From Phycisphaerae bacterium (GTDB lineage Bacteria > Planctomycetota > Phycisphaerae > SM23-33): DNA of 64,000 nucleotides. The position numbers and the translations under genes were made by a program. Below, piece after piece: positions 1-64,000 of the stretch (positions are counted from its first letter, which is position 1; every line of letters starts with the position of its first letter). The notes below the pieces were generated by a model that was given only the letters and a program-made list of their open reading frames with translations, had not been told where the DNA came from and ran no database searches. Location of the stretch: positions 28,128 through 92,127 of the forward strand of contig JBAZTO010000005.1 in assembly GCA_041661865.1 (NCBI GenBank). The letters run 5' to 3'.

Positions 1-1106
1 ACTTCACCGGCGACTTCGGCAATGCCGCCAGCCGCAACCACGTTTTCGGGTGGCGGGCGGAAGCGGCGGTGGAGAGCGCCCGCGAACAGATCGCGGCCCT
101 GATCGGGGCAACGGGCAAGGACATCGTCTGGACCAGCGGGGCCAGCGAGAGCGACAACCTGGCCATCAAGGGCGTTGCCGGCATGTACCGCGACAAGGGC
201 AACCACATCATCACCAACCTCATCGAGCACAAGGCCGTGATCGACCCCTGCAAGCGACTGGCCGAGCAGGGCTATGAAATCACCTGGCTCAAGCCCGACG
301 CGACGGGCCAGGTCTCGGCCGCCCAGGTGGCCGGCGCCATCACCGACAGGACCATCCTGGTCACCATCATGGCTGCCAACAACGAGATCGGCACGCTCAA
401 TCCGCTGGCCGAGATCGGCCAGGTCACGCGCCAACGGGGCGTGTTGTTCCACAGCGACGCCACGCAGGCGGTGGGCAAGATTCCGATCGACGTCGAGGCT
501 ATGAACCTCGACCTGCTGAGCGTCTCGGCCCACAAGATGTACGGGCCCAAGGGCGTGGGCTGCCTGTACGTGCGGCGGCACAACCCGCGCGTGCGGCTGG
601 TCTGCCAGATGGACGGCGGCGGGCACGAGCGGGGCATGCGGAGCGGCACGCTCAATGTGCCGGGCATCGTCGGCCTGGGCGCGGCGGCGGAGATTTGCGG
701 GCGCGAGATGGCCGAGGAGGCCGCCCGCGAGACGACCCTGCGCGACCGCCTGCAGCGGGGCCTGGAGGCCGGTCTGGATTACGTGCGGCTCAACGGCCAT
801 CCGACCCAGCGCCTGCCCAACACGCTGAACATGTCCTTCGCCTATGTCGAGGGCGAGGCGCTGATGATGAAGATCAAGAACATCGCCGTCTCTTCCGGCT
901 CGGCCTGCACCAGCGCGTCGCTGGAGCCCAGCTATGTCCTGCGGGCCATCGGCGTCAGCGACGACCTGGCCCACAGTTCAATCCGTTTCGGCCTGGGGCG
1001 CTGGACCACGGCCGAGGAGATCGACTACACCATCGAACAGGTGGTCAAGGGCGTTCGGGAGCTTCGGGAACTGAGCCCGCTTTATGACGAGGCCCGCGGG
1101 GCCTAG
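1..1106 (+). CDS. iscS: Cysteine desulfurase IscS, 5'-truncated at the window edge (reading frame starts at position 3)
   Basis: The translation matches the IscS/NifS family over its whole length ([56 protein letters not shown]). The protein continues upstream of position 1. Confidence 0.9.
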
Positions 1107-1123
1107 AAACGACAAGGTGAGTT

Positions 1124-1564
1124 ATGCCGTATAGCGACAAGGTCATGGACCATTTCACCAACCCGCGTAACGTCGGCAGCATGGACAAGAACGCTCCGGA
1201 CGTGGGCACCGGCATCGTCGGCGCGCCCGAGTGCGGGGACGTGATGAAGCTCCAGATCCAGGTCAGCGACGACGGGCGGATTCTGGACGCCAAGTTCAAG
1301 ACCTTCGGGTGCGGTTCAGCCATCGCGGCCAGTTCGCTGGCCACCGAGTGGCTCAAGGGCAGAACGGTCGAGCAGGCCACCGAGCTGAAGAACAATGACA
1401 TCGCCACCGAGCTGTCGCTGCCGCCGGTGAAAATTCACTGTTCGGTGCTGGCCGAGGACGCCGTCAAGGCAGCCATCGAGGACTGGAAGCGCAAGAACGG
1501 CAAGGCCGCCGCATCGCAGGCCCCTGCCGCCGCAGCCGAGCCCTCGGCAACGAAGAAAGAATAG
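1124..1564 (+). CDS. iscU: Fe-S cluster assembly scaffold IscU
   Basis: MPYSDKVMDHFTNPRNVG...GAPECGDVMKLQI...FGCGSAIASS is the canonical IscU sequence. It lies directly downstream of iscS. Confidence 0.92.
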   Translation: MPYSDKVMDHFTNPRNVGSMDKNAPDVGTGIVGAPECGDVMKLQIQVSDDGRILDAKFKTFGCGSAIAASSLATEWLKGRTVEQATELKNNDIATELSLPPVKIHCSVLAEDAVKAAIEDWKRKNGKAAASQAPAAAAEPSATKKE

Positions 1565-1611
1565 ACATCCCCGGGACCGATGCCGGGCATGAGTAATCCA
1601 AGGAGTGCATC

Positions 1612-1941
1612 ATGGCGATCACGATGACAGAACGTGCGGTCAAGCAGGTCAAGCGACTCTTCACCGAGGGCGGAATGCCCGAAGAGTCCTGCCTTCGCGT
1701 GGCCATCAAGGGCGGCGGCTGCTCGGGCTTCAATTATTTCCTCAGCGTGGCCACCGCGCCGGCCGACGAGGACGAAGTCTTCACCTGCCAGGAGGTGCGG
1801 CTGCTGTGCGACCCCAAGAGCTACCTGTATCTCAACGGGACCGAGATCGACTACGACGACTCGCTGATGAGCCGCGGATTCGTCTTCAAGAACCCCAACG
1901 CCAAGAACAGTTGCTCGTGCGGGGCGAGCTTCTCGGCCTGA
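1612..1941 (+). CDS. iscA: Iron-sulfur cluster insertion protein IscA/ErpA (HesB family)
   Basis: It has the HesB-family motif GGGCSGFNY and a C-terminal CSCGASF, and it is 109 aa long. Confidence 0.88.
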   Translation: MAITMTERAVKQVKRLFTEGGMPEESCLRVAIKGGGCSGFNYFLSVATAPADEDEVFTCQEVRLLCDPKSYLYLNGTEIDYDDSLMSRGFVFKNPNAKNSCSCGASFSA

Positions 1942-1958
1942 TGATCGAGGAAAACAGC

Positions 1959-2594
1959 ATGGATGAAACCGACCGCCAGGCTCCGCTCGTCAAGTGCCGC
2001 TTGTGCAGCAAGCCCATGGCCGAAGTTCTGGTGTGCGACTACTGCCACAGCCTCAATCCCGACGCAGCCACCATGGACCATTTCACGCTGCTGGGCCTGC
2101 CCCGCCAGTTCGACCTGGACGAGGAGACGATCCGCGCCAAGTTCCTGGCCCTCAATCGCGAGGCCCATCCCGACTTTCACATGGATCAGTCCGACGAGGT
2201 GCAACTGCTGGCCATGCAGATGTCCTCGGCCATCAACAACGCCTACCGCGCCCTTCGCGAGCCGGCTTCGCGGGCGGCCTACATGCTCGAACTGCTGGGC
2301 GGCAAGAGTTCCGCCGACGACAAGTCCGTGCCCGAGGGTTTCCTCTCGACGATCCTGATGCTCCAGGAGGCACTGGCCGAGGCCAAGGCCGGCGGCGACC
2401 AGGCCGAGTTGGAGCGGATGGGCGCCGTGCTCCGCACCCAGCATGACGGGCTGTTGCATCGGATCGCCGGGCTCTTTGGCGAGTTGGAGGAAGCCGCCGC
2501 CTGCCCTGCCGTGCGCCAGGATCTGCTGAGCGAACTCCGCCGGCAGATCAATGCCGTCTCCTACGTCAAGAAGCTGCTGTCGCAGGTGAATTGA
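1959..2594 (+). CDS. hscB: Co-chaperone HscB (J-domain) with an N-terminal CxxC...CxxC zinc-finger; alternative start at 1941
   Basis: It has a J-domain-like [32 protein letters not shown] segment preceded by CRLC...CDYC. It sits between iscA and hscA. Confidence 0.75.
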
Positions 2595-2595
2595 C

Positions 2596-4413
2596 ATGCC
2601 CCCCATCCTCGGAATCGACCTTGGCACGACCAACTCGCTGGCGGCCTACATGACGCCCGCCGGCCCGCGCATCGTCCGCGACGCCGCCGGCAACGCCCTG
2701 GTGCCCAGCGTGATCGCCTTCGCCTCCGGCGTGACCGTCGGCAGCGGCGCCCGCGCGCACGCCGTCGAGAACCCCCTGCGGACGGTCTACTCGGTCAAGC
2801 GGCTGATGGGCAAGGGCATCGACGACATTCACGACGACCTGAAATACCTGGCCTACCCGGTGACCAGCGGCCGGGGCGGGATCGTCTGCGTCAACGTGGA
2901 CGGGCGCGAGATGACGCCGCAGGAACTCTCAGCCATCATTCTGCGGGAGGTCAAGTCGCGGGCCGAGGCGGCCCTGGGCGAGACCATCACGCAGGCGGTC
3001 ATCACCGTGCCGGCGTACTTCGACGACAGCCAGCGGCAGGCCACCCGCGACGCGGGCCGGATTGCCGGGCTGGACGTCCGCCGCATCGTCAACGAGCCCA
3101 CCGCGGCGGCCCTGGCCTACGGGCTCGACCGCAAGGACGACGCCACCATCGCGGTGTACGACCTGGGCGGCGGGACCTTCGACGTCTCGATCCTGCGCGT
3201 GGCCGGCGGGGTCTTCCAGGTGCTCTCCACCGACGGCGACACGCACCTGGGCGGCGACGACCTGGACATGGAACTGATGGACCTGATTATCGGCGAGATT
3301 CGCAAGCGTTTCGGCGCCGGCCTGGAGTTCCCCCCTGCCACGCGGCAGGCGTTGCGGAACTTCGCCGAGGCGACCAAGATTCGCCTGTCCACCGAGGATC
3401 GCGCGACGGTGGAAGTGGACCTGGGCGGCGGCCGGCGTTTCGAGCGCGTGATTACGCGGGCGGAGTTCGAGGCCCGGGCAGGCCAGTGGATCGACCGCAC
3501 CCTCGGGCATTGTCGCGCCGCCCTGGCGGCTGCGGGCGTCAAGCCCAGCCAGATCGACCAGGTCGTCATGGTCGGCGGCTGCACGCGCATCCCGCTGGTC
3601 CTGGCCAAGGTGGGCGATTTCTTCGGCCGCACGCCCTACACGGCCATCAATCCCGACGAGGTGGTGGCGCTGGGGGCGGCCGTGCAGGCGGGCATCCTGG
3701 CCGGCCTGCAGCGCGACACGCTGCTGCTGGACGTCACGCCGCTGTCGCTGGGCATCGAGACTCTCGGCGGGGCGATGGGCAAGCTCATCATGCGCAACAG
3801 CACCGTGCCCTGCCAGGCCGGTGAGACCTTCACCACCTACGTCGACGGCCAGACGTCGGTGGATATCCACGTGCTCCAGGGCGAGCGCGAACTGGCCCGC
3901 GACTGCCGCAGCCTGGGGCGTTTCCAGCTCAAGGGCATCCCGGCCATGCCGGCGGGCATGCCGAGAATCCAGGTCGCCTTCCTCATCGACGCCAACGGGA
4001 TTCTCAACGTCTCAGCCCGCGAGCTTCGCAGCGGCAAGGCGGCGGCGGTTCAGATCACCCCCGCCCACGGCCTGACGCGCGAGGAGGTCACGGCCATGGT
4101 CAAGGACTCCTATGTCCACGCCGTCGAGGACCTGACGGCCCACCGGATGATCGACCTTCGCAACGAGGCCCATCGCGTGCTGGCCGCCATCGACAAGGCA
4201 TTGGCCGGCGCGCCGGGGGTACTCACCGCGCCGCAGCGGGCGGCGCTGGACGCGGCAGTGGCGGATGTGAAGGCCAGGATGGAAGGAACCGAGCCGGACG
4301 ATCTCTACGCGGCCATGCGTGCAGCCAATGACGCCGCCGCCCCGCTCACCCAGGCCCAGATGGACGAAGTCCTGCGAAAAACCGCGGTGGGCAAGAAGAT
4401 CGACGAGTTCTAG
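2596..4413 (+). CDS. hscA: Fe-S protein assembly chaperone HscA (Hsp70 family)
   Basis: [26 protein letters not shown] and the overall Hsp70 architecture are present. It is 605 aa and last in the isc operon. Confidence 0.9.
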
Positions 4414-4506
4414 CAGGTCGGCGCCTGGGCGAACTAGCCGCGAGCGTAAAGCGAGCGGTGTCTTGTCAGTCAACTGACGGCAGTTTGCGAACCCCAACTC
4501 GCGATT

Positions 4507-6315
4507 CTACTCTTCGCCCACTTCCAGCACGGCCAGGAACGCCTTCTGCGGGATTTCGACGTTGCCGACCATCTTCATCCGCTTCTTGCCTTCCTTTTGC
4601 TTCTCCAGCAGCTTGCGTTTTCGGCTGATGTCGCCGCCGTAGCACTTGGCCGTCACGTTCTTGCCCACGGCCTTGATGGTCTCGCGGGCAATCACGCGCG
4701 AACCGATGGCCGCCTGGAGCGGGATCTCGAACAGGTGGCGGGCGATCTCCTTCCGCAGGCGGGTGATCAGCCGCCGCCCGCGCACCTCGGCCATGTCGCG
4801 GTGGCAGATGAACGACAGCGCGTCGACGCGGTTGCCGTTGACCAGGATGTCCAGCTTCACCAGGTCGTTGGCGCGGAAGCCGATCAGCTCGTAATCCATC
4901 GTGCCGTAGCCGCGCGTGGCGGACTTGAGCTTGTCGTAGAAGTCGTAGATGATCTCCGCCAGCGGGAACTCGTAGGCCAGGATCACCCGGTCGGCCGAGA
5001 GGTGCTCCTGGGTCTTGTAGGTCGCGCGGCGTTCCTCGGCCAGCTTCATCACCGAGCCGATGGAATCGCCCGGGACGATCAGGTCCACGCGGACCATCGG
5101 CTCGCGGATTTCCTCGATGTAGTTGGGCTCGGGCAGCTCGCCGGCCGAGTCCACCATGAGCGTGGACTTGTCGGTCTTGAGCACCTCGTAGGGCACCGTC
5201 GGGGCCGTCTGCACGACCTCGACATTGTGCTCGCGCTCCAGCCGCTCCTGGACGATCTCCATGTGCAGCATGCCCAGAAAGCCGCAGCGGAAACCAAAGC
5301 CCAAGGCCTCGGAGTTAATGGCTGCAAAGGTCAGCGAGGCGTCGTTGAGCTGGAGCTTTTCCAGCGCGTCGCGCAGTTGGGGGAACTGCGTGGTCGGGCC
5401 GGGATAGAAGTCGCAGAAGACCATCTGCTGGGGCGGGCGATAGCCGGGCCACTGCTCGCCGGCGGGACGGTTGGCCAGCGTGACCGTGTCGCCCACGTGC
5501 ACGTCGGCGATGGTGCGGATGTTGGCCACCATGAAGCCCACTTCCCCGCAGCCCAGCGACGGCACGCTCGTGGCGAACGGGCAGAACTTGCCCATGTCGG
5601 AAATCTGGTAGACCCCGCCGGTGCCCATCATCCTGATCTTGTCGCCGACCTTGAGCTGGCCGTCGAAAACGCGGACGTAAACCACCACGCCGCGATAATC
5701 GTCGTAGGCACTGTCGAAGATCAGGGCCTTGGTCGGCCCGTCCGGGTCGCCCGAGGGCGGCGGAAGCTGATGAACGATGGCCTCCATCATGTCGTCGATG
5801 CCCGCGCCGGTCTTGGCCGAGGCGAAAATGCAATCCTCCGCCGGCGTGGCCAGAAGGTGCTCGACCTGCATGGCCGTGTCTTCCGGGCGCGCCGAGGGCA
5901 GGTCGATCTTGTTGATCACCGGCACGATCTTGAGGTTGTTCTTGCCGGCCAGGTGGGCATTGGCGACCGTCTGGGCCTCGACGCCCTGGGCGGCATCGAC
6001 CACCAGCAGCGCCCCCTCGCAGGCCGTCAGCGCCCGGCTGACCTCGTAGTGAAAGTCCACGTGGCCGGGGGTGTCGATGAGGTTGAGCATGTACGTCTGC
6101 CCGCCCGACTCGTAGGCGATGGTGACGGCCGAGGCCTTGATGGTGATGCCCCGCTCGCGCTCGAGGTCCATGTCGTCCAGCAGTTGCTCGCGCATCTGAC
6201 GCTGGGTGATGGCCCCGGTGCGAACCAGCATCCTGTCGGCCAGGGTGCTCTTGCCGTGGTCAATGTGGGCAATGATGCTGAAGTTGCGAATGTACTTCTG
6301 GTCCATTCCGGCCAT
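4507..6315 (-). CDS. lepA: Elongation factor 4 (LepA). The ORF extends in-frame to 6492, but homology begins at MAGMDQKYIRNFSIIAHIDHGKST
   Basis: It has the LepA GTPase N-terminus and the full-length domain order, ~603 aa from the ATG at 6315. Confidence 0.9.
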   Translation of the reverse strand: MAGMDQKYIRNFSIIAHIDHGKSTLADRMLVRTGAITQRQMREQLLDDMDLERERGITIKASAVTIAYESGGQTYMLNLIDTPGHVDFHYEVSRALTACEGALLVVDAAQGVEAQTVANAHLAGKNNLKIVPVINKIDLPSARPEDTAMQVEHLLATPAEDCIFASAKTGAGIDDMMEAIVHQLPPPSGDPDGPTKALIFDSAYDDYRGVVVYVRVFDGQLKVGDKIRMMGTGGVYQISDMGKFCPFATSVPSLGCGEVGFMVANIRTIADVHVGDTVTLANRPAGEQWPGYRPPQQMVFCDFYPGPTTQFPQLRDALEKLQLNDASLTFAAINSEALGFGFRCGFLGMLHMEIVQERLEREHNVEVVQTAPTVPYEVLKTDKSTLMVDSAGELPEPNYIEEIREPMVRVDLIVPGDSIGSVMKLAEERRATYKTQEHLSADRVILAYEFPLAEIIYDFYDKLKSATRGYGTMDYELIGFRANDLVKLDILVNGNRVDALSFICHRDMAEVRGRRLITRLRKEIARHLFEIPLQAAIGSRVIARETIKAVGKNVTAKCYGGDISRKRKLLEKQKEGKKRMKMVGNVEIPQKAFLAVLEVGEE

Positions 6316-6495
6316 TGTACAGCCGCGACGCGCCCAAACAAGGGGCGGGTTTGGGAATGTCGCCAGTGGCGAAGCTACCGCAGGTCGGAAAGGACGCTGT
6401 CCGACGAACTCCCAACGCCTCCGCGGCCGTCTGTGGGCTGGCAACATTCCCCGGCACTGCGGCCCAAGAGTGAGGAACATTTTTCTCGACATTCC

Positions 6496-6597
6496 TGTTG
6501 ACGCTCTGTTTCATGATGTCTATTATACGTTATAGTATTTTCTCACAGTGTATCGTTACTACTATAGTCTACTGTGCAAACACAAAGGGAGAACGTC
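6496..6597. promoter_or_regulatory. AT-rich divergent intergenic region between lepA (minus) and the HTH-GspE gene (plus)
   Basis: A local GC drop (ttattatacgttatagtattttctcacagtgtatcgttactactatagtctactgtg) with a tatagt/tactat repeat and a GGGAG RBS before the ATG at 6598. Confidence 0.5.
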
Positions 6598-8154
6598 ATG
6601 GCCGCCAAGAAACCCGCCAGGAAAGCATCCGGGCAGTCACCGACCCAGCCCCCCACCAAGCCGGCCAAGGTCGCCAACAGTGGGCCGCCTGCCAAGTCCG
6701 GCGACTTGCTGGAGATGGCCGACGCGATCGCCATGCTCAAGACGACCCGGCCGACGTTCTACCGTTGGCTGCGCGAGGGGAGGTTCCGCGGCATGAAGGT
6801 CGGGCGACAGTGGCGTTTCGAGCGAGGCGAGATTGATCGCTTCCTGCGGGGCGAGGAGCCGCGGATCGAGCTGCGCGGCGACATGAAGCCCCTGCTCAAG
6901 ACCTTGGAAGATCGTGCCAGGACGCACGGCATCAAGGCCACCTCGCTGCCGGCGGACAACGATGTCCAGCGGGCACTGAAGCTGATGCTGGAGTTGGGTG
7001 CGGCCATGGCTAGCGACTTCCATCTCTCGCCGCACATGTCGGAATCCTCTGACACCCGTATCGCGCACCTGCGTTACCGCATCGACGGCGTTCTCTACAC
7101 CATCGCACAGTTCGATGTGCGGTTGCTGCCGCCCATTATTGAACAATGGAAAATCGCCGCACGCATGAATCTTCACGAGTCGCGGCCCCAGGATGGAAGG
7201 CTGACTTTCAACGTGGCCGGCGAGTCCAAACCCGTGGACGTGCGGGTCTGTATCGTGCCCACGCAGATGGGCGATTCGCTGACGGCGCGAGTCCTGCGCG
7301 CCGATGCCACAGCCATCGCATTGGACAAGATCGACTACTCGCCGCGCGACCGCGAGAAAATACTCCGCGCGCTGCATCGGCCCTGGGGACTAATCCTCGT
7401 CACCGGGCCTACCGGCTGCGGAAAGACCACGGCGCTGTATTCATGCCTCTCGCATTACATAAGTCCCGAAGTCAAGATCATGACCATCGAGGATCCCGTG
7501 GAGTTCTCTTTCCCCTGGATGGAGCAGGTGTCGGTGAATCCAAAGGAGGGCGTGTCCTTCGCCTCGGCCATACGGGCGTTCCTGCGGTCGGCGCCCAACA
7601 TCATCATGGTAGGAGAAATCCGCGATCTCGATGTGCTGGGCATCTGCCAGCAAGCGGCGCTGACCGGCCACATGGTCCTGACGACATTGCACGCCGAGGA
7701 TGCCGTCAAGGCCCTTCAGCGGATGCTGGAGATGGGCAGCCCGCCCTTCCTGGTGGCCGACTGCACAAGACTTATCATCTCCCAACGTCTGGTCCGAAGG
7801 CTTTGCCCCTCCTGTAGCGTGAAGGCGGAACCGCCCGCGGCCACACTGCGGAAGGCCGAAACGCTCGCACGCTCGGGCGGGGTCGACTGGGACGCCATCG
7901 GGCATGATTTCCGCAAGGCCGTCGGCTGCATTAAGTGCAGGAAGCTGGGTTATATGGGCCGCAACGTCATCGCCGAAGTTCTCGAGATGACCCCCCAGAT
8001 TGCCGAGGCCCTGCGGCGGAAAGCGTCGCTGGACGAGTTGCGGACCATCGCCGTCGGTGAGGGAATGACCACGATGGCCGCTGACGGTGTGCGAAAGGCC
8101 GCCGCCGGTCTGACCACGCTGGATGAAGTCCTTGGGACGCTGTCGATCCTGTAG
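6598..8154 (+). CDS. GspE/PilB-type secretion ATPase with an N-terminal excisionase/MerR-like HTH DNA-binding domain
   Basis: The N-terminus DLLEMADAIAMLKTTRPTFYRWLREGRFRGMKVGRQWRFERGEIDRFL is an HTH_17-like domain. The C-terminal part has Walker A LILVTGPTGCGKTT, Asp-box MTIEDPVEF, and IMVGEIRD. Confidence 0.8.
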   Translation: MAAKKPARKASGQSPTQPPTKPAKVANSGPPAKSGDLLEMADAIAMLKTTRPTFYRWLREGRFRGMKVGRQWRFERGEIDRFLRGEEPRIELRGDMKPLLKTLEDRARTHGIKATSLPADNDVQRALKLMLELGAAMASDFHLSPHMSESSDTRIAHLRYRIDGVLYTIAQFDVRLLPPIIEQWKIAARMNLHESRPQDGRLTFNVAGESKPVDVRVCIVPTQMGDSLTARVLRADATAIALDKIDYSPRDREKILRALHRPWGLILVTGPTGCGKTTALYSCLSHYISPEVKIMTIEDPVEFSFPWMEQVSVNPKEGVSFASAIRAFLRSAPNIIMVGEIRDLDVLGICQQAALTGHMVLTTLHAEDAVKALQRMLEMGSPPFLVADCTRLIISQRLVRRLCPSCSVKAEPPAATLRKAETLARSGGVDWDAIGHDFRKAVGCIKCRKLGYMGRNVIAEVLEMTPQIAEALRRKASLDELRTIAVGEGMTTMAADGVRKAAAGLTTLDEVLGTLSIL

Positions 8155-8228
8155 CGAGGCGGGCGGCGGCGGGATATCATCAGCACGCGCGGCCGGTTGG
8201 CCGTAATAGCGACTAGCTCTGTCGCTCG

Positions 8229-8320
8229 TCAAACGATGGATCGGGTGCCACTGCTGCGGTGTTTGCAGCAGTGTCGACGCTATGCACGGCTGCACACGAC
8301 GCAGCCGTGGCACCCATCGC
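8229..8320. repeat. Left copy of a ~92-bp structured repeat with two internal hairpins; its inverted partner is at 10305-10394
   Basis: It is ~90% identical to the reverse complement of 10305-10394. It contains internal palindromes CTGCTGC-N7-GCAGCAG and CACGGCTGC-N7-GCAGCCGTG. Confidence 0.8.
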
Positions 8321-10274
8321 TTCATCTGCGACAGAGCACCAAAGGCGCTCGCGGCGTCACGATACCCAGGTGTGCGTGCCCAGGAACAGCGACACATTGC
8401 AGGTCGTGCCACAAACAGGCCCCAGAACCGTCGTGATCGCGGCGGCGCTGGTGACGTTGACGCTGGCTGCGTACGCTTCGGTGCTGGCCTGGGGCGGGTT
8501 TGTCTGGGACGACAACCTCCTGCTGACGGAGAACCGCGTCATCGCCTCCCCCGACGGCCTGGGCTTGTTCTGGGCCGCCGGAAAGTCCTTCGACTACCTC
8601 CCGCTGACCTGGAGCACGCTGTGGCTGGAGTGGCGGGCCTGGGGCGCCAGCCCCACCGGCTACCACGTGACCAATGTGCTCCTCCACGCCGCCAGCGTCG
8701 TCATGGTCTACCTACTGCTGCGGAGGCTCAAGGTCCCCGGCGCGATCCTGGCCGCGGCGATCTTCGCCGTCCACCCGGTCAACGTCGCCTCGGTGGCCTG
8801 GATCAGTGAGCGGAAGAACACGCTCTCGATGCTCCTGTACCTGCTGACGATCCTGGCGTTCCTGCGGTTTGATGATCGGCGTCGATGGACCGACTACGGC
8901 CTGGCCCTGCTGCTCTTTGCCGCCGCGCTGCTGTCGAAAAGCTCGGTGGTCTGTGCCCCGCTGGTGCTGGCGGCGATCCTGTGGTGGCGTCACAGCCGGC
9001 TCGCCTGGCGCGGTCTGCTGGCCGTCGCGCCCTTCCTGCTGCTCTCCGTGGCGGGCGCGATCGTGACGGTACACTTCCAGAACACCCAGGCCATCGGCGA
9101 GAGCACGCCCCGGCCTGAGGGGTTCCTCTCGCGCCTGGCCGTGGCGGGCATGGCCCCGTGGTTCTACCTATCCAAAGACCTGCTGCCGACGAACCTGGCG
9201 ATGATCTACCCGCGATGGACGGTCGCCGGGGACAGCGTCAGGGACTTTCTCCCCGGCCTGGCCATCCTCGCGGGCCTGGCCGCCCTGGTGATGCTCCGCA
9301 AAAAGCCCTGGGCCCGCGCGACGCTGCTGGCGGCGGTGTACTTCCTGCTCAGCCTGCTGCCGGTGCTGGGCTTCCTACAGATGTCCTTCCACGAGCACTC
9401 GCTGGTGGCTGACCACTGGCAATACCTGGCCATCCTGGGGCCCATCGCGCTGCTGTCGGCGGCGGCGTGGCGTTTCGCCTCGCGACTGCCCCGCGAGGGT
9501 CTCCGTCTGCTTTGCGTCGCCGGATTTAGCCTGATCGTCGCGATCCTGACGCTGCTGACCTGGCGGCAGGGACTGGCCTACCGCAACGCCAATGCCCTGT
9601 GGACCGACACGCTGAAGGCCAACCCCGCTTGCCCTGAGGCCTACTACGACCTCGGCCGAAGCATCAGCACCTCCGGCCTAGCCGACCGCTCGGTGGTTTA
9701 CTTCCTCAAGGCCATCGAGCTCCGCCCGCGATACTCCGAGGCCCACAACAACCTCGGGTACGACTACGTCACGCTGGGCATGACGGAGCTGGCGGCAGAG
9801 CATTTCGCCAGGGCGGTGGAATTCAATCCCTCCAACATCGAGGCCCGTTTCAACCTCGCCCAGACCCTGTGCGATCTGGGACGAACGAAGGAGGCGGCTG
9901 GGCAGTACCGCGAACTAAGCCGCCAGACCTCCAACTGGCTCGCCCGCCCGATGGCCAACTTCGCCAGAATCCTGGCCAGCGCCGACGATCCCTCCGAGCG
10001 AAACGGCGCCGAGGCGCTGCGATGGGCCCGGCGGGCCTGCCAGGTCAACAAGTATCAGAACCCGATGTATCTGGACACCCTTGCCATGGCCCTGGCCGAG
10101 ACGGGGCAATTCGACCAGGCTGTGCAGACCGCCAACCAGGCCCGCTCGATCGCCCAGCAAACCGGAAAGGCCAGCCTGGCCGGGGAAGTGTCCGCGCGGA
10201 TCGAACTGTACCGCCAGCATCGGCCCTATCGAGAGGGACGACCACAGACGCAACCGGCCCGGCAAGTTCCCTAG
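8259..10274 (+). CDS. TMTC/PMT-like GT-C membrane glycosyltransferase with C-terminal TPR repeats. The start is uncertain: the ATG at 8259 lies inside the repeat, and GTG at 8432 is an alternative
   Basis: It has multiple TM helices, an FVWDD motif near the N-terminus (the DD motif of GT-C O-mannosyltransferase-like enzymes), and C-terminal TPR-like repeats (AYYDLGRS, AHNNLGY, ARFNLAQ). Confidence 0.65.
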   Translation: MFAAVSTLCTAAHDAAVAPIASSATEHQRRSRRHDTQVCVPRNSDTLQVVPQTGPRTVVIAAALVTLTLAAYASVLAWGGFVWDDNLLLTENRVIASPDGLGLFWAAGKSFDYLPLTWSTLWLEWRAWGASPTGYHVTNVLLHAASVVMVYLLLRRLKVPGAILAAAIFAVHPVNVASVAWISERKNTLSMLLYLLTILAFLRFDDRRRWTDYGLALLLFAAALLSKSSVVCAPLVLAAILWWRHSRLAWRGLLAVAPFLLLSVAGAIVTVHFQNTQAIGESTPRPEGFLSRLAVAGMAPWFYLSKDLLPTNLAMIYPRWTVAGDSVRDFLPGLAILAGLAALVMLRKKPWARATLLAAVYFLLSLLPVLGFLQMSFHEHSLVADHWQYLAILGPIALLSAAAWRFASRLPREGLRLLCVAGFSLIVAILTLLTWRQGLAYRNANALWTDTLKANPACPEAYYDLGRSISTSGLADRSVVYFLKAIELRPRYSEAHNNLGYDYVTLGMTELAAEHFARAVEFNPSNIEARFNLAQTLCDLGRTKEAAGQYRELSRQTSNWLARPMANFARILASADDPSERNGAEALRWARRACQVNKYQNPMYLDTLAMALAETGQFDQAVQTANQARSIAQQTGKASLAGEVSARIELYRQHRPYREGRPQTQPARQVP

Positions 10275-10304
10275 CGGCGTCAGTATTGAACCTGCGATTT
10301 GGGT

Positions 10305-10394
10305 GCGATGGTGCCACGGCTGCGTCGTGTGCAGCCGTGCTTGACGCAGACACTGCTGCAAACACCGCAGCAGTGGCGCCCGATCCATCGTTTG
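10305..10394. repeat. Right copy (inverted) of the 8229-8320 repeat
   Basis: This is the reverse-complement match to the left copy. The spurious ORFs 9915..10400(-) and 8197..8436(+) translate to the same MDR.PLLRCLQQC peptide, which confirms the DNA identity. Confidence 0.8.
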
Positions 10395-10407
10395 AGTCAC
10401 CGATCGC

Positions 10408-13400
10408 TTACCCTTTGGGCGCGACCTCCAACGTCACGGGCGACATCAGGCCATGAGGGGTCAGTTGGTAATCGGTGATCCAATGTTTCTCGTTGGGCAT
10501 GAAGTTTTCCGGGCCGGTCCAGCGGGTCCAGGGCGTGTGGAGCGGGCCCAGGATGTTCTTGCGCCCGCCGATGACCTCGACGACCACTTCGTTCTCGCCC
10601 TCGGCCATCGCGTCGGTGATCTCCGCCACGAAAGGCGCCCACGGCATGGGCAGCACCTTTCCGTTGACATGCACCTCGGCGGCCGTGCATGCGACGTCCT
10701 TGAGGTTGATCCGCACGCGGCCGCGGGCGGGCTTGGTCACCCGCAGCTTGTATCGCACCGCCCCGCCGTAGAAGTCCAGCCCCTGGTTCAGCCAGGAACC
10801 CAGCTTCAGTTGCCCCGGCCGAGACACCAGCGTCATGTTGCCCGGGGCCGGGGAAGCCTGGCCTCGCCTGGCGACGCCGAAATCGCCCACCAGGTACAGG
10901 TCCTCGATCTCCATGTCGGCCCGGTAGTCCATGCTCAGCACGATCTCGTTGTCGCCGGCCTGGAGGCTCGATGCGATGTCGATGGTCTTGATGTCCTCGT
11001 CGATCCACCACCCATCGATGGCCCCGACCGGCTTGCCGTTGACAGTGATGCGATAGTTTCCGGGGCACTCCACCGCCAGCTTGCACTGGCGCGGCAGGAC
11101 GGTCACGTGGGCCATCCATCGCAACTGGACCGCTCCGCGGGGCTTGGTGTCCAGGACGCCGGTGGCGTACAGATACCACGGCTGGCAGAGGCCGTTGTCG
11201 CGCACGCCAAGGCCGAAGTGCTTGCGGATCAATTCCTCGGCCTTGAGCGTCGGCACGGGCTGGGAGAACTCCGCCTCGCCGATGCGGTACTGGCAGTAGT
11301 CCAGCGGCAGTGAGTTGGCCTCGGCCAGCTCGATGTCGAAGGGGCCGGCCAGGGACTTGGCCTCGCGCCAGACCGTTTCCTTCCTTGGCGCGGCGGCGTC
11401 GGGGCAGGCCAGACCCAGGCTGATCAGGGCCGAGCCGGTGGGGTCCAGGTGCAGATCGAACTCGACCCGCCCTGCCGCACTGTCGGCCTTGAGTCTCTTG
11501 CGCTGGCCCGTGACGGCGTCCCACAACACTACCGGCTTTCGCCCAGCCAGCGAGATGCGCACCTCCCTGGCGGCCTTGCGGTCGTGCGACTGGACGAACA
11601 GCAGTTGCCCGCCCTTGATCGTGCGCAGCATGGCCCAGACGTTACGCTCCTGCTTGCCGTCGGCGGCGGAGATTGAAACGCGCCGCGGCAGGACGGCCTC
11701 GATGGCGGGGATGAATTCCTCCACGCGGGCGCCGCAGCAGATCGCCTTGGCCGCCAGCGCGTCGCAGGCCGGGTCGGCCTGGCCGTCGATCCGATCGGGA
11801 CGCTGGCCGATGAAGACGACCTTGCCGCCCCCGGCGATGAAGCGCTCCAGCAGCCGCAGCGTCGTCTTGCAGATCGTCAGGCTCGGCGGAACGACCACCA
11901 GGCGGTAGGCCATCTTGCCGACCTTGATCTTGTCCTTGGCGGTCTTGCCGTGCCGGGCCAGCAGCGACTCGTCGGCAAAGTCCCAGTCGTAGTGCTCGCC
12001 CAGCAGGCCGTACATGATGGTGTTGAGCGATTCCTCCAGCATGTCCATCGTCTTCTTGGCCGCGGGGGCCATCACGCCCCAGGCGCTCTCGATGGGATGC
12101 AGCACCAGCACGTCGCGAACGGGCGCGCCCTGGGCGAGCATCAGGCTCAGGCGGCCGAAATAGTCCTCGACGATCTTGTACTGCTTCCACCACGGGCTGT
12201 GGTCGCAGATGCTGGCGGGATAGTCGCGCTTGGCCCCGCCGGCCAGGCTGTAGTGGAACAGGTGCGGGCAGCGGAAGTTGACGCCGACGGCGTACTGCCA
12301 GTCGCCGGTAAACTTGTGGCCTTCCAGCGGCCAGTCCCAGCCGGTGCAGCCGTACAACTCCGTCAGCACGCGATCGTGCCCCATCTGGTCGGCGACGCTG
12401 GTGCACTGCTTGGCCGTGATGAGTTCCTCAACCTGATCGCTCAGCAGGTCGATCCCCGGCCACTGCATGTGCTCGTAGTGCGGCATGCACGAGCCGACGT
12501 AGGTAGACTGGTAGCGAAGCCCGCCCTCGGCCAACTGGTGTCCCGTCAGTGCGAGGTTGTGCTCGACACACCACCGCCCGATCTGCACCGAGAAGCCCTC
12601 GACATACAACTCGGTGATGGTCAGGAAGTAGTCGCGAAGGACTTTGCTGAAGCCGCCGCCCACCGAGCCGTACGCCAATTCGGGCAGGTGGGCCAGCAGG
12701 TCGTAGCCGCGGCGGCGCTTGAACTCCTGCGGCAAGGCGGCCGTCCAGGGGAGGCGCGTGCCGGACGGGGTGCCGGGAAGACAAACCTGGCCGAAGTTGG
12801 GCTCGTCGGTGAAAATGGCCGGGATCACGCCGCCGGGATTGGCGAAATCCTTGCTGTATCGCTGGGCATACGCCTCGTGCGTCACGCGGATATACTCAGC
12901 CACCGCGGCGGGGTTCATCGTGTCCAGGTACGTGCCATCGTTGTGCCAGCCGATGGGCTGGTCACGAAGCAGGTCGAACGCCTCGCGCCGGAAGCCTTCC
13001 GGGGTCGGCGCGCCCTCGGCAGCCGGCGCGTAGGCCAAGACTTTGCCGTCGGAGGCCGTCTGAATTTCGAAGCTCGCCAGCCGCTGCGCCCCCTCGGCCG
13101 GGGCAGGCTCGGCGCTGAGCGTCACGTACGCGCTGCGGAACTCCGGGTGCGGGCGGGTCACCAACCCGCCGGCAGCGCCGCTGGGCCAGCGGTCCTCATC
13201 GTAGAGATAGGCCTTCATGCCCAGTTCGCGGGCCTTTTCCACGCACGCCGATACGCAGCGGAACCACTCCTCCGAGAGGTACTCGTTCTTCAGGCCGTAG
13301 CGGCTGTGCATGAAGAAGCCGCCCATGCCCGCGTCGTGCATGCTCTGGATCTGGCGGCAGAGGCGGTCGGGGACGAGTTTGTCGTTCCACGACCAGAAGG

Positions 13401-13464
13401 GCGCACTGCGGTAAATGGAAGGCGGGTTTTGCCACGCACTCAACAGGTCGGCCGGCTGCTCCAT
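10408..13464 (-). CDS. Large (~1018 aa) glycoside hydrolase, family not determined (possibly alpha-L-rhamnosidase/GH106-like)
   Basis: The N-terminus APFWSWNDKL...MHDAGMGGFFMHSRYGL...YLSEEWF and the long multi-domain body are typical of large GH enzymes. No signal peptide was confidently seen. Confidence 0.5.
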   Translation of the reverse strand: MEQPADLLSAWQNPPSIYRSAPFWSWNDKLVPDRLCRQIQSMHDAGMGGFFMHSRYGLKNEYLSEEWFRCVSACVEKARELGMKAYLYDEDRWPSGAAGGLVTRPHPEFRSAYVTLSAEPAPAEGAQRLASFEIQTASDGKVLAYAPAAEGAPTPEGFRREAFDLLRDQPIGWHNDGTYLDTMNPAAVAEYIRVTHEAYAQRYSKDFANPGGVIPAIFTDEPNFGQVCLPGTPSGTRLPWTAALPQEFKRRRGYDLLAHLPELAYGSVGGGFSKVLRDYFLTITELYVEGFSVQIGRWCVEHNLALTGHQLAEGGLRYQSTYVGSCMPHYEHMQWPGIDLLSDQVEELITAKQCTSVADQMGHDRVLTELYGCTGWDWPLEGHKFTGDWQYAVGVNFRCPHLFHYSLAGGAKRDYPASICDHSPWWKQYKIVEDYFGRLSLMLAQGAPVRDVLVLHPIESAWGVMAPAAKKTMDMLEESLNTIMYGLLGEHYDWDFADESLLARHGKTAKDKIKVGKMAYRLVVVPPSLTICKTTLRLLERFIAGGGKVVFIGQRPDRIDGQADPACDALAAKAICCGARVEEFIPAIEAVLPRRVSISAADGKQERNVWAMLRTIKGGQLLFVQSHDRKAAREVRISLAGRKPVVLWDAVTGQRKRLKADSAAGRVEFDLHLDPTGSALISLGLACPDAAAPRKETVWREAKSLAGPFDIELAEANSLPLDYCQYRIGEAEFSQPVPTLKAEELIRKHFGLGVRDNGLCQPWYLYATGVLDTKPRGAVQLRWMAHVTVLPRQCKLAVECPGNYRITVNGKPVGAIDGWWIDEDIKTIDIASSLQAGDNEIVLSMDYRADMEIEDLYLVGDFGVARRGQASPAPGNMTLVSRPGQLKLGSWLNQGLDFYGGAVRYKLRVTKPARGRVRINLKDVACTAAEVHVNGKVLPMPWAPFVAEITDAMAEGENEVVVEVIGGRKNILGPLHTPWTRWTGPENFMPNEKHWITDYQLTPHGLMSPVTLEVAPKG

Positions 13465-13540
13465 CGAATGTCTCCTTCAAGCACGCCCGCACGGGGCGGC
13501 GGTGAAGGTGACCATTCTCGTTAGTCGTGTCCGCAGATCA

Positions 13541-13580
13541 ATAAAAAAAGCTGCCGCCACGGCTGTGACGGCAGTTTTGC
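13541..13580 (-). terminator. Bidirectional intrinsic terminator (A-tract, hairpin ctgccg...cggcag, T-tract) downstream of the sigma factor gene
   Basis: aataaaaaaagCTGCCGccacggctgtgaCGGCAGtttt. Confidence 0.7.
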
Positions 13581-13637
13581 GCCTACTTCGCCGCACTGGA
13601 TCTTGTCTCAGCGCGGCGTGCACATTTATGAACAAAC

Positions 13638-14606
13638 TCAGGCAGCCAGGAAGTCCTCATCCAGAACCGATCTAATTTTGCCCAGGGCTAAGTTCTGGAT
13701 CTGGCGCACCCGTTCATTGGTCAGGCCGACCATCTTGCCCACCTCCGCCAACGTCCTGCCCTTGCCCCCGGAGGGAATGGCGAACCGTTCCATGATGATG
13801 GTCCGCTCCACGTCGGTCAGGTTCGCGCGGTTCTGGGCCAGGATCTCGCGCAGGGCGTCCACGGAGTCTTCCCGCTGCATGTCGTGCTTGAGCAGGTCGT
13901 AGTCGCTACGCTCCAGGTCCGGGTCGAACTCCATCGGAAAATGCTGGCGATACCTGCCGGTGTTGGTGGCCAGGCGATTGAAGCTCTTGAGGATCGCGCG
14001 GCAGGCATAGGTGGAGAACTTGAAGCCGCGGGCCACGTCGAACTTGTCGACGCTGCGAAGCAGGGCCATGTTGCCCTCGCTGACCAACTCGCTGAACTCC
14101 ACGTTGGGAATCCGCGTCCGCTTGGCCATCGCCAGCACCAGGGCCATGTTCGCCCCGATCAACTTGGCGTGGGTCGTCACGACGCGGCCATACCACATGA
14201 CCATCTGGCGGGCCCGGCCGGTGGAACGACGCCGGCTCTGGGCCACAAGCAGCTTTCCCAGACGGTAGCGGGCGTAGTTGTACTGAAGGAACAATTTCAC
14301 CTCGTCGCGAGCGCCCAAGATCGTCCGTTGGGACCGCGCCTGCGGAATGTCCTCCACCACCTCCGGAAAATGCGTCCAGGCCGGAACCACGATCTCCGGC
14401 ACGTCCGGGCCAAACAACTGCTCCTCCGCCTTGGCGGACTCAAACAATTTGTTGCGAACGCAGTCCACCTTCACGGGGATGCGGTTATATGTGGCCTGCT
14501 CCTGTTCATTCAGGCCGGGAATCGTCATGCTCAGTGTCAGTTCAGCCTTCTGCAAAGTTGTCGTCATCAAAGCTCTCATACGCACTCCGTCCTTTCTTAA
14601 GGACAT
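13638..14606 (-). CDS. Sigma-70 family RNA polymerase sigma factor (RpoD/RpoH/FliA-like)
   Basis: Region 2 is GNMALLRSVDKFDVARGFKFSTYA. Region 4 is the HTH LAEVGKMVGLTNERVRQIQNLALGKIR. Confidence 0.85.
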   Translation of the reverse strand: MSLRKDGVRMRALMTTTLQKAELTLSMTIPGLNEQEQATYNRIPVKVDCVRNKLFESAKAEEQLFGPDVPEIVVPAWTHFPEVVEDIPQARSQRTILGARDEVKLFLQYNYARYRLGKLLVAQSRRRSTGRARQMVMWYGRVVTTHAKLIGANMALVLAMAKRTRIPNVEFSELVSEGNMALLRSVDKFDVARGFKFSTYACRAILKSFNRLATNTGRYRQHFPMEFDPDLERSDYDLLKHDMQREDSVDALREILAQNRANLTDVERTIIMERFAIPSGGKGRTLAEVGKMVGLTNERVRQIQNLALGKIRSVLDEDFLAA

Positions 14607-14948
14607 CTGTTGTGCAGTGCCGGATCTTCGCTGCTGCCGGAGCGGCTTCCTGTTCCGCTGGCCGCCCCAGCTTCCATCTGCACACTTATGGTACGTCCAA
14701 ACCTATTCTGGGCAATCGGGGCATAACGAAAACATGCCTATGTTACACCACTATTGTTATATGGGGGAAACCCTTAGGGCGGCATGGGGGCTTCCTCTAC
14801 ATAGGTACTTATCATCTATTAGGTTATGACTTTTATCTATGCGAGATGATCTTGGAATGAAGCGTGAATTGATGACCAGAGGAGGAACAAGACATGACTA
14901 CCAGCGTAAAGCCGGCGGGACATCAGCATCAATCATCACTCAAACACC

Positions 14949-15050
14949 TCACAGAACCGTTATCGTTGCGGCCAATAGCGTCGCCACACCGGCCAGGAAT
15001 ACGAGTACTTCAAAGATGTTCGCGCCCAGGTCCAGTGCCTTGTTCAGCAT
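14949..15050 (-). CDS. Candidate small membrane peptide (33 aa, MLNKALDLGANIFEVLVFLAGVATLLAATITVL)
   Basis: It has a perfect AAGGAG RBS 6 nt upstream of the ATG and a hydrophobic C-terminal helix. It is not in the ORF track because it is shorter than 60 aa. Confidence 0.35.
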   Translation of the reverse strand: MLNKALDLGANIFEVLVFLAGVATLLAATITVL

Positions 15051-15180
15051 CGCCGTCTCCTTATCGTTGTCATCTGCCCTTGTTTGCCTTGCCGGTCGGT
15101 CCGGTCCACTATTCAGACCGACCGGCTACCGTCTGGTCCTCCGACGCCTCCGTCGCTTGCCGCTGAGCGGCCGTTAGCAG

Positions 15181-16539
15181 CTAGAACTTCCAGACCAGGT
15201 CAGCCAGCACGGTGGCGGTCATGTCTTCGTAAGGGCTCGACCCGCTGGTCGTGGTCGGCGAAAAGACCGGCTGGGTCAGGAAGACGTTCACGCCGATGGT
15301 CAGGTTGTCCATCAGGTTGTACTCGCCGCCGATAACGTGCCCCTTGCGGTTGGCGAAGCCGAAATCGCTGTCGACGAACTGTCCCGGCAACGCATTGGCC
15401 TGCACCACCGCGTAGCGGTACTTGAGCGACCAGTCGCCCTTTTTCTTGTTCTGGCCCCACTTCACGCCGGTTGCGAAGGCGTTCCGCTGGTCGTCGTAGT
15501 CGTTGCTGGAGTCGGTGGCGCCACAGTTGTGCGCCCAGTCGCCCATGAATGCCAGGGGCTTGCCCGCGACGGGCAATTCCAGGTTGTTGGACAGGTTGAT
15601 GACCTGGAAGCCCGGTACTTTCGTCAGCGGGCTGTCGTTGCCGTTGGCCGAGGCGCCACTGTCGTCGTAGTGGTCGAAGTCCTGCAGGTTGGCTGCAAAG
15701 GTGTACTTCACGTCCTTGGTGATGGCGGTCTTCACGCCGGCCTGGTAGATAGCCATCGTGGCGTCGTAAACATCCGCCGACTCCCGCAGGAGGAAGTAGC
15801 CGCTGCCGACGAACGGAGTGACCGGCCCCATCTTGGGCAACGTGTATTCCGCCCAGAAGCCTTCGGGGTTCACGTCGGTGTCCATGAAGATCTCGTTCTC
15901 AACCCACGGCTTGATCATCTTGCCGCCAATGATCGCCAGGCCTTTGATCTGCTTGGGCGAGTACTTGGCGTAGGCCAGGTCGATCCACACGGGCTTTTTC
16001 GACCAGTCGCCGTCGAAGGTCTGGTTGGTCGAGGTCGGGTCTGAGCCGTTCTTGTTGTAGGTGCTGTCGCCATTGCCGCTGGCCAGGCGGAAGCCGACTT
16101 CCATCTGGTCTTCCAGCCAGGTCTTGACGAAGCCCGCGCGCAGGCGGAAGCGGGCACGATTGCGATTCTTCTTGTCATCCCCCTGGTTCTTGCCCCAGTT
16201 GTAGAACTGCCCGTCGTACCGCAGCCGCAGGTCGCCGGCAAACTTCAGGTTGTCCAGCCAGCCGGGCATCTGGGGCCGATTCTTGGCAGCCTCGTCATTG
16301 AGCTCCTTGAAGACCCGCCGCATCTCCTCCTGCTGCAACGCCTGCGTCGAGGCCTGCGAGGTTGTCTGCCTGCTCTCCACCTCGGCCAGGCGGCGATCCT
16401 GATCCTTGATCCGCTGCTTGAGGGCAGCGATGGTGGTGGCCATGTCCTCCTTGTCCTCCGCCGTCTCGCCCAGCAGCGGCGAGGCCAGGCAGAAGAGCCA
16501 CATCAGAATTGCTGCTCCAATCAACAATCTCCTTTGCAT
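15181..16539 (-). CDS. Outer-membrane porin-like beta-barrel protein with an N-terminal coiled-coil segment
   Basis: It has a signal peptide and a coiled-coil (TIAALKQRIKDQDRRLAEVE). It has alternating amphipathic strands rich in Y/G/N/D and a C-terminal DLVWKF ending in Phe. Confidence 0.6.
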   Translation of the reverse strand: MQRRLLIGAAILMWLFCLASPLLGETAEDKEDMATTIAALKQRIKDQDRRLAEVESRQTTSQASTQALQQEEMRRVFKELNDEAAKNRPQMPGWLDNLKFAGDLRLRYDGQFYNWGKNQGDDKKNRNRARFRLRAGFVKTWLEDQMEVGFRLASGNGDSTYNKNGSDPTSTNQTFDGDWSKKPVWIDLAYAKYSPKQIKGLAIIGGKMIKPWVENEIFMDTDVNPEGFWAEYTLPKMGPVTPFVGSGYFLLRESADVYDATMAIYQAGVKTAITKDVKYTFAANLQDFDHYDDSGASANGNDSPLTKVPGFQVINLSNNLELPVAGKPLAFMGDWAHNCGATDSSNDYDDQRNAFATGVKWGQNKKKGDWSLKYRYAVVQANALPGQFVDSDFGFANRKGHVIGGEYNLMDNLTIGVNVFLTQPVFSPTTTSGSSPYEDMTATVLADLVWKF

Positions 16540-16640
16540 GCAAGCTCCTTTCGCGTTGAGGGTCGGCTTGACCTACACCGGTCGCGCCTGCCAAGGGAGA
16601 GTGTTGCGGCCGGGAGATAACGGGGCGTGAAGAAGAGATG

Positions 16641-16653
16641 AAGATCGCGCTAA
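16641..16653. promoter_or_regulatory. Recurrent 13-mer AAGAT(C/T)GCGCTAA, copy 1, upstream of the porin gene
   Basis: The same 13-mer recurs at 21927-21939 and 26811-26823. Every copy is intergenic, 80-150 nt upstream of a minus-strand gene start. Confidence 0.4.
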
Positions 16654-16797
16654 GAATATTAACAACGCTAGTATATGAGGCGGGCCTGCCGGGAAATATC
16701 CCAGTTGTTGTGTAACCGCGCAGAACCCCGCTTCATGACCTTCGCGGGATCACGTGCAGGTTATGAAACCAGTCCTGGAGATTGCCGGGGCAGGGAA

Positions 16798-17358
16798 TCA
16801 GAAGCCCCAAGTACTGGGGAGATAGAACTGGTACATGGTCTGGCCGAGGCGCTCGGCCAGCCGCGGAATGTCGCCGAGATTTTCGACCGTCCCCTTGGCC
16901 ACCACCTGGCTGTTCCAGTCGAGCAGGAAGACCTCGCCCGGCTTGGGATTCAGGTACGCGCAGGAGGCGATGCCGCTGGGGTCGCGGAGTACCGTCAGGT
17001 ATCGGGCGGGGCTGGATTCCTTCTCCAATATCCATCCGCTCGGACTCTTACGCGACTCTGCCGGGACGATCTGGACGACATCGACGGGAAGATCGACGAA
17101 CTTCAGGCCATTGGCAAGGTCTACCAGCACCGACTCGGCCACGCCGCGACCTTCATTGGTCGTGAAGGCCACGATAGTCACATCCAGACGCATCTTGTTG
17201 AACGTGGTGAACCTGCCGTCCGGGCGGGCCACCGGAACGTCCGGCACGTGGTAGCCAAGATATATCTCTTTGGGAGGCTGGACGGTTCCAACCTGGCTCT
17301 GCGAGCAACCGATCAGGATCATCAGTCCCAAGCAGGCCGCCATTGAGATCGTTTTCAT
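16798..17358 (-). CDS. Hypothetical lipoprotein
   Basis: It has a signal peptide with lipobox LIGC and no recognised domain. Confidence 0.55.
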   Translation of the reverse strand: MKTISMAACLGLMILIGCSQSQVGTVQPPKEIYLGYHVPDVPVARPDGRFTTFNKMRLDVTIVAFTTNEGRGVAESVLVDLANGLKFVDLPVDVVQIVPAESRKSPSGWILEKESSPARYLTVLRDPSGIASCAYLNPKPGEVFLLDWNSQVVAKGTVENLGDIPRLAERLGQTMYQFYLPSTWGF

Positions 17359-17542
17359 GGCCAGTCCTTCCTTTCTGTGGGCGTGTCCACAGCATTGTAG
17401 TCTTAATCATTCGCCATCGACAGGTGGCCGGGGGCAACTTAGCGCTATTTGAACCGGGCTTTCATGCCCACATAGTATTATCGTCGCATCATGTCATTGA
17501 GCAGCGGTCAAATAGTTCCTGCCGCGAGCACAAAGGAGTAAA

Positions 17543-17741
17543 CATGAAGCTCTGTGTCAGAGTGTCCAGAAACAAGTACGGATCTTTCGATGCATGGTCC
17601 GTGGAACTGCCCGGCTGCATGGGCCGGGGAGAAAACGCCGCCGAGGCCGCCCGGGATTTTGTCGAGGCTTCGCGCGGATACCTGGCCGCCCTCAACAACT
17701 TCGTGCCGGAGATAGTTCGAGACGATCCGGTCGTCATCTAG
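17543..17741 (+). CDS. HicB-like / UPF0150 family antitoxin-like protein, orphan
   Basis: It is 66 aa (MKLCVRVSRNKYGSFDAWSVELPGCMGRGENAAEAARDFVEA) with an [10 protein letters not shown]. There is no adjacent HicA-like ORF. Confidence 0.55.
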
Positions 17742-17990
17742 AGCAAGTCCACTCCAAACCCAGCCTCGGGGATATTCTTCCACTCGCCGCCGCCTCTCAG
17801 CCGTAACGGTTCTCTTGCAGCCCCCGCACGTTCCGGCGTTGTCCAGTATTTCATCCTTCCTCTCCCTCCGCGCAAAAAGAGAGCCCTGACACCGAGTCAG
17901 GGCTCATTCAGGCAGGGAATTGCTTCTTCTAAAACTCTTGCAACCTACAACGGATACGTCTTTCTCACAAACACGGCTGTGCGGCTACAA

Positions 17991-20606
17991 CTACTTGCGG
18001 CGGCGAATCAGTGCCAGCGCGCCAAGGCCCAGCAGGGTCATGGTCGCAGGCTCGGGAACCGACTGCATGTCCGGCGCCCAGGCGGGATGGCTCCAGCCCC
18101 AGTTGCCGGCCAGCAGAGACAGGTCGCCGGTGCCAACGACGCCGTCGCCGTTGAAGTCGCCATTGTCCCAGCCCTTGCCGCTCATGCCCCAGCTACCGGC
18201 CAGGAGGGAAAGGTCGCCGGTGCCGACAACACCGTCGAGATTCGAGTCGCCGCGAACGGTGCCCAGGACGCCCAGAACTTCATTCACGTCGTTGGCATCG
18301 ACCTTAAGGTCGCCGTTCATATCGCAACTGAGGTCCATCTTCACCGCCTGGTCCAGGTTGGCCCAGTCGCCGAAGTTGGCAGTGACATAGTTGATGTCAT
18401 TGGCATCCACCGAGTAGTCATGGCCGCGGGGATCGGCCCCGGCGGCAGTGGTCTTGCCGGCCACGTCGGCCATGGCAGCGCCGGCGGTGTAAGGCTTGCC
18501 GGTCCTCAGCGTCGTGCCCTTGGCCGTGAAGTTGGGATCGGTCACGGCCAGCTTGGCGTAGTTGGCGTCGGCGAAGAAGCAGGTGCCTTTCAGGGCCATC
18601 CACTTCTGATCGACCTGCGTGAAGGCCGCCTTGCGGTTGAGTTTGCCGTTGGCGTCAATCGCCAGGCCGTCGGCAAAATAGCGGATGTCCAGCGAATCGA
18701 AGTTGCCGTCGCCGTTGAAATCGCCCAGAACCTCGGTGATCGCGAAATCGCCGGCCTGGTCGCCACGGTTGCCGCCGTGGTTGATGTTCTGCTCGAAGGT
18801 GCGAGGAGAGTTCAGAGCCACCATCATCTGATTGGCGTCAGCAAGATTCCTGGCGCCGTTGTCATCGAAATCGCCCGCGATCTTGTTGCGTTCCGCCAGC
18901 TTCAAGCCGCCGGCATAGGTTCTGCCGTTGGCGTCGGTGTAAGCGCTGGTGCTGCCGTCGCTGTACAACGTGCCGCCGGTGAGGGTGGTCCGCACGGGGA
19001 TATACCCGTTGGGGGCCGAACTCGTGCCGATGTCGTTGACCACGATGGTGCTGTTGTTTTGGGTGTACGTCTGTAGGGCTTCATTGACGGTGTTGGCGCC
19101 GAAACTGGTGGGGTTCGTCGCATCGGGCACTGCATCGATCGCGGCCATCGGGAAGTAGCTGTAAGCCAGGTATTCGCCCGGCATGTTGTAACTGAGATTG
19201 GAATCGGGATTGCCCGCGAAGGCCGCGATGCTTTCGGTGATGTTGCGGATGTAGGCCGCCGCGGCGCGGTTGCTCATCTGCGGGTTGCTGTTAAGCGCGC
19301 CGTAGGTGCTGTTGATGGCGGTGGCCTGGGGATCCCCGACGGTCACGAACGTCTCGGGGCCGCCGACCTGGTAGCCGGTGTTGGGGTCAGAATTGTCCAG
19401 AACGGTGGACACGGTCGGCCGGACATAGGGAGCGCTGCCGCGGTTGGCATCCTTCACACCGTTGGCGTCAATGTCCTTCTGGACATTGAGGATGTCGAAA
19501 CTGCCGCCGTTGGCGGGCGTGGCGGCGGAATCCAAGCCGGCATAGCCCACCATCAAACGGTGGTTCTTGACGCCGGCAACCATATGGCTGGTGCTACCGT
19601 AGTTGCTCGTCTGCGTGTTCTTGCCGATATTGCCCGAGCTGCTCGAAGTGGTCTGGTTGCCGATGTTCTCGCCCGCGCCGAAGGCGGGGTCGACGCCGAT
19701 GCTGTTCATCGCGCCGTTGCGAGTGCCGGAAGCCGACTCGCGAGTGCCGGCCACCAGGTTCTCGCCGTTGGGCATTCTGCCCGTCACGTAGAGATGCTGC
19801 AACTCGGTCATCTTGACGTTGCCGTCCTGGATGCCCGTGCCCTGGTTGGCCATGAAGGCGGTGGCCACCCACGACACCGTGGTGTCATAGACGGAGGTGG
19901 AATTGGCCACGGTGTTGGAGTCCGTGTCCACGGCGTTGAGGTTCAGAGCGCCCAGGCTGACCAACTGGTTGGTGAAACCGGTGCTGCTGGTCTTGGTGTT
20001 CTGCCCGTAGCCGTCCTGAGTGGGCTTCTTGTTCCAGGCGGCGTTGGAGGAAGAACCCGCCTTGACGAACCACGTGGTCGGCACGTCCATGACGGCGATG
20101 TCCACGTTGTTGGGCGTGACCGGAGTGCCACCGGGGTGATTGTTGGGGTCGCCCGTGACGCCCGGGGGACTCGCAATGGTGCCACCCGCGGCGAACTGCG
20201 TGCGGTTAATTATTGCGAAGGATGTCGCCGGCTTGAAGAGCGCGGGCGGACCATTGGCCTCAACCGGCTGGGTGTTGTAATAGGCCACCAGTTCGTCCAG
20301 GCCGTTGCCCGAGCCGGTCGCGCGATACTGGACTGTCCAGTACGGGCTGGCAAGGTAATTGCTGTCGGCCAACTGGTCGACGTAGGGCGAAGATCCCCAA
20401 AAGCCCTTGTTGCCGTCAGTGTCGACGTCGATGAAGTCGTTGGTGCTGGCGGGGGACTTGAAGAAGTTCTGGAACAAAGTCGCGCCGCCAATGTTCACTT
20501 GGCCAGTGTTGACGTAATTTGGGTCCGATGCCCGGGCCGCACTGACGGTGGTCAGCATCGCCGCCGCCAGAATCAAGCCCAGAATGCCATTGTTCTTAGA
20601 TAACAC
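17991..20606 (-). CDS. Large secreted PEP-CTERM protein with dockerin-type repeats; GTG start
   Basis: It has a signal peptide and repeated DxNxDGxVxxxD dockerin-like Ca-binding loops (DFNGDGNFDSLD, DSNLDGVVGTGD, DFNGDGVVGTGD). The C-terminus VPEPATMTLLGLGALALIRRRK is a PEP-CTERM sorting signal. Confidence 0.85.
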   Translation of the reverse strand: MLSKNNGILGLILAAAMLTTVSAARASDPNYVNTGQVNIGGATLFQNFFKSPASTNDFIDVDTDGNKGFWGSSPYVDQLADSNYLASPYWTVQYRATGSGNGLDELVAYYNTQPVEANGPPALFKPATSFAIINRTQFAAGGTIASPPGVTGDPNNHPGGTPVTPNNVDIAVMDVPTTWFVKAGSSSNAAWNKKPTQDGYGQNTKTSSTGFTNQLVSLGALNLNAVDTDSNTVANSTSVYDTTVSWVATAFMANQGTGIQDGNVKMTELQHLYVTGRMPNGENLVAGTRESASGTRNGAMNSIGVDPAFGAGENIGNQTTSSSSGNIGKNTQTSNYGSTSHMVAGVKNHRLMVGYAGLDSAATPANGGSFDILNVQKDIDANGVKDANRGSAPYVRPTVSTVLDNSDPNTGYQVGGPETFVTVGDPQATAINSTYGALNSNPQMSNRAAAAYIRNITESIAAFAGNPDSNLSYNMPGEYLAYSYFPMAAIDAVPDATNPTSFGANTVNEALQTYTQNNSTIVVNDIGTSSAPNGYIPVRTTLTGGTLYSDGSTSAYTDANGRTYAGGLKLAERNKIAGDFDDNGARNLADANQMMVALNSPRTFEQNINHGGNRGDQAGDFAITEVLGDFNGDGNFDSLDIRYFADGLAIDANGKLNRKAAFTQVDQKWMALKGTCFFADANYAKLAVTDPNFTAKGTTLRTGKPYTAGAAMADVAGKTTAAGADPRGHDYSVDANDINYVTANFGDWANLDQAVKMDLSCDMNGDLKVDANDVNEVLGVLGTVRGDSNLDGVVGTGDLSLLAGSWGMSGKGWDNGDFNGDGVVGTGDLSLLAGNWGWSHPAWAPDMQSVPEPATMTLLGLGALALIRRRK

Positions 20607-20733
20607 GTTGCTTCTCCTTGATTGGTTGATTGCAAAGTTCTCTCCGGTATCCTCGTCTTACGCTTCTATGTGTTAAGACCTCGAGACCTCCTTTCGCCGC
20701 CAGGGGCGGCTGGTGGTTATCTTCTGATTTCTA

Positions 20734-21768
20734 TTACGGAAGAACCTGGTTCGCTCCGGTCAGCGAGTAGTAACGGTCGCCCCACTCCCGGCCGGCCAGG
20801 GTTGCCTTGACGGTTTTCCGGTCCACGTGGCCGTCGCAGTAAAGGAAGTTGGCTGCGCCACCGTACTTGTCGTTGCCACCGGCATGCCGGCGCGCCACCG
20901 TGTTGATCTCCGCGCCGGCGCTGCCGTCGATGAGACCCTGCATTTCCTTGGTCTGGTCGTAGGACAGCAGGCCGGAGTCGGTGCTTCCGGCGGCGCCGTA
21001 GATGAATCCCGGCGTATTCAGCGGGGCGGCGTATTCATTCGTGCCCGCTCCGACATGGGTGAAAGGATTGATCGGGCGGTGGCTCTTAAGGAGGAGTCCG
21101 CCACCTTCCTGGATTGCCATGGCCGGCCAGCTTTCGATCTCCGCGGACAGGATCACGCCGCTGGTCCCGCCGACTCTGTCAGGCGAGACGAACTGATTGA
21201 TCCGCTGCCCGCCGGACAAGGCCGTGGTGAACTTGTTGCGAGGCATGAGCGCGGCATTGGCGGCAAAGGCGACGCGTGGTGCCTGGAAGTCGGTCAGCGC
21301 GTTGGGTGTACTCTGGCCGTTCTGGTCAACCTGGCCGTCCCCCCAATCGCCTGCCTGAGGGCCCGGGTTGGTCCGGGGCGCCCCGCCGTTGGTAATGCCG
21401 GGGCATTGGAAGGCGTTGAAATTGGTGGATTGCCCCATGTTGTAGAGGGCATACGACCAGTGCAGATAACCATACGGATGGTCCGCCGGCTGGTCGAGCA
21501 GGTTAAAGCTGCCGTCGGGGTTGTTGGGATACACGTATGAGGCCGGGAAGACTTTGTAAGTCGTCGAGTAGACATTCACCGCCAGTCCGACATTGCGGAG
21601 GTTGCTGGAGCATACCGCAGCCTTGGCCAAGTCCTTCACTCCGGCCAGCGAGGGCGCCAGGATGGCGATGAGCATCGCGATGATCGAGATGACCACCAGT
21701 AACTCGACAAGTGTGAATGCCGATGCCGTAACGCATTCTTCAGTTTGTGCCACGTTCATTCCTTTCAT
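20734..21768 (-). CDS. DUF1559 / prepilin-type N-terminal cleavage-methylation domain protein (Planctomycete H-X9-DG family)
   Basis: FTLVELLVVISIIAMLIAIL is a class III signal-like N-terminus, and YCDGHV is present near the C-terminus. An AGGAG RBS precedes the ATG at 21768. Confidence 0.85.
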   Translation of the reverse strand: MKGMNVAQTEECVTASAFTLVELLVVISIIAMLIAILAPSLAGVKDLAKAAVCSSNLRNVGLAVNVYSTTYKVFPASYVYPNNPDGSFNLLDQPADHPYGYLHWSYALYNMGQSTNFNAFQCPGITNGGAPRTNPGPQAGDWGDGQVDQNGQSTPNALTDFQAPRVAFAANAALMPRNKFTTALSGGQRINQFVSPDRVGGTSGVILSAEIESWPAMAIQEGGGLLLKSHRPINPFTHVGAGTNEYAAPLNTPGFIYGAAGSTDSGLLSYDQTKEMQGLIDGSAGAEINTVARRHAGGNDKYGGAANFLYCDGHVDRKTVKATLAGREWGDRYYSLTGANQVLP

Positions 21769-21926
21769 GAGCCTGCTCCTTAATGAAACCACTGTTCGTT
21801 CACTTCCCGGTTGTGAAGACCTGCCCGCCGCTACGCGAGAGGGTCTGCAACGCCCCGACACTCGTCTTGCGTGTCTGGGCCTTCATCATGCTTCATGTCG
21901 ATGTGATTCATATGATGCCCGCTTGA

Positions 21927-21939
21927 AGATTGCGCTAAC
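21927..21939. promoter_or_regulatory. Recurrent 13-mer AAGATTGCGCTAA, copy 2, upstream of the DUF1559 gene
   Basis: Exact match to the copy at 26811. Confidence 0.4.
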
Positions 21940-21958
21940 TCCCGATCATGATGAAGAC

Positions 21959-22147
21959 CTATTCCTCGTCATCGAACGAACCGCTGGGCACCAGGCCCTG
22001 CTCGAACAATCGCAGGCCCTCGCTGACCATTCGGGCATAACGCCGAATGTTTTCGCGACGCGTGAGGTCGGCAAGAATGTTGCGATCGTTGACATCCGCA
22101 TACCAACTGGGCCGAAAAGCTCTCAGCGTTTCCTGTTGTGCCTGCAT
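21959..22147 (-). CDS. Small hypothetical protein (~62 aa from the RBS-supported ATG)
   Basis: A GGGAGAG RBS lies before MQAQQETLRAF..., and there is no family match. Confidence 0.3.
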   Translation of the reverse strand: MQAQQETLRAFRPSWYADVNDRNILADLTRRENIRRYARMVSEGLRLFEQGLVPSGSFDDEE

Positions 22148-22337
22148 GGGTTCTCTCCCAATCATGCTGATTCGTAGCCCTCGTTCTGCCCTCGATTGTG
22201 CCCGCTCATTGCTTGGTATTGATTAAGGCGGCGAGAAAGGGGCGCGAAAGCGTTTCCCTTCGCATGGCACAGCGTTACGAGACCCTGGCCGCGTCGACGT
22301 CCAGGCAGCCCCAGTTGAAATGGTCGAAAAAGGATCC

Positions 22338-23249
22338 TCAGCCAAACCGGCCGGTGACGTAGTCCTCGGTCTGCTTGTGGACGGGCTTGGTGAAGATGAC
22401 GCGGGTCAGGTCGTATTCGATGAGATTGCCCAGGCAGAAGAACGCGGCACGGTCGCTGACGCGGGCGGCTTGCTGCATGTTGTGCGTGACGATGACGATG
22501 GTGTACTCGTTCTTGAGGCTGGTGATGAGTTCTTCGATCTTGGCCGTGGCGATCGGGTCCAGCGCCGAGCAGGGCTCGTCCATCAGCAACACCTGCGGCC
22601 TGGTGGCCAGGGCGCGGGCGATGCACAACCGCTGCTGCTGACCGCCGGACAACGCCAGGGCGCTCTTCCGCAGCGTGTCCTTGACCTCATCCCAAATGGC
22701 TGCGTGCCTGAGGCAATTCTCGACGATCTCATCCAGGTCGTTGCCTCCGCGAATTCCCTGCAACCGCGGGCCATAGGCGATGTTGTCGTAGATGCTCTTG
22801 GGGAACGGGTTGGGCCGCTGGAAGACCATGCCCACCTGCTGGCGGAGATTGACCAGATTGATCCGACGGTCATAGGCGTCCACGCCGTTGACCGCCAGCG
22901 TGCCTTGCGTCCGCACACCGGGGATCAGGTCGTTCATGCGGTTGATGCCGCGGAGGAAGGTGCTCTTGCCGCAGCCGCTGGGGCCGATGATCGCCGTCAC
23001 CGAGCGCGGGTAGATGTCCATGGTGATGTCCCGCACGCCGGCCTTGGCTCCGTAGTACAGGCAGAATTTCTCCGAGCGGATGATGGGTGTCATGGCTACC
23101 TGCTCGTGCTGAAAGGCGCCGTCTTGAAGGGGCGGCAAGGCCTGATTGACCGGGGTCTCGCCAATGCCTGCCAGCGTGGCCTCGGCCAGTTGCTCTTCTT
23201 CCAGGCTCAACATGTTGGGAATCCTCTCATCGTTCATGGTCCGCCTCAT
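22338..23249 (-). CDS. pstB: Phosphate ABC transporter ATP-binding protein PstB
   Basis: It has Walker [10 protein letters not shown], the ABC signature [14 protein letters not shown], and Walker [12 protein letters not shown]. Its start is 8 nt after the pstA stop. Confidence 0.9.
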
Positions 23250-23256
23250 GCGATTA

Positions 23257-24882
23257 TCATTGGCCGCGCAGCCTCCTGGACACTCTCGCCCGCACGACAA
23301 TCGCGACCAGGTTCAGCACCAGCACCAGGCCCACCAGCGTCATGACGATGCCGTACTGGTTGTGCGGGGCCAGGGCGGCCATCTTGTCGCCGACGGCCAT
23401 GTCGTAGCTGCCGTAGGCCAGCGTCCGCGTCGGCTGGGCCAGCGAGGTCGGGATGGGCCCCATCGCCACGCCGGCGGTGAAGAGGATCGGCGCCGTCTCG
23501 CCGGCCGCCCGGCTCATGCTCAGGATCAGGCCCGTCAGGATGCCCGGCATGGCCGCCGGGAGCGTCACGGTCACAAAGCAGCGGAAGCGGCTGGCGCCCA
23601 GGGCCAACGAGGCCTCCTTGTACGCGCGCGGCACGGTGCGGATGGCCTCTTCGCTGGCGCGGATGACCACCGGCAGGACCAGCAAGGCCAGCGTCAACGC
23701 CCCGGCCAGGATGCTCGAACCTTCCGGCAGACCCAGACGCGGCAGCAGATAGATCACGAAGAACGCCAGCCCGAACAGACCGAACACGATGCTCGGCACG
23801 CCGGCCAGCGTATTGACGCACGTCCGCAGCACCCGCGTGAGCAGGTTGTCGCTCGCGCACTCGACCAGGTAGGCGGCCGCCACCACGCCGGTGGGCAACG
23901 CGAAGGCGATGGCCAGCAGGGTCACCAGCAGCGTGCCGATGATTTCCGGGCCCACGCCGCCGAAATAATGGCCGCTGATGTTGTCGTCGGTGAAGAACTG
24001 CCAATAGAAGGTCCGCTCCGGCAGCAGCATGGCGCGGAGGTTCTTGTACACATACGGGAACAGTTCCGCCATCTCCGTGCCGGCGAACTGGTCTGCCCGG
24101 CTGATACGCACCTTTCGTACCGGCTGGCCATCGCCTGGGCTCTCCCACTTCTCCGCCCACAGCAGCCGATCCAGTTGCTGCCCGGCCTGGTCCCAGCGCG
24201 TCGCGCCATACTGGTCCATCACCACCGCCGGCAGGCGATCGCCAGGCCGGGGGCCAAACAGACGCTTCACGGCCTCCTGCACTTCACCCAAGGCGACGGC
24301 GTACTCGCCCCGATAGGCCGGGTCCATCCTGATCAGGATCTGCCGGTACTGCCGGGCAACGTCGAAGTAGTTGGACGCGGCAGTGTCCTTGAGCGTCCCG
24401 TCTGTCGCATGGGCATCGACGCTGTCCAGGGCGGCCAACGCGACGGCCTTGTCCGTGGTCTCGAGGGCGGCCAGGAGTTGATCGCGGACCTGCTTGGATG
24501 TTTCCCGCGAGGAGGCGAGCGTCTGGGGCGGCAGATCGCGATTGTTCATCTGTAGGGTGAACTCGCGGTGAATCTGCCGCACGCGGGTCTGAAGCGCCGT
24601 CGTGTCGATGCCGGAGACGAAGCGGTCGAGAATCTCATAGGCCCGCGCGCGGACCTGGTTTGTGGCCTCGACCTGGGCAGCCAGGGCAGCCCGGTCTCCG
24701 CGATTGAACTGCTCCAATTGCATCCGGCGGAACTCCACCGTCCCGCCAAACACGACCGCGCCCGCCCCACGCCACATCATCGGCAACAGAATGGCCACCA
24801 GGGCCGTCACGATCATCGCCACCGCCAGTATCGCTGCCATCGTGAAGATGCGGTTGAGCCATTGGCGAAGGGCCACGTTCAT
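23257..24882 (-). CDS. pstA: Phosphate ABC transporter permease PstA, long form with an N-terminal extension
   Basis: It has a C-terminal permease core with the EAA-like region. Its ATGA start overlaps the pstC stop. Confidence 0.8.
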
Positions 24883-25859
24883 GCGTGCCCACCCCCCTTC
24901 GCGTGCGAGCGACGAAGCAGGTGTTCGCTCAGCAGATTGGTGGCGAAGGAGAACACCAGCAATATCAGGCCGACGGCGAACAGGGCGTGATAGTGGTCGC
25001 TGCCCTTGGGCGTTTCGCCCATCTCGCCGGCGATGGTGGCCGTCATGGTCCGCACCGACTGGCTCAGGTCCCACCAGGGCGTGGGGATCTGGCAGGCGTT
25101 GCCCGAGGCCATCCACACCAGCATCGTCTCGCCGATGGCCCGCATCATGCCCAGGATGATCGCCGCGATTATGCCGTTGTGAGCGGCCGGCACGACCACC
25201 TTCAGCAGCGTCTCGGCCCGCGTGGCCCCGCAGGCATACGACGCCTCGCGCAGGTCACGGCTGACGGCAGAGAGGGCATCCTCGGCCACGCTGACGATCG
25301 TCGGGATGGCCATGACCGCCAGCATCACCGCGGAGTTGAACGCGTTGGTGCCGGTGGGCAGGCCCAGGTATTGCTGCAAGGCCGGCGCGAGCACCAGGAC
25401 CGCGAAGAATCCGTAGGCAACCGACGGGATGGCCGCGAGAAGCTCGATGATCGGCTTGATCGCCTGGCGGGCGCGGAATGGGACGATGTCGCTCAGCAGC
25501 AAGGCCGCCAGGATGCCCGTCGGCACGGCCAGCAGCAGGGCTCCGATGGTCACATCGAGCGAACCGAAGATCAAGGCCAGCATGCCGAACTCTTCATGGC
25601 CGGCCGGCGCCTGCGGATACCATTGCGTCGAGCCCAGGGCCTCGCTGATGCCGCGGGACTGGAAAAACGGCAAGGCCTCACGGACGATGAAGATGAAGAT
25701 CAACCCCACCGCCACCACCGACGTGCCGGTGATGAGTGTCAGCAGGGCCTTGCCCGCGCGGGCTGCCAGCCACCCAACCCAATCCTGGGCGGGGGTAAGC
25801 AGCAGCGGCTGGTCGAAACCAGCCGCCGCCCGCTTATCGGGTTGTGATATCTGCGTCAT
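24879..25859 (-). CDS. pstC: Phosphate ABC transporter permease PstC
   Basis: It is a six-TM ABC permease and sits between pstS and pstA. Confidence 0.85.
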   Translation of the reverse strand: MTQISQPDKRAAAGFDQPLLLTPAQDWVGWLAARAGKALLTLITGTSVVAVGLIFIFIVREALPFFQSRGISEALGSTQWYPQAPAGHEEFGMLALIFGSLDVTIGALLLAVPTGILAALLLSDIVPFRARQAIKPIIELLAAIPSVAYGFFAVLVLAPALQQYLGLPTGTNAFNSAVMLAVMAIPTIVSVAEDALSAVSRDLREASYACGATRAETLLKVVVPAAHNGIIAAIILGMMRAIGETMLVWMASGNACQIPTPWWDLSQSVRTMTATIAGEMGETPKGSDHYHALFAVGLILLVFSFATNLLSEHLLRRSHAKGGGHA

Positions 25860-25880
25860 CCAAACCCCTCGGTACGACGC

Positions 25881-26726
25881 TTAATAGCTTGTCACCGGCA
25901 CGAAGCCCTTGGCCTCGATGATCTCCTGGCCCTTTTCGGTCAGGTAGAAGGTGCAGAAGGCATGCACGGCCGAGCCCAGGTCCGGGTAGCCGTTGGTGAA
26001 CAGGAACAGCGGCCGGCTGATCGGATAGACGCCGGTGGAAATGGTCTTCTTGTTGGGGGCGATGCCGTTGATTGGCAGGGCCTTGACCTTGTCATCCACG
26101 AAGCCGAGTCCGACATAGGCGATGGCGCCGGGCGTCGTGGTCACGCGGGCCTGGGCCTGCGGATTGGCGCTGACGTACTCGACCTTCTCGAACATCTTGG
26201 CCTTGCCCATGACGATGTGGTTGAAACTCTCGTAAGTGCCCGAGGAGGTGTCGCGGCTGATGACGACGATCGCCGCGTCAGCCCCGCCCAGTTCCTTCCA
26301 GTTGGCGATCTTGCCGGTGTAGATGTCGCGAACCTGCTCAAGGGTCAGGCCGGAGACCTGATTGGAGGGATGCACCACCACGCAGACGCCATCCATCGCG
26401 ATGGCGTGTGCGACAGGCATTCCTCCCTTATCCACGGCCTTCTTGAACTCCTCAGCCTTCATGAACCGGCTCATGGTCGCGATCTGGCAACGCCCGTCGA
26501 CCAGGGCGGCGGCGCCGTCGCCGCTGCCGGTCTTCTTGACGGTAATGGTGACATCAGGATACAGCCGCTTGAACGCCTCGGCGAAGGCGTCGGCAATCGG
26601 GCCAACTGTCGTGGAACCTTCAATCTGAAGTGTCCCCTTGACAGCCGCCGTCTTGGCCTCTTCCGCCACCGCCGTTGACGCCGCAACCATTGCCAGAGCC
26701 GCCACAACCGCCAGGTTTCTGATCAT
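25881..26726 (-). CDS. pstS: Phosphate-binding protein PstS
   Basis: It has a signal peptide and matches the PstS/PBP family (GSTTVGPIA, VISRDTSSGTYE). An AAGGAG RBS precedes the ATG at 26726. Confidence 0.88.
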   Translation of the reverse strand: MIRNLAVVAALAMVAASTAVAEEAKTAAVKGTLQIEGSTTVGPIADAFAEAFKRLYPDVTITVKKTGSGDGAAALVDGRCQIATMSRFMKAEEFKKAVDKGGMPVAHAIAMDGVCVVVHPSNQVSGLTLEQVRDIYTGKIANWKELGGADAAIVVISRDTSSGTYESFNHIVMGKAKMFEKVEYVSANPQAQARVTTTPGAIAYVGLGFVDDKVKALPINGIAPNKKTISTGVYPISRPLFLFTNGYPDLGSAVHAFCTFYLTEKGQEIIEAKGFVPVTSY

Positions 26727-26810
26727 CGTTCTCTCCTTGTAGGACTTTCTGTCATTGCTTCCCACGTTCATCATGCCCGGCCCGCGCTAAGCCCGCGCTG
26801 CGGCCGTATT

Positions 26811-26823
26811 AAGATTGCGCTAA
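26811..26823. promoter_or_regulatory. Recurrent 13-mer AAGATTGCGCTAA, copy 3, in the pstS-phoB divergent region
   Basis: It is 85-97 nt upstream of the pstS start. A TTGACA-N14-TACAAT element lies at 26843-26868 just before the phoB GTG. Confidence 0.4.
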
Positions 26824-26874
26824 GCCGCTACAGGAACCGTTGTTGACAGGATTGCAGGCCGTTACAATGGGGCC

Positions 26875-27594
26875 GTGGGAAAGAAGCGCATCGTCCTTAT
26901 AGAAGATGAACGTGACATGGCCGACCTGGTGGCCACTCGCCTCAAACGCGAAGGCTACAAGGTTGAAATCGCGCACGATGGGGGCGAGGGGTTGGAAATG
27001 GTTCGCTCCTCGCCGCCGGACCTGGTTCTGCTGGACCTCATGCTGCCGGGCCTGCCCGGCACTGACGTTGCCCGCCTGATGCGTGACGACGTGCGGACGG
27101 CCGGCGTGCCGATCATCATGCTCACGGCCAAGAGCGAGGAGAGCGACATCGTGGTCGGCCTGCGATTCGGGGCCGACGATTACGTGACCAAGCCCTTCAG
27201 CATGTCGGTGCTGGTGGCGCGAATCGACGCGGTGCTGCGGCGGGCCGCGGCCTCCCCCACTCCGGCCCAGGGCATTCTCAAGGCCGGGCCGCTCGTGATC
27301 GATCAGGGCCGGCACACGGTCGAATTGGAGGGTCAGATCCTGCCGCTGACACTAACCGAGTTCCGCCTGCTGACGGCCCTGGCGGCTGCCAGGGGACGGG
27401 TTCTCAATCGCAACCAGTTGATGGATCAGGCCCTTGGCGTCGACGTGATCGTCACCGACCGCACCATCGACGTGCATATGACAACCTTGCGGCGCAAACT
27501 CGGCGCCGCCCGCTCGTGCCTCCAGACTGTTCGCGGCGTGGGCTACCAATTTGAGGCCGGCTTGTCGGGTTCGGAGAACGATGAAGCCACATAG
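26875..27594 (+). CDS. phoB: OmpR/PhoB-family response regulator; GTG start, possibly leaderless
   Basis: It has a receiver domain (LIEDERDMADL...DLVLLDLMLPG) and a winged-helix C-terminus. It is adjacent to pst genes and a PhoR-like kinase. Confidence 0.8.
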   Translation: MGKKRIVLIEDERDMADLVATRLKREGYKVEIAHDGGEGLEMVRSSPPDLVLLDLMLPGLPGTDVARLMRDDVRTAGVPIIMLTAKSEESDIVVGLRFGADDYVTKPFSMSVLVARIDAVLRRAAASPTPAQGILKAGPLVIDQGRHTVELEGQILPLTLTEFRLLTALAAARGRVLNRNQLMDQALGVDVIVTDRTIDVHMTTLRRKLGAARSCLQTVRGVGYQFEAGLSGSENDEAT

Positions 27595-29371
27595 CACGTT
27601 CCTGAAGCTCTTCCTGGGCAACCTTCTGGTGATGGGTATCCTGCTCACCCTGGGAGGGTGGGTTGCCTTCAGCCGCCTCGACGCCGGTTACAAACACGAA
27701 TCCCAGCAGAACCAGGACCGAACCCTCCGCCTGGCGACACAGCATTTTGAAGAACTCTGGCCGCTGGAGCAGCCTCGGGTTGATCGCATTTGCAAGCAGA
27801 TGTTCCACGACCCGACTGAGCGGCTCACGGTGGTCGTCGCTGACGGAACAGTGCTGGGCGACAGCAGCGCCGACCCGCACACGATGACCAACCATCGCAC
27901 GCCCGACCGGCCGGAGATCCTGGCGGCACTCTCGGGCCAAGCCGGCAGCAACACGCGGCAAAGCGGCACCCTGGGCCTACCCATGCGATATGCGGCCTTG
28001 CCCCTGCGTCACGATGGGCAGGTCGTGGCGGCGATTCGGCTGGCCGTGCCGGTCAAGGCCATTGCGGAGGGCGAGTCATTCCTCCGCCAAACCCTGGTTT
28101 GGGCAGCCTTCGCCGGTATCGTGACGGCCGTCCTGCTGGGCCTGCTCATCAACTGGATCTGGTACGTCCCACTGCGGCGCGTGGCAATCGCGGCCCGGCA
28201 ACTGGCCTCGGGCGACCTGTCCAAACGGGCACGAGCCGGCGGCGGCGGCGAACTCGAAGAACTGGCCCGGTCGCTCAACGAAATGCGCGACCGCCTGCGC
28301 GAACAGATCAGCCGGCTGGACGCGCAAAGCCGCAATCTACAGACCGTCATGGCCAGCTTGCAGGAAGGCGTCATCGCCACCAATCCAGCCGGCGAGATCG
28401 TCATGATGAATCGGGCCGCCGGCGCCTTGTTGTCCGTCAGCGCCGATCAGGCATCCGGCAAGCGGTTGGACACAACCGTGCCGGTACCGGAGCTCATCAG
28501 CGTGCATGACCGCGCGGGCAAGATGGATAAGACGGTCAGCGGACAGTTTGATACGGACGCGCCCCAGGGCAGGCGATCCATTGAAGTTCACGCGATGCCG
28601 GTGGCTGACAGCGGGCCCGATGTCGCCTGCGTGCTGGTCATTCGCGACGTGACGGACCTGGCCCGCGCGACGGCCATGAAAAGCCAGTTCGTGGCCAATG
28701 CCTCCCACGAGCTTCGCACGCCGCTGGCGACGATCCGGGCGGCGGTGGATTCCCTCTCTGCCTCCGATCCTGGCGACAGTAATGAAGTCCGCAAGCTCTC
28801 AGCCGTGCTGGACCGCCACGTCTCGCGACTGGAGGGCATGACCAACGACTTGCTGGACCTGCACATGGTGGAGTCGGCCAAGGTCGCCCTTCGCCTTCAG
28901 GACATCACCCTCGGCGACCTGGCGGAGTGGGTGCGGGCACAATTTGCCACAACAGCCCAGGAAAAGGGGCTGACACTTGAAGTGGCCGCCGACCAGCGCG
29001 ACAACCGGCTTCGCAGTGATCGCAAGCTGCTGGAACTGATCCTCCGCAACCTGCTGGACAACGCCATTAAATTCACGCCCGCGGGCGGGCGCGTGGAGTG
29101 CCGTTTTGAGACAGCAGGCCAGGCCGTGACCCTCCGCGTTTGCGACACCGGCTGCGGCATCCGCCCGCAGGATCAGCCGCGGGTCTTTGAACGCTTCTTC
29201 CAGGGCGAAGCCTCCCGCACCGGCGATAGCCGCGTCCGAGGCACGGGCCTGGGCCTGGCCATTGTCAAACACGCCGCCGAACGTCTCGCCGCCCGCATCG
29301 AACTTCAGAGCGAACTCGGCAAGGGCACAAGTGTGCTCGTTCTTCTTGGCTCATCCGGCGCGACAGGTTAG
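27581..29371 (+). CDS. phoR: Sensor histidine kinase (PhoR-like: TM, HAMP, PAS, HisKA, HATPase)
   Basis: It has the H-box ASHELRTPLATI and the G-box GTGLGLAIVKH. Its start overlaps the phoB stop by 14 nt. Confidence 0.8.
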   Translation: MKPHSTFLKLFLGNLLVMGILLTLGGWVAFSRLDAGYKHESQQNQDRTLRLATQHFEELWPLEQPRVDRICKQMFHDPTERLTVVVADGTVLGDSSADPHTMTNHRTPDRPEILAALSGQAGSNTRQSGTLGLPMRYAALPLRHDGQVVAAIRLAVPVKAIAEGESFLRQTLVWAAFAGIVTAVLLGLLINWIWYVPLRRVAIAARQLASGDLSKRARAGGGGELEELARSLNEMRDRLREQISRLDAQSRNLQTVMASLQEGVIATNPAGEIVMMNRAAGALLSVSADQASGKRLDTTVPVPELISVHDRAGKMDKTVSGQFDTDAPQGRRSIEVHAMPVADSGPDVACVLVIRDVTDLARATAMKSQFVANASHELRTPLATIRAAVDSLSASDPGDSNEVRKLSAVLDRHVSRLEGMTNDLLDLHMVESAKVALRLQDITLGDLAEWVRAQFATTAQEKGLTLEVAADQRDNRLRSDRKLLELILRNLLDNAIKFTPAGGRVECRFETAGQAVTLRVCDTGCGIRPQDQPRVFERFFQGEASRTGDSRVRGTGLGLAIVKHAAERLAARIELQSELGKGTSVLVLLGSSGATG

Positions 29372-29524
29372 ATCCGCCAGACCTGCTTTTTCCCCGGTTG
29401 CCTCCAAACTGTGAGAATGGGGGCGGCGATAGGGCTTCCAGAGAACGGGAAGCAGAGGGCAAAGATCAGGGACAAGCGTCAGACTTTGCCTCCAGTGGCC
29501 TGCCGTCGCGTATCCATAAATCAA

Positions 29525-29560
29525 CGGACAACTGGAACCAGTTTCCTGGTTCCAGTTGTC
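29525..29560. terminator. Perfect 14-bp stem hairpin between the convergent phoR and lyase-like genes
   Basis: GGACAACTGGAACC-agtttcct-GGTTCCAGTTGTCC. Confidence 0.6.
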
Positions 29561-29597
29561 CGAGTTTACATCTCAACACATCCAACAACTTCCGCGG

Positions 29598-31820
29598 TTA
29601 GTGGCCCGCTGTGACGCTGTTGGGATCAACACGGTACTGGAGGTAACGCTCGAGGTTGGTGTACTCGTCGTTGGAATCCAGGTCGCCGTTGTTGTCGGCG
29701 GTGTTGGGATTGGTGCCGTACCAGTTCTCCCAACTGTCAGGCATGCCGTCAGCATCCGTGTCGGTCGGCGTGGTGCCGGTGGCCAACGACGGGAAGGCGG
29801 GCGTGCTGCTGATGATGCTGCCGTTACGGTTAGTCACGCTGTTGATGACACTCGTGTCACGGCTGTCACGCGCCGGAAGGGTTGCCCCGACGCCGGCCAG
29901 CACCGCCTGGTAGGCCGTGTTGGCGTCGGAGGCCGTGACGGCATAGGCCGAGTCGATCGCGAAGGCCGAGCCCACGATCGTCCTGCCACCCTTGAAGTTG
30001 TTGTTGGTCACGGCAACGCCGTCGTGGGAAGTGTCCTTGTCGGTGTCGATATAGTTGCCGGTATGATAGACACGGCAGGTGGCGCCGCTGGCACTGGTGT
30101 TCATTACCGTGTTGCAGTAGGAAGCGGCTCCCGTGTTGGAACCGGCGATGGCGTAGTTGCCAACCCAGTTGGTGTTGAGGTATTCCGCGCCTACGCAACC
30201 CCAGCAGCCCCAGTCCTGGGTGGTGCCCCAGTTGTACGTCACATTGTTGACGTAGTCCATCAGGAAATCATTAGCGCCATTCTGGGCGCCGGCGCGGGGC
30301 GTACGCCCAAGATGGTGCGCATAGAGGTTATGGTGCCAGCTCATCCGGACCCCGCTGGTCTGCGGGCCAATCAATGAGCCGTAGCCGTGCGCGGCGTCGT
30401 TGATGCCTTCGCTGATGATGTTCCAGGAGGCGGTGAGATTGGTCCCCCGGGCCGAGAAGCACTCATCTTTGCCCCAGGACACCGAGCAGTGGTCGATGAT
30501 CGAGTTGTAGCACGCCGTATCCAGGCTATCGTCAGTCTGGCCTGCATTGGTGCCGATACGGATACGCAGGTATCGCATGACCAGGTCATGGATTCCGGCG
30601 CCGGGGCGGATCTTGTAGTTCTTCGTGCAGATGCCGCCGCTGTCGCTGGGGGCCGTCTGGCCGGCAATGGTGAGGTTTCCATCGCCCCAGGGGTCGATAA
30701 AGAGCGTGCTGGCGAGCGTGATGGTCCCGCCGACGTCAAAGATAATCGTCCTGTTGCTGGCGATACCGTCACGGAACGAACCGGCGCCGCTGTCGTTGGT
30801 GTTCGTCACATGGTACACGTCACCGCCACGTCCGCCGGCGGCGAAGGCGCCGAAGCCCTCGGCCCCGGGGAAGGCACGCAACATGGTGTGGTAGATGGCC
30901 ACAAGCTGCGTGTTGCTGTTGCGCAGCTCGGTGGTCCAGCCCATCGGCAGATTGGTGAAGTTGCCGCTGATGGTCCCGCCACCAGTACACGAGATAATCG
31001 TGAATTCCTGGTGATTGGACGGCTCGTATCCGCCAATCAGGTTCACCACCAGCGTGCAGCCGCCGGTCAGCGTAACATTGCCCGACACGTCAACATACGT
31101 GCAGTCGCCGTTGGCGACTTCCGCCTTGAACACGCCATTGGCATTGACGGTCATGGCGCCGTTGACGTCGCAGGTGGCATCTTTGCCGACCTGTAGCGTG
31201 CCGCAAGTCGCATTCAGCCCGGTGCAGACTAGGTTCCCGCCAGTCAGGTTGTATTCGCAGGTTTTGTAGTTGGTATACCCAATCTCCACCGAACCGCTGG
31301 CATTGACATTACCGCCTGACTGGTACATGTACCCGCCGGCGTTGCGATCACCCATGATGATCGATCCAGCGGTTAGCGTCCCGCTGTTAAGGTAATAGTA
31401 ACCCCTGACGCCACTGTAACTGCTTGAGCCGCCATCAGCGATATAAAGCTGATTGCCGCCAAGATTCACTGTTCCCGTTTGCACCAGCTTTCCGCTGGCG
31501 GTGGAGGTCTTGGGATCCCCCACCCTCATGAAATTGGTGACGGTCAGGGTTCCCGCAACCGTCAGGGTGGGCATGGTCGACTGCCCGACATAAACACGAT
31601 AGATACTGTTGGTCGAATAGCCGCTGGGGACCGTGCAGGCGCCCCCAGCCTTGGCAATCTCCGCGTTATCCCCGCCGGAGGGAACGTTCGCGGGGTTCCA
31701 GTTCCCCGAGACGTTCCAGTTGCCGCTGGCCACGTTCCAAGTGTGGGTATCGGCCAGGCTCGTCCCGGCGGCGAGCGCCAGGGCAGCCAGGGCCACGACA
31801 AATGTAGTTGTAGCTTTCAT
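29598..31820 (-). CDS. Secreted pectate-lyase-like protein with autotransporter-associated beta-strand (PATR) repeats and a C-terminal TSP3-like Ca-binding region
   Basis: It has a signal peptide and N-terminal repeats with GG...T.SG motifs. The core AFPGAEGFGAFAAGGRGGDVYHVTNTNDSGAGSFRDG resembles PL1 pectate lyases. The C-terminus is DTDADGMPDSWE...NNGDLDSNDE. Confidence 0.6.
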   Translation of the reverse strand: MKATTTFVVALAALALAAGTSLADTHTWNVASGNWNVSGNWNPANVPSGGDNAEIAKAGGACTVPSGYSTNSIYRVYVGQSTMPTLTVAGTLTVTNFMRVGDPKTSTASGKLVQTGTVNLGGNQLYIADGGSSSYSGVRGYYYLNSGTLTAGSIIMGDRNAGGYMYQSGGNVNASGSVEIGYTNYKTCEYNLTGGNLVCTGLNATCGTLQVGKDATCDVNGAMTVNANGVFKAEVANGDCTYVDVSGNVTLTGGCTLVVNLIGGYEPSNHQEFTIISCTGGGTISGNFTNLPMGWTTELRNSNTQLVAIYHTMLRAFPGAEGFGAFAAGGRGGDVYHVTNTNDSGAGSFRDGIASNRTIIFDVGGTITLASTLFIDPWGDGNLTIAGQTAPSDSGGICTKNYKIRPGAGIHDLVMRYLRIRIGTNAGQTDDSLDTACYNSIIDHCSVSWGKDECFSARGTNLTASWNIISEGINDAAHGYGSLIGPQTSGVRMSWHHNLYAHHLGRTPRAGAQNGANDFLMDYVNNVTYNWGTTQDWGCWGCVGAEYLNTNWVGNYAIAGSNTGAASYCNTVMNTSASGATCRVYHTGNYIDTDKDTSHDGVAVTNNNFKGGRTIVGSAFAIDSAYAVTASDANTAYQAVLAGVGATLPARDSRDTSVINSVTNRNGSIISSTPAFPSLATGTTPTDTDADGMPDSWENWYGTNPNTADNNGDLDSNDEYTNLERYLQYRVDPNSVTAGH

Positions 31821-32242
31821 ATTCTCTTCTTCCTTTTGTGGGTGCAGCCTGTTGGCCGCAAAAATGATACGGCACTTCGTTTCTTCGCAACAATCACGAC
31901 AGGGTCTTCAAGAGCATTTGTCTCCTTACTCGAGCCCGCTCTCTGGCCAACATCCAGCCTCGGGCCGACTGCGCTGCCCCCCGTAGGGGAACGAACCTTC
32001 CTGGTCCATAACTGCCGTACTTTGAACTGCCTGTGATAACGACGAGTTAATCGCGGATAACCAACCGAAATGACGTGAGGCGATTGATGGCCTCTCTCAT
32101 TTACAAAACTGCGAATATCGTTGACCTGAACGGAAGATGAGGTGGACCCCATTCAGTAAGATCCACCTCATCCCTAGCGCAGCTTCATCATCGCCGTTCC
32201 GGACATCTGGAAAAGGAGACCAGTGTCCCGATTACCTCATGG

Positions 32243-34093
32243 TCACTTCGACCCACGACGACGAATCAGCGCCAAACCGCCCAGACCCAGCAGAGTCATA
32301 GTCGCCGGCTCGGGAACCTGCATGTCCGGAGCGGGAGCGGCCGACTGGCCGTTCCAGCCCCAGTTGCCGGCCAGCAGCGACAGGTCGCCGGTGCCGACCA
32401 CGCCGTCACCGTTGAAGTCGCCGTTGGTCCAGGTCTTGCCGCTCTGGCCCCAACTGCCGGCCAGCAGGGACAAGTCGCCGGTGGAAACCAGGCCGTCACG
32501 GTTGGCATCACCCTTGCGGGCATAAATATTGGTCTTCACCATGTAATTGGCCGTGGGGCCGCTGCCGCCCGGCCAATAGATGCTGCCGTTCCAGGCCAGC
32601 GCCGTCACGTTGGGGTCGATCAGCCCATTGGCGTCAGCGAACGCATAGTTGCTGGCGTTGACCGTCAGGTTGCTCGTGAAATTGGTGAAGTTGCCGCTGC
32701 TGCCGCTCCCGTTGAAGTTGGTAATGACCGCAAAGTCCTTGTTCGCATAGGGGACGTAGGAACTCGACAGCATCTGCACGTCGAGCGTTCTGCTGGCTAG
32801 GCCCGTAAGATCAAGGTCTGAACCGCTTATGTCGATGTTCGAGTAATCGGTGGCGCTGCCGATTTCGACACCGACCTTGACCGTGCCGGAGGTGTCGCTG
32901 TTGGCACTGGTCTCCAACCCGAAGATCTTCACCGTGGCATCCTTGCCGACATTCAAGGTGGCCTGGATCGGGTAAGCGCCAACGCCCAGGAAGACTCGCT
33001 TCGAGGTCAGCAGCGTGCCGGTGCCGGTCACTTCAATCAGGCCCTTGGAGATGCCGGTGCCACCGGCAGTGGGGTGATCGCCGACAATTATGCCGCACCA
33101 CCCTACGCTGACGTCGTGTTGGAAGGTGCCGCCGGAAATCTTCAGGGCGCCGTTGCCGTCATAGTTGAAGTTGTTCACCTGGCCAAGTATTAGCCACGGG
33201 CTGGCACTGGTGCTTGCCTGCCCCCAGACCATCGAGCCGCCGGTCACGTTGATCAAGCCCGTGGCGGTGCCGCTATAGAATCCCGGATTCCCCATCCCGG
33301 CTCCGCCGATCACCGGCGTACTGGGGCATTTGATGATGGCCTCTCCGGCGTTCATATTATAAATGCCGGTGCCGCCGTTCCTTCCAATGTAGGAAAAGCC
33401 GTTGGGCTCATACAAGCTGCCGCCGTTCTGGTTGAGGATGCCCAACCCGCCGGACATGCCGATCTCGCCTGCTTCAGCCATGCCGCTGATGAGATTGCCG
33501 CTCTGGAGATTGTATGTGCCTTTTGGAATATAGTAGCTGTTGCCGTCCGGAACGCCGGTATAGACGCCCCCAGTGAATCCCTCGCCGACGTACAGGCCGC
33601 CGTTAGTCAGTGTGACGTCGCCGTACTGGGTCACCGTTCCATCATACCGGGTTGCCACCTTCAGCTTATAACCTGCCGTCAGGCTGGCGCCACTTTGGAT
33701 CACCAGGCTGCTCGCGGCCTGATACAGGATCGGGTAGTCGGTGGTACCGGGGGCATAGCCTTCGATCAGCCCGACCCTTTCGCCGCCGACGATGGGCGAA
33801 TACGCCGTGGCGGATGTTCCGGACGTAATGGTGCAGGAAGCTCCATTACGCACATACACCTGGTCGCATGCATCAGGCGTCGCCGTCGGGAATTCCGGAT
33901 GGTCGGCGCCCAGGTAGGAGTCGGTAACCTTGTTTCCGCGGGCGCCGGGAAGCACGGTGAAGTTAGCGGTGCCCCAGGTGCCGTTGGTCGTGTTGAAATC
34001 AATACTATTGGAATCAAGGGCCAGGGCCGAACCACTGCCCACGGCGATCATCGCCACACAAGCAACCAGGCAAAGCCATAATTTGATACTCAT
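32243..34093 (-). CDS. Secreted PEP-CTERM protein with dockerin-type repeats, paralog of 17991..20606
   Basis: It has a signal peptide. The C-terminal cassette DANRDGLVSTGDLSLLAGSWG...DFNGDGVVGTGDLSLLAGNWG...VPEPATMTLLGLGGLALIRRRGSK is nearly identical to the other paralog. Confidence 0.85.
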   Translation of the reverse strand: MSIKLWLCLVACVAMIAVGSGSALALDSNSIDFNTTNGTWGTANFTVLPGARGNKVTDSYLGADHPEFPTATPDACDQVYVRNGASCTITSGTSATAYSPIVGGERVGLIEGYAPGTTDYPILYQAASSLVIQSGASLTAGYKLKVATRYDGTVTQYGDVTLTNGGLYVGEGFTGGVYTGVPDGNSYYIPKGTYNLQSGNLISGMAEAGEIGMSGGLGILNQNGGSLYEPNGFSYIGRNGGTGIYNMNAGEAIIKCPSTPVIGGAGMGNPGFYSGTATGLINVTGGSMVWGQASTSASPWLILGQVNNFNYDGNGALKISGGTFQHDVSVGWCGIIVGDHPTAGGTGISKGLIEVTGTGTLLTSKRVFLGVGAYPIQATLNVGKDATVKIFGLETSANSDTSGTVKVGVEIGSATDYSNIDISGSDLDLTGLASRTLDVQMLSSSYVPYANKDFAVITNFNGSGSSGNFTNFTSNLTVNASNYAFADANGLIDPNVTALAWNGSIYWPGGSGPTANYMVKTNIYARKGDANRDGLVSTGDLSLLAGSWGQSGKTWTNGDFNGDGVVGTGDLSLLAGNWGWNGQSAAPAPDMQVPEPATMTLLGLGGLALIRRRGSK

Positions 34094-34825
34094 TTTTCCA
34101 TCTCCTTTGATGTGTTGCAGTTGTTTCGCTCCTTTGACATGGCCGCCAAAGTCTTGCCATTGGAAAAGAACCCATTGCGAAACAGAATGGATGCCGATTT
34201 AGGCAGGGACCAGCGACACGACCACACATCGTCTCGCCGTGGGGCTTGTGACCCCAGAATCAACACCCGCTCCGTTCGCTAGAGATCCTTTCAAATCCTC
34301 ATTACCGAACAGCCAAGATCCAAAACTCAGGCGATTGTCCAGAACTCTGGGGTTTAGAATACCACACGACTGACCCTCGTGCAACAATATTCCCGGCACT
34401 GACCGCACTTTTTTTCAATCACAAAATTCAGACAATTTAATTGATTGCACTAAAACGGACCTATCAGCCCCATTATCGCGTCATCACGCAGTAGGTATTC
34501 TGAACAGCAATCTAATGAATACAAAACATAACATTATATAAATTAAAGTGTTGTGTACATTTACAAAAATAGTTTTCACCTATCGCTTCACAAATTCCCG
34601 GACATGACCGCACTTGTCCGCACAATTTCGTTGCTAAATACAGTGTGTGACGTTATACTGAATTCCTTAATCCTTAGGATGCCAAGATGAATGAAGAATG
34701 CGCAGGGTCCGCTGGAACGGCGGTAAGAACGAGTCCGTAAGTATTGAGGTCGGAGCCTTGAATGTTATCTTGCTTGTTGCCCAAGAGGAGTCTGGCTAAA
34801 CTCCTTTCAAGGGAGAAGCCCTTGT
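34094..34825. promoter_or_regulatory. Unusually long AT-rich intergenic region with two ~22-bp direct repeats (34389-34410 and 34593-34615)
   Basis: GC falls to ~40% against ~65% for the window. The repeats are attcccggcactgaccgcactt and aattcccggacatgaccgcactt. A TATACT -10-like hexamer is at ~34652. Confidence 0.5.
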
Positions 34826-34831
34826 TTGATT

Positions 34832-35890
34832 ATGATGGCGGAGAAATATATGAGCGATGCACTTGAGACAAGGGCAAGGCAGCAGGAGATCGCCTCTCTA
34901 TCAAAGGTGTCCCGGTCAACCGTATCCAGATGTCTTCGTGGGAAATCCGACGTTGACCTCGCGACCCGCGCCAAAGTGCTGAAAATCGCCAGCGAACTGG
35001 GCTATAGGCCCCCTGCCACGCGCGCCATGTCGGAATCCTGCATAACCCTGGGCGTGTTTATCGCCAACAAACCTCACCACGGAGACCTGAGCAGGACCTA
35101 TCTACAGGGAGCCAGTCTGGCGGCCGAAAAGCTTAACGCCCTGGTCACCGTCAGCTATACCTCCCCTTGTGAACAGGCAGTCCCCTCGGACGTTATTTTG
35201 TCCTCCCCTGCTCTTGAACCCGGCAGACTCAACGGCTCCATCCTGATCCATCATGATATTGCCGAACCTGTGGCCCGCCGCCTGGCTTCCCTGGCGCCTT
35301 GCGTGGCGATCGCTCATGAATATCCAGGGCTGGGCATCAGCCACGTTGAGGCTGATAATCTCGGCGGAATTCGCACCCTGATGGAACGGTTGCACGCGCT
35401 GGGACATACGCGGATCGGTTTTGCCGGAAGCTTCCCGTGTGATTTCCTCTGGTATCGCCGCCGTCTTGCCGCGTACCTGGAGTCCCGACTCTTCCTCGCT
35501 CTTCCGGAAGATCCCAGGTACTGCATCCGCGCCACCACAAGAACCCAGGCCGGTTACGACGAGTTGGTTTCGCAGCGGATCATCCCTCTGATCGAGGAGG
35601 GGGTCCGGGCCTGGATGTGCGTCAACGATCCAATGGCTGTTGATGTCTGCCGACGGTTGGTCGCCGCCGGCTATCGCATTCCGCAGGACGTGTCCATCAC
35701 CGGCTTTGATGGGTTGAAGTCGGTCCTGCCACAACCTCTTACCACAATACGTCTGCCGGCCAAAGCAATGGGGGCGGCGGCGGTCCAGTTGTTGGTGCAG
35801 CAGATCAGAAACACCGAGTGGGCCGCGCAAACGATGGTCGTGGGCGTGGAATGCATCGAGGGTGAGACGATCGGTCCCTGCCCCGTATGA
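34832..35890 (+). CDS. LacI-family transcriptional regulator. The start is ambiguous: TTG at 34826, ATG at 34832 or ATG at 34850
   Basis: The N-terminal HTH is IASLSKVSRSTVSRCLRG, followed by a periplasmic-binding-protein-like sugar-binding fold. Confidence 0.8.
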   Translation: MMAEKYMSDALETRARQQEIASLSKVSRSTVSRCLRGKSDVDLATRAKVLKIASELGYRPPATRAMSESCITLGVFIANKPHHGDLSRTYLQGASLAAEKLNALVTVSYTSPCEQAVPSDVILSSPALEPGRLNGSILIHHDIAEPVARRLASLAPCVAIAHEYPGLGISHVEADNLGGIRTLMERLHALGHTRIGFAGSFPCDFLWYRRRLAAYLESRLFLALPEDPRYCIRATTRTQAGYDELVSQRIIPLIEEGVRAWMCVNDPMAVDVCRRLVAAGYRIPQDVSITGFDGLKSVLPQPLTTIRLPAKAMGAAAVQLLVQQIRNTEWAAQTMVVGVECIEGETIGPCPV

Positions 35891-35905
35891 GACGTTAGCC
35901 TTCTT

Positions 35906-36008
35906 GGGAGCATTTCAGTTTCCGGGAAGCTCCGAAAAAGGGTCTTTCGGTGGCACAGCCAAGAAAGACTGTGCCACCAGCATTTTCCCGAAAACCGAAA
36001 TGCTCCCG
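35906..36008 (+). terminator. Nested inverted repeats downstream of the LacI gene and upstream of bglX
   Basis: Outer arms gggagcatttc/gaaatgctccc (11 bp) enclose the inner hairpin GGTGGCACAG-ccaagaaaga-CTGTGCCACC, followed by cattttc. Confidence 0.5.
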
Positions 36009-36206
36009 GTCCTCTTTTTTCCCCGCATTAACGGCCTGTGCGGCCAACACACAGGCTTCCTGCCGCATTAAAAACCTCGTGCGAAATTCATTGATGCGGT
36101 AGATAATGCTCCAGCCTGTGATGCCCGGATTCCTGGCGGCAGAACTCATCACCGTGGTGGCTGCGTTTCCAACCCCGGATAGCTAATTTGTCTTTGGAGA
36201 CTGTCG

Positions 36207-38333
36207 ATGGCCCTTCCTGTTGAAGAACGAGTTGAAGAGTTGCTCAAGAAGATGACGCTGGAGGAGAAGATTGGCCAGTTGAGCCAACTTGCGGGGAATG
36301 CCCCGAATCTCCTGGATTCCGTGCGGAAGGGACATCTCGGCTCTGTCCTCAATTGCGACAACGCCTATGCCGGCCAGGAACGTCAGACGCGGGTTCGCGC
36401 CGAATTGCTCAACGCCATCCAGCGGGTCGCCGTCGAGGAGACGCGCCTGGGCATTCCCTTACTGTTCGGCCGCGACGTGATTCATGGCCACCGCAGCGTA
36501 ATGCCCATTCCGTTGGGGCAGGCCGCCACCTGGTCGCCGGAGTTAGTGGAGGCCGGGGCGGAGGTCGCCGCTCGTGAGGCCACCGCCGACGGCCTGCACT
36601 GGACATTCGCCCCCATGCTGGACATTGCGCGCGATCCCCGTTGGGGGCGGGTGGCGGAAGGTTTCGGCGAAGACCCCTATCTCTGCGCGGCGATGGCTCG
36701 CGCAAGTGTGAAGGGTTTCCAGGGCGAGGACTTGTCCGATCCGGAGCGCATGCTGGCGTGCGCCAAGCATTTTGCCGGGTATGGCGCCGCCGAAGGCGGG
36801 CGCGACTACAACACAATGGAAATCTCCGAAAACACGATGCGCAATGTCTACCTGCCCTCCTTCGAGGCGGCAGTAAAGGCCGGCATTGGGACGCTCATGT
36901 CCGCCTTCAATGAAAACGGCGGGGTTCCGACCACAGCCAATCGGCACTTGCTGACGGAGATTCTTCGCGACGAATGGGGATTTGACGGCTTCGTCGTCAG
37001 CGACTGGGAGGCAGTTGAAGAGTTGATCCAGCACGGTGCAGCCGGCGACCGCATGCAGGCGGCGCGGATGGCGCTGACAGCCGGGGTTGACATGGAAATG
37101 TGCTCCAAGACCTACGCCGATCGTCTGGCCGATGCGGTGAAGCAGGGCTTGATTTCCGAGTCAACAATCGACCAGGCCGTGCGACGCGTCCTCCGCATCA
37201 AGTTCCGCATGGGCCTGTTCGAGAAACCCTACAAGGACGAGGCGCGGGTCGCCACCGTCATGCTGTGCGATGCCCACGTGGCCGTCGCCCGCGAGTCGGC
37301 ACGAAAGTCCATCATCCTGCTGAAGAACGACAAGGGCCTGCTGCCGCTGCCTCGGACCGACATCGCCCTGGGGCTGCTGGGGCCGCTGACCGACGTCAAG
37401 AAAGAACTACTGGGCACCTGGTGCTGTGATGGTCTGCCCGAGGACGTGGTGTCAGTGTCGGAGGGCGTGGAGGCCAAGATGGGCACCGGCGGACTCTTGC
37501 GGAAAGTCGCACTACAGGACGATTCCGTGCGGGTTCTCCGCTACTGCGACAAGGTGGTGGTCGTCGTCGGCGAGAGCCCCCGCCGCAGCGGCGAGGACGC
37601 CTGCATTACCACGCTGGACCTGCCGCCGGGACAACTGGAACTGCTCAAGGGCATCCACGAGTTCGGCCTGCCGATGGTGGTGGTCGTCATCGCCGGGCGG
37701 CCCCTGTCGCTGGGCTGGGTGATGGAACATGCCGACGCCGTGCTGATGGTCTTCCATCCCGGCGTCCAGGGCGGAAACGCCATCGCCGATGTGCTCTTCG
37801 GCGATGAGAACCCCAGCGGCAAGCTGCCTGTCACCCTGCCGCGATGCGTCGGCCAGGTGCCGATCTATTACAACTTCAAGCTCACCGGCCGACCGCTGCC
37901 CCGCAATGACCTCCATATTTCGCGCTATCAGGATTGCCCGGACACGCCGCTGCTGCCGTTTGGCTATGGCCTGAGCTACACCACGTTTTCCTATGCCAAC
38001 CTGCAGATCACGCCGGCGTCGGCCCCTGTCGGAGGCACGGTGACGGTCAGCGCCGAGGTGACCAATACCGGCCGGCGGTTTGGTGAAGAGATCGTCCAGT
38101 GCTACATTCGCGACCGCGTCGCCAGCACGACCCGGCCGGTGAAGGAACTGAAGGGCTTCGCCCGCATCGGGCTCCAGCCCGGACAGACGCAGCGAGTCAG
38201 TTTTGTTCTCGGCTTTGACGAGTTGTCCTTCTTCGGCCCCGACAATCGGCGAATCGTGGAACCCGGCGAGTTCACGATCTGGGTAGGCCCCAATTCCAAT
38301 GAAGGGCTACAGGGACAATTGACGCTCGAGTGA
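36207..38333 (+). CDS. bglX: GH3 family beta-glucosidase (BglX-like)
   Basis: It has the GH3 N-terminal TIM-barrel with GFDGFVVSDWEAVEEL (the catalytic Asp region) and a C-terminal fibronectin-like domain. A GGAGAC RBS precedes it. Confidence 0.85.
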   Translation: MALPVEERVEELLKKMTLEEKIGQLSQLAGNAPNLLDSVRKGHLGSVLNCDNAYAGQERQTRVRAELLNAIQRVAVEETRLGIPLLFGRDVIHGHRSVMPIPLGQAATWSPELVEAGAEVAAREATADGLHWTFAPMLDIARDPRWGRVAEGFGEDPYLCAAMARASVKGFQGEDLSDPERMLACAKHFAGYGAAEGGRDYNTMEISENTMRNVYLPSFEAAVKAGIGTLMSAFNENGGVPTTANRHLLTEILRDEWGFDGFVVSDWEAVEELIQHGAAGDRMQAARMALTAGVDMEMCSKTYADRLADAVKQGLISESTIDQAVRRVLRIKFRMGLFEKPYKDEARVATVMLCDAHVAVARESARKSIILLKNDKGLLPLPRTDIALGLLGPLTDVKKELLGTWCCDGLPEDVVSVSEGVEAKMGTGGLLRKVALQDDSVRVLRYCDKVVVVVGESPRRSGEDACITTLDLPPGQLELLKGIHEFGLPMVVVVIAGRPLSLGWVMEHADAVLMVFHPGVQGGNAIADVLFGDENPSGKLPVTLPRCVGQVPIYYNFKLTGRPLPRNDLHISRYQDCPDTPLLPFGYGLSYTTFSYANLQITPASAPVGGTVTVSAEVTNTGRRFGEEIVQCYIRDRVASTTRPVKELKGFARIGLQPGQTQRVSFVLGFDELSFFGPDNRRIVEPGEFTIWVGPNSNEGLQGQLTLE

Positions 38334-38388
38334 ACCCGACGCCGCTTCGTGAAATAGTGCCGCCCCGGAAGACCCAAAGGAGAGTTCG

Positions 38389-40329
38389 ATGCAACGCTGC
38401 CCGCTCGTCAATCTGAGCGCCCGGCCTAAGTGCGAGGTCCAGGAGATTCCCAGTGGATGGTTCGTTCCGGCCGCCAAAGGTCTGTCGGTCGACATCGCCG
38501 ACAGCGCCGAGGCCGTGATCGGGCGTGTCGCCGCCGGCTCCGACGTGGACGTGGTGCAACTGGGCATCGGTGCGGCTACCAGCCGGCTCTGCAACGCCGT
38601 CTTCCTGCCCCACCGCGACGAGGCTCTGGTCTTCCAGGCCGACGGGCTCAAAGTCAGCAAGGGCGACGGATCGGTCCGGGTCGAATGCACCGGGCCCTTG
38701 CGCGTGACGCTGATGCGCGACTACATGAAGGTACACCGCAATATCCCGTGGTATCAGCCGATGGACCGCCGAACGTTCCCCAAGCCGCCCGCGGGTTGGT
38801 GCTCGTGGTATTACTACTACAAGCTCATCACGGAGGAGGAGATCGTCCGCAACACCGACTGGCTGGCGGAGCACTTGCAGCCGTTCGGCTGCCAGTGGGT
38901 GCAGATCGACGACGGCTGGCAGGGACGAGGCAAGGGTCACGGCACCAATCGCGACTGGTTCGTCACGTGCAAGAGGAACTTTCCGCGCGGCATGAAGTTC
39001 ATCGCCGATTACATTCGCTCCAAGGGTCTTCTTGCGGGCATCTGGTGCATCCCCTTCACCCAGAGCGACACGGCGCTCTACAAGCGTCAACCGGACCTGT
39101 TCGTGCATCGCCCCGACGGCGGCTCTCCGGGCGAGCGCGACACGCCGCTGGATTATGACTGGATGCAGCCGGTCAGCGAACGCATGTTCGAATGGTGCGG
39201 CCGCTACCTCATCGACCCGACAGGCCGGGCCGGCGAACGCTATCTCCGCAAGCTCTTCGAGATGCTCTGCGATAAGTGGGGCTACCAGTACGTCAAGATC
39301 GACGCGCAGTCGGCCTTTCCGGGCCTCTATGCCGAGCATCGCCCGCGATTGGCCGACAGCTCGCTGGATGGCGAGCAGGCCTACCGCAAGGGCCTGGACA
39401 TCATCAAGGACGTGATGGGGCCCGAGAGGTTCCTGCTCAACTGCGGCAGCGCGTGGGCGTCGGCGGGACAGTGCGAGGGCATTCGCATCGGCGGCGACGT
39501 GACGGCCACCTGGTCGGGCGTGACCACGGCGGCTGAGTGTACGCTGCGATGGTTGTGGCTCAACACGCTGGCGTTCTATACCGACCCGGACGCCGTCTGC
39601 GTGCGCGACCCCCTGTCCTACGAGCAGGCCCGAACCTGGGCCGTGCTGGTGGGCATTACCGGGCAACTCATGATGACCAGCGACAAGATGTACGAATTGC
39701 CCGAGGACCGCGTTGAACTGCTCCGCCGGATTCTGCCCGTGGCCGACATCCATCCAATGGAACTCTACCCGCTGGATACGAAGGTCTGGCCGGGCATATT
39801 CGACCTGAAGGTCAACCTGCCGGGCATCGGCCGATGGGACGTGGTGGCCTGCTTTAACTGGAGCACGACCGAGACCCGCAAGGTGGAACTCTCGCCCCAG
39901 CGCCTGGGCCTGGAGGATGGGGAGTACCTGTGGCAGGACGTGTGGGCCGGGGCGATTCAGCAACCCAAGGACGGCAAGCTGACGCTCGAAGTCCCGCCCT
40001 GTTCGTGTCGCGTGTTGAGCGTCTGGCCCCGGTCAGATCATCCGCAGTTCATCGGCACCAACCGGCACCTGACGCAAGGCGCGGTGGACGTCGAGGCTGT
40101 GGAATGGGACGCCAAGGCGCTCAAGCTCCGTGGCCGGTCAAACGTGGTCGGCGGCGACGCCTACCGCATTCGCATGCACGTGCCCAAGGGCTATCGCGCC
40201 GTCGGCAACGGCGTGGAGCAGTACGGAGAGATGGCCGTCCTGACGCTCCGCAACAAACGGAGCAAGACGGTTCAGTGGGAGGCGGCATTCGAGCGAAGTG
40301 CCGGCAACGCCCGCACCCGGCAGCAATAG
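38389..40329 (+). CDS. Alpha-galactosidase-like glycoside hydrolase (GH36/GH27 clan)
   Basis: QWVQIDDGWQ and YVKIDAQS motifs are typical of melibiase-type TIM-barrel enzymes. An AAGGAG RBS precedes it. Confidence 0.6.
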   Translation: MQRCPLVNLSARPKCEVQEIPSGWFVPAAKGLSVDIADSAEAVIGRVAAGSDVDVVQLGIGAATSRLCNAVFLPHRDEALVFQADGLKVSKGDGSVRVECTGPLRVTLMRDYMKVHRNIPWYQPMDRRTFPKPPAGWCSWYYYYKLITEEEIVRNTDWLAEHLQPFGCQWVQIDDGWQGRGKGHGTNRDWFVTCKRNFPRGMKFIADYIRSKGLLAGIWCIPFTQSDTALYKRQPDLFVHRPDGGSPGERDTPLDYDWMQPVSERMFEWCGRYLIDPTGRAGERYLRKLFEMLCDKWGYQYVKIDAQSAFPGLYAEHRPRLADSSLDGEQAYRKGLDIIKDVMGPERFLLNCGSAWASAGQCEGIRIGGDVTATWSGVTTAAECTLRWLWLNTLAFYTDPDAVCVRDPLSYEQARTWAVLVGITGQLMMTSDKMYELPEDRVELLRRILPVADIHPMELYPLDTKVWPGIFDLKVNLPGIGRWDVVACFNWSTTETRKVELSPQRLGLEDGEYLWQDVWAGAIQQPKDGKLTLEVPPCSCRVLSVWPRSDHPQFIGTNRHLTQGAVDVEAVEWDAKALKLRGRSNVVGGDAYRIRMHVPKGYRAVGNGVEQYGEMAVLTLRNKRSKTVQWEAAFERSAGNARTRQQ

Positions 40330-40748
40330 CCTATCGGCCCGGCTTCGCAGACCGGCCAACCGTATGTCCGGTGGCCGCACGGACGCGCAGCGGAGTTCCC
40401 ACTCCGCCGCAAGGATGTTCGGGACGAACGAAAAGGAGGTGGAGTTGGAACTCCACCTCCCTGATAGTGCGTGGGGTGTGCATGCCTGCGCACGGAATGA
40501 AGTCCGGCGCCATGCTTCAGGCAAGCCCGATTCCGCGACACCCCTGTCAGGCCCGGCCGTGGATCAGAGATGCAATGCTCTGTAAACGAAATCCCAGGTG
40601 GCTGCCATGATGTTGAAACCGACGATTGCGGCGCCAACGCCGATCAATCCGGCATACCACCTGACAATAAACAAGAGGACGATACCTGCTCTTGACTCTT
40701 GCCGGGTCATGCCGTTTTGGCTTTTCCCTCCCGCCCATTGGCCTTAGG

Positions 40749-42161
40749 ATGATCCGCATGAACACGCGCACATTGACCCTCATCATTCTGGCGGCCTTGA
40801 TTGTGCGGCTGGCGCTGCTGGCGGGCATCTGGAACGACGGCGTCGGCGGGCCCCGCGGCGGCCAGCCGCGATACCTGATGCCCGATTCGGAGGGGTACAT
40901 CAAGTTGGCGGCCAGCCTGGCCGACTCGGCCAGGTTCGCGATGGACGACAAGCCGGAGATATTCCGCACGCCCGGCTATTCGCTGTTGCTGACCTTCGGG
41001 GCGCCCTTCGGTCAAAGCTGGTGGCGGGCGGTCATCGTCCTCCAGATCCTGCTGGACGTGGCGACGGTGTACCTGGCCTTCCTGCTGGGCTGGATGATGG
41101 TCGGCCAGCGGGCCGGGCTGTGGGCGGCGGCGCTGCAGGCCTTCTCGCCGCTGGCTATCGCCGCCAGCAACCGTATCCTCTCGGACACCGCCTTCGCGTT
41201 CCTGCTGGCCTGGACGCTGGTCCTGCTGGTCTTCCACCTCAAGAGCCGGCGGCTCTGGCCGCTGATCGCCGCGGCGGTTTTCCTGGGCGCCGCCTGCTAC
41301 GTCCGCCCGGTGGGGCTGGCGATGGCGGCGGTGTGCGCGGCGGTTCTGCTGGCCGATGGGCTTGTGCAAGGCCGCAAGCGGCGGGGCGCGGAGGACGCCG
41401 CAGAGACTCGTGACAGGCAAACTGTGCGTCGCGCGCGTCGCGCGCTGGGGCCCGCAGCCGCCTTTGGAGGGATCGTGATATTGTGCGTGGCGCCGTGGGT
41501 GGTCCGCAACGGCCTGGCGGCGCAATACTGGGGCTTTTCGAGCTTCGCCGGCGACGGCGCCTACTTCTTCGCCGTCCCGGAGTTGATCTCCGCCACCGAG
41601 GGCGTCCCGGCGGCGACCGCCCGCGAAATGATGAAGAGGGAGGACCAGCGAGACAACGAGGGCCTGTCCCCCGGAGCCGCTGCCCGCGCGCGGCGCAGCC
41701 GCGTTTGGCAAGCCATCGGCGAGCACCCGTGGCTGTACGCCAAGATCCACCTCAAGGGCTGCTGGGGGTTCTTCCTCCCCGGGGCCACGGACCTGCTGGA
41801 GATGGCTGGGCTGACGGCGGGCAATGCCGGCACGGTGGACGTGCTGCACAGGGAGGGCCTGGCCGCCGCGGTGAAGCATTACTTCGATGATCGGCAATGG
41901 GCGATGCTGCTGGCTGTGCCGCTGGCGGCGGTGCCGATGGTTCTGTACGCCGGCGTGCTGCTCTGCATCGTTCGGCGGCTGTCGTGGCGCATGCCCGCGG
42001 AGGTCTGGCTGCTGGCGGCGATAGTCATCGTGGCCATGCTGCTGCCGGGGCCCTTTGGCCTGCCGCGTTACCGCCTGCCCGTGCTGCCGGTGCTGGGAGT
42101 CGCCGCCGGGGCGGGCCTGACGAGTAGGAAGAAGCCCGCGTCACCGCCAGCGAAGGCGTGA
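40749..42161 (+). CDS. GT-C fold membrane glycosyltransferase (GT39/GT83 PMT/ArnT-like)
   Basis: It has ~11 predicted TM helices and a PMT/ArnT-like N-terminal loop (PDSEGY...FRTPGYSLLL). Its 3' end overlaps the convergent rnfD by ~20 nt. Confidence 0.6.
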   Translation: MIRMNTRTLTLIILAALIVRLALLAGIWNDGVGGPRGGQPRYLMPDSEGYIKLAASLADSARFAMDDKPEIFRTPGYSLLLTFGAPFGQSWWRAVIVLQILLDVATVYLAFLLGWMMVGQRAGLWAAALQAFSPLAIAASNRILSDTAFAFLLAWTLVLLVFHLKSRRLWPLIAAAVFLGAACYVRPVGLAMAAVCAAVLLADGLVQGRKRRGAEDAAETRDRQTVRRARRALGPAAAFGGIVILCVAPWVVRNGLAAQYWGFSSFAGDGAYFFAVPELISATEGVPAATAREMMKREDQRDNEGLSPGAAARARRSRVWQAIGEHPWLYAKIHLKGCWGFFLPGATDLLEMAGLTAGNAGTVDVLHREGLAAAVKHYFDDRQWAMLLAVPLAAVPMVLYAGVLLCIVRRLSWRMPAEVWLLAAIVIVAMLLPGPFGLPRYRLPVLPVLGVAAGAGLTSRKKPASPPAKA

Positions 42162-43382
42162 CTTGAGGTAGCTGATGCGTCGCTGGCCCAGGACCCTGGG
42201 CCGCCAGATCGCGTCGATGGCGGGCGTCAGCGTGTTCATCGCCAGCACGGCCATGTAGCTGGGGATGGGGACGTGGACGTAGAGCTTGAGCAGCATGGCG
42301 ATGATCCCGCAGCCGATGCCGAAAATCACCTGCCCGCCGGAAGTGACGGGGCGCGAGGTCATCTCGGGGGCCATGAAGAAGGCCGCCAGCAGCAGTTCGC
42401 CGCTGAGGAGTTGATAGTTGACGTAGGTGAAGCCGACGTCGCCGCCCTCAGCCAGCAGGGGCCACCACACCGTTCGTATCGAGTCAGCCGGCCCGGTCAA
42501 TTGGATCGGCGCCACCGCCGCGACGGCCCAGGCCGTCAGGATGAACGCCAGCGGAAGCTGCCACTTGACGTAGTTGCGATAGATCAGGTACAGCCCCGCG
42601 ATGACGATCACGATGGCGCAGGTCTCGCCGATGCCCCCGGGCGTGGCCCCGTAAAGCATTTCATTGATGGGCGGCAGACGCATCAGCAGTTGGCCGCCGG
42701 CGCCGCTGTCGTCGTCGGGATAGGCCAGTGCGCGGTACTCGGCCGTCTCGCCGGCGGTCAGTGCGGCCAGGGTCTCGCTGGGGCGGGTCAGGAGGAATGC
42801 GTCGGCGCCGGCCGGCGCGGGCCGGCCACGCCATTGACGGTAGTCATCGACCTGCTGGGCGCGGGTGATGTCGCCGACCATCAGCCTGTTCTGCGCCAGC
42901 AGCGGCCAGGAGGTGGGGTTCATGGTGGCCGGGAGCAGCACCGCCACGGCCAGCCGGCCCAGCAGCGCGGGCTGCCAGAGGAAGTGCCCCACGCCGCCGA
43001 AGATGGCTTTGCCCACGACGATGGCGAAGACCGCCGCGATGATCGGCACGTACCAGGGCACGAAGGCCGGCAGCGTCAAGGCCAGCAGAACGCCCGTCAT
43101 CGCCGCGTGCGAGCGGCCCAGCAGGGCGGGCGTCCGCGTGGAACGATAGTAGGCCTTCTCGATCAGCACGCACGAGGCCACGGAGATGGCCGCCACCAGC
43201 AGGCTCCGCCAGCCAAAGAGGATCACCCCGGCCGCCAGCGGCGCGCAGGCGGCAGCCAGCGTGACCAGGTAAATCGTCCGCACGCCTTCCATCGCGTGCA
43301 GGAAGGGGGCACGCGGCTGTGTGGCCTCCGCGGGCGAAGCGTGCCCGGATGCGGGGGGCGATTGCGTGTCGTGCTCAGCCAT
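42141..43382 (-). CDS. rnfD: RnfD/NqrB-family membrane subunit
   Basis: It is polytopic and has the FFMAPEMTSRPVTSGGQVIFGIGCG motif, matching the RnfD FMATDPVT FMN-binding region. Its start overlaps the rnfC stop (TGATG). Confidence 0.7.
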   Translation of the reverse strand: MAEHDTQSPPASGHASPAEATQPRAPFLHAMEGVRTIYLVTLAAACAPLAAGVILFGWRSLLVAAISVASCVLIEKAYYRSTRTPALLGRSHAAMTGVLLALTLPAFVPWYVPIIAAVFAIVVGKAIFGGVGHFLWQPALLGRLAVAVLLPATMNPTSWPLLAQNRLMVGDITRAQQVDDYRQWRGRPAPAGADAFLLTRPSETLAALTAGETAEYRALAYPDDDSGAGGQLLMRLPPINEMLYGATPGGIGETCAIVIVIAGLYLIYRNYVKWQLPLAFILTAWAVAAVAPIQLTGPADSIRTVWWPLLAEGGDVGFTYVNYQLLSGELLLAAFFMAPEMTSRPVTSGGQVIFGIGCGIIAMLLKLYVHVPIPSYMAVLAMNTLTPAIDAIWRPRVLGQRRISYLKSRLRWR

Positions 43383-44746
43383 CAGCGGCGCCCCCCGTGT
43401 CCGTCGAGAAATGTGGCGCCGGGGCCGCGGGCGATGGCCTTCTTCAATTCCTGTACGCGCCGGGTCAGCGGCAGGCGGGCCGGGCAGACGTACGAGCAGA
43501 TGCCGCACTCGATGCAGGCCACCGTGCCGCTCCGGCGGGCGTGGTCCAGCAGCGAAAGCTCGAAATCGTCATTCAACGCCGCCACGTTGAGGCGCGAGGG
43601 GCACAGGTCGGTGCACCAGCCGCAGCGGATGCAGGGCGTGGACGAACTGGCCGGGGCCTCGGCGACTGCCAGCACCGCGTCGGTGGTTGCGCCGACGGCT
43701 GCGCCGGCCGGGCAGCGCAGGCCCACCATCGGGCCGCCGTGGATCAGGCGGTCGTCCGTGCCGGCCAGCGCCTGGCAGCTCATGCCCAGCGGCGTCCAGA
43801 AGTTGCCTCCCTTGGCGATGCGTTCTCCCGAAACGGTGACCACGCGGTGCGTGGCGGGCTGGCCGCAGGCGACCCAGCGATAGGCGGCGAAACAGGCCGA
43901 GGCGTTGACCACCGCGGCCCCGACGTCCGTCGTCGCGGCCCCGACGGGCATCTGACGCCGCGTGAGCACCTTGACCAGCAAGGGGTCGGCCCCGGTGGGA
44001 TATTTGTGGGTCAGGGCGATGCGGGCGACCTTGTAGGCCTGCGCCGGGCCGATCAGCGAGCGGTAGTCGTCGGTCCAGCGACGGTCGACGGCCAGCATCA
44101 GCCGCCGCGCTCCGATGGCCCGCCCGATAATCGCCAGCCCGCGAATGACGTCCTCTCCGTGCTCGGCCAGCAGGCGATGGCCGGCCGTCACGTAAGGTTG
44201 GCCTTCCATGACGTTGGCGATGAGAACGTCGCAGTCCTTCCGCACGGCGCGTTCGACCCATCCGGCCAGGGGTTCCAATGGGTTTCGGAAAGTTGTCAGG
44301 CCTCCGCCGGCCAGCGCCGCCCGCAGGTTGGAGCGGCTCAGCTTGGCCCATTCGGTCACGGATGGGGCGGAAAGCAGGGGAGTGGGATCGGCCAGATCAG
44401 CCAGTTCGATGCCGGGCGACAAAACGAACTCGCCCTTGCCCGCTGTCAAGGCCTGGGCCTGTACTGAGACCACCCGCCCACCCGCGGGGGCATAAATATC
44501 GATCGGGTTGTCGCCGGTTCCTTCAGCCAGTTTTTGCCCGGCACTGACAAGCTGGCCGGCACTGACCAGGGGCCTGGCCAGGCTTCCGCCGCAAGGCGCC
44601 AGCGGCAGGACGAGGCGCTCACAGGCGCGCGCGGCGGCAATGGGCTCGCCCAGGGTGGCACGTTTCTCGTCGGGCAGGTCGATCCCGCCGGCAAACGTGC
44701 CGTAGCGATCAAACAGCATGCCGGCGATGCGGTTCATCAATGCCAA
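43382..44746 (-). CDS. rnfC: RnfC-like subunit (SLBB, NADH/FMN-binding-like domain, two 4Fe-4S ferredoxin motifs)
   Basis: The N-terminus is F.GGIDLPDEKR. It has CIRCGWCTDLCP and CIECGICSYVCP cluster motifs. Confidence 0.7.
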   Translation of the reverse strand: MALMNRIAGMLFDRYGTFAGGIDLPDEKRATLGEPIAAARACERLVLPLAPCGGSLARPLVSAGQLVSAGQKLAEGTGDNPIDIYAPAGGRVVSVQAQALTAGKGEFVLSPGIELADLADPTPLLSAPSVTEWAKLSRSNLRAALAGGGLTTFRNPLEPLAGWVERAVRKDCDVLIANVMEGQPYVTAGHRLLAEHGEDVIRGLAIIGRAIGARRLMLAVDRRWTDDYRSLIGPAQAYKVARIALTHKYPTGADPLLVKVLTRRQMPVGAATTDVGAAVVNASACFAAYRWVACGQPATHRVVTVSGERIAKGGNFWTPLGMSCQALAGTDDRLIHGGPMVGLRCPAGAAVGATTDAVLAVAEAPASSSTPCIRCGWCTDLCPSRLNVAALNDDFELSLLDHARRSGTVACIECGICSYVCPARLPLTRRVQELKKAIARGPGATFLDGHGGRR

Positions 44747-44794
44747 GAACGTCTGTCTCCATGTGCCGCGACAGGATGCGGCCCCGGCGGCTGG

Positions 44795-45859
44795 CTACTG
44801 ACCCTTGCCGCGATCCCCGGCCGCCTGCATCTGGCTGCTGAGCACCGGGTCAACATAACGAATCTGTTTTTCGTCCTCGGCCTTGCGGAACAGGTCCACA
44901 AGGATCTGCTGGCGGGCGACGCCGGCCTTGCGATTCGTGATCGTCGTGATGAGCTTTTCCCGCACATCAGACAACTTGACGTCCTGTGGCGGGATGAGAC
45001 GTTCCAACTTCAGGACATGGAAGGCCGTCTCGACCTGCACGGGATTTGAAATCTCCCCGGGCTTCTTCATGGCCAGGGCGGCCTGTCGGATGGCCGGCGG
45101 GATCGGGCGGGTGTTGGCGCCGATAGCCGGCAACAATCCGCCGTCGGCGGCGGTGGTGGAATTGATAGACATCTTGCGGGCCAGGTCGGCGAAGTCGGCG
45201 CCATCCTGAAGCTTCTTGATCACGTCCTGGGCGGCCGCCAGCGAGGCAACCTGGATGTGCCGCACTTCCACCTTGCCGCCGTATTCCTGGGCGAATTCAT
45301 CGTTGATCTCCTCGTCGGTGACGGCAAGCTCGCCCTCGGCCATCTTCCGCAGCATGGCGTTGCGCTGCATGATCACCCGCCATTGATCGGCGGACATGTT
45401 CTTCTGGGCCAGCATCTGTTCCAGCAGCCGCTCGCGCTGCCCGGCCTCTTCGACCTGGGGGAACATTTCGCGGAGAATCTCGACGCTCTCAGCCCGGATG
45501 TCGCCCTCGCTGACTGTGATGCCTTTGGCGTCGGCGGCCTGGCGGACCAGTTCGCTGGCGATGAGCTGCTTGGCCAGGGCCATGCCGTAACTTCGCACCA
45601 GCAGGTCATTCAACTCGCTCATGTAAACGGGCTGGCCGTTGATGTAGGCCATGACAGGCCCGCCGGCCGGCTGCGACGTTGACGGCGAGGGGGCGTTATC
45701 CGCCTGGGCCGGTCTGGATGCAGCCGGCTTGGAGGTGGCGGCGCCGCCGGGCGCAGCCTTGACCTGCCCATGTCCCGCCTTAGCCTGCCAAGAGGCACCA
45801 GTCCCAGAGCAGCCCATCAACAATGCACAAATCGTAGCCAAGGCAAACAACGGTCTCAT
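44795..45859 (-). CDS. SurA/PpiD-like parvulin-type peptidyl-prolyl isomerase lipoprotein
   Basis: It has the lipobox LLMGCSG, a SurA-N-like chaperone region and a parvulin domain (VRHIQV...FADLARKMS). GGAAGGA is the RBS. The listed ORF runs on across the tRNA gene, which is spurious. Confidence 0.7.
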   Translation of the reverse strand: MRPLFALATICALLMGCSGTGASWQAKAGHGQVKAAPGGAATSKPAASRPAQADNAPSPSTSQPAGGPVMAYINGQPVYMSELNDLLVRSYGMALAKQLIASELVRQAADAKGITVSEGDIRAESVEILREMFPQVEEAGQRERLLEQMLAQKNMSADQWRVIMQRNAMLRKMAEGELAVTDEEINDEFAQEYGGKVEVRHIQVASLAAAQDVIKKLQDGADFADLARKMSINSTTAADGGLLPAIGANTRPIPPAIRQAALAMKKPGEISNPVQVETAFHVLKLERLIPPQDVKLSDVREKLITTITNRKAGVARQQILVDLFRKAEDEKQIRYVDPVLSSQMQAAGDRGKGQ

Positions 45860-46014
45860 GGCGGTATCCTTCCACATTATCATGGGTAGTGAAGCCGCAA
45901 TGTTACTGCGCCGCGACGGACCAACCAAGGAGATTAACGCGCTTTCGCACCGGCCTGGGCCTGCCCCAAAAACAAAACCGCCCGTAAGCTCCTGGCCTAC
46001 AGGCGGTTTTCTAC

Positions 46015-46087
<73 letters not shown>

Positions 46088-46233
46088 TTCATCTTTTTTA
46101 CGGAATCGAAGCCAATGAGGAGATGGAACTTTAACAATCCTGGCGGGAACGTCAAGCCAAAAGTTGCCCACAAAAGTTGCCCACACTTGCTCGCGACGGC
46201 CGTGAGTGACCTGATTTTCTGGCGGGGGGTCAG

Positions 46234-46445
46234 GCGGCGCGTTGCTTGGCCCAGTAGTTCTGCCAGAGATTGGAGTAGTACAGGCTGGCCAGGGCCACCA
46301 TCGACTCGGCGTTGTCCTTGTCCCAGTGCATTCCGTGGCCCTTGAGACGCCGGGTCAGCGTCCCGCAGAACAACTCCGTTGGCCCGCTGCCGCAGTCGTA
46401 GCCCTGTGGCTTGACGTGGTCGGCGACTGCGCCTCTTTCACCTGT
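46234..46445 (-). pseudogene. 3'-terminal gene fragment without a start codon (possible mobile-element remnant next to tRNA-Lys)
   Basis: The in-frame translation ...GYDCGSGPTELFCGTLTRRLKGHGMHWDKDNAESMVALASLYYSNLWQNYWAKQRAA* is bounded upstream by a stop, with no plausible start. The family was not identified. Confidence 0.3.
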
Positions 46446-46476
46446 TCATCTGCTCCACGACTCACCTGCTCTATTT

Positions 46477-46502
46477 GAAAAGCCCGCTTTCGCGGGCTTT
46501 TC
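46477..46502. terminator. Bidirectional intrinsic terminator
   Basis: gaaaAGCCCGCtttcGCGGGCTtttt is a perfect palindrome flanked by A- and T-tracts. Confidence 0.8.
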
Positions 46503-46557
46503 GACTCGGGGTGGGTGGACAGTTTTAGAACTGCGGTCGCAAGCCATTCGGTCGATC

Positions 46558-46938
46558 CTACCCCCTCTTTGCCTCACGAGAGATGGGGGCGGCGGCCAGC
46601 GTGAAGAGTACGACCTTCTCGCCGGTTATGGTGCTGATGTCGTGGTGCAGGCTTACCACCCTGGTCCCTGTGACGCCTTCAACCATGGCCTCCAGCGCCG
46701 GCCGTGCCGTCTCGGTCAACTGGGTCCGCACCTGTTTGAGCAGGTCCCGGCCCGTCTCGGGCGCGAGTTGGGCGACCAAATGCTGCTCGGCCGATGTCAG
46801 CACGCCGTGGAGACGCACCAGGAGAAGATCACCAAAGAGGTGGGCGTGGATGTCCTTGGGGCCACGGCCCATGTACTCCTGCTCAAAGCGGCTGATCCCT
46901 TCGCAGATAGCGGCTTCGATTTCGCCCTGTGTCTTCAT
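46558..46938 (-). CDS. DUF2294 (MpsC-like) family protein, paralog 1
   Basis: It is 126 aa (MKTQGEIEAAICEGISRFEQEYMGRGPKDIHAHL...). It is 85% identical to 55593..55979 and related to 58136..58594. Confidence 0.75.
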   Translation of the reverse strand: MKTQGEIEAAICEGISRFEQEYMGRGPKDIHAHLFGDLLLVRLHGVLTSAEQHLVAQLAPETGRDLLKQVRTQLTETARPALEAMVEGVTGTRVVSLHHDISTITGEKVVLFTLAAAPISREAKRG

Positions 46939-47149
46939 AGAGCACCATCGAACCTGCCGTGACTGGCGGCTTCAAGACCCGCGAGCCAACGCGCGTAACG
47001 CGTTGCTGTAGCAGCAAACAACGGCTGGCCGGCAGTCTCACGTATGTCATTCATCTTAGGAGGCGCCAAATGCGATTTCCTGAATTATCTGCTTTCGGGC
47101 GCCCACCGCGCTACAATGCCCACGTGGCGGAGCGTGCATGAATGCATGG

Positions 47150-47262
47150 GCTCCGGAGTCGGATGACTAGATAAAGGGCAGCCCGGCGCATCGGGAGGCC
47201 CGTTGACGAGTAAGCCGACGCGGTTCTTCACCTTTGGGTGTTAAGCCGCGTCGGCTTTTTTT
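47150..47262 (+). ncRNA. Candidate structured cis-regulatory RNA or small RNA, copy A, with intrinsic terminator
   Basis: It has the conserved core TCGGATGACTAGAtgAAGGGCAGCC-hairpin-GGGAGGCCCGTTGACGAGTAAGCCGACG and a terminator gccgacgcgg...ccgcgtcggc plus T8. A TACAAT -10-like hexamer lies at 47111. Confidence 0.65.
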
Positions 47263-47342
47263 TCTTGGCCGTGCAATCGACAAGTAGGAGTGAAGCTTGA
47301 CGAACCGGCAGCAGAGTAAGCTGAGTCCAGAAAGGGTAAATC

Positions 47343-47594
47343 ATGGCAAAGTTTCTGAACAGAATCATGATGGTCTTGGTGGTAGTGATGATCGCCTGCG
47401 CCTCCAGTGGCTGCAAGACCACCAAGAAAACAGAGGTCAAGGATAAGTTCTTTGGCGGCACACAGATCAAGGAAACGACCGCGACGGAACACGGCGACAA
47501 AGTCACCGTGACCGAGAAGAAGACCGACTACGACACCAAGGGCGATAAGGTCAAGACGGAGACAAAGACCACGGGCGATACAGGCTCTCCGTAA
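47343..47594 (+). CDS. Small Lys/Thr-rich lipoprotein (83 aa)
   Basis: It has the lipobox MIACASSGC and is followed by a KTTKK/TETKT low-complexity region. Confidence 0.6.
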   Translation: MAKFLNRIMMVLVVVMIACASSGCKTTKKTEVKDKFFGGTQIKETTATEHGDKVTVTEKKTDYDTKGDKVKTETKTTGDTGSP

Positions 47595-47735
47595 GCAGCC
47601 AGGCCGTTCCAAGGGCGAGCCGGAGGTGACGATCCGGCCCGATTGCCGTCGCGGATCGGCGGCCCGTCCGAGTGTCTCTCGGAATAAGTGGCAAGAAAGC
47701 TCTATGTCGGCACCTTCTATTCAAGGAGTCTTACG

Positions 47736-47858
47736 ATGTTTACTGCTCTCGCAAATGCTCTTACGCCTGTTCTCGCCGATGGCACGTACATCTACTGGGG
47801 CGGCGGGCTGGGAACCATTCTCATCATCGTGGTGATTGTGCTCGTGCTTCGCCGTTGA
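47736..47858 (+). CDS. Small membrane protein (40 aa, MFTALANALTPVLADGTYIYWGGGLGTILIIVVIVLVLRR)
   Basis: An AAGGAG RBS lies 8 nt upstream, and the protein has a single TM helix. Confidence 0.5.
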   Translation: MFTALANALTPVLADGTYIYWGGGLGTILIIVVIVLVLRR

Positions 47859-47951
47859 GCACTCACAAGACCACCATTGGTCCTCGGATGCTCAAAGAAG
47901 CCCGATGCGGGCTTATGACGGCGTCCGTGGCAGCATTGGAAGGAGTCTTTT

Positions 47952-48115
47952 ATGGGACTGATTCTACTGATCGTGTTGATCCTGCTGCTCGTCGGTGGCC
48001 TGCCGACCTGGCCCCACAGTCGCAGCTGGGGTTATCGACCCACTGGGATTCTCGGAGTGCTGCTGGTGATCCTGGTTGTGCTGCTGATCCTCGACGTCAT
48101 CCCACGCGGATTCTG
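47952..48115 (+). CDS. DUF3309-family small membrane protein (54 aa)
   Basis: MGLILLIVLILLLVGGLPTWPHSRSWGYRPTGILGVLLVILVVLLIL matches the DUF3309 pattern (PxWP.SR.WGY.P.G). A GGAGGAG RBS precedes it. Confidence 0.6.
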
Positions 48116-48190
48116 AGCGACCCGGTGACGGTTAAGAGCCTGCTGTTCCCGCTCTTCCAGGGCCGGCTCGCCGTCATAAAAAGGACCGAC

Positions 48191-48685
48191 ATGAATAAAC
48201 ATCCGCCGTTGACAGGTCAGGCCAGCAGACCCGCCATGGCACTGGGTCTGCTCGCATTTCTGCTTCTCTGGGGCTGCGCCGGGTGCTCTCCGAGCGCCAG
48301 AGCTCCCTCCGTGGCGGTCGAGGCGCCCGGTGCCCTGGCGGCACCGCCTGCTGCCCCGGCCACGCCGCCGGTGGTGCAGGTCACGGGCGAGCGGTCCGAG
48401 TTCGACTTGGGCACTATCAAGGTCGGCAGCAGGCACCGGGTGATCTTCGCCATCCACAACGATTCCGACAAGCCGCTGAAGATCAGAGAGATCCGAGGCG
48501 ACTGCCCCTGCATTACCTCCGCCGAGTCACCCGAGTACATAGCCGCGGGCCAGGTCGCGCGAGTGGTTGCTCTCTTTGAGGCGCCGGACGTTAACGTGCT
48601 TTACGGCTCCGAGCTGATCGTTGTGACCGACGACCCACTACGGAAGATAATCCGCCTGGCGGTGCGGGCCAACATCCGCCGGTAG
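48191..48685 (+). CDS. DUF1573-domain lipoprotein
   Basis: It has the lipobox LLWGCAGCS. The DUF1573-like region is FDLGTIKVGSRHRVIFAIHNDSDKPLKIREIRGDCPCIT. Confidence 0.6.
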   Translation: MNKHPPLTGQASRPAMALGLLAFLLLWGCAGCSPSARAPSVAVEAPGALAAPPAAPATPPVVQVTGERSEFDLGTIKVGSRHRVIFAIHNDSDKPLKIREIRGDCPCITSAESPEYIAAGQVARVVALFEAPDVNVLYGSELIVVTDDPLRKIIRLAVRANIRR

Positions 48686-48714
48686 CGGGTTTCCCGGCAC
48701 ACGGAGGACCAGTG

Positions 48715-49470
48715 ATGCCATTGCGCGACATATCCAAGACGAGAAGGACTTGTTTCGCAACCGCGACGGCTCGGGGTTTCGCCCTGTGGGCGTGCTCCCT
48801 GGCTGCGATCGGCCTGGCCTCGGCCGGTTGCACGTCGTCGGGCATCTCCTCCTCCAGGCTCGACGCCCTGTTCAGGGAGGTCCAGACCCGTGGTGTGTTC
48901 GTTGGGCTGGAGGGCCTCCAGCCATTCTCGGGGTTTCGCGCGGACCAGGTGGTCGGGACCGTTGGCGACGAGTTGGGTCTGGCGCACTCCACCACGTCGG
49001 GAAACTATAGAGTCCACATGCCAATCATCGAACAGGCCAACAAGAGCGGCTGGCCGATCTATCTCCTGGGCTACAGCCTCGGCGGCGACCAGGCCCGGCT
49101 GCTGGCGGAGGCGTGCAACGAACGCGGCATCACCATCCGCATCCTGTTCCTTCTGGATCCGCACTATATGGCCGCTGACGTCCCCGGCAAGATTCCCAGG
49201 AATGTGCAACGGGTGGTCTTCTGTACGAGCCGCAGTTACGACGACGACATCGCGGTGGTTCCAACGGCTGACAATCTCGCCGACGCCAGCCGGACAGTGC
49301 TGCTTGTCGAGGATATTCCGGCCACCGGGCACATGGACCTTCCGGAGTACGTGACCCAACGAATCCGTGTAGAAATCGCCAAGGACTTACAGCAGGCCAG
49401 CGTCCCGGCGGCGCCTCCCTCGCGCCGCGTCCCTGGCGACGGCACACAGGCAAGGAGTGGAAAACGATAA
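48715..49470 (+). CDS. Alpha/beta-hydrolase-like lipoprotein (putative esterase/lipase)
   Basis: It has the lipobox LASAGCTS and the nucleophile-elbow motif GYSLGG. A GGAGGA RBS precedes it. Confidence 0.55.
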   Translation: MPLRDISKTRRTCFATATARGFALWACSLAAIGLASAGCTSSGISSSRLDALFREVQTRGVFVGLEGLQPFSGFRADQVVGTVGDELGLAHSTTSGNYRVHMPIIEQANKSGWPIYLLGYSLGGDQARLLAEACNERGITIRILFLLDPHYMAADVPGKIPRNVQRVVFCTSRSYDDDIAVVPTADNLADASRTVLLVEDIPATGHMDLPEYVTQRIRVEIAKDLQQASVPAAPPSRRVPGDGTQARSGKR

Positions 49471-49496
49471 GTACTCGCCAACACCTGGCCGCGTTT

Positions 49497-49979
49497 GTGA
49501 ATCGTGCCGGTCGCATGGTCGCTTGCGCCATGCTGTGCGCTGTGGCGGGAGGCTGCGACGGCGGCCAGGTGACACACCTGCGCAATGATGCGGAATTCAA
49601 CCAGGTCGTTCTCCAGAGCGACAAACCGGTCCTCGTGGACTTCTACAAGGGCGGGTGCCCGACGTGCATTCGAGTGGATGGCATGATGGGCCAACTGGCC
49701 GAGGAGTACAAGGGCCGGGTAATCGTCGCCAAGTTCATGCTGATGCAGCCGTACTTCGTGGTCACCTCGCCGGAGCTCAAGAGGCAGTATGGCATCGATT
49801 TCTTCCCGACGGTGATCCTGTTCGTCAATGGAAAGGAGACGTGGCGCCTTCTCAGGGACTACGAGCTCGACGACTACCGCAGGGTAATGGACCAGGCTCT
49901 TGGCGTTCCGAGGGCGCCGGTGACTTCCCTCGACACGGGCAAGCCATCGGGCAAATACCCGGCCAACGTCTCGCAATAA
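49497..49979 (+). CDS. Thioredoxin-like lipoprotein; start GTG at 49497 or ATG at 49515
   Basis: It has the lipobox AVAGGCDG and the thioredoxin motif VLVDFYKGGCPTC within the fold. Confidence 0.6.
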   Translation: MNRAGRMVACAMLCAVAGGCDGGQVTHLRNDAEFNQVVLQSDKPVLVDFYKGGCPTCIRVDGMMGQLAEEYKGRVIVAKFMLMQPYFVVTSPELKRQYGIDFFPTVILFVNGKETWRLLRDYELDDYRRVMDQALGVPRAPVTSLDTGKPSGKYPANVSQ

Positions 49980-50076
49980 CATTGGCCCAGATAGATATTT
50001 ATTCTGTATTCCATTTGATTCGGGCGTATTGGGCGCTAGGATGGGGTTTCCGCAGAGCGATAGAGCCGTTCGCACG

Positions 50077-50158
50077 CTCTGTGTCGGATGACTAGATGAA
50101 GGGTAGCCTGGCCCGGCCGGGAGGCCCGTTGGAGAGTAAACCGGCGTGGAAGGTGTCC
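50077..50158 (+). ncRNA. Candidate structured cis-regulatory RNA, copy B, without a terminator; its 3' end is the RBS of the downstream gene
   Basis: It has the same conserved core (TCGGATGACTAGATGAAGGGTAGCC-hairpin-GGGAGGCCCGTTGGAGAGTAAACCGGCG). It is followed by GGAAGG-5 nt-GTG of the DUF1570 lipoprotein. A TAGGAT -10-like hexamer lies at 50037. Confidence 0.55.
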
Positions 50159-51157
50159 GTGCGTTTGTACCTCGCAACGATCGTGGTGGCGACCGGCCTG
50201 ACCCTGGGGGGCTGCGCGCCTGATTCCCAGAGGCAGGCGCTCAATGCCACCCCTGCAAGCAACGCGCCCCCCTGTGCTGCCCTCGCCTCTCAAGTCGGCC
50301 AGACCCTCCAGGTCCACGAGACGGATAGGTTCCTTGTGCTGTCGGCCGCGAACGACGCCTCCGCGGCCGCGACCGGGCAGTTCCTGGAGCAGGCCTATCT
50401 CCGGTTTTACGAGCAGTTCACCCTGGCCGGCTTTGAGCCCAAGCCTCCACGGGACAAATTGACCTGGGTGTGCCTCAACTCCTACGGCGCCCTGGAGGCC
50501 TACGGTCGGGCTGCGGACGGCGCGGACGTGTCGTGGATGGATGCGTACTACTCGCACCGCACCAACCGTGTGGCGGCGGCCATGGCGGCCGGTCGCCCGG
50601 CGCCACAGGCAAGAGTCCGCTCATCGGGTTCCCCTGGCAAGATCGCCGCCTTCAGCGATCCGGGCGGCGGCCAGATCGCCTCCGGCAGCCTTAACATCAG
50701 GACCATCACCCACGAATTGACCCACCAGTTGGCCTTCAACACTGGACTGCAAAGGCGTGGCGTGACCTATCCCTTCTGGCTCACAGAGGGACTGGCCACG
50801 AACTTCGAGGCCGATTCCCCGAAGTCGGTCGGCCTGGGTCGACACGACAGCCGCTATGGCCCGCGACTGGTCGAGGCCAAGGCCGGCGGCAGGTTGATCT
50901 CGCTGGAACAGTTCGTTGGGATGACGGAGTGGTCCGCCGGCCAGGGGACCGCTACGCGTGATGCCTATGCGGAATCGTGGGGGTTATTCCGCTACCTGCT
51001 GGAGCGGCATCCTGTCGCTCTCAAGAAGTATATGGCCGAGATTTCATCGGTGTGGCTCCCGCCGCAGAACAGTGAGTCTCTACGCCGGCGATTCATCGCC
51101 GCTTTCGGCCCCATCAAGCCGCTGGAGGCGAACTTCCTGCGGTCCGTTGACAAGTAG
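50159..51157 (+). CDS. DUF1570-family lipoprotein with an HExxH motif (start taken as GTG at 50159; the listed ORF starts at 50096 inside the RNA element)
   Basis: It has the signal and lipobox LTLGGC, ITHELTHQ as a putative zinc-binding HExxH, and Planctomycete DUF1570-like architecture. Confidence 0.6.
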   Translation: MRLYLATIVVATGLTLGGCAPDSQRQALNATPASNAPPCAALASQVGQTLQVHETDRFLVLSAANDASAAATGQFLEQAYLRFYEQFTLAGFEPKPPRDKLTWVCLNSYGALEAYGRAADGADVSWMDAYYSHRTNRVAAAMAAGRPAPQARVRSSGSPGKIAAFSDPGGGQIASGSLNIRTITHELTHQLAFNTGLQRRGVTYPFWLTEGLATNFEADSPKSVGLGRHDSRYGPRLVEAKAGGRLISLEQFVGMTEWSAGQGTATRDAYAESWGLFRYLLERHPVALKKYMAEISSVWLPPQNSESLRRRFIAAFGPIKPLEANFLRSVDK

Positions 51158-51282
51158 CCCGCGCAGACTGAAACGTCTGAATTCTGAATCGTGCGTGTCC
51201 TTGATCCCATTCCTGGCAATACGCCTGGCGACGCCGTGTGTCGCCATGAAAGGCCACAGCCCCCTCAACTTGCCTCGAAAAA

Positions 51283-51367
51283 CAGGTCACATGACCTGAA
51301 AAAGCAGGTCACCTGCTCAATTGCCCCACAAACACAAAGAGCCGCAACCTTTTCGGGTCACGGCTCT
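51283..51367 (-). terminator. Three consecutive intrinsic terminators downstream of tRNA-Pro on the minus strand
   Basis: The minus strand reads aagagccg...cggctcttTGTGTTTG, then agcaggtgacctgcTTTTT, then caggtcatgtgacctgTTTTT. Confidence 0.6.
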
Positions 51368-51376
51368 TATGTCACT

Positions 51377-51450
51377 CGGGGCGAGAGGATTTGAACCTCC
51401 GACCCCCTGGTCCCAAACCAGGTGCTCTAGCCAAGCTGAGCTACGCCCCG
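51377..51450 (-). tRNA. tRNA-Pro (anticodon TGG)
   Basis: CGGGGCG acceptor pairs with CGCCCCG, the D-arm is GCTCAGCTTGGCTAGAGC, the anticodon loop is TTTGGGA, and the T-arm is GGTTCAAATCC. Confidence 0.9.
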
Positions 51451-51658
51451 TGCGTTCAGCCCAAAGGCCGACAGGGGCATTGTGGCACACGCCTGCCGGT
51501 CCGTCAAGCTAAACGCCCCGAGCGGTTGGGCTGCATTTCAGGTAATCGTGGCAGTGGTGCCGTCGCGGGCGAGGCAATTGTCGCGCGGGCCGGTGTTCGC
51601 GTCGCCGGAATGGACGCAGCCGGCTGCGAAATTAACCGCGACCAACCGGATTAATTGT

Positions 51659-51687
51659 TTTGACTTTGCCCCCCGCAAGCAGGACAA
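51659..51687 (+). promoter_or_regulatory. Sigma-70-like promoter (TTGACT-N17-GACAAT) with a ~190-nt 5' UTR before cspA
   Basis: The hexamer spacing is 17. Cold-shock protein genes typically have long structured 5' UTRs. Confidence 0.45.
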
Positions 51688-51884
51688 TCAGACAGTTAGG
51701 GCTGGCGGGCGTTGGGAGAAGTGCTCCCAGGACACCAGCGAATCCGGTTGGCGACCGTGTTCTTTTGCAGCTTGCACCCAGGTTCTAGCCGCATCGTGAG
51801 TGAACAACTCTTCACAGCGGGTCAGTTCGGCTTGGATGACGCTTGCGAATCCCAAGTGCCGGTTTTTCTCAAGGAGCCATTGTT

Positions 51885-52085
51885 ATGGCAAACGGCAAAG
51901 TGAAGTGGTTTAACGACACCAAGGGTTTCGGGTTCATCACGGGCGAGGACGGCACCGACGCGTTCGTGCATCATGGTGACATCCAGGGCGAAGGCTTCAA
52001 GAGCCTGGCCGAGGGTGAGTCTGTCACGTTCGATATGACCCAGGGCCCCAAGGGCCCCAAGGCCATCAACGTTCGCAAGGCATAA
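51885..52085 (+). CDS. cspA: Cold-shock protein (CspA family)
   Basis: [15 protein letters not shown] and [20 protein letters not shown] are RNP1/RNP2-like motifs. An AAGGAG RBS precedes it. Confidence 0.9.
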
Positions 52086-52215
52086 GCCGCAAGCAAACGT
52101 GAATCACGCGGGCGCCGCCCCTCAAAAGGCGGCGCCTTCTTTTTGCGCCGATCCGCCCGAAGGAGCGCCTCCCAGCCGCCCTCGGCTGGGAGAACCTGCC
52201 CTCCGCCCTTCGCTC

Positions 52216-53235
52216 TCAGCGGATGCGGAAGGCCCGTCGCAGGACCGGCTCGGGGCCGGAGTAGAACTTGACCTCATAGTCTCCCGGCCCGCCGCCCTTG
52301 GCTGCAATCTCGCTGGGGTCAAAGTCATAGCCGAAGCTCTTGTGCTCCTTGCTCCAGCGGATGTCCCTCTCGGCCAGGTCGGTGCGACCCTCCTTGCGGA
52401 CGATGGTCAACCGGAACTGGTTGCGGTCGCACACGGGCGGCAGCTCGACGACGACGAACATTTTCTTGTCGCCGACCTTGTAGGTGTCCTGGAACGTCCA
52501 GCGGTTGTCATACAGCTCGCTGGCCAGCCGAATGGTGTTGGTCGCGTCGATCTTGACCTGCTTGCGCACCGGGGCGAACCACTCCACCAGTTGCACGGCC
52601 ACGCCGTCGGAGGCCTCGGCCAGGCAGGCGTGGGGATCCTTGGAGGGGGGCGAGCCCTCGGCCCAGGCCTGCGACATCGGCGGCCTGGCCGTGGTGGCAA
52701 TGACCGTGCCGTCACTGACGCGGATGAGATTGGCCGTCACCGAGACATTCCCCTCGTTGCGCGTCCAGACGTAGTTGCGATACCCCGAAATGTACATATT
52801 GCCTCTGGAGTCGAAGGCGTAGATCGGATCCTGTCGCGGCTGGCTGTTGGAGGTGCTGTCATAGGTCGCGACGGTTCCCACGAGAATGGCCTGCACGTTG
52901 GTGAGTTTCTGCCGCTGGGCGGCAGAGGCGGCCGCGTCGCTGCCCAGAGCGATCTGAAGATCCTTCTCATCCATGACGGCCTTGAGGTCGTTACGGTTGA
53001 AGACCTTGTACGTGCCGTTGCCGACCAGGCAGGCAGACACCTTGTCGGAGATGATATCCCCGGCCCCCTGATGGCTGGTCTGGTTGCGGAAGGGAGCGAC
53101 CGCGACGGTCTTGAGGTCGGGACTGTAGAAGTCAGGTGTCTGGATGACCGAGATCGTCTTGCTGCAGCCGGTGAGCATCGACAGGGCTGTGGCCAGGACC
53201 AACACGCCGACGTAAGAAACCTTGCACATTCTCAT
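52216..53235 (-). CDS. CsgG-family-like lipoprotein
   Basis: It has the lipobox LTGCS, then VAVAPFRNQTSHQGAGDIISDKV...FKVFNRNDLKAVMDEKDLQ, which resembles the CsgG/LpoB-like N-terminal pattern. Confidence 0.4.
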   Translation of the reverse strand: MRMCKVSYVGVLVLATALSMLTGCSKTISVIQTPDFYSPDLKTVAVAPFRNQTSHQGAGDIISDKVSACLVGNGTYKVFNRNDLKAVMDEKDLQIALGSDAAASAAQRQKLTNVQAILVGTVATYDSTSNSQPRQDPIYAFDSRGNMYISGYRNYVWTRNEGNVSVTANLIRVSDGTVIATTARPPMSQAWAEGSPPSKDPHACLAEASDGVAVQLVEWFAPVRKQVKIDATNTIRLASELYDNRWTFQDTYKVGDKKMFVVVELPPVCDRNQFRLTIVRKEGRTDLAERDIRWSKEHKSFGYDFDPSEIAAKGGGPGDYEVKFYSGPEPVLRRAFRIR

Positions 53236-53362
53236 CGAGTTCTCCTGTTACGTGCATCGGCCGGTTTGGACCCTGCGGCCGGCTGAATATGGCCATTATG
53301 GTAATGGGCGGGAGTCTCGATGACAAGGCCTCAATGGGCCTCAAGATGATCCGAAAGGCCGG

Positions 53363-53704
53363 CTACTCCGGGCGCGGAGACAACTGAATGGTCGCCAGGG
53401 CCGTGGAAACATCCTGGGTGAACTCGAAGGTCTTGTCCAGACCCGTGACCTGGAAGAGGCCCCATGCGTGCGGGCTGATCCCGCACAGAACCATCCGCCG
53501 CCGCCCCGCGTGGAGCAACTTCCGCACGCGAAGCAGCGCGGCGATATTGGAACTGTTGATGAAGCCGACGGTCGAGAAATTCAGCACCACGTCAGTGGTC
53601 TTGGCCTCCAGCGCCGACGCCAGCGCCTCCAGGTCCTCGGAAAACTGGGGGTCTTCCATCAGCTCGACCACGGTAATCTCGTCTGACCAATTCTGAATTC
53701 CCAT
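53363..53704 (-). CDS. STAS-domain anti-sigma-factor antagonist (SpoIIAA/RsbV-like)
   Basis: It is 113 aa with the STAS pattern VVLNFSTVGFINSSNIAALL. Confidence 0.65.
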   Translation of the reverse strand: MGIQNWSDEITVVELMEDPQFSEDLEALASALEAKTTDVVLNFSTVGFINSSNIAALLRVRKLLHAGRRRMVLCGISPHAWGLFQVTGLDKTFEFTQDVSTALATIQLSPRPE

Positions 53705-53728
53705 CGCCGTCGATTCCTTTCACTCACG

Positions 53729-54400
53729 CTAGCCCAGACCCGGACCATCCAGGGGCCCCAGGTCGCTCTCATCCTTATCGGCCATCGCGGCCTCTTTGTT
53801 CTCATCGCCGAGCACACCTTTTGCCACGTGCTGGGCAATGGTCCCCAGGGCCGTGTCGAGAATGACATGGCAGGCCAGCAGGATCGCCAGCGGAATGGCC
53901 AGTTTCTGCATCGTGTCATAAAACGGGCCCGACACGTAGGTGCGCAGGATCAGGCACAGTGCGAAGCCGAACGCCGCCATCACGCCAAAGAGCATCAGCC
54001 CCCACGCGATCATGCGCCGCCCGTAGCTCATCAGGCGGAGAATCATGATGCTCCCGCAGCCGGTGATGATCGTGGCGACGAGGATGCAGGCCATGGTCAT
54101 CCCGGTGGCCGATGCACTGTTGAAGATCACCGCGCTGGAGGGGTTGGTGGCCAGGGCCATCGCCCAGACCACCAGGATCGCCAGGTGCGCCGTCGCCCAG
54201 ACGATGCCGACCCAGCCGACCAGCTCCACCCCCGCCGTGCGAACGGTGAAAGGCTCGGGCGGGTTGACCGGCTTGATGGCCGCGAACCGGGCCTTGCTCA
54301 GTTGCCCGCTTCGCAGCAGCCCGCGAAACAGGGACATCGCAGCCAGAACCGCCAGCGCGACGATGAACGAGGCAAAGATGATCGGTACCAGTGATGCCAT
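53729..54400 (-). CDS. Polytopic membrane protein of unknown function
   Basis: It has 5-6 predicted TM helices and no motif was recognised. Confidence 0.5.
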   Translation of the reverse strand: MASLVPIIFASFIVALAVLAAMSLFRGLLRSGQLSKARFAAIKPVNPPEPFTVRTAGVELVGWVGIVWATAHLAILVVWAMALATNPSSAVIFNSASATGMTMACILVATIITGCGSIMILRLMSYGRRMIAWGLMLFGVMAAFGFALCLILRTYVSGPFYDTMQKLAIPLAILLACHVILDTALGTIAQHVAKGVLGDENKEAAMADKDESDLGPLDGPGLG

Positions 54401-54428
54401 AAACGCTCCTTATTTCCGCCCGACGGCG

Positions 54429-55397
54429 TCACCTCATCCGGTACACCAGGCGGTGGTCCAGACCCATCGCCCGCACCGTCGGCAGGATGTCCTTAAAGAA
54501 CCGGTTCCCATCTTGATAATAGCCCGCCGTGGGCAGGAGATCGGGTACATGTTCAGCCCAATATGCGTTGAGGACCTCCATGAGCATCTCGCGGAGGTAC
54601 TTGCTGGCCATGGACGCCAGCGCGACGGGAAGCTGCTTTTCCTCGGCGGCGACGGAGAAATGCATCTCGGCCCAGCGCCGGCCGTCGGCGATGCGATAGG
54701 AACTGCTGGTCTCGCTCTCGTCGATGATCTTGAACGAGCAGCCGGCAAAGGCCCGCTGCAGGCCCTCCAGGTAGTGCATGCGTCCGCCCTGGCGATCGAC
54801 GAAAATGCGGATGTTCTGCCCGCCGGCGAGGTTCCACAGGAACATCAGCAGGCGACAGGCGACGTCGAAGAGCATGGTGGACTTGTTGCCCGCGTCGGTC
54901 AGGCGATTGAATTCCTCCTCCAGCACGACCTCGCTGCGCAGGGCCAGCAGTTCGACGCCGGCTTTCCGCATCGACTCGCCCAGGCTGTTGCACGCCAGGC
55001 CGGCTGTGGTGGCCGACATGCTGCGCGGCAGGGGCAGGTCCAGCCCGCGATACCAATTACACGCCGATGCCCTGGCCACAGCGGCGGGAGAAAGTTCCTC
55101 CAGCAGGCCTCGCAGGGTCGGGGGCAGCGGGCGCGTCGTGCCCAGCATGGCCAGCACGCCGCGCTCCAGGTTGGACAGCCCGGCCGGGCCTCGCATGCCG
55201 CCGTAGAGTTTCTTGGAGTCGCCGATGGCGATGCGGCTGGGGCGCTTGGGCACGCGGCGGGTGACCGCGCCCGACAGGAGCTGCCACATCGAGGCCTCGG
55301 CCGGCTCGTCGGGAATGGAAAATGCGGCGGCCGAAACCACCAGCGGGCCCAGCACCGGGCCCAGACCTGCCTCGTCGATGCCTGCAATAATCGCCAA
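54429..55397 (-). CDS. rnhB: Ribonuclease HII-like (RnhB) with a C-terminal extension
   Basis: The N-terminus IAGIDEAGLGPVLGPLVVSAAAF and the IGDSKKL motif are the RNase HII signatures. At 322 aa it is longer than typical RnhB. Confidence 0.6.
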   Translation of the reverse strand: MAIIAGIDEAGLGPVLGPLVVSAAAFSIPDEPAEASMWQLLSGAVTRRVPKRPSRIAIGDSKKLYGGMRGPAGLSNLERGVLAMLGTTRPLPPTLRGLLEELSPAAVARASACNWYRGLDLPLPRSMSATTAGLACNSLGESMRKAGVELLALRSEVVLEEEFNRLTDAGNKSTMLFDVACRLLMFLWNLAGGQNIRIFVDRQGGRMHYLEGLQRAFAGCSFKIIDESETSSSYRIADGRRWAEMHFSVAAEEKQLPVALASMASKYLREMLMEVLNAYWAEHVPDLLPTAGYYQDGNRFFKDILPTVRAMGLDHRLVYRMR

Positions 55398-55592
55398 GGA
55401 AACTCCCCTACTGCCTAAAGACGTAACACCTTCGTGGCGTTGTAGTGCCAGACCCTCGGACCCCGCCGGGGCCCAATGAGAGAGGATTATAGAGTGCAGG
55501 GCATGGATAACAACAGGATTGCGCGGGGAGCGGACAGGCCCGCGGCCGCTGGATCGTGCCAGGAGCTTGGGCGCGGGGCAGGCAGCCCCGCC

Positions 55593-55979
55593 CTACAGTT
55601 GCTTCTTCGGCTCGCGAGAAACAGAGGGTGCGGCCAGCGTGAAGAGCACGACCTCCTCGCCGGTTACGGTGCTGATGTCATGGTGCAGGCTTACCACCTT
55701 GGCCCCGGTGATTCCGTGGATCATGGCCTCCAAGGCCGGCCTGGCGGTTTCCACCAACTGGGTCCGCACTTGCTTAAGCAGGTCGCGGCCCTTCTCGGCG
55801 GAGAGCTTGGCGACCAGATGCTGTTCGGCCGCCGTCGGGACGCCGTGGAGACGCACCAGGAGAAGATCGCCGCCAATCAGGTGGGCATGGATGTCCTTGG
55901 GACCACGGCCCATATATTCCTGTTCAAAGCGGCTGATCCCTTCGCAGATAGCCGCTTCGATCTCGCCCTGCGTCTTCAT
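55593..55979 (-). CDS. DUF2294 (MpsC-like) family protein, paralog 2
   Basis: It is near-identical to 46558..46938 over ~120 aa. A GAGGTG RBS precedes it. Confidence 0.75.
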   Translation of the reverse strand: MKTQGEIEAAICEGISRFEQEYMGRGPKDIHAHLIGGDLLLVRLHGVPTAAEQHLVAKLSAEKGRDLLKQVRTQLVETARPALEAMIHGITGAKVVSLHHDISTVTGEEVVLFTLAAPSVSREPKKQL

Positions 55980-56194
55980 AAGCACCTCAAATGCGCCGCA
56001 GTTCAAGAAACCAGAGGCAGGGAGGCACCCATCCCGATGCCCTGACAGAACAGAGACCTACATCTTTCCGGCCAGCCCGGATTCCATAGCCATGATAGCA
56101 GGCGCGGAACGCGATTTCCGGAATTAGCATATTTCGGTCACTCGCCGCGCTATGATATGACATGAGTTTAGCGGGGCGTATGCTGAAGCGTGTG

Positions 56195-56306
56195 CTCCGA
56201 ATCGGATGACTAGACGAAGGGCATCCCTGCCAAGCGGGGAGGCCTGTTGACGAGTAAGCCGATGTGGTTTTGCACCCTTGGGTGCGTAACCGCGTCGGCT
56301 TTTTTT
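56195..56306 (+). ncRNA. Candidate structured cis-regulatory RNA or small RNA, copy C, with intrinsic terminator
   Basis: It has the conserved core with ACGAAGG rather than ATGAAGG, hairpin ccctgccaagcgggg, and terminator gccgatgtgg...ccgcgtcggc plus T7. A TATGAT -10-like hexamer lies at 56151. Confidence 0.65.
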
Positions 56307-56359
56307 ATGGCTTGATGGCCCAGGAAGCGATGGCGGCGATGGATGATAGGAGAACAAAC

Positions 56360-56494
56360 ATGAACAGGACTTGGCTCGGCGTTATCGGCGCAATTCTGGC
56401 GGTTGTTGTCCTGGCGTGGCTGCTCGGCAGCAAGATGAGCTGCCATGAGAGCTTCTGGAACAAGGACAAGCAGGTCATCGAGATTAATCGGTGA
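56360..56494 (+). CDS. Small membrane protein (44 aa, MNRTWLGVIGAILAVVVLAWLLGSKMSCHESFWNKDKQVIEINR)
   Basis: It has a single TM helix and a weak GGAGAA RBS. It lies just downstream of RNA copy C. Confidence 0.4.
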   Translation: MNRTWLGVIGAILAVVVLAWLLGSKMSCHESFWNKDKQVIEINR

Positions 56495-56535
56495 GCTGGT
56501 TCTGCCCCCTGCACGAAGGCAACAGGAGCATGACC

Positions 56536-57714
56536 ATGGAAACTCGAACCCTCCCATCGCGGGGGCCGCCCGTGGCCCCAGGCAGGACTGGGCGTTGGAA
56601 GAGTGCGGCGCCAAGGCCTCTACCCTTCGCGAAGACTCCGCGGGAAGGCGAAACAGAAAGAGTTCCGGCGGCGGAAGGCGCGGATTCGCGGGAACAACCC
56701 ACGCCAGTTCGGTTCAAACCGAGCGAAGCTTATGAACTGTCCGGCGACCAGGTGGACGGCGCGGCCATTGCCCGAGCTGTCGACGCCATCGAGATCACCT
56801 GCGGCTATCGCTTCCTCCATGACTGGCTGGTCGTGCAAGGCTTCATCGAGGCCAGGCCGGGAGGCTTGCACCTGAGCCGATGGGACACCCTGCCGGAGTC
56901 GGGGCTTTTCCTGGCCTGGGCAGGGTCCAAACTGGTTGCGGTCCAGGCCGCCGTTCCAGAAGGACAGGACAAGGGCCTCCCGTCCGCCGGGCCGTTCTAC
57001 ATCGAGATCGGCAACCTTCGCCGCCGAGGGAGCCGGCTTTGCGAACTGGGCATGTCAGCCGTCACGCCGGCACTTCAGAAGAGCGTCCTCCCGGCGGAGA
57101 TGATTCGCTGCTGCGTGGCCCACGCCGTGGCCGCGGGATGCAGCCAGGTCGTCGCCACGGTCGATCCGTCGAAGGCGCGGCAATACTCCGACTGGGGCTT
57201 CAGTATCGCCAATCCCATCCGCGTGTTCTCCAGCGACATGCCTTTTCCAGCCGTGTTGGCCAGTCTGGACCTGGAGGCCCTTGCCAGGGCCGGGGGTGAG
57301 TCGGAAGTCTTCGCGGGTGGCCTGTCGCCACGGGATTACTACATAGATCGCAACCCCTACCTTCGCCACGCCGAACGGTGGTCGGTGCAGGCGGGTGACA
57401 CCTTCGGCAGCGCGGAATTTCTTCGCGAGTTGTTCGTGAGGCGGAGCGGCCTGCTGGAGCGGTGCAACGAAGAAGAATTGGCAACGATCTGCCGGGAGTG
57501 GGGCCGATCGTTGTTCGATCAGGTATGGACGGGGCCCGCGATCCCGGCATGGCGATCCGAGATGAGCGAGTCCGAACCGACCACGGGGCCGCGGGTTGCC
57601 GCGGTCGGCCGTCGCGGTCCAGCGTCGGGAAGCAGGCCACGTCCTCAACGCGGCAACCCGTCGCCCGTGGAGATGCATGCCGCACTGCTGCTGGCGGCTG
57701 GGAGCGTCTCGTAG
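56536..57714 (+). CDS. Hypothetical protein (~392 aa)
   Basis: A CAGGAG RBS lies 7 nt before the ATG at 56536. No family was recognised. Confidence 0.45.
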   Translation: METRTLPSRGPPVAPGRTGRWKSAAPRPLPFAKTPREGETERVPAAEGADSREQPTPVRFKPSEAYELSGDQVDGAAIARAVDAIEITCGYRFLHDWLVVQGFIEARPGGLHLSRWDTLPESGLFLAWAGSKLVAVQAAVPEGQDKGLPSAGPFYIEIGNLRRRGSRLCELGMSAVTPALQKSVLPAEMIRCCVAHAVAAGCSQVVATVDPSKARQYSDWGFSIANPIRVFSSDMPFPAVLASLDLEALARAGGESEVFAGGLSPRDYYIDRNPYLRHAERWSVQAGDTFGSAEFLRELFVRRSGLLERCNEEELATICREWGRSLFDQVWTGPAIPAWRSEMSESEPTTGPRVAAVGRRGPASGSRPRPQRGNPSPVEMHAALLLAAGSVS

Positions 57715-57806
57715 AAGGGTCGGAAACATTAAATTGATTAATAACCCTTTTGACCCGACTCCGCTGCCTACAATGGCACATCTGGAGATCAGGCCAAGCG
57801 AGCCGG

Positions 57807-57920
57807 CTCCGGGTCGGATGACTAGATGAAGGGCAGCCCCGTTGTGACGGGAGGCCCGTTGACGAGTAAGCCGACGTGGTTTTACACCCTTGGGTGTTCA
57901 GCCGCGTCGGCTCTTTTTTT
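57807..57920 (+). ncRNA. Candidate structured cis-regulatory RNA or small RNA, copy D, with intrinsic terminator
   Basis: It has the conserved core, hairpin cccgttgtgacggg, and terminator gccgacgtgg...ccgcgtcggc plus T7. A TTGACC-N12-TACAAT element lies at 57751-57774. Confidence 0.65.
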
Positions 57921-58135
57921 GTTTCAGGCCGGTGCGAAACGTCGCGGTGGCAAAAGACTGAAGCCTATGATCGCATATAGATTTACCATAACGCAGCAGG
58001 TCGCCCAGGCGGCTGTCGCATACCGGCGGCGGAGCGCGGGTTACGTGTGTGCGTCGGCGGCCTTGAGCGTTCAAACCTCCACAATCCTGTTTACTCGGTG
58101 GTACGGGGGCCCCGTGACCACCCATGAGGAGTCCA

Positions 58136-58594
58136 ATGGACACGTCCCAATCAAATATGGCGCAGCAGGTGGCACAGGCTGTGATGGCCTTCCAGCAGAA
58201 GATGACCGGCCATGCGCCTAAGGCGGTCACCGTGGTCCTGAGTCAGGACACTCTGGTGGTCACGCTGCACGAGGCCCTGTCGCCGGCAGAGAGAGACATG
58301 GCCAAGAGCCCCTCAGGCGCCGCGACGGTGCAGGAGTTTCACCGCCAGCTCTTCTTCAATTCCTCCCAGTCGTTGCGGGAGGAGATCAAGAGGATCACCG
58401 GCGTGGAAGTGCGGGAAGTTGTCGCGGAAGTCGAGCCTTCGACGGGGGCGATGGTGTGCGCCTTCGCGAGCGGGACCATGGTGCAGGTGTTCCAACTCGC
58501 CCAGGGCATCCCCGCGGACACCTGGAACAAGAGCGGATCAACGGATCAGCCGGGTTCCATGCGGGACAAACCGAAAGAGGCAGGTGCAAGATGA
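58136..58594 (+). CDS. DUF2294 (MpsC-like) family protein, paralog 3 (divergent)
   Basis: It shares the family core VTVVLSQDTLVVTLHEALSPAERDMAKSPSGAATVQEFHRQLF. A GAGGAG RBS precedes the ATG at 58136. Confidence 0.7.
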   Translation: MDTSQSNMAQQVAQAVMAFQQKMTGHAPKAVTVVLSQDTLVVTLHEALSPAERDMAKSPSGAATVQEFHRQLFFNSSQSLREEIKRITGVEVREVVAEVEPSTGAMVCAFASGTMVQVFQLAQGIPADTWNKSGSTDQPGSMRDKPKEAGAR

Positions 58595-58631
58595 AGCCTA
58601 TGATGAGAGGGACAGGTGCAAGATGAAGCCT
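58578..58631 (+). repeat. 23-nt tandem duplication spanning the DUF2294-3 stop codon and creating the start codon of the next gene
   Basis: caggtgcaagatgaagcctatga occurs at 58578-58600 and again at 58609-58631. Confidence 0.7.
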
Positions 58632-58841
58632 ATGACAATTATCGGTATTGTTCTCATAGTCCTGGGCGTGGCCGGCCTGGTCTTCCAGGGCATCAGTTAC
58701 ACGACGACCGAGAAGGTCGTGGACCTCCCGGGCCTCCAGGTCAATGCCGAAAAGGAAAAGACGATCCCAATTCCGGCCATCGTGGGCGGGTTGGCGCTGG
58801 CCGGCGGCGTGGCAATCGTGGTCGCGTCGCGGAAGACGTAG
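58623..58841 (+). CDS. Small membrane protein (72 aa)
   Basis: MKPMTIIGIVLIVLGVAGLVF...IVGGLALAGGVAIVVASRKT has two hydrophobic helices. A GAGAGGGA RBS precedes it. Confidence 0.5.
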   Translation: MKPMTIIGIVLIVLGVAGLVFQGISYTTTEKVVDLPGLQVNAEKEKTIPIPAIVGGLALAGGVAIVVASRKT

Positions 58842-59044
58842 CGCGGCGAGAGTGGTCTGTCAGGCATGGATTGATGGGTGGCACAGGCTTTCGAGCCTGT
58901 GTATGCACAGCCTGGAAAGGCTGTGCCACCGGGCATGCCCATCAGTTGACGGCTGACAGACCAGTGGAACGTCGCGGCGAGATCCGGGAAGAACCGGACA
59001 GCCGGGTGACGAGGAATGCGACGTCATAACAGAAAGGGCTACAC

Positions 59045-59266
59045 ATGAGTACGATCGGCAAGAGATTACTGGGTCTCCTTTTGATCCTGATGGTAGCGAT
59101 ACCGCTGGGGTGCGTGAACATCAACGACGGCCCGCGGGAACATCGATCGGAACGACATACGGAAGTCGGCGGCCGACATGGTGTCGTCGTGGATCGCTCG
59201 GACTCCGGAACTGACGTAAAGGTCGGTGGCGACCACGGCGTCGTTGTGGATCATCCGCGGGACTAG
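59045..59266 (+). CDS. Small lipoprotein (73 aa) with a repeated HGVVVD motif
   Basis: It has the lipobox IPLGC and a duplicated GGRHGVVVDRSDSG / GGDHGVVVDHPRD segment. Confidence 0.45.
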   Translation: MSTIGKRLLGLLLILMVAIPLGCVNINDGPREHRSERHTEVGGRHGVVVDRSDSGTDVKVGGDHGVVVDHPRD

Positions 59267-59372
59267 ACGGCTGGAGACCGGCGACGACGCCGGCAACTCC
59301 GAGTATCAGCGGGAGTTGCGGTCCGGGAAGCCGCATATCAGTTCCCCTAATCCCATTTGAAGGAGAAGCACC

Positions 59373-59771
59373 ATGAACAAGCTTGTGGTAGTAGCGTTAA
59401 TGGCCGCGGTCGCTCTTGTGGGCTGCAAGAAGAGCGAAGAGGGCGGCCGAGCCGGGAACGACACGTTCAAGGTCGTCGTCCCAGCCATGTCCACCGATGT
59501 CAAGCAGGGTGAGTTTCAAAGCGTCCGCGTGTCGGTGGAGCGAGGCGAGGGATTCAAGCAGGCGGTCAAACTGGAAGTGAAAGCCCCCACGGGTCTGCAA
59601 GTTGATCCCGATAGCACCACGGTGCAGCCAGGCGACAAGGGCGAGGTGCAATTGAAGATCACGGCCGCCAAGGACGCCCCCCTGGGCGATCAGAAGATCA
59701 TGGTCAAAGGCACGCCGGACAAGGGCGAGTCCGTGGAACTGGAGTTCAAGGTTACAGTCGGCGCCAAGTGA
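59373..59771 (+). CDS. Lipoprotein, paralog A of a tandem pair
   Basis: It has the lipobox LVGC and a shared architecture with 59842..60243 (FKV..P.....VKQGE..SV..SV.RG..FK..V.LE......G..V.P....V....). An RBS is present. Confidence 0.55.
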   Translation: MNKLVVVALMAAVALVGCKKSEEGGRAGNDTFKVVVPAMSTDVKQGEFQSVRVSVERGEGFKQAVKLEVKAPTGLQVDPDSTTVQPGDKGEVQLKITAAKDAPLGDQKIMVKGTPDKGESVELEFKVTVGAK

Positions 59772-59841
59772 CGCTGCCGCCGTCCCTCGATGGGCAACGG
59801 CGATTATTGGGCAAGGTCCATTTTGAGAAAGGGAAGTAAGT

Positions 59842-60243
59842 ATGAAAACGACACTACTGATCGTGATGGCACTGGCCGTGACAGTCGCACTGGGTTGCGA
59901 GAGCCCCCGAGGCGGGGGCATGTCCGGTGGCGAAGGGTTCAAGATCGGCACTCCGACCTTCACCACACAGGTCAAGCAGGGCGAAACCGAAAGCGTGACC
60001 ATCTCGGTGAACAGAGGTAAGTATTTCAAGCGGGACGTGACCCTGGAAATCAATGCGTCCAAGGGCATCAGCGTCGAACCGACCCAGGCCACGGTTAAAG
60101 GGAACGAGACACCGGACGTGCATCTTCGGATTACGGCGGCCAAGGACGCGGATCTTGGCGAATACAAGGTCTATGTGAAGGGCACGCCGGAAAGCGGAGA
60201 GGCGACCTCGACGGAGATCACGGTGAAGGTCGTCTCCCCGTAA
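59842..60243 (+). CDS. Lipoprotein, paralog B of a tandem pair
   Basis: It has the lipobox ALGC and the same pattern as paralog A (...ITAAKDA.LG..K..VKGTP..GE...E..V.V). Confidence 0.55.
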   Translation: MKTTLLIVMALAVTVALGCESPRGGGMSGGEGFKIGTPTFTTQVKQGETESVTISVNRGKYFKRDVTLEINASKGISVEPTQATVKGNETPDVHLRITAAKDADLGEYKVYVKGTPESGEATSTEITVKVVSP

Positions 60244-60350
60244 TCGCCGGCAGGCCGTTTCGGCACGGCCGGATGAATAGCGCGGATAGGTCCGTCGCCG
60301 AATCGCACCCTGTGCGATGAACGGGCAGAACTGCGGAAAGGAACGTCATC

Positions 60351-60503
60351 ATGCTTTGGACGTTAGTCGTCATATTGCTGGTGTTGTGGCTGTTGGGAAT
60401 GATCACGTCCTACACGCTCAGCGGGTTTATCCACATCCTGCTGGTGGTGGCGCTGATCGTCGTGCTGGTGCGGGTGATCCAGGGGCGGCGGGTGATACCG
60501 TAG
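60351..60503 (+). CDS. Lmo0937-family small membrane protein (50 aa)
   Basis: MLWTLVVILLVLWLLGMITSYTLSGFIHILLVVALIVVLVRVIQGRR matches the Lmo0937 family pattern. Confidence 0.6.
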   Translation: MLWTLVVILLVLWLLGMITSYTLSGFIHILLVVALIVVLVRVIQGRRVIP

Positions 60504-60568
60504 GGCCGGCCTCGGACGCCCGGAAACATACACCGCGTGGAAAATGATCGCACTGAGGAGAATGTCTT

Positions 60569-62278
60569 ATGACTCATAACCGTGTCACATTGGCCATGAT
60601 GGGCGTGTTCATAGTCGTCGTCTGTGGGCAATGGGCGGGCCAGGCCGTCGGGGACGTGAATGTTGATGTGGGCGGGGTCCGTGTTCACGTCGGAGAGGGC
60701 CAGCCGCCCCCTCCGGAGGAAATCGTGGTGCTGACACGCGGCCCGCTTCATGAGGCCTTCGCCCAGCCCGTCATATTGGACGAGGGGGAGGCCTTCATGA
60801 TCGCCAACAGGCCGCCGGCGCCGCTGGATGAGATGGTTCCCGACGAGAAGCCCGAGGGCAACCACATCGTCTGGATCCCGGGATATTGGAGTTGGGACAC
60901 AGATCGCAACGACTTCATCTGGGTCTCCGGCTGCTGGCGCGCCGTTCCGCCCAACAGAAGTTGGGTTCCAGGCTATTGGGCCCAGGTCAGGGGAGGCTAC
61001 CAGTGGATCGCCGGCTTCTGGACCACGGCCGATGCCGAGGAGATCGAATACCTCCCAACGCCGCCGGCAACTCTGGAAGAAGGTCCGCCACCCGGCGAGG
61101 GTTCCCCCAGCGGCATCTGGATACCGGGCTGCTGGGTCCGTCACGACGGCCGTTACGCCTGGCGTCCGGGATTCTGGGAGCCCGCTCGACCCCATTGGGT
61201 TTGGCAGCCGGCGTATTACGTCGCCACGCCGCGCGGATGGGTCTATGTGGAGGGCTATTGGGACTATTCGCTCGATCGTCGAGGCGTGGCGTTTCTGCCG
61301 ATCTATGCCCCTTCCCGCCTGTATGGCCGGTCGGACTTCCGGTACTCCCCCGATATGGTTCTCGACCTGAATACCCTGATGCTCAACCTGTTCATCTCGC
61401 CGCGGCGGCATCATTACTACTACGGCGACTACTACGGAGCGGAGTACTCGCGGGAAGGCTACCGTCCGTGGTATGAAGTGCGCGATCATCACGACTGGTA
61501 TGACCCGATCTATGTCCACCAGCGGTGGGAACATCGTGATGACCACCAATGGGGCGAGCATCAGCGCGAGGGATATGACCGCCGCCGTGACAACAAGGAT
61601 CTCCGTCCGGCCAGGACCTACGAAGCCATGAGGACTCAGTCCGCCCACCTGCCGGAGAAAGACCGCAGGGAGGTGCAACTGGCCCGGCCGATGAGGGAAG
61701 TTGTCTCGGAAAAGACCACGCCGTTCAAGTACGAGAAGCTCGACACAAAACGTCGCGATGAAGCCGTCAGTCGCGAAAAGGAAGTGCATGCCTACAAGGA
61801 CAAGCGAGCGCAGTGGGAATCGACTTCCGCGGTGTCCAAGGATGGGCGGGAACCCAGGGAACGCACTGTGCAAAGGGACGTCGTAACGTCCAAGGAACCG
61901 GATCGCACGTCCCCCAGGGAATCGCAGAAACAACCCGTGAAGGACGTAACGCCGGATGACAAATCGCGGACGCTCAACCGGGGCGATGTGGCCGGGGATC
62001 AGTCTGCCGCGCGGGATGCTCAGCCCCAGAAGGTGAAGATTCCCAAGTCGCCGACGGTGGTCCGTGAATCGGTGCGCGATAAGGATCTGACGGCTCCGCC
62101 CAAGCCGAAGGAACCCAAGGCCGATCCGGAGGCCCGACAAAAGAATGCGAAGGATGCGACGGATCGTTCAAAGGATAATGAACGCTCGGCCAAGGACAAA
62201 TCGGACAAAGATAACACAGACAAAGACAACTCAGACAAGGATAAGTCGGATAAGGACAAGTCTGAGTCGAAAAAGTAG
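60569..62278 (+). CDS. Secreted Trp-rich repeat protein with a long Lys/Asp/Glu-rich disordered C-terminal tail
   Basis: It has a signal peptide and at least five W.PG.W-type repeats (WIPGYWSW, WVPGYWAQ, WIPGCWVRH, WRPGFWEP, YVEGYWDY). It has a Tyr-rich HHYYYGDYYG segment and an SDKDK repeat tail. The antisense ORF 60410..62140 is judged spurious. Confidence 0.6.
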   Translation: MTHNRVTLAMMGVFIVVVCGQWAGQAVGDVNVDVGGVRVHVGEGQPPPPEEIVVLTRGPLHEAFAQPVILDEGEAFMIANRPPAPLDEMVPDEKPEGNHIVWIPGYWSWDTDRNDFIWVSGCWRAVPPNRSWVPGYWAQVRGGYQWIAGFWTTADAEEIEYLPTPPATLEEGPPPGEGSPSGIWIPGCWVRHDGRYAWRPGFWEPARPHWVWQPAYYVATPRGWVYVEGYWDYSLDRRGVAFLPIYAPSRLYGRSDFRYSPDMVLDLNTLMLNLFISPRRHHYYYGDYYGAEYSREGYRPWYEVRDHHDWYDPIYVHQRWEHRDDHQWGEHQREGYDRRRDNKDLRPARTYEAMRTQSAHLPEKDRREVQLARPMREVVSEKTTPFKYEKLDTKRRDEAVSREKEVHAYKDKRAQWESTSAVSKDGREPRERTVQRDVVTSKEPDRTSPRESQKQPVKDVTPDDKSRTLNRGDVAGDQSAARDAQPQKVKIPKSPTVVRESVRDKDLTAPPKPKEPKADPEARQKNAKDATDRSKDNERSAKDKSDKDNTDKDNSDKDKSDKDKSESKK

Positions 62279-62433
62279 TACGAGTTTTCTCGTTTTCGAT
62301 CAACGCAAGGTGGAGGCGACCCACGTGTCGCCTCCACCCACCCCTGCCACGGATGGCGCGCCCGACGAAGGGGCGACGGATGTCGCTGTCCGCCGTTGGC
62401 CTGTCTCTGACAGCGACCAAGGCAGGATGTGCC

Positions 62434-63600
62434 ATGACTCAATGCATTTTCATAACCGGAGCACGAGGTTTTCTGGGGCGGAACCTGTTGCAGGCGGCGG
62501 CGAAGCGGTTCCCGCGGGCCTCTTTCGTCCTGCTGGCCAGGTCCGTGCAGGCCGCTGAAGATCTCCGCGGCAGGTTCAGATGGCTTGGCCGCGACAGACT
62601 CAAGATCCTCCAGGGCGATATTCTTCATTCGGGCCTCGGCCTGGCCTCCGGCGAGTCCGCAATGCTGGCCTCGGTGAACGAGGTGTGGCACCTGGCGGCA
62701 TCGACCAGCTTCGACGACCGGGAAACGGCGGCCACCCACCAGAGCAATGTCGTCGGCACACAGAACGTGCTGGCGGTCGCCTGTGGCCTGAGGAAACTCG
62801 ATCGATTCGTGTACGTCAGCACTGCCTATGTTGCAGGGACCAATCCGGGGCCCATTGCGGAGGACGAACTGCCTTCCCGCGGCGGCTTCAGGAACGCCTA
62901 TGAGGCTACCAAGTGGGAGGCGGAGCGGACCGTTCGGCAATCCCCCTTGCCTTACACGATTTTTCGGCCCAGCATCATCATGGGAAACTCGCGGACCTAC
63001 GATCCGCAGGGCGAGCGGCGGATGATCTACGGATACCTGCTGGGCATCTATTATTCCGTGCTTCGCGAGTGCAAGAGGCGACGGATCGACTTCGCCCGCG
63101 GGTGGCGCGGTGGGCGCGATCTGGAACTGGATCTGCGGCTGCTGGGGAACGAAGCGGCGACCAAGAACTTTGTCTGTATCGACGACGTGACGTCCAGCAT
63201 GCTGCATATTCTCGACACGGCGACCGTCCTGAAGTCGTACCACCTGACCAGCGCCCGGCCGATTGAAGGGCTGGCCCTGTGGCGGTGCATCGAAAAAGCG
63301 ATGAGGATCCGCGGAGTCCGTTACGTGGGGGAGACGATCGAGAATCCCACCTCGCTTGAGCGTAATGTCATGAGCTACACGGCTCCGTTCCTGCCCTATA
63401 GCATCAATCCCGACCCCGTGTGGCTGTTGACCAACACGGACAAGGCCCTGGGCTGGCAGCACGCCCGCACACCGATGAACGAGACCGTTCTGGCGGGCCT
63501 GCTGGAACACTTCATGGCGGAGGAAGTGTCCACGCGGCAAGTGATGGCTGAGGAAGCCACGGCAGTCCCCGATGAGGCGGTCATGCTGGCCAGCGCCTGA
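62434..63600 (+). CDS. NAD(P)-dependent epimerase/reductase (SDR superfamily, thioester-reductase-like)
   Basis: It has the Rossmann motif ITGARGFLG, the YVSTAYV region and a Y...K catalytic pair (YEATK). Confidence 0.7.
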   Translation: MTQCIFITGARGFLGRNLLQAAAKRFPRASFVLLARSVQAAEDLRGRFRWLGRDRLKILQGDILHSGLGLASGESAMLASVNEVWHLAASTSFDDRETAATHQSNVVGTQNVLAVACGLRKLDRFVYVSTAYVAGTNPGPIAEDELPSRGGFRNAYEATKWEAERTVRQSPLPYTIFRPSIIMGNSRTYDPQGERRMIYGYLLGIYYSVLRECKRRRIDFARGWRGGRDLELDLRLLGNEAATKNFVCIDDVTSSMLHILDTATVLKSYHLTSARPIEGLALWRCIEKAMRIRGVRYVGETIENPTSLERNVMSYTAPFLPYSINPDPVWLLTNTDKALGWQHARTPMNETVLAGLLEHFMAEEVSTRQVMAEEATAVPDEAVMLASA

Positions 63601-63620
63601 ACTCCACGCGCGGGAGCCCA

Positions 63621-64000
63621 ATGCGACTTTATCTGATCAACCCGAATAACCCGCTGGTCAGCCTGGCCAAGGTCAAGGAAAGCCGGTGGAATCGCTACCG
63701 TATCTGGAAACCTCTGGGGCTTCTGGTGTTGGCGGGTCTGACGCCGTCGGATTGGGAGATCACCGTCATCGATGAAAACCTGCGCGTGCCGGACTACTCG
63801 GCCATGCCTCGCCCGGACCTGGTGGGGATTACCGCCTTCACGTCGCAGGCCAGCCGGGCGTACGAGCTGGCGGAAGAGTTTCGCGGCCGCGGCGTGTGCG
63901 TGGTCATGGGCGGGATTCATGCCACCATGTGCAGCGAGGAAGCCCTGCGCCATGTCGATTTGGTTGTCACGGGCGAGGCCGAGAGCGTCTGGGCACACGT
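63621..64000 (+). CDS. B12-binding-domain radical SAM protein, 3'-truncated at the window edge
   Basis: The N-terminal B12-binding-like domain (LGLLVLAGLTPSDWEITVIDENL...GITAFTSQASRAYELAEEFR...VVMGGIHATM) is typical of class B radical SAM enzymes. The radical SAM core would lie beyond the window. Confidence 0.5.
   Translation, partial: MRLYLINPNNPLVSLAKVKESRWNRYRIWKPLGLLVLAGLTPSDWEITVIDENLRVPDYSAMPRPDLVGITAFTSQASRAYELAEEFRGRGVCVVMGGIHATMCSEEALRHVDLVVTGEAESVWAH

Follow-up and report, generated by a model that had tools for sequence, protein, structure and literature searches.

In ON-type transcriptional riboswitches such as the pbuE/ydhL adenine riboswitch, a promoter is followed by an aptamer domain, an intrinsic terminator and the regulated gene, and the 3′ strand of the closing helix P1 is shared with the terminator. 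Other riboswitch classes (for example TPP, SAM, preQ1 and guanidine-I) use both terminators and SD-sequestering platforms, the latter having a recognizable anti-SD helix and recurring in many genes. In protein-dependent leader attenuators (ANTAR targets, RAT/BglG-LicT, PyrR and T-box), a multigene regulon carries a shared leader motif that overlaps a terminator, whereas sibling and riboswitch-derived sRNAs (for example Qrr, and SreA/SreB of Listeria) are short transcripts with strong terminators. Here we analyzed a leader-RNA element present in four copies (A to D) in a 64,000-nucleotide stretch of a Phycisphaerae bacterium contig (GCA_041661865.1, JBAZTO010000005.1, positions 28,128 to 92,127; hereafter the window). 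An initial annotation had noticed that copies A, C and D end in a hairpin plus poly-U terminator while copy B runs into a ribosome-binding site and the GTG start of a DUF1570 lipoprotein gene, and had interpreted this as one sensing domain coupled to a transcriptional platform in three copies and a translational platform in one, that is, as a riboswitch-type cis-regulator and not a trans-acting sRNA. As described below, what it had observed proved correct, coordinates included, whereas its interpretation was only partly supported.

To examine the copies, we searched the region 49980-50200 against the window by blastn and found three more copies on the + strand at 47158-47223 (82% identity), 56194-56267 (77%) and 57806-57879 (81%), which align with B over the core. 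A 34-nt stretch of B occurs once in the window, with 0 expected by chance. The four-way alignment revealed a shared order of features: a -10-like box (TACAAT, TATGAT or TAGGAT), a variable hairpin, the near-invariant GTCGGATGACTAGAyrAAGGG, a covarying hairpin and then GTTGrnGAGTAArCCGrCG. A terminator scan and secondary structure predictions showed a long G+C-rich hairpin followed immediately by T7-8 after A, C and D and none after B. Copy B reads ...GAGTAAACCGGCGTGGAAGGTGTCCGTG; it keeps ACCGGCGTGG, homologous to the 5′ half of the terminator stem, and then continues as AAGGTGTCC-GTG and an ORF. The features are listed in the table.

Table. Features of the four copies and their neighbors in the window. 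Entries for structural elements are predictions from sequence, and L numbers denote the loci fetched for comparison.
Feature	Position	Strand	Details
Copy B, -35-like hexamer	50015..50020	+	TTGATT; 16-nt spacer to the -10
Copy B, -10-like hexamer	50037..50042	+	TAGGAT; aligns with TACAAT/TATGAT of A, C and D; transcription start inferred near 50049
Copy B, P0	50053..50081	+	Variable 5′ hairpin (CAGAGCG...CGCTCTG); the other copies have a hairpin of different sequence at the same place
Copy B, P1 5′ strand	50083..50087	+	GUCGG; pairs with 50141-50145 (core 50083-50145); UCGG essentially invariant in the 164 copies parsed
Copy B, J1/2	50088..50100	+	AUGACUAGAUGAA; near-invariant 5′ side of the internal loop; positions 10-12 pair with J2/1 positions 2-4; contains the non-conserved ATG at 50096
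Copy B, P2 hairpin	50101..50127	+	GGGU-AG-CCUGGC...GCCGGG-AG-GCCC; 97.9% of cells paired in the 8 B-type leaders
Copy B, J2/1	50128..50140	+	GUUGGAGAGUAAA; conserved 3′ side of the internal loop
Copy B, P1 3′ strand	50141..50145	+	CCGGC; homologous to the first bases of the terminator 5′ strand (GCCGACGYGG) in A, C and D; 100% paired with the P1 5′ strand in the 8 B-type leaders
Copy B, possible SD/start-codon hairpin	50144..50162	+	GCGUGGA-AGGUG-UCCGUGC; overlaps P1 by 2 nt (G144 and C145)
Copy B, Shine-Dalgarno	50148..50153	+	GGAAGG; GAAG invariant in the 8 orthologous leaders, GAAGG in 7 (L128 has GAAGA)
DUF1570 (PF07607) putative lipoprotein gene	50159..51157	+	GTG start; signal peptide MRLYLATIVVATGLTLGGC
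Copy A, -10 box through U-tract	47112..47263	+	Core 47158-47220; T-run 47256-47263
Small lipoprotein gene	47343..47594	+	79 nt after the U-tract of A; a homologous gene follows the element in L089 and L125
Copy C, -10 box through U-tract	56151..56306	+	T-run 56300-56306
44-aa membrane-peptide ORF	56360..56494	+	TAGGAG SD; 53 nt after the U-tract of C
Copy D, -10 box through U-tract	57769..57920	+	T-run 57914-57920
MpsC/DUF2294-type gene	58124..58594	+	205 nt after the nominal end of D (about 203 nt after its U-tract at 57920); family identity from a Pfam hit on the cluster representative

We next examined which start codon the DUF1570 gene uses, since a start at the ATG at 50096, inside the element, would have made the element coding. 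Although the ORF is open from this ATG, close homologs begin with V/M/L-R-x-x-L-A-(A/V)-I-V-V-A-T-G-L-x-L-G-G-C, corresponding to the GTG, and in eight orthologous loci a GTG or TTG lies 5 nt after GAAG(G/A) and gives a product of 332-342 aa. Conversely, the ATG is ATA in copy A and ACG in copy C, and an in-frame upstream ATG is absent from four of the eight orthologous leaders and displaced by 3 nt in three of the others. We therefore rejected the ATG as the start. The protein matched PF07607 with E = 1.1e-17 (65 bits against a cut-off of 22), and the L-x-G-G-C lipobox, read by eye, is conserved in orthologs.

We then asked how widespread the element is. An exact scan of one genome per species with the 21-base core pattern TCGGATGACTAGANNAAGGGNANCC gave at least 118 loci, almost all labelled Planctomycetota (Gemmataceae, Isosphaeraceae, Pirellulaceae, Phycisphaerae and Tepidisphaerales). 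A core HMM built from these found 209 copies in the 128 fetched loci plus the window, with up to six copies in some stretches of 13 kb; nearly all the sequences come from MAGs. Of 202 copies not cut by a locus end, 195 have the hairpin plus U-tract. The terminator-less copies found were DUF1570 leaders (six once L126, which was mis-scored by the scan, is included), the extra upstream core of the tandem in L120, and one internally deleted copy (L054). A promoter layout TTGCTT-17-TAyAAT was scored upstream of 167 of 201 copies, although the scoring was biased towards that consensus. In a search of Rfam 15 at gathering scores, only two tRNAs passed in the window, and at E up to 10 copy A gave only sub-threshold, chance-level hits (mir-8303 at 21.8 bits against 90; Pxr at 19 against 80) and copy B gave none. 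Literature searches for the core sequence, for planctomycete sRNAs or riboswitches and for MpsC/DUF2294/CsbD leaders found no description of the element; only the unrelated yjbJ motif turned up (Narunsky et al. 2024, PMC11109978). These results suggest that the element is an apparently undescribed and very abundant leader RNA of Planctomycetota.

To distinguish cis from trans action, we examined the neighboring genes using crude GC3-based ORF calls. In a first pass, the nearest downstream gene was on the strand of the element in 88 of 99 cases, whereas the upstream gene orientation was about random (64:51). With all terminated copies and SD-aware start selection, the downstream gene was on the same strand in 162 cases, opposite in 12 and absent within 600 nt in 21. 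Distances from the end of the U-tract to the start codon peaked at 40-62 nt, with a mode of 44-47; several were only 18-25 nt, and clear SDs were present. This leaves no room for a separate promoter, indicating that these genes must be transcribed through the terminator. The downstream proteins fell into a few families, namely MpsC/DUF2294 (37), DUF3309 (9), Transgly_assoc/GlsB-type (6), YflT (5), CsbD (4), DUF1328 (3), a small lipoprotein (3, including the one after window copy A), CsrA, a sigma-70-family protein and Hsp20, which are the kinds of small proteins found in general-stress regulons of other phyla. Together, these results, which are independent of copy B, support the notion that the family is a cis-acting attenuation leader and not a free-standing sRNA, as the initial annotation had proposed, although a secondary trans role for the short transcript is not excluded.

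Without a competing terminator, the core is predicted to fold as a rod consisting of P1 (GUCGG/CCGAC), ACU/AGU pairs inside an otherwise near-invariant 9x9 internal loop (AUGACUAGA / AnGAGUAAG), a 3-bp extension and P2. In an alignment of 126 copies, the terminator and P2 showed strong covariation: 97.5% of cells were paired, 14 pairs had changes on both sides and 0 of 500 shuffles did as well. In the terminator, 98.6% of cells were paired and 7 of 10 pairs showed compensatory changes. The extension was supported by pair statistics, since Y:R gave U.G 96, C-G 25, U-A 33 and C.A 0, and R:Y gave G.U 95, A-U 51, G-C 12 and A.C 1. In contrast, P1 and the ACU/AGU pairs never vary, so that covariation neither supports nor contradicts them, and the first 118 loci had been selected with a pattern that fixes TCGG. 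A K-turn reading of GCCC-GUU-GA was rejected because those bases pair with J1/2. Three observations point to a switch in the A/C/D type: the P1 3′ strand CCGAC is the start of the terminator 5′ strand, the terminator 3′ strand repeats GUCGG, and the base of the terminator (GCCGAC...GUCGGC) is conserved in sequence across the phylum while the upper stem changes freely with compensation, for which a generic terminator has no need. P1 and the base of the terminator therefore exclude each other.

We next examined whether copy B is an isolated case. The terminator-less leader was present in 8 of 8 DUF1570 orthologs with at least 65% protein identity (the window, L119, L120, L125, L126, L127, L128 and L129), with two tandem cores in L120 and L128, and absent upstream of 5 of 5 homologs at 55% identity or less. 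One DUF1570 ortholog (P0003) had no retrievable DNA and is not among these loci, and a metagenome scan with the DUF1570 protein returned only four distant loci at about 50% identity, none with the element. Across the eight orthologs, the stretch from the core to the start codon was 81% identical on average, whereas the 70 nt upstream were 33% identical and codon positions 1, 2 and 3 were 83%, 85% and 70% identical. The core-to-start spacing was fixed at 73-76 nt, and the rod helices were 98-100% paired. The 67-nt B core folded better than shuffled sequences (z = -2.6), whereas the whole 146-nt B region did not (z = -0.38). These results indicate that B is a selected, lineage-specific variant. 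The pattern of three transcriptional copies to one translational copy did not, however, hold for the family as a whole, because among about 200 copies the terminator-less form, apart from L054, was confined to this one DUF1570 lineage.

We also searched for a translational switch in B. In the window, the minimum free energy structure of the leader contains a 7-bp hairpin that encloses part of the SD and the GUG and shares 2 nt with P1, which would give the same sign of regulation as the terminator type. Across the orthologs, this hairpin paired in 85.7% of cells with one compensatory change, no better than shuffled or slid controls. RNAalifold preferred a different downstream helix without covariation, and forcing or blocking P1 did not consistently change the predicted accessibility of the SD and start codon. 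Thus, no conserved SD-sequestering switch was found in B, and the translational platform remains a plausible inference; steric control by a putative effector bound 15 nt from the start codon, or a constitutively read-through leader kept for another reason, would be alternatives.

Together, we favor, with moderate confidence, a model in which copy B belongs to a multicopy cis-acting leader RNA found across Planctomycetota, a candidate new attenuator or orphan riboswitch class of which B is the translation-fused variant. In this model, a standard unit comprises a sigma-70-like promoter, a variable 5′ hairpin, the rod-shaped conserved domain and a very strong intrinsic terminator, followed about 45 nt later by the SD and start codon of a small general-stress gene. 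Stabilizing P1 would leave a shortened hairpin separated from the U-tract, so that anything that stabilizes the rod, either a small ligand or an RNA-binding protein, should prevent termination and turn the gene on. In the DUF1570 lineage the 3′ half of the terminator is absent, and the P1 3′ strand is followed directly by GGAAGG, 5 nt and GUG, so that the same domain sits 15 nt upstream of a start codon. The analysis establishes the anatomy, the conservation, the co-orientation and spacing, the gene set and the selection on B, whereas the ON logic, the existence and binding of any ligand or protein, sensing as such and translational control in B are inferences. A more far-reaching but only tentative possibility is that the rod is the aptamer of a new riboswitch class, present in many copies per genome throughout Planctomycetota, that senses a general stress signal such as an alarmone, a second messenger or an ion, and that switches on a general-stress regulon at the level of transcription elongation, and of translation in the DUF1570 lineage, in place of or on top of a dedicated stress sigma factor. 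Since gene regulation in Planctomycetota is largely uncharted, an element that appears to mark a large set of general-stress genes across the phylum offers a ready-made definition of a stress regulon and a well-populated candidate, with hundreds of representatives, for ligand or protein hunting. The DUF1570 lineage, in which the same domain is moved from a terminator to a start codon, is in addition a natural experiment that can be used to separate the sensor from the expression platform.

Among the alternatives, a protein-dependent attenuator survives best, although we consider it less likely. In this view, which differs only in the effector, an RNA-binding protein would recognize the 9x9 internal loop, stabilize P1 to give antitermination in the standard copies and, bound 15 nt from the start codon in B, modulate translation or mRNA stability. 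The simple rod with symmetric, purine-rich, near-invariant internal loops and tandem non-canonical pairs is a common shape for protein-binding sites; it contains AGUA opposite GAC, which, from sequence only, resembles a bulged-G (sarcin-ricin-like) module. The tandem cores would suit a multimeric binder, and the regulon includes RNA-binding CsrA homologs and a sigma factor. Conversely, no candidate protein was consistently adjacent, and no known protein-binding leader family in Rfam matched. A CsrA-binding sponge was dropped as the primary model, since only one invariant GGA exists, partly inside P1, and the SD in 5 of the 8 B-type leaders reads AGAAGG and lacks the GGA expected for CsrA.

It is unlikely that the copies are sibling trans-acting sRNAs that act by base-pairing or as protein sponges through exposed conserved strands, with downstream genes only passively co-transcribed and B an sRNA gene that lost its terminator and became a 5′ UTR, possibly still acting as a sponge or being processed. 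The element is multicopy, each copy has its own promoter-like signal, the very strong terminators (12-14 bp, U7-9) are equally typical of stand-alone sRNAs, and 18 nt and 12 nt of invariant sequence are single-stranded in the terminator conformation. However, the coupling to downstream genes, their coherent class, the phylum-wide conservation of the terminator base and the selection on the B leader argue against this reading, and no antisense matches were found within the 64-kb window beyond the copies themselves, although this is a weak test. That B is a non-functional remnant, a decaying copy fused with its promoter to the DUF1570 gene by a deletion or rearrangement (promoter capture) and only incidentally similar to a platform, is very unlikely because, although the terminator-less state is confined to a single gene lineage and no P1-dependent SD switch was detected, the arrangement, leader identity, spacing and rod pairing are retained in the orthologs and the HMM scores of the B-type cores are as high as those of terminated copies in the same contigs.

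Compared with sibling and riboswitch-derived sRNAs, many near-identical short transcripts with strong terminators would likewise accumulate here, but positional coupling to downstream genes is strong and no targets were identified within the window. The element resembles protein-dependent attenuators in its multigene regulon with a shared leader motif overlapping a terminator, but it matches none of these models in Rfam at E up to 10 and has no two-hexaloop hairpins and no specifier or T-box features. The yjbJ motif, a weak riboswitch candidate described as two hairpins, and not as this rod, in a paper that does not mention Planctomycetes (PMC11109978), is likewise a hairpin-plus-terminator leader upstream of a CsbD-family general-stress gene, for which the authors raise the same question of signalling molecule versus protein factor. 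As in the TPP, SAM, preQ1 and guanidine-I classes, one conserved domain is joined to a terminator in most genes and sits directly before an SD and start codon in another, except that the latter arrangement is confined here to one orthologous gene lineage without a demonstrated conserved anti-SD pairing. Finally, relative to ON-type riboswitches such as pbuE/ydhL, the predicted fold is a simple rod and not a three-way junction, P1 has no covariation, there is no match to any Rfam riboswitch and any ligand remains hypothetical, but the element shares with them the order of promoter, aptamer-like domain, intrinsic terminator and gene, a closing helix and terminator base that exclude each other, and highly conserved junction nucleotides alongside covarying stems.

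A near-palindromic motif, ATTTCC(T/G)GAATTA / TTTCCAGAA, sits directly upstream of the -35-like box of element copies A and C and of some copies elsewhere, including those in the fetched loci (numbered with the prefix L) L002, L031 and L099, whereas it is absent from copies B and D. It may be a transcription-factor site. The surroundings of copies A and C look like a segmental duplication; in both segments a minus-strand MpsC-like gene, with N-termini identical over about 31 residues, is followed divergently by a + strand element copy. These two MpsC genes themselves have no element in front of them. Other stress-type small genes, namely those for a DUF3309-like ORF, a membrane peptide and a CspA-like cold-shock gene, lie in the same 15-kb island, but none of them has an element directly upstream. 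The positions of these and the following features are collected in the table.

Positions of additional features in the window and in the fetched loci
Feature	Sequence	Position	Strand
Near-palindromic motif upstream of copy A	window	47074-47086	
Near-palindromic motif upstream of copy C	window	56113-56125	
Apparent duplicated segment with copy A	window	46558-47263	MpsC-like gene -, element +
Apparent duplicated segment with copy C	window	55593-56306	MpsC-like gene -, element +
DUF3309-like ORF, 54 aa	window	47952-48116	
Membrane peptide, 50 aa	window	60351-60503	
CspA-like cold-shock gene	window	51885-52085	
Lipoprotein with a homolog in L103	window	48712-49470	
HExxH motif of the DUF1570 protein (residues about 193-197 of the GTG-started product)	window	50735-50750	
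Second conserved leader segment, copy D	window	about 58085-58123	
Tandem cores of a DUF1570 leader	L120	5863-5991	
Tandem cores of a DUF1570 leader	L128	2118-2250	
B-type-looking core at the locus end	L103	7948-7998	
Internally deleted copy	L054	index 809-813 on the reverse complement	-
Element copy before a sigma-70-family gene	L125	3821-3753	-
Sigma-70-family gene	L125	3672-2683	-

We also noted variation in the element itself. Two DUF1570 leaders carry two complete cores in tandem with no terminator between them, and the P1 3' strand of the first core abuts the P1 5' strand of the second. A further B-type-looking core in L103 is cut by the end of the fetched stretch; because this locus also holds a homolog of a lipoprotein encoded in the window, it is probably syntenic with the window. 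The L054 copy is internally deleted, such that the 5' part of the core (TCGGATGACTAGATGAAGGGAAGCCC) is joined directly to a short hairpin plus T-run, with a DUF3309-type ORF lying about 220 nt downstream. In many loci, MpsC genes have a second conserved leader segment (CGGTGGyryGG...CCACCAGGGA) between the U-tract of the terminator and the start codon, which looks like a hairpin ending at the SD. In window copy D, this segment is separated from the terminator by about 150 extra nt.

Typical copies with typical downstream genes were also found on contigs labelled delta proteobacterium, Bacillota, Gammaproteobacteria, Alcaligenaceae, Hydrogenedentes and Verrucomicrobia (L005, L033, L037, L043, L069 and L073); either these are mis-binned planctomycete contigs or the element is wider than one phylum. 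Among the downstream genes, CsrA-family genes (PF02599) recur, starting 43 and 96 nt after the U-tract in L080 and L059, respectively, and lying about 430-480 nt downstream in L013, L040, L066 and L083. The DUF1570 protein contains an HExxH motif (ITHELTHQLAF), which suggests a metallopeptidase-like lipoprotein. In L125, a sigma-70-family gene encoding 329 aa (Sigma70_r2/r4) is preceded by an element copy, with its start 46 nt after the U-tract, and three similar cases were observed. The regulon therefore includes a sigma factor.
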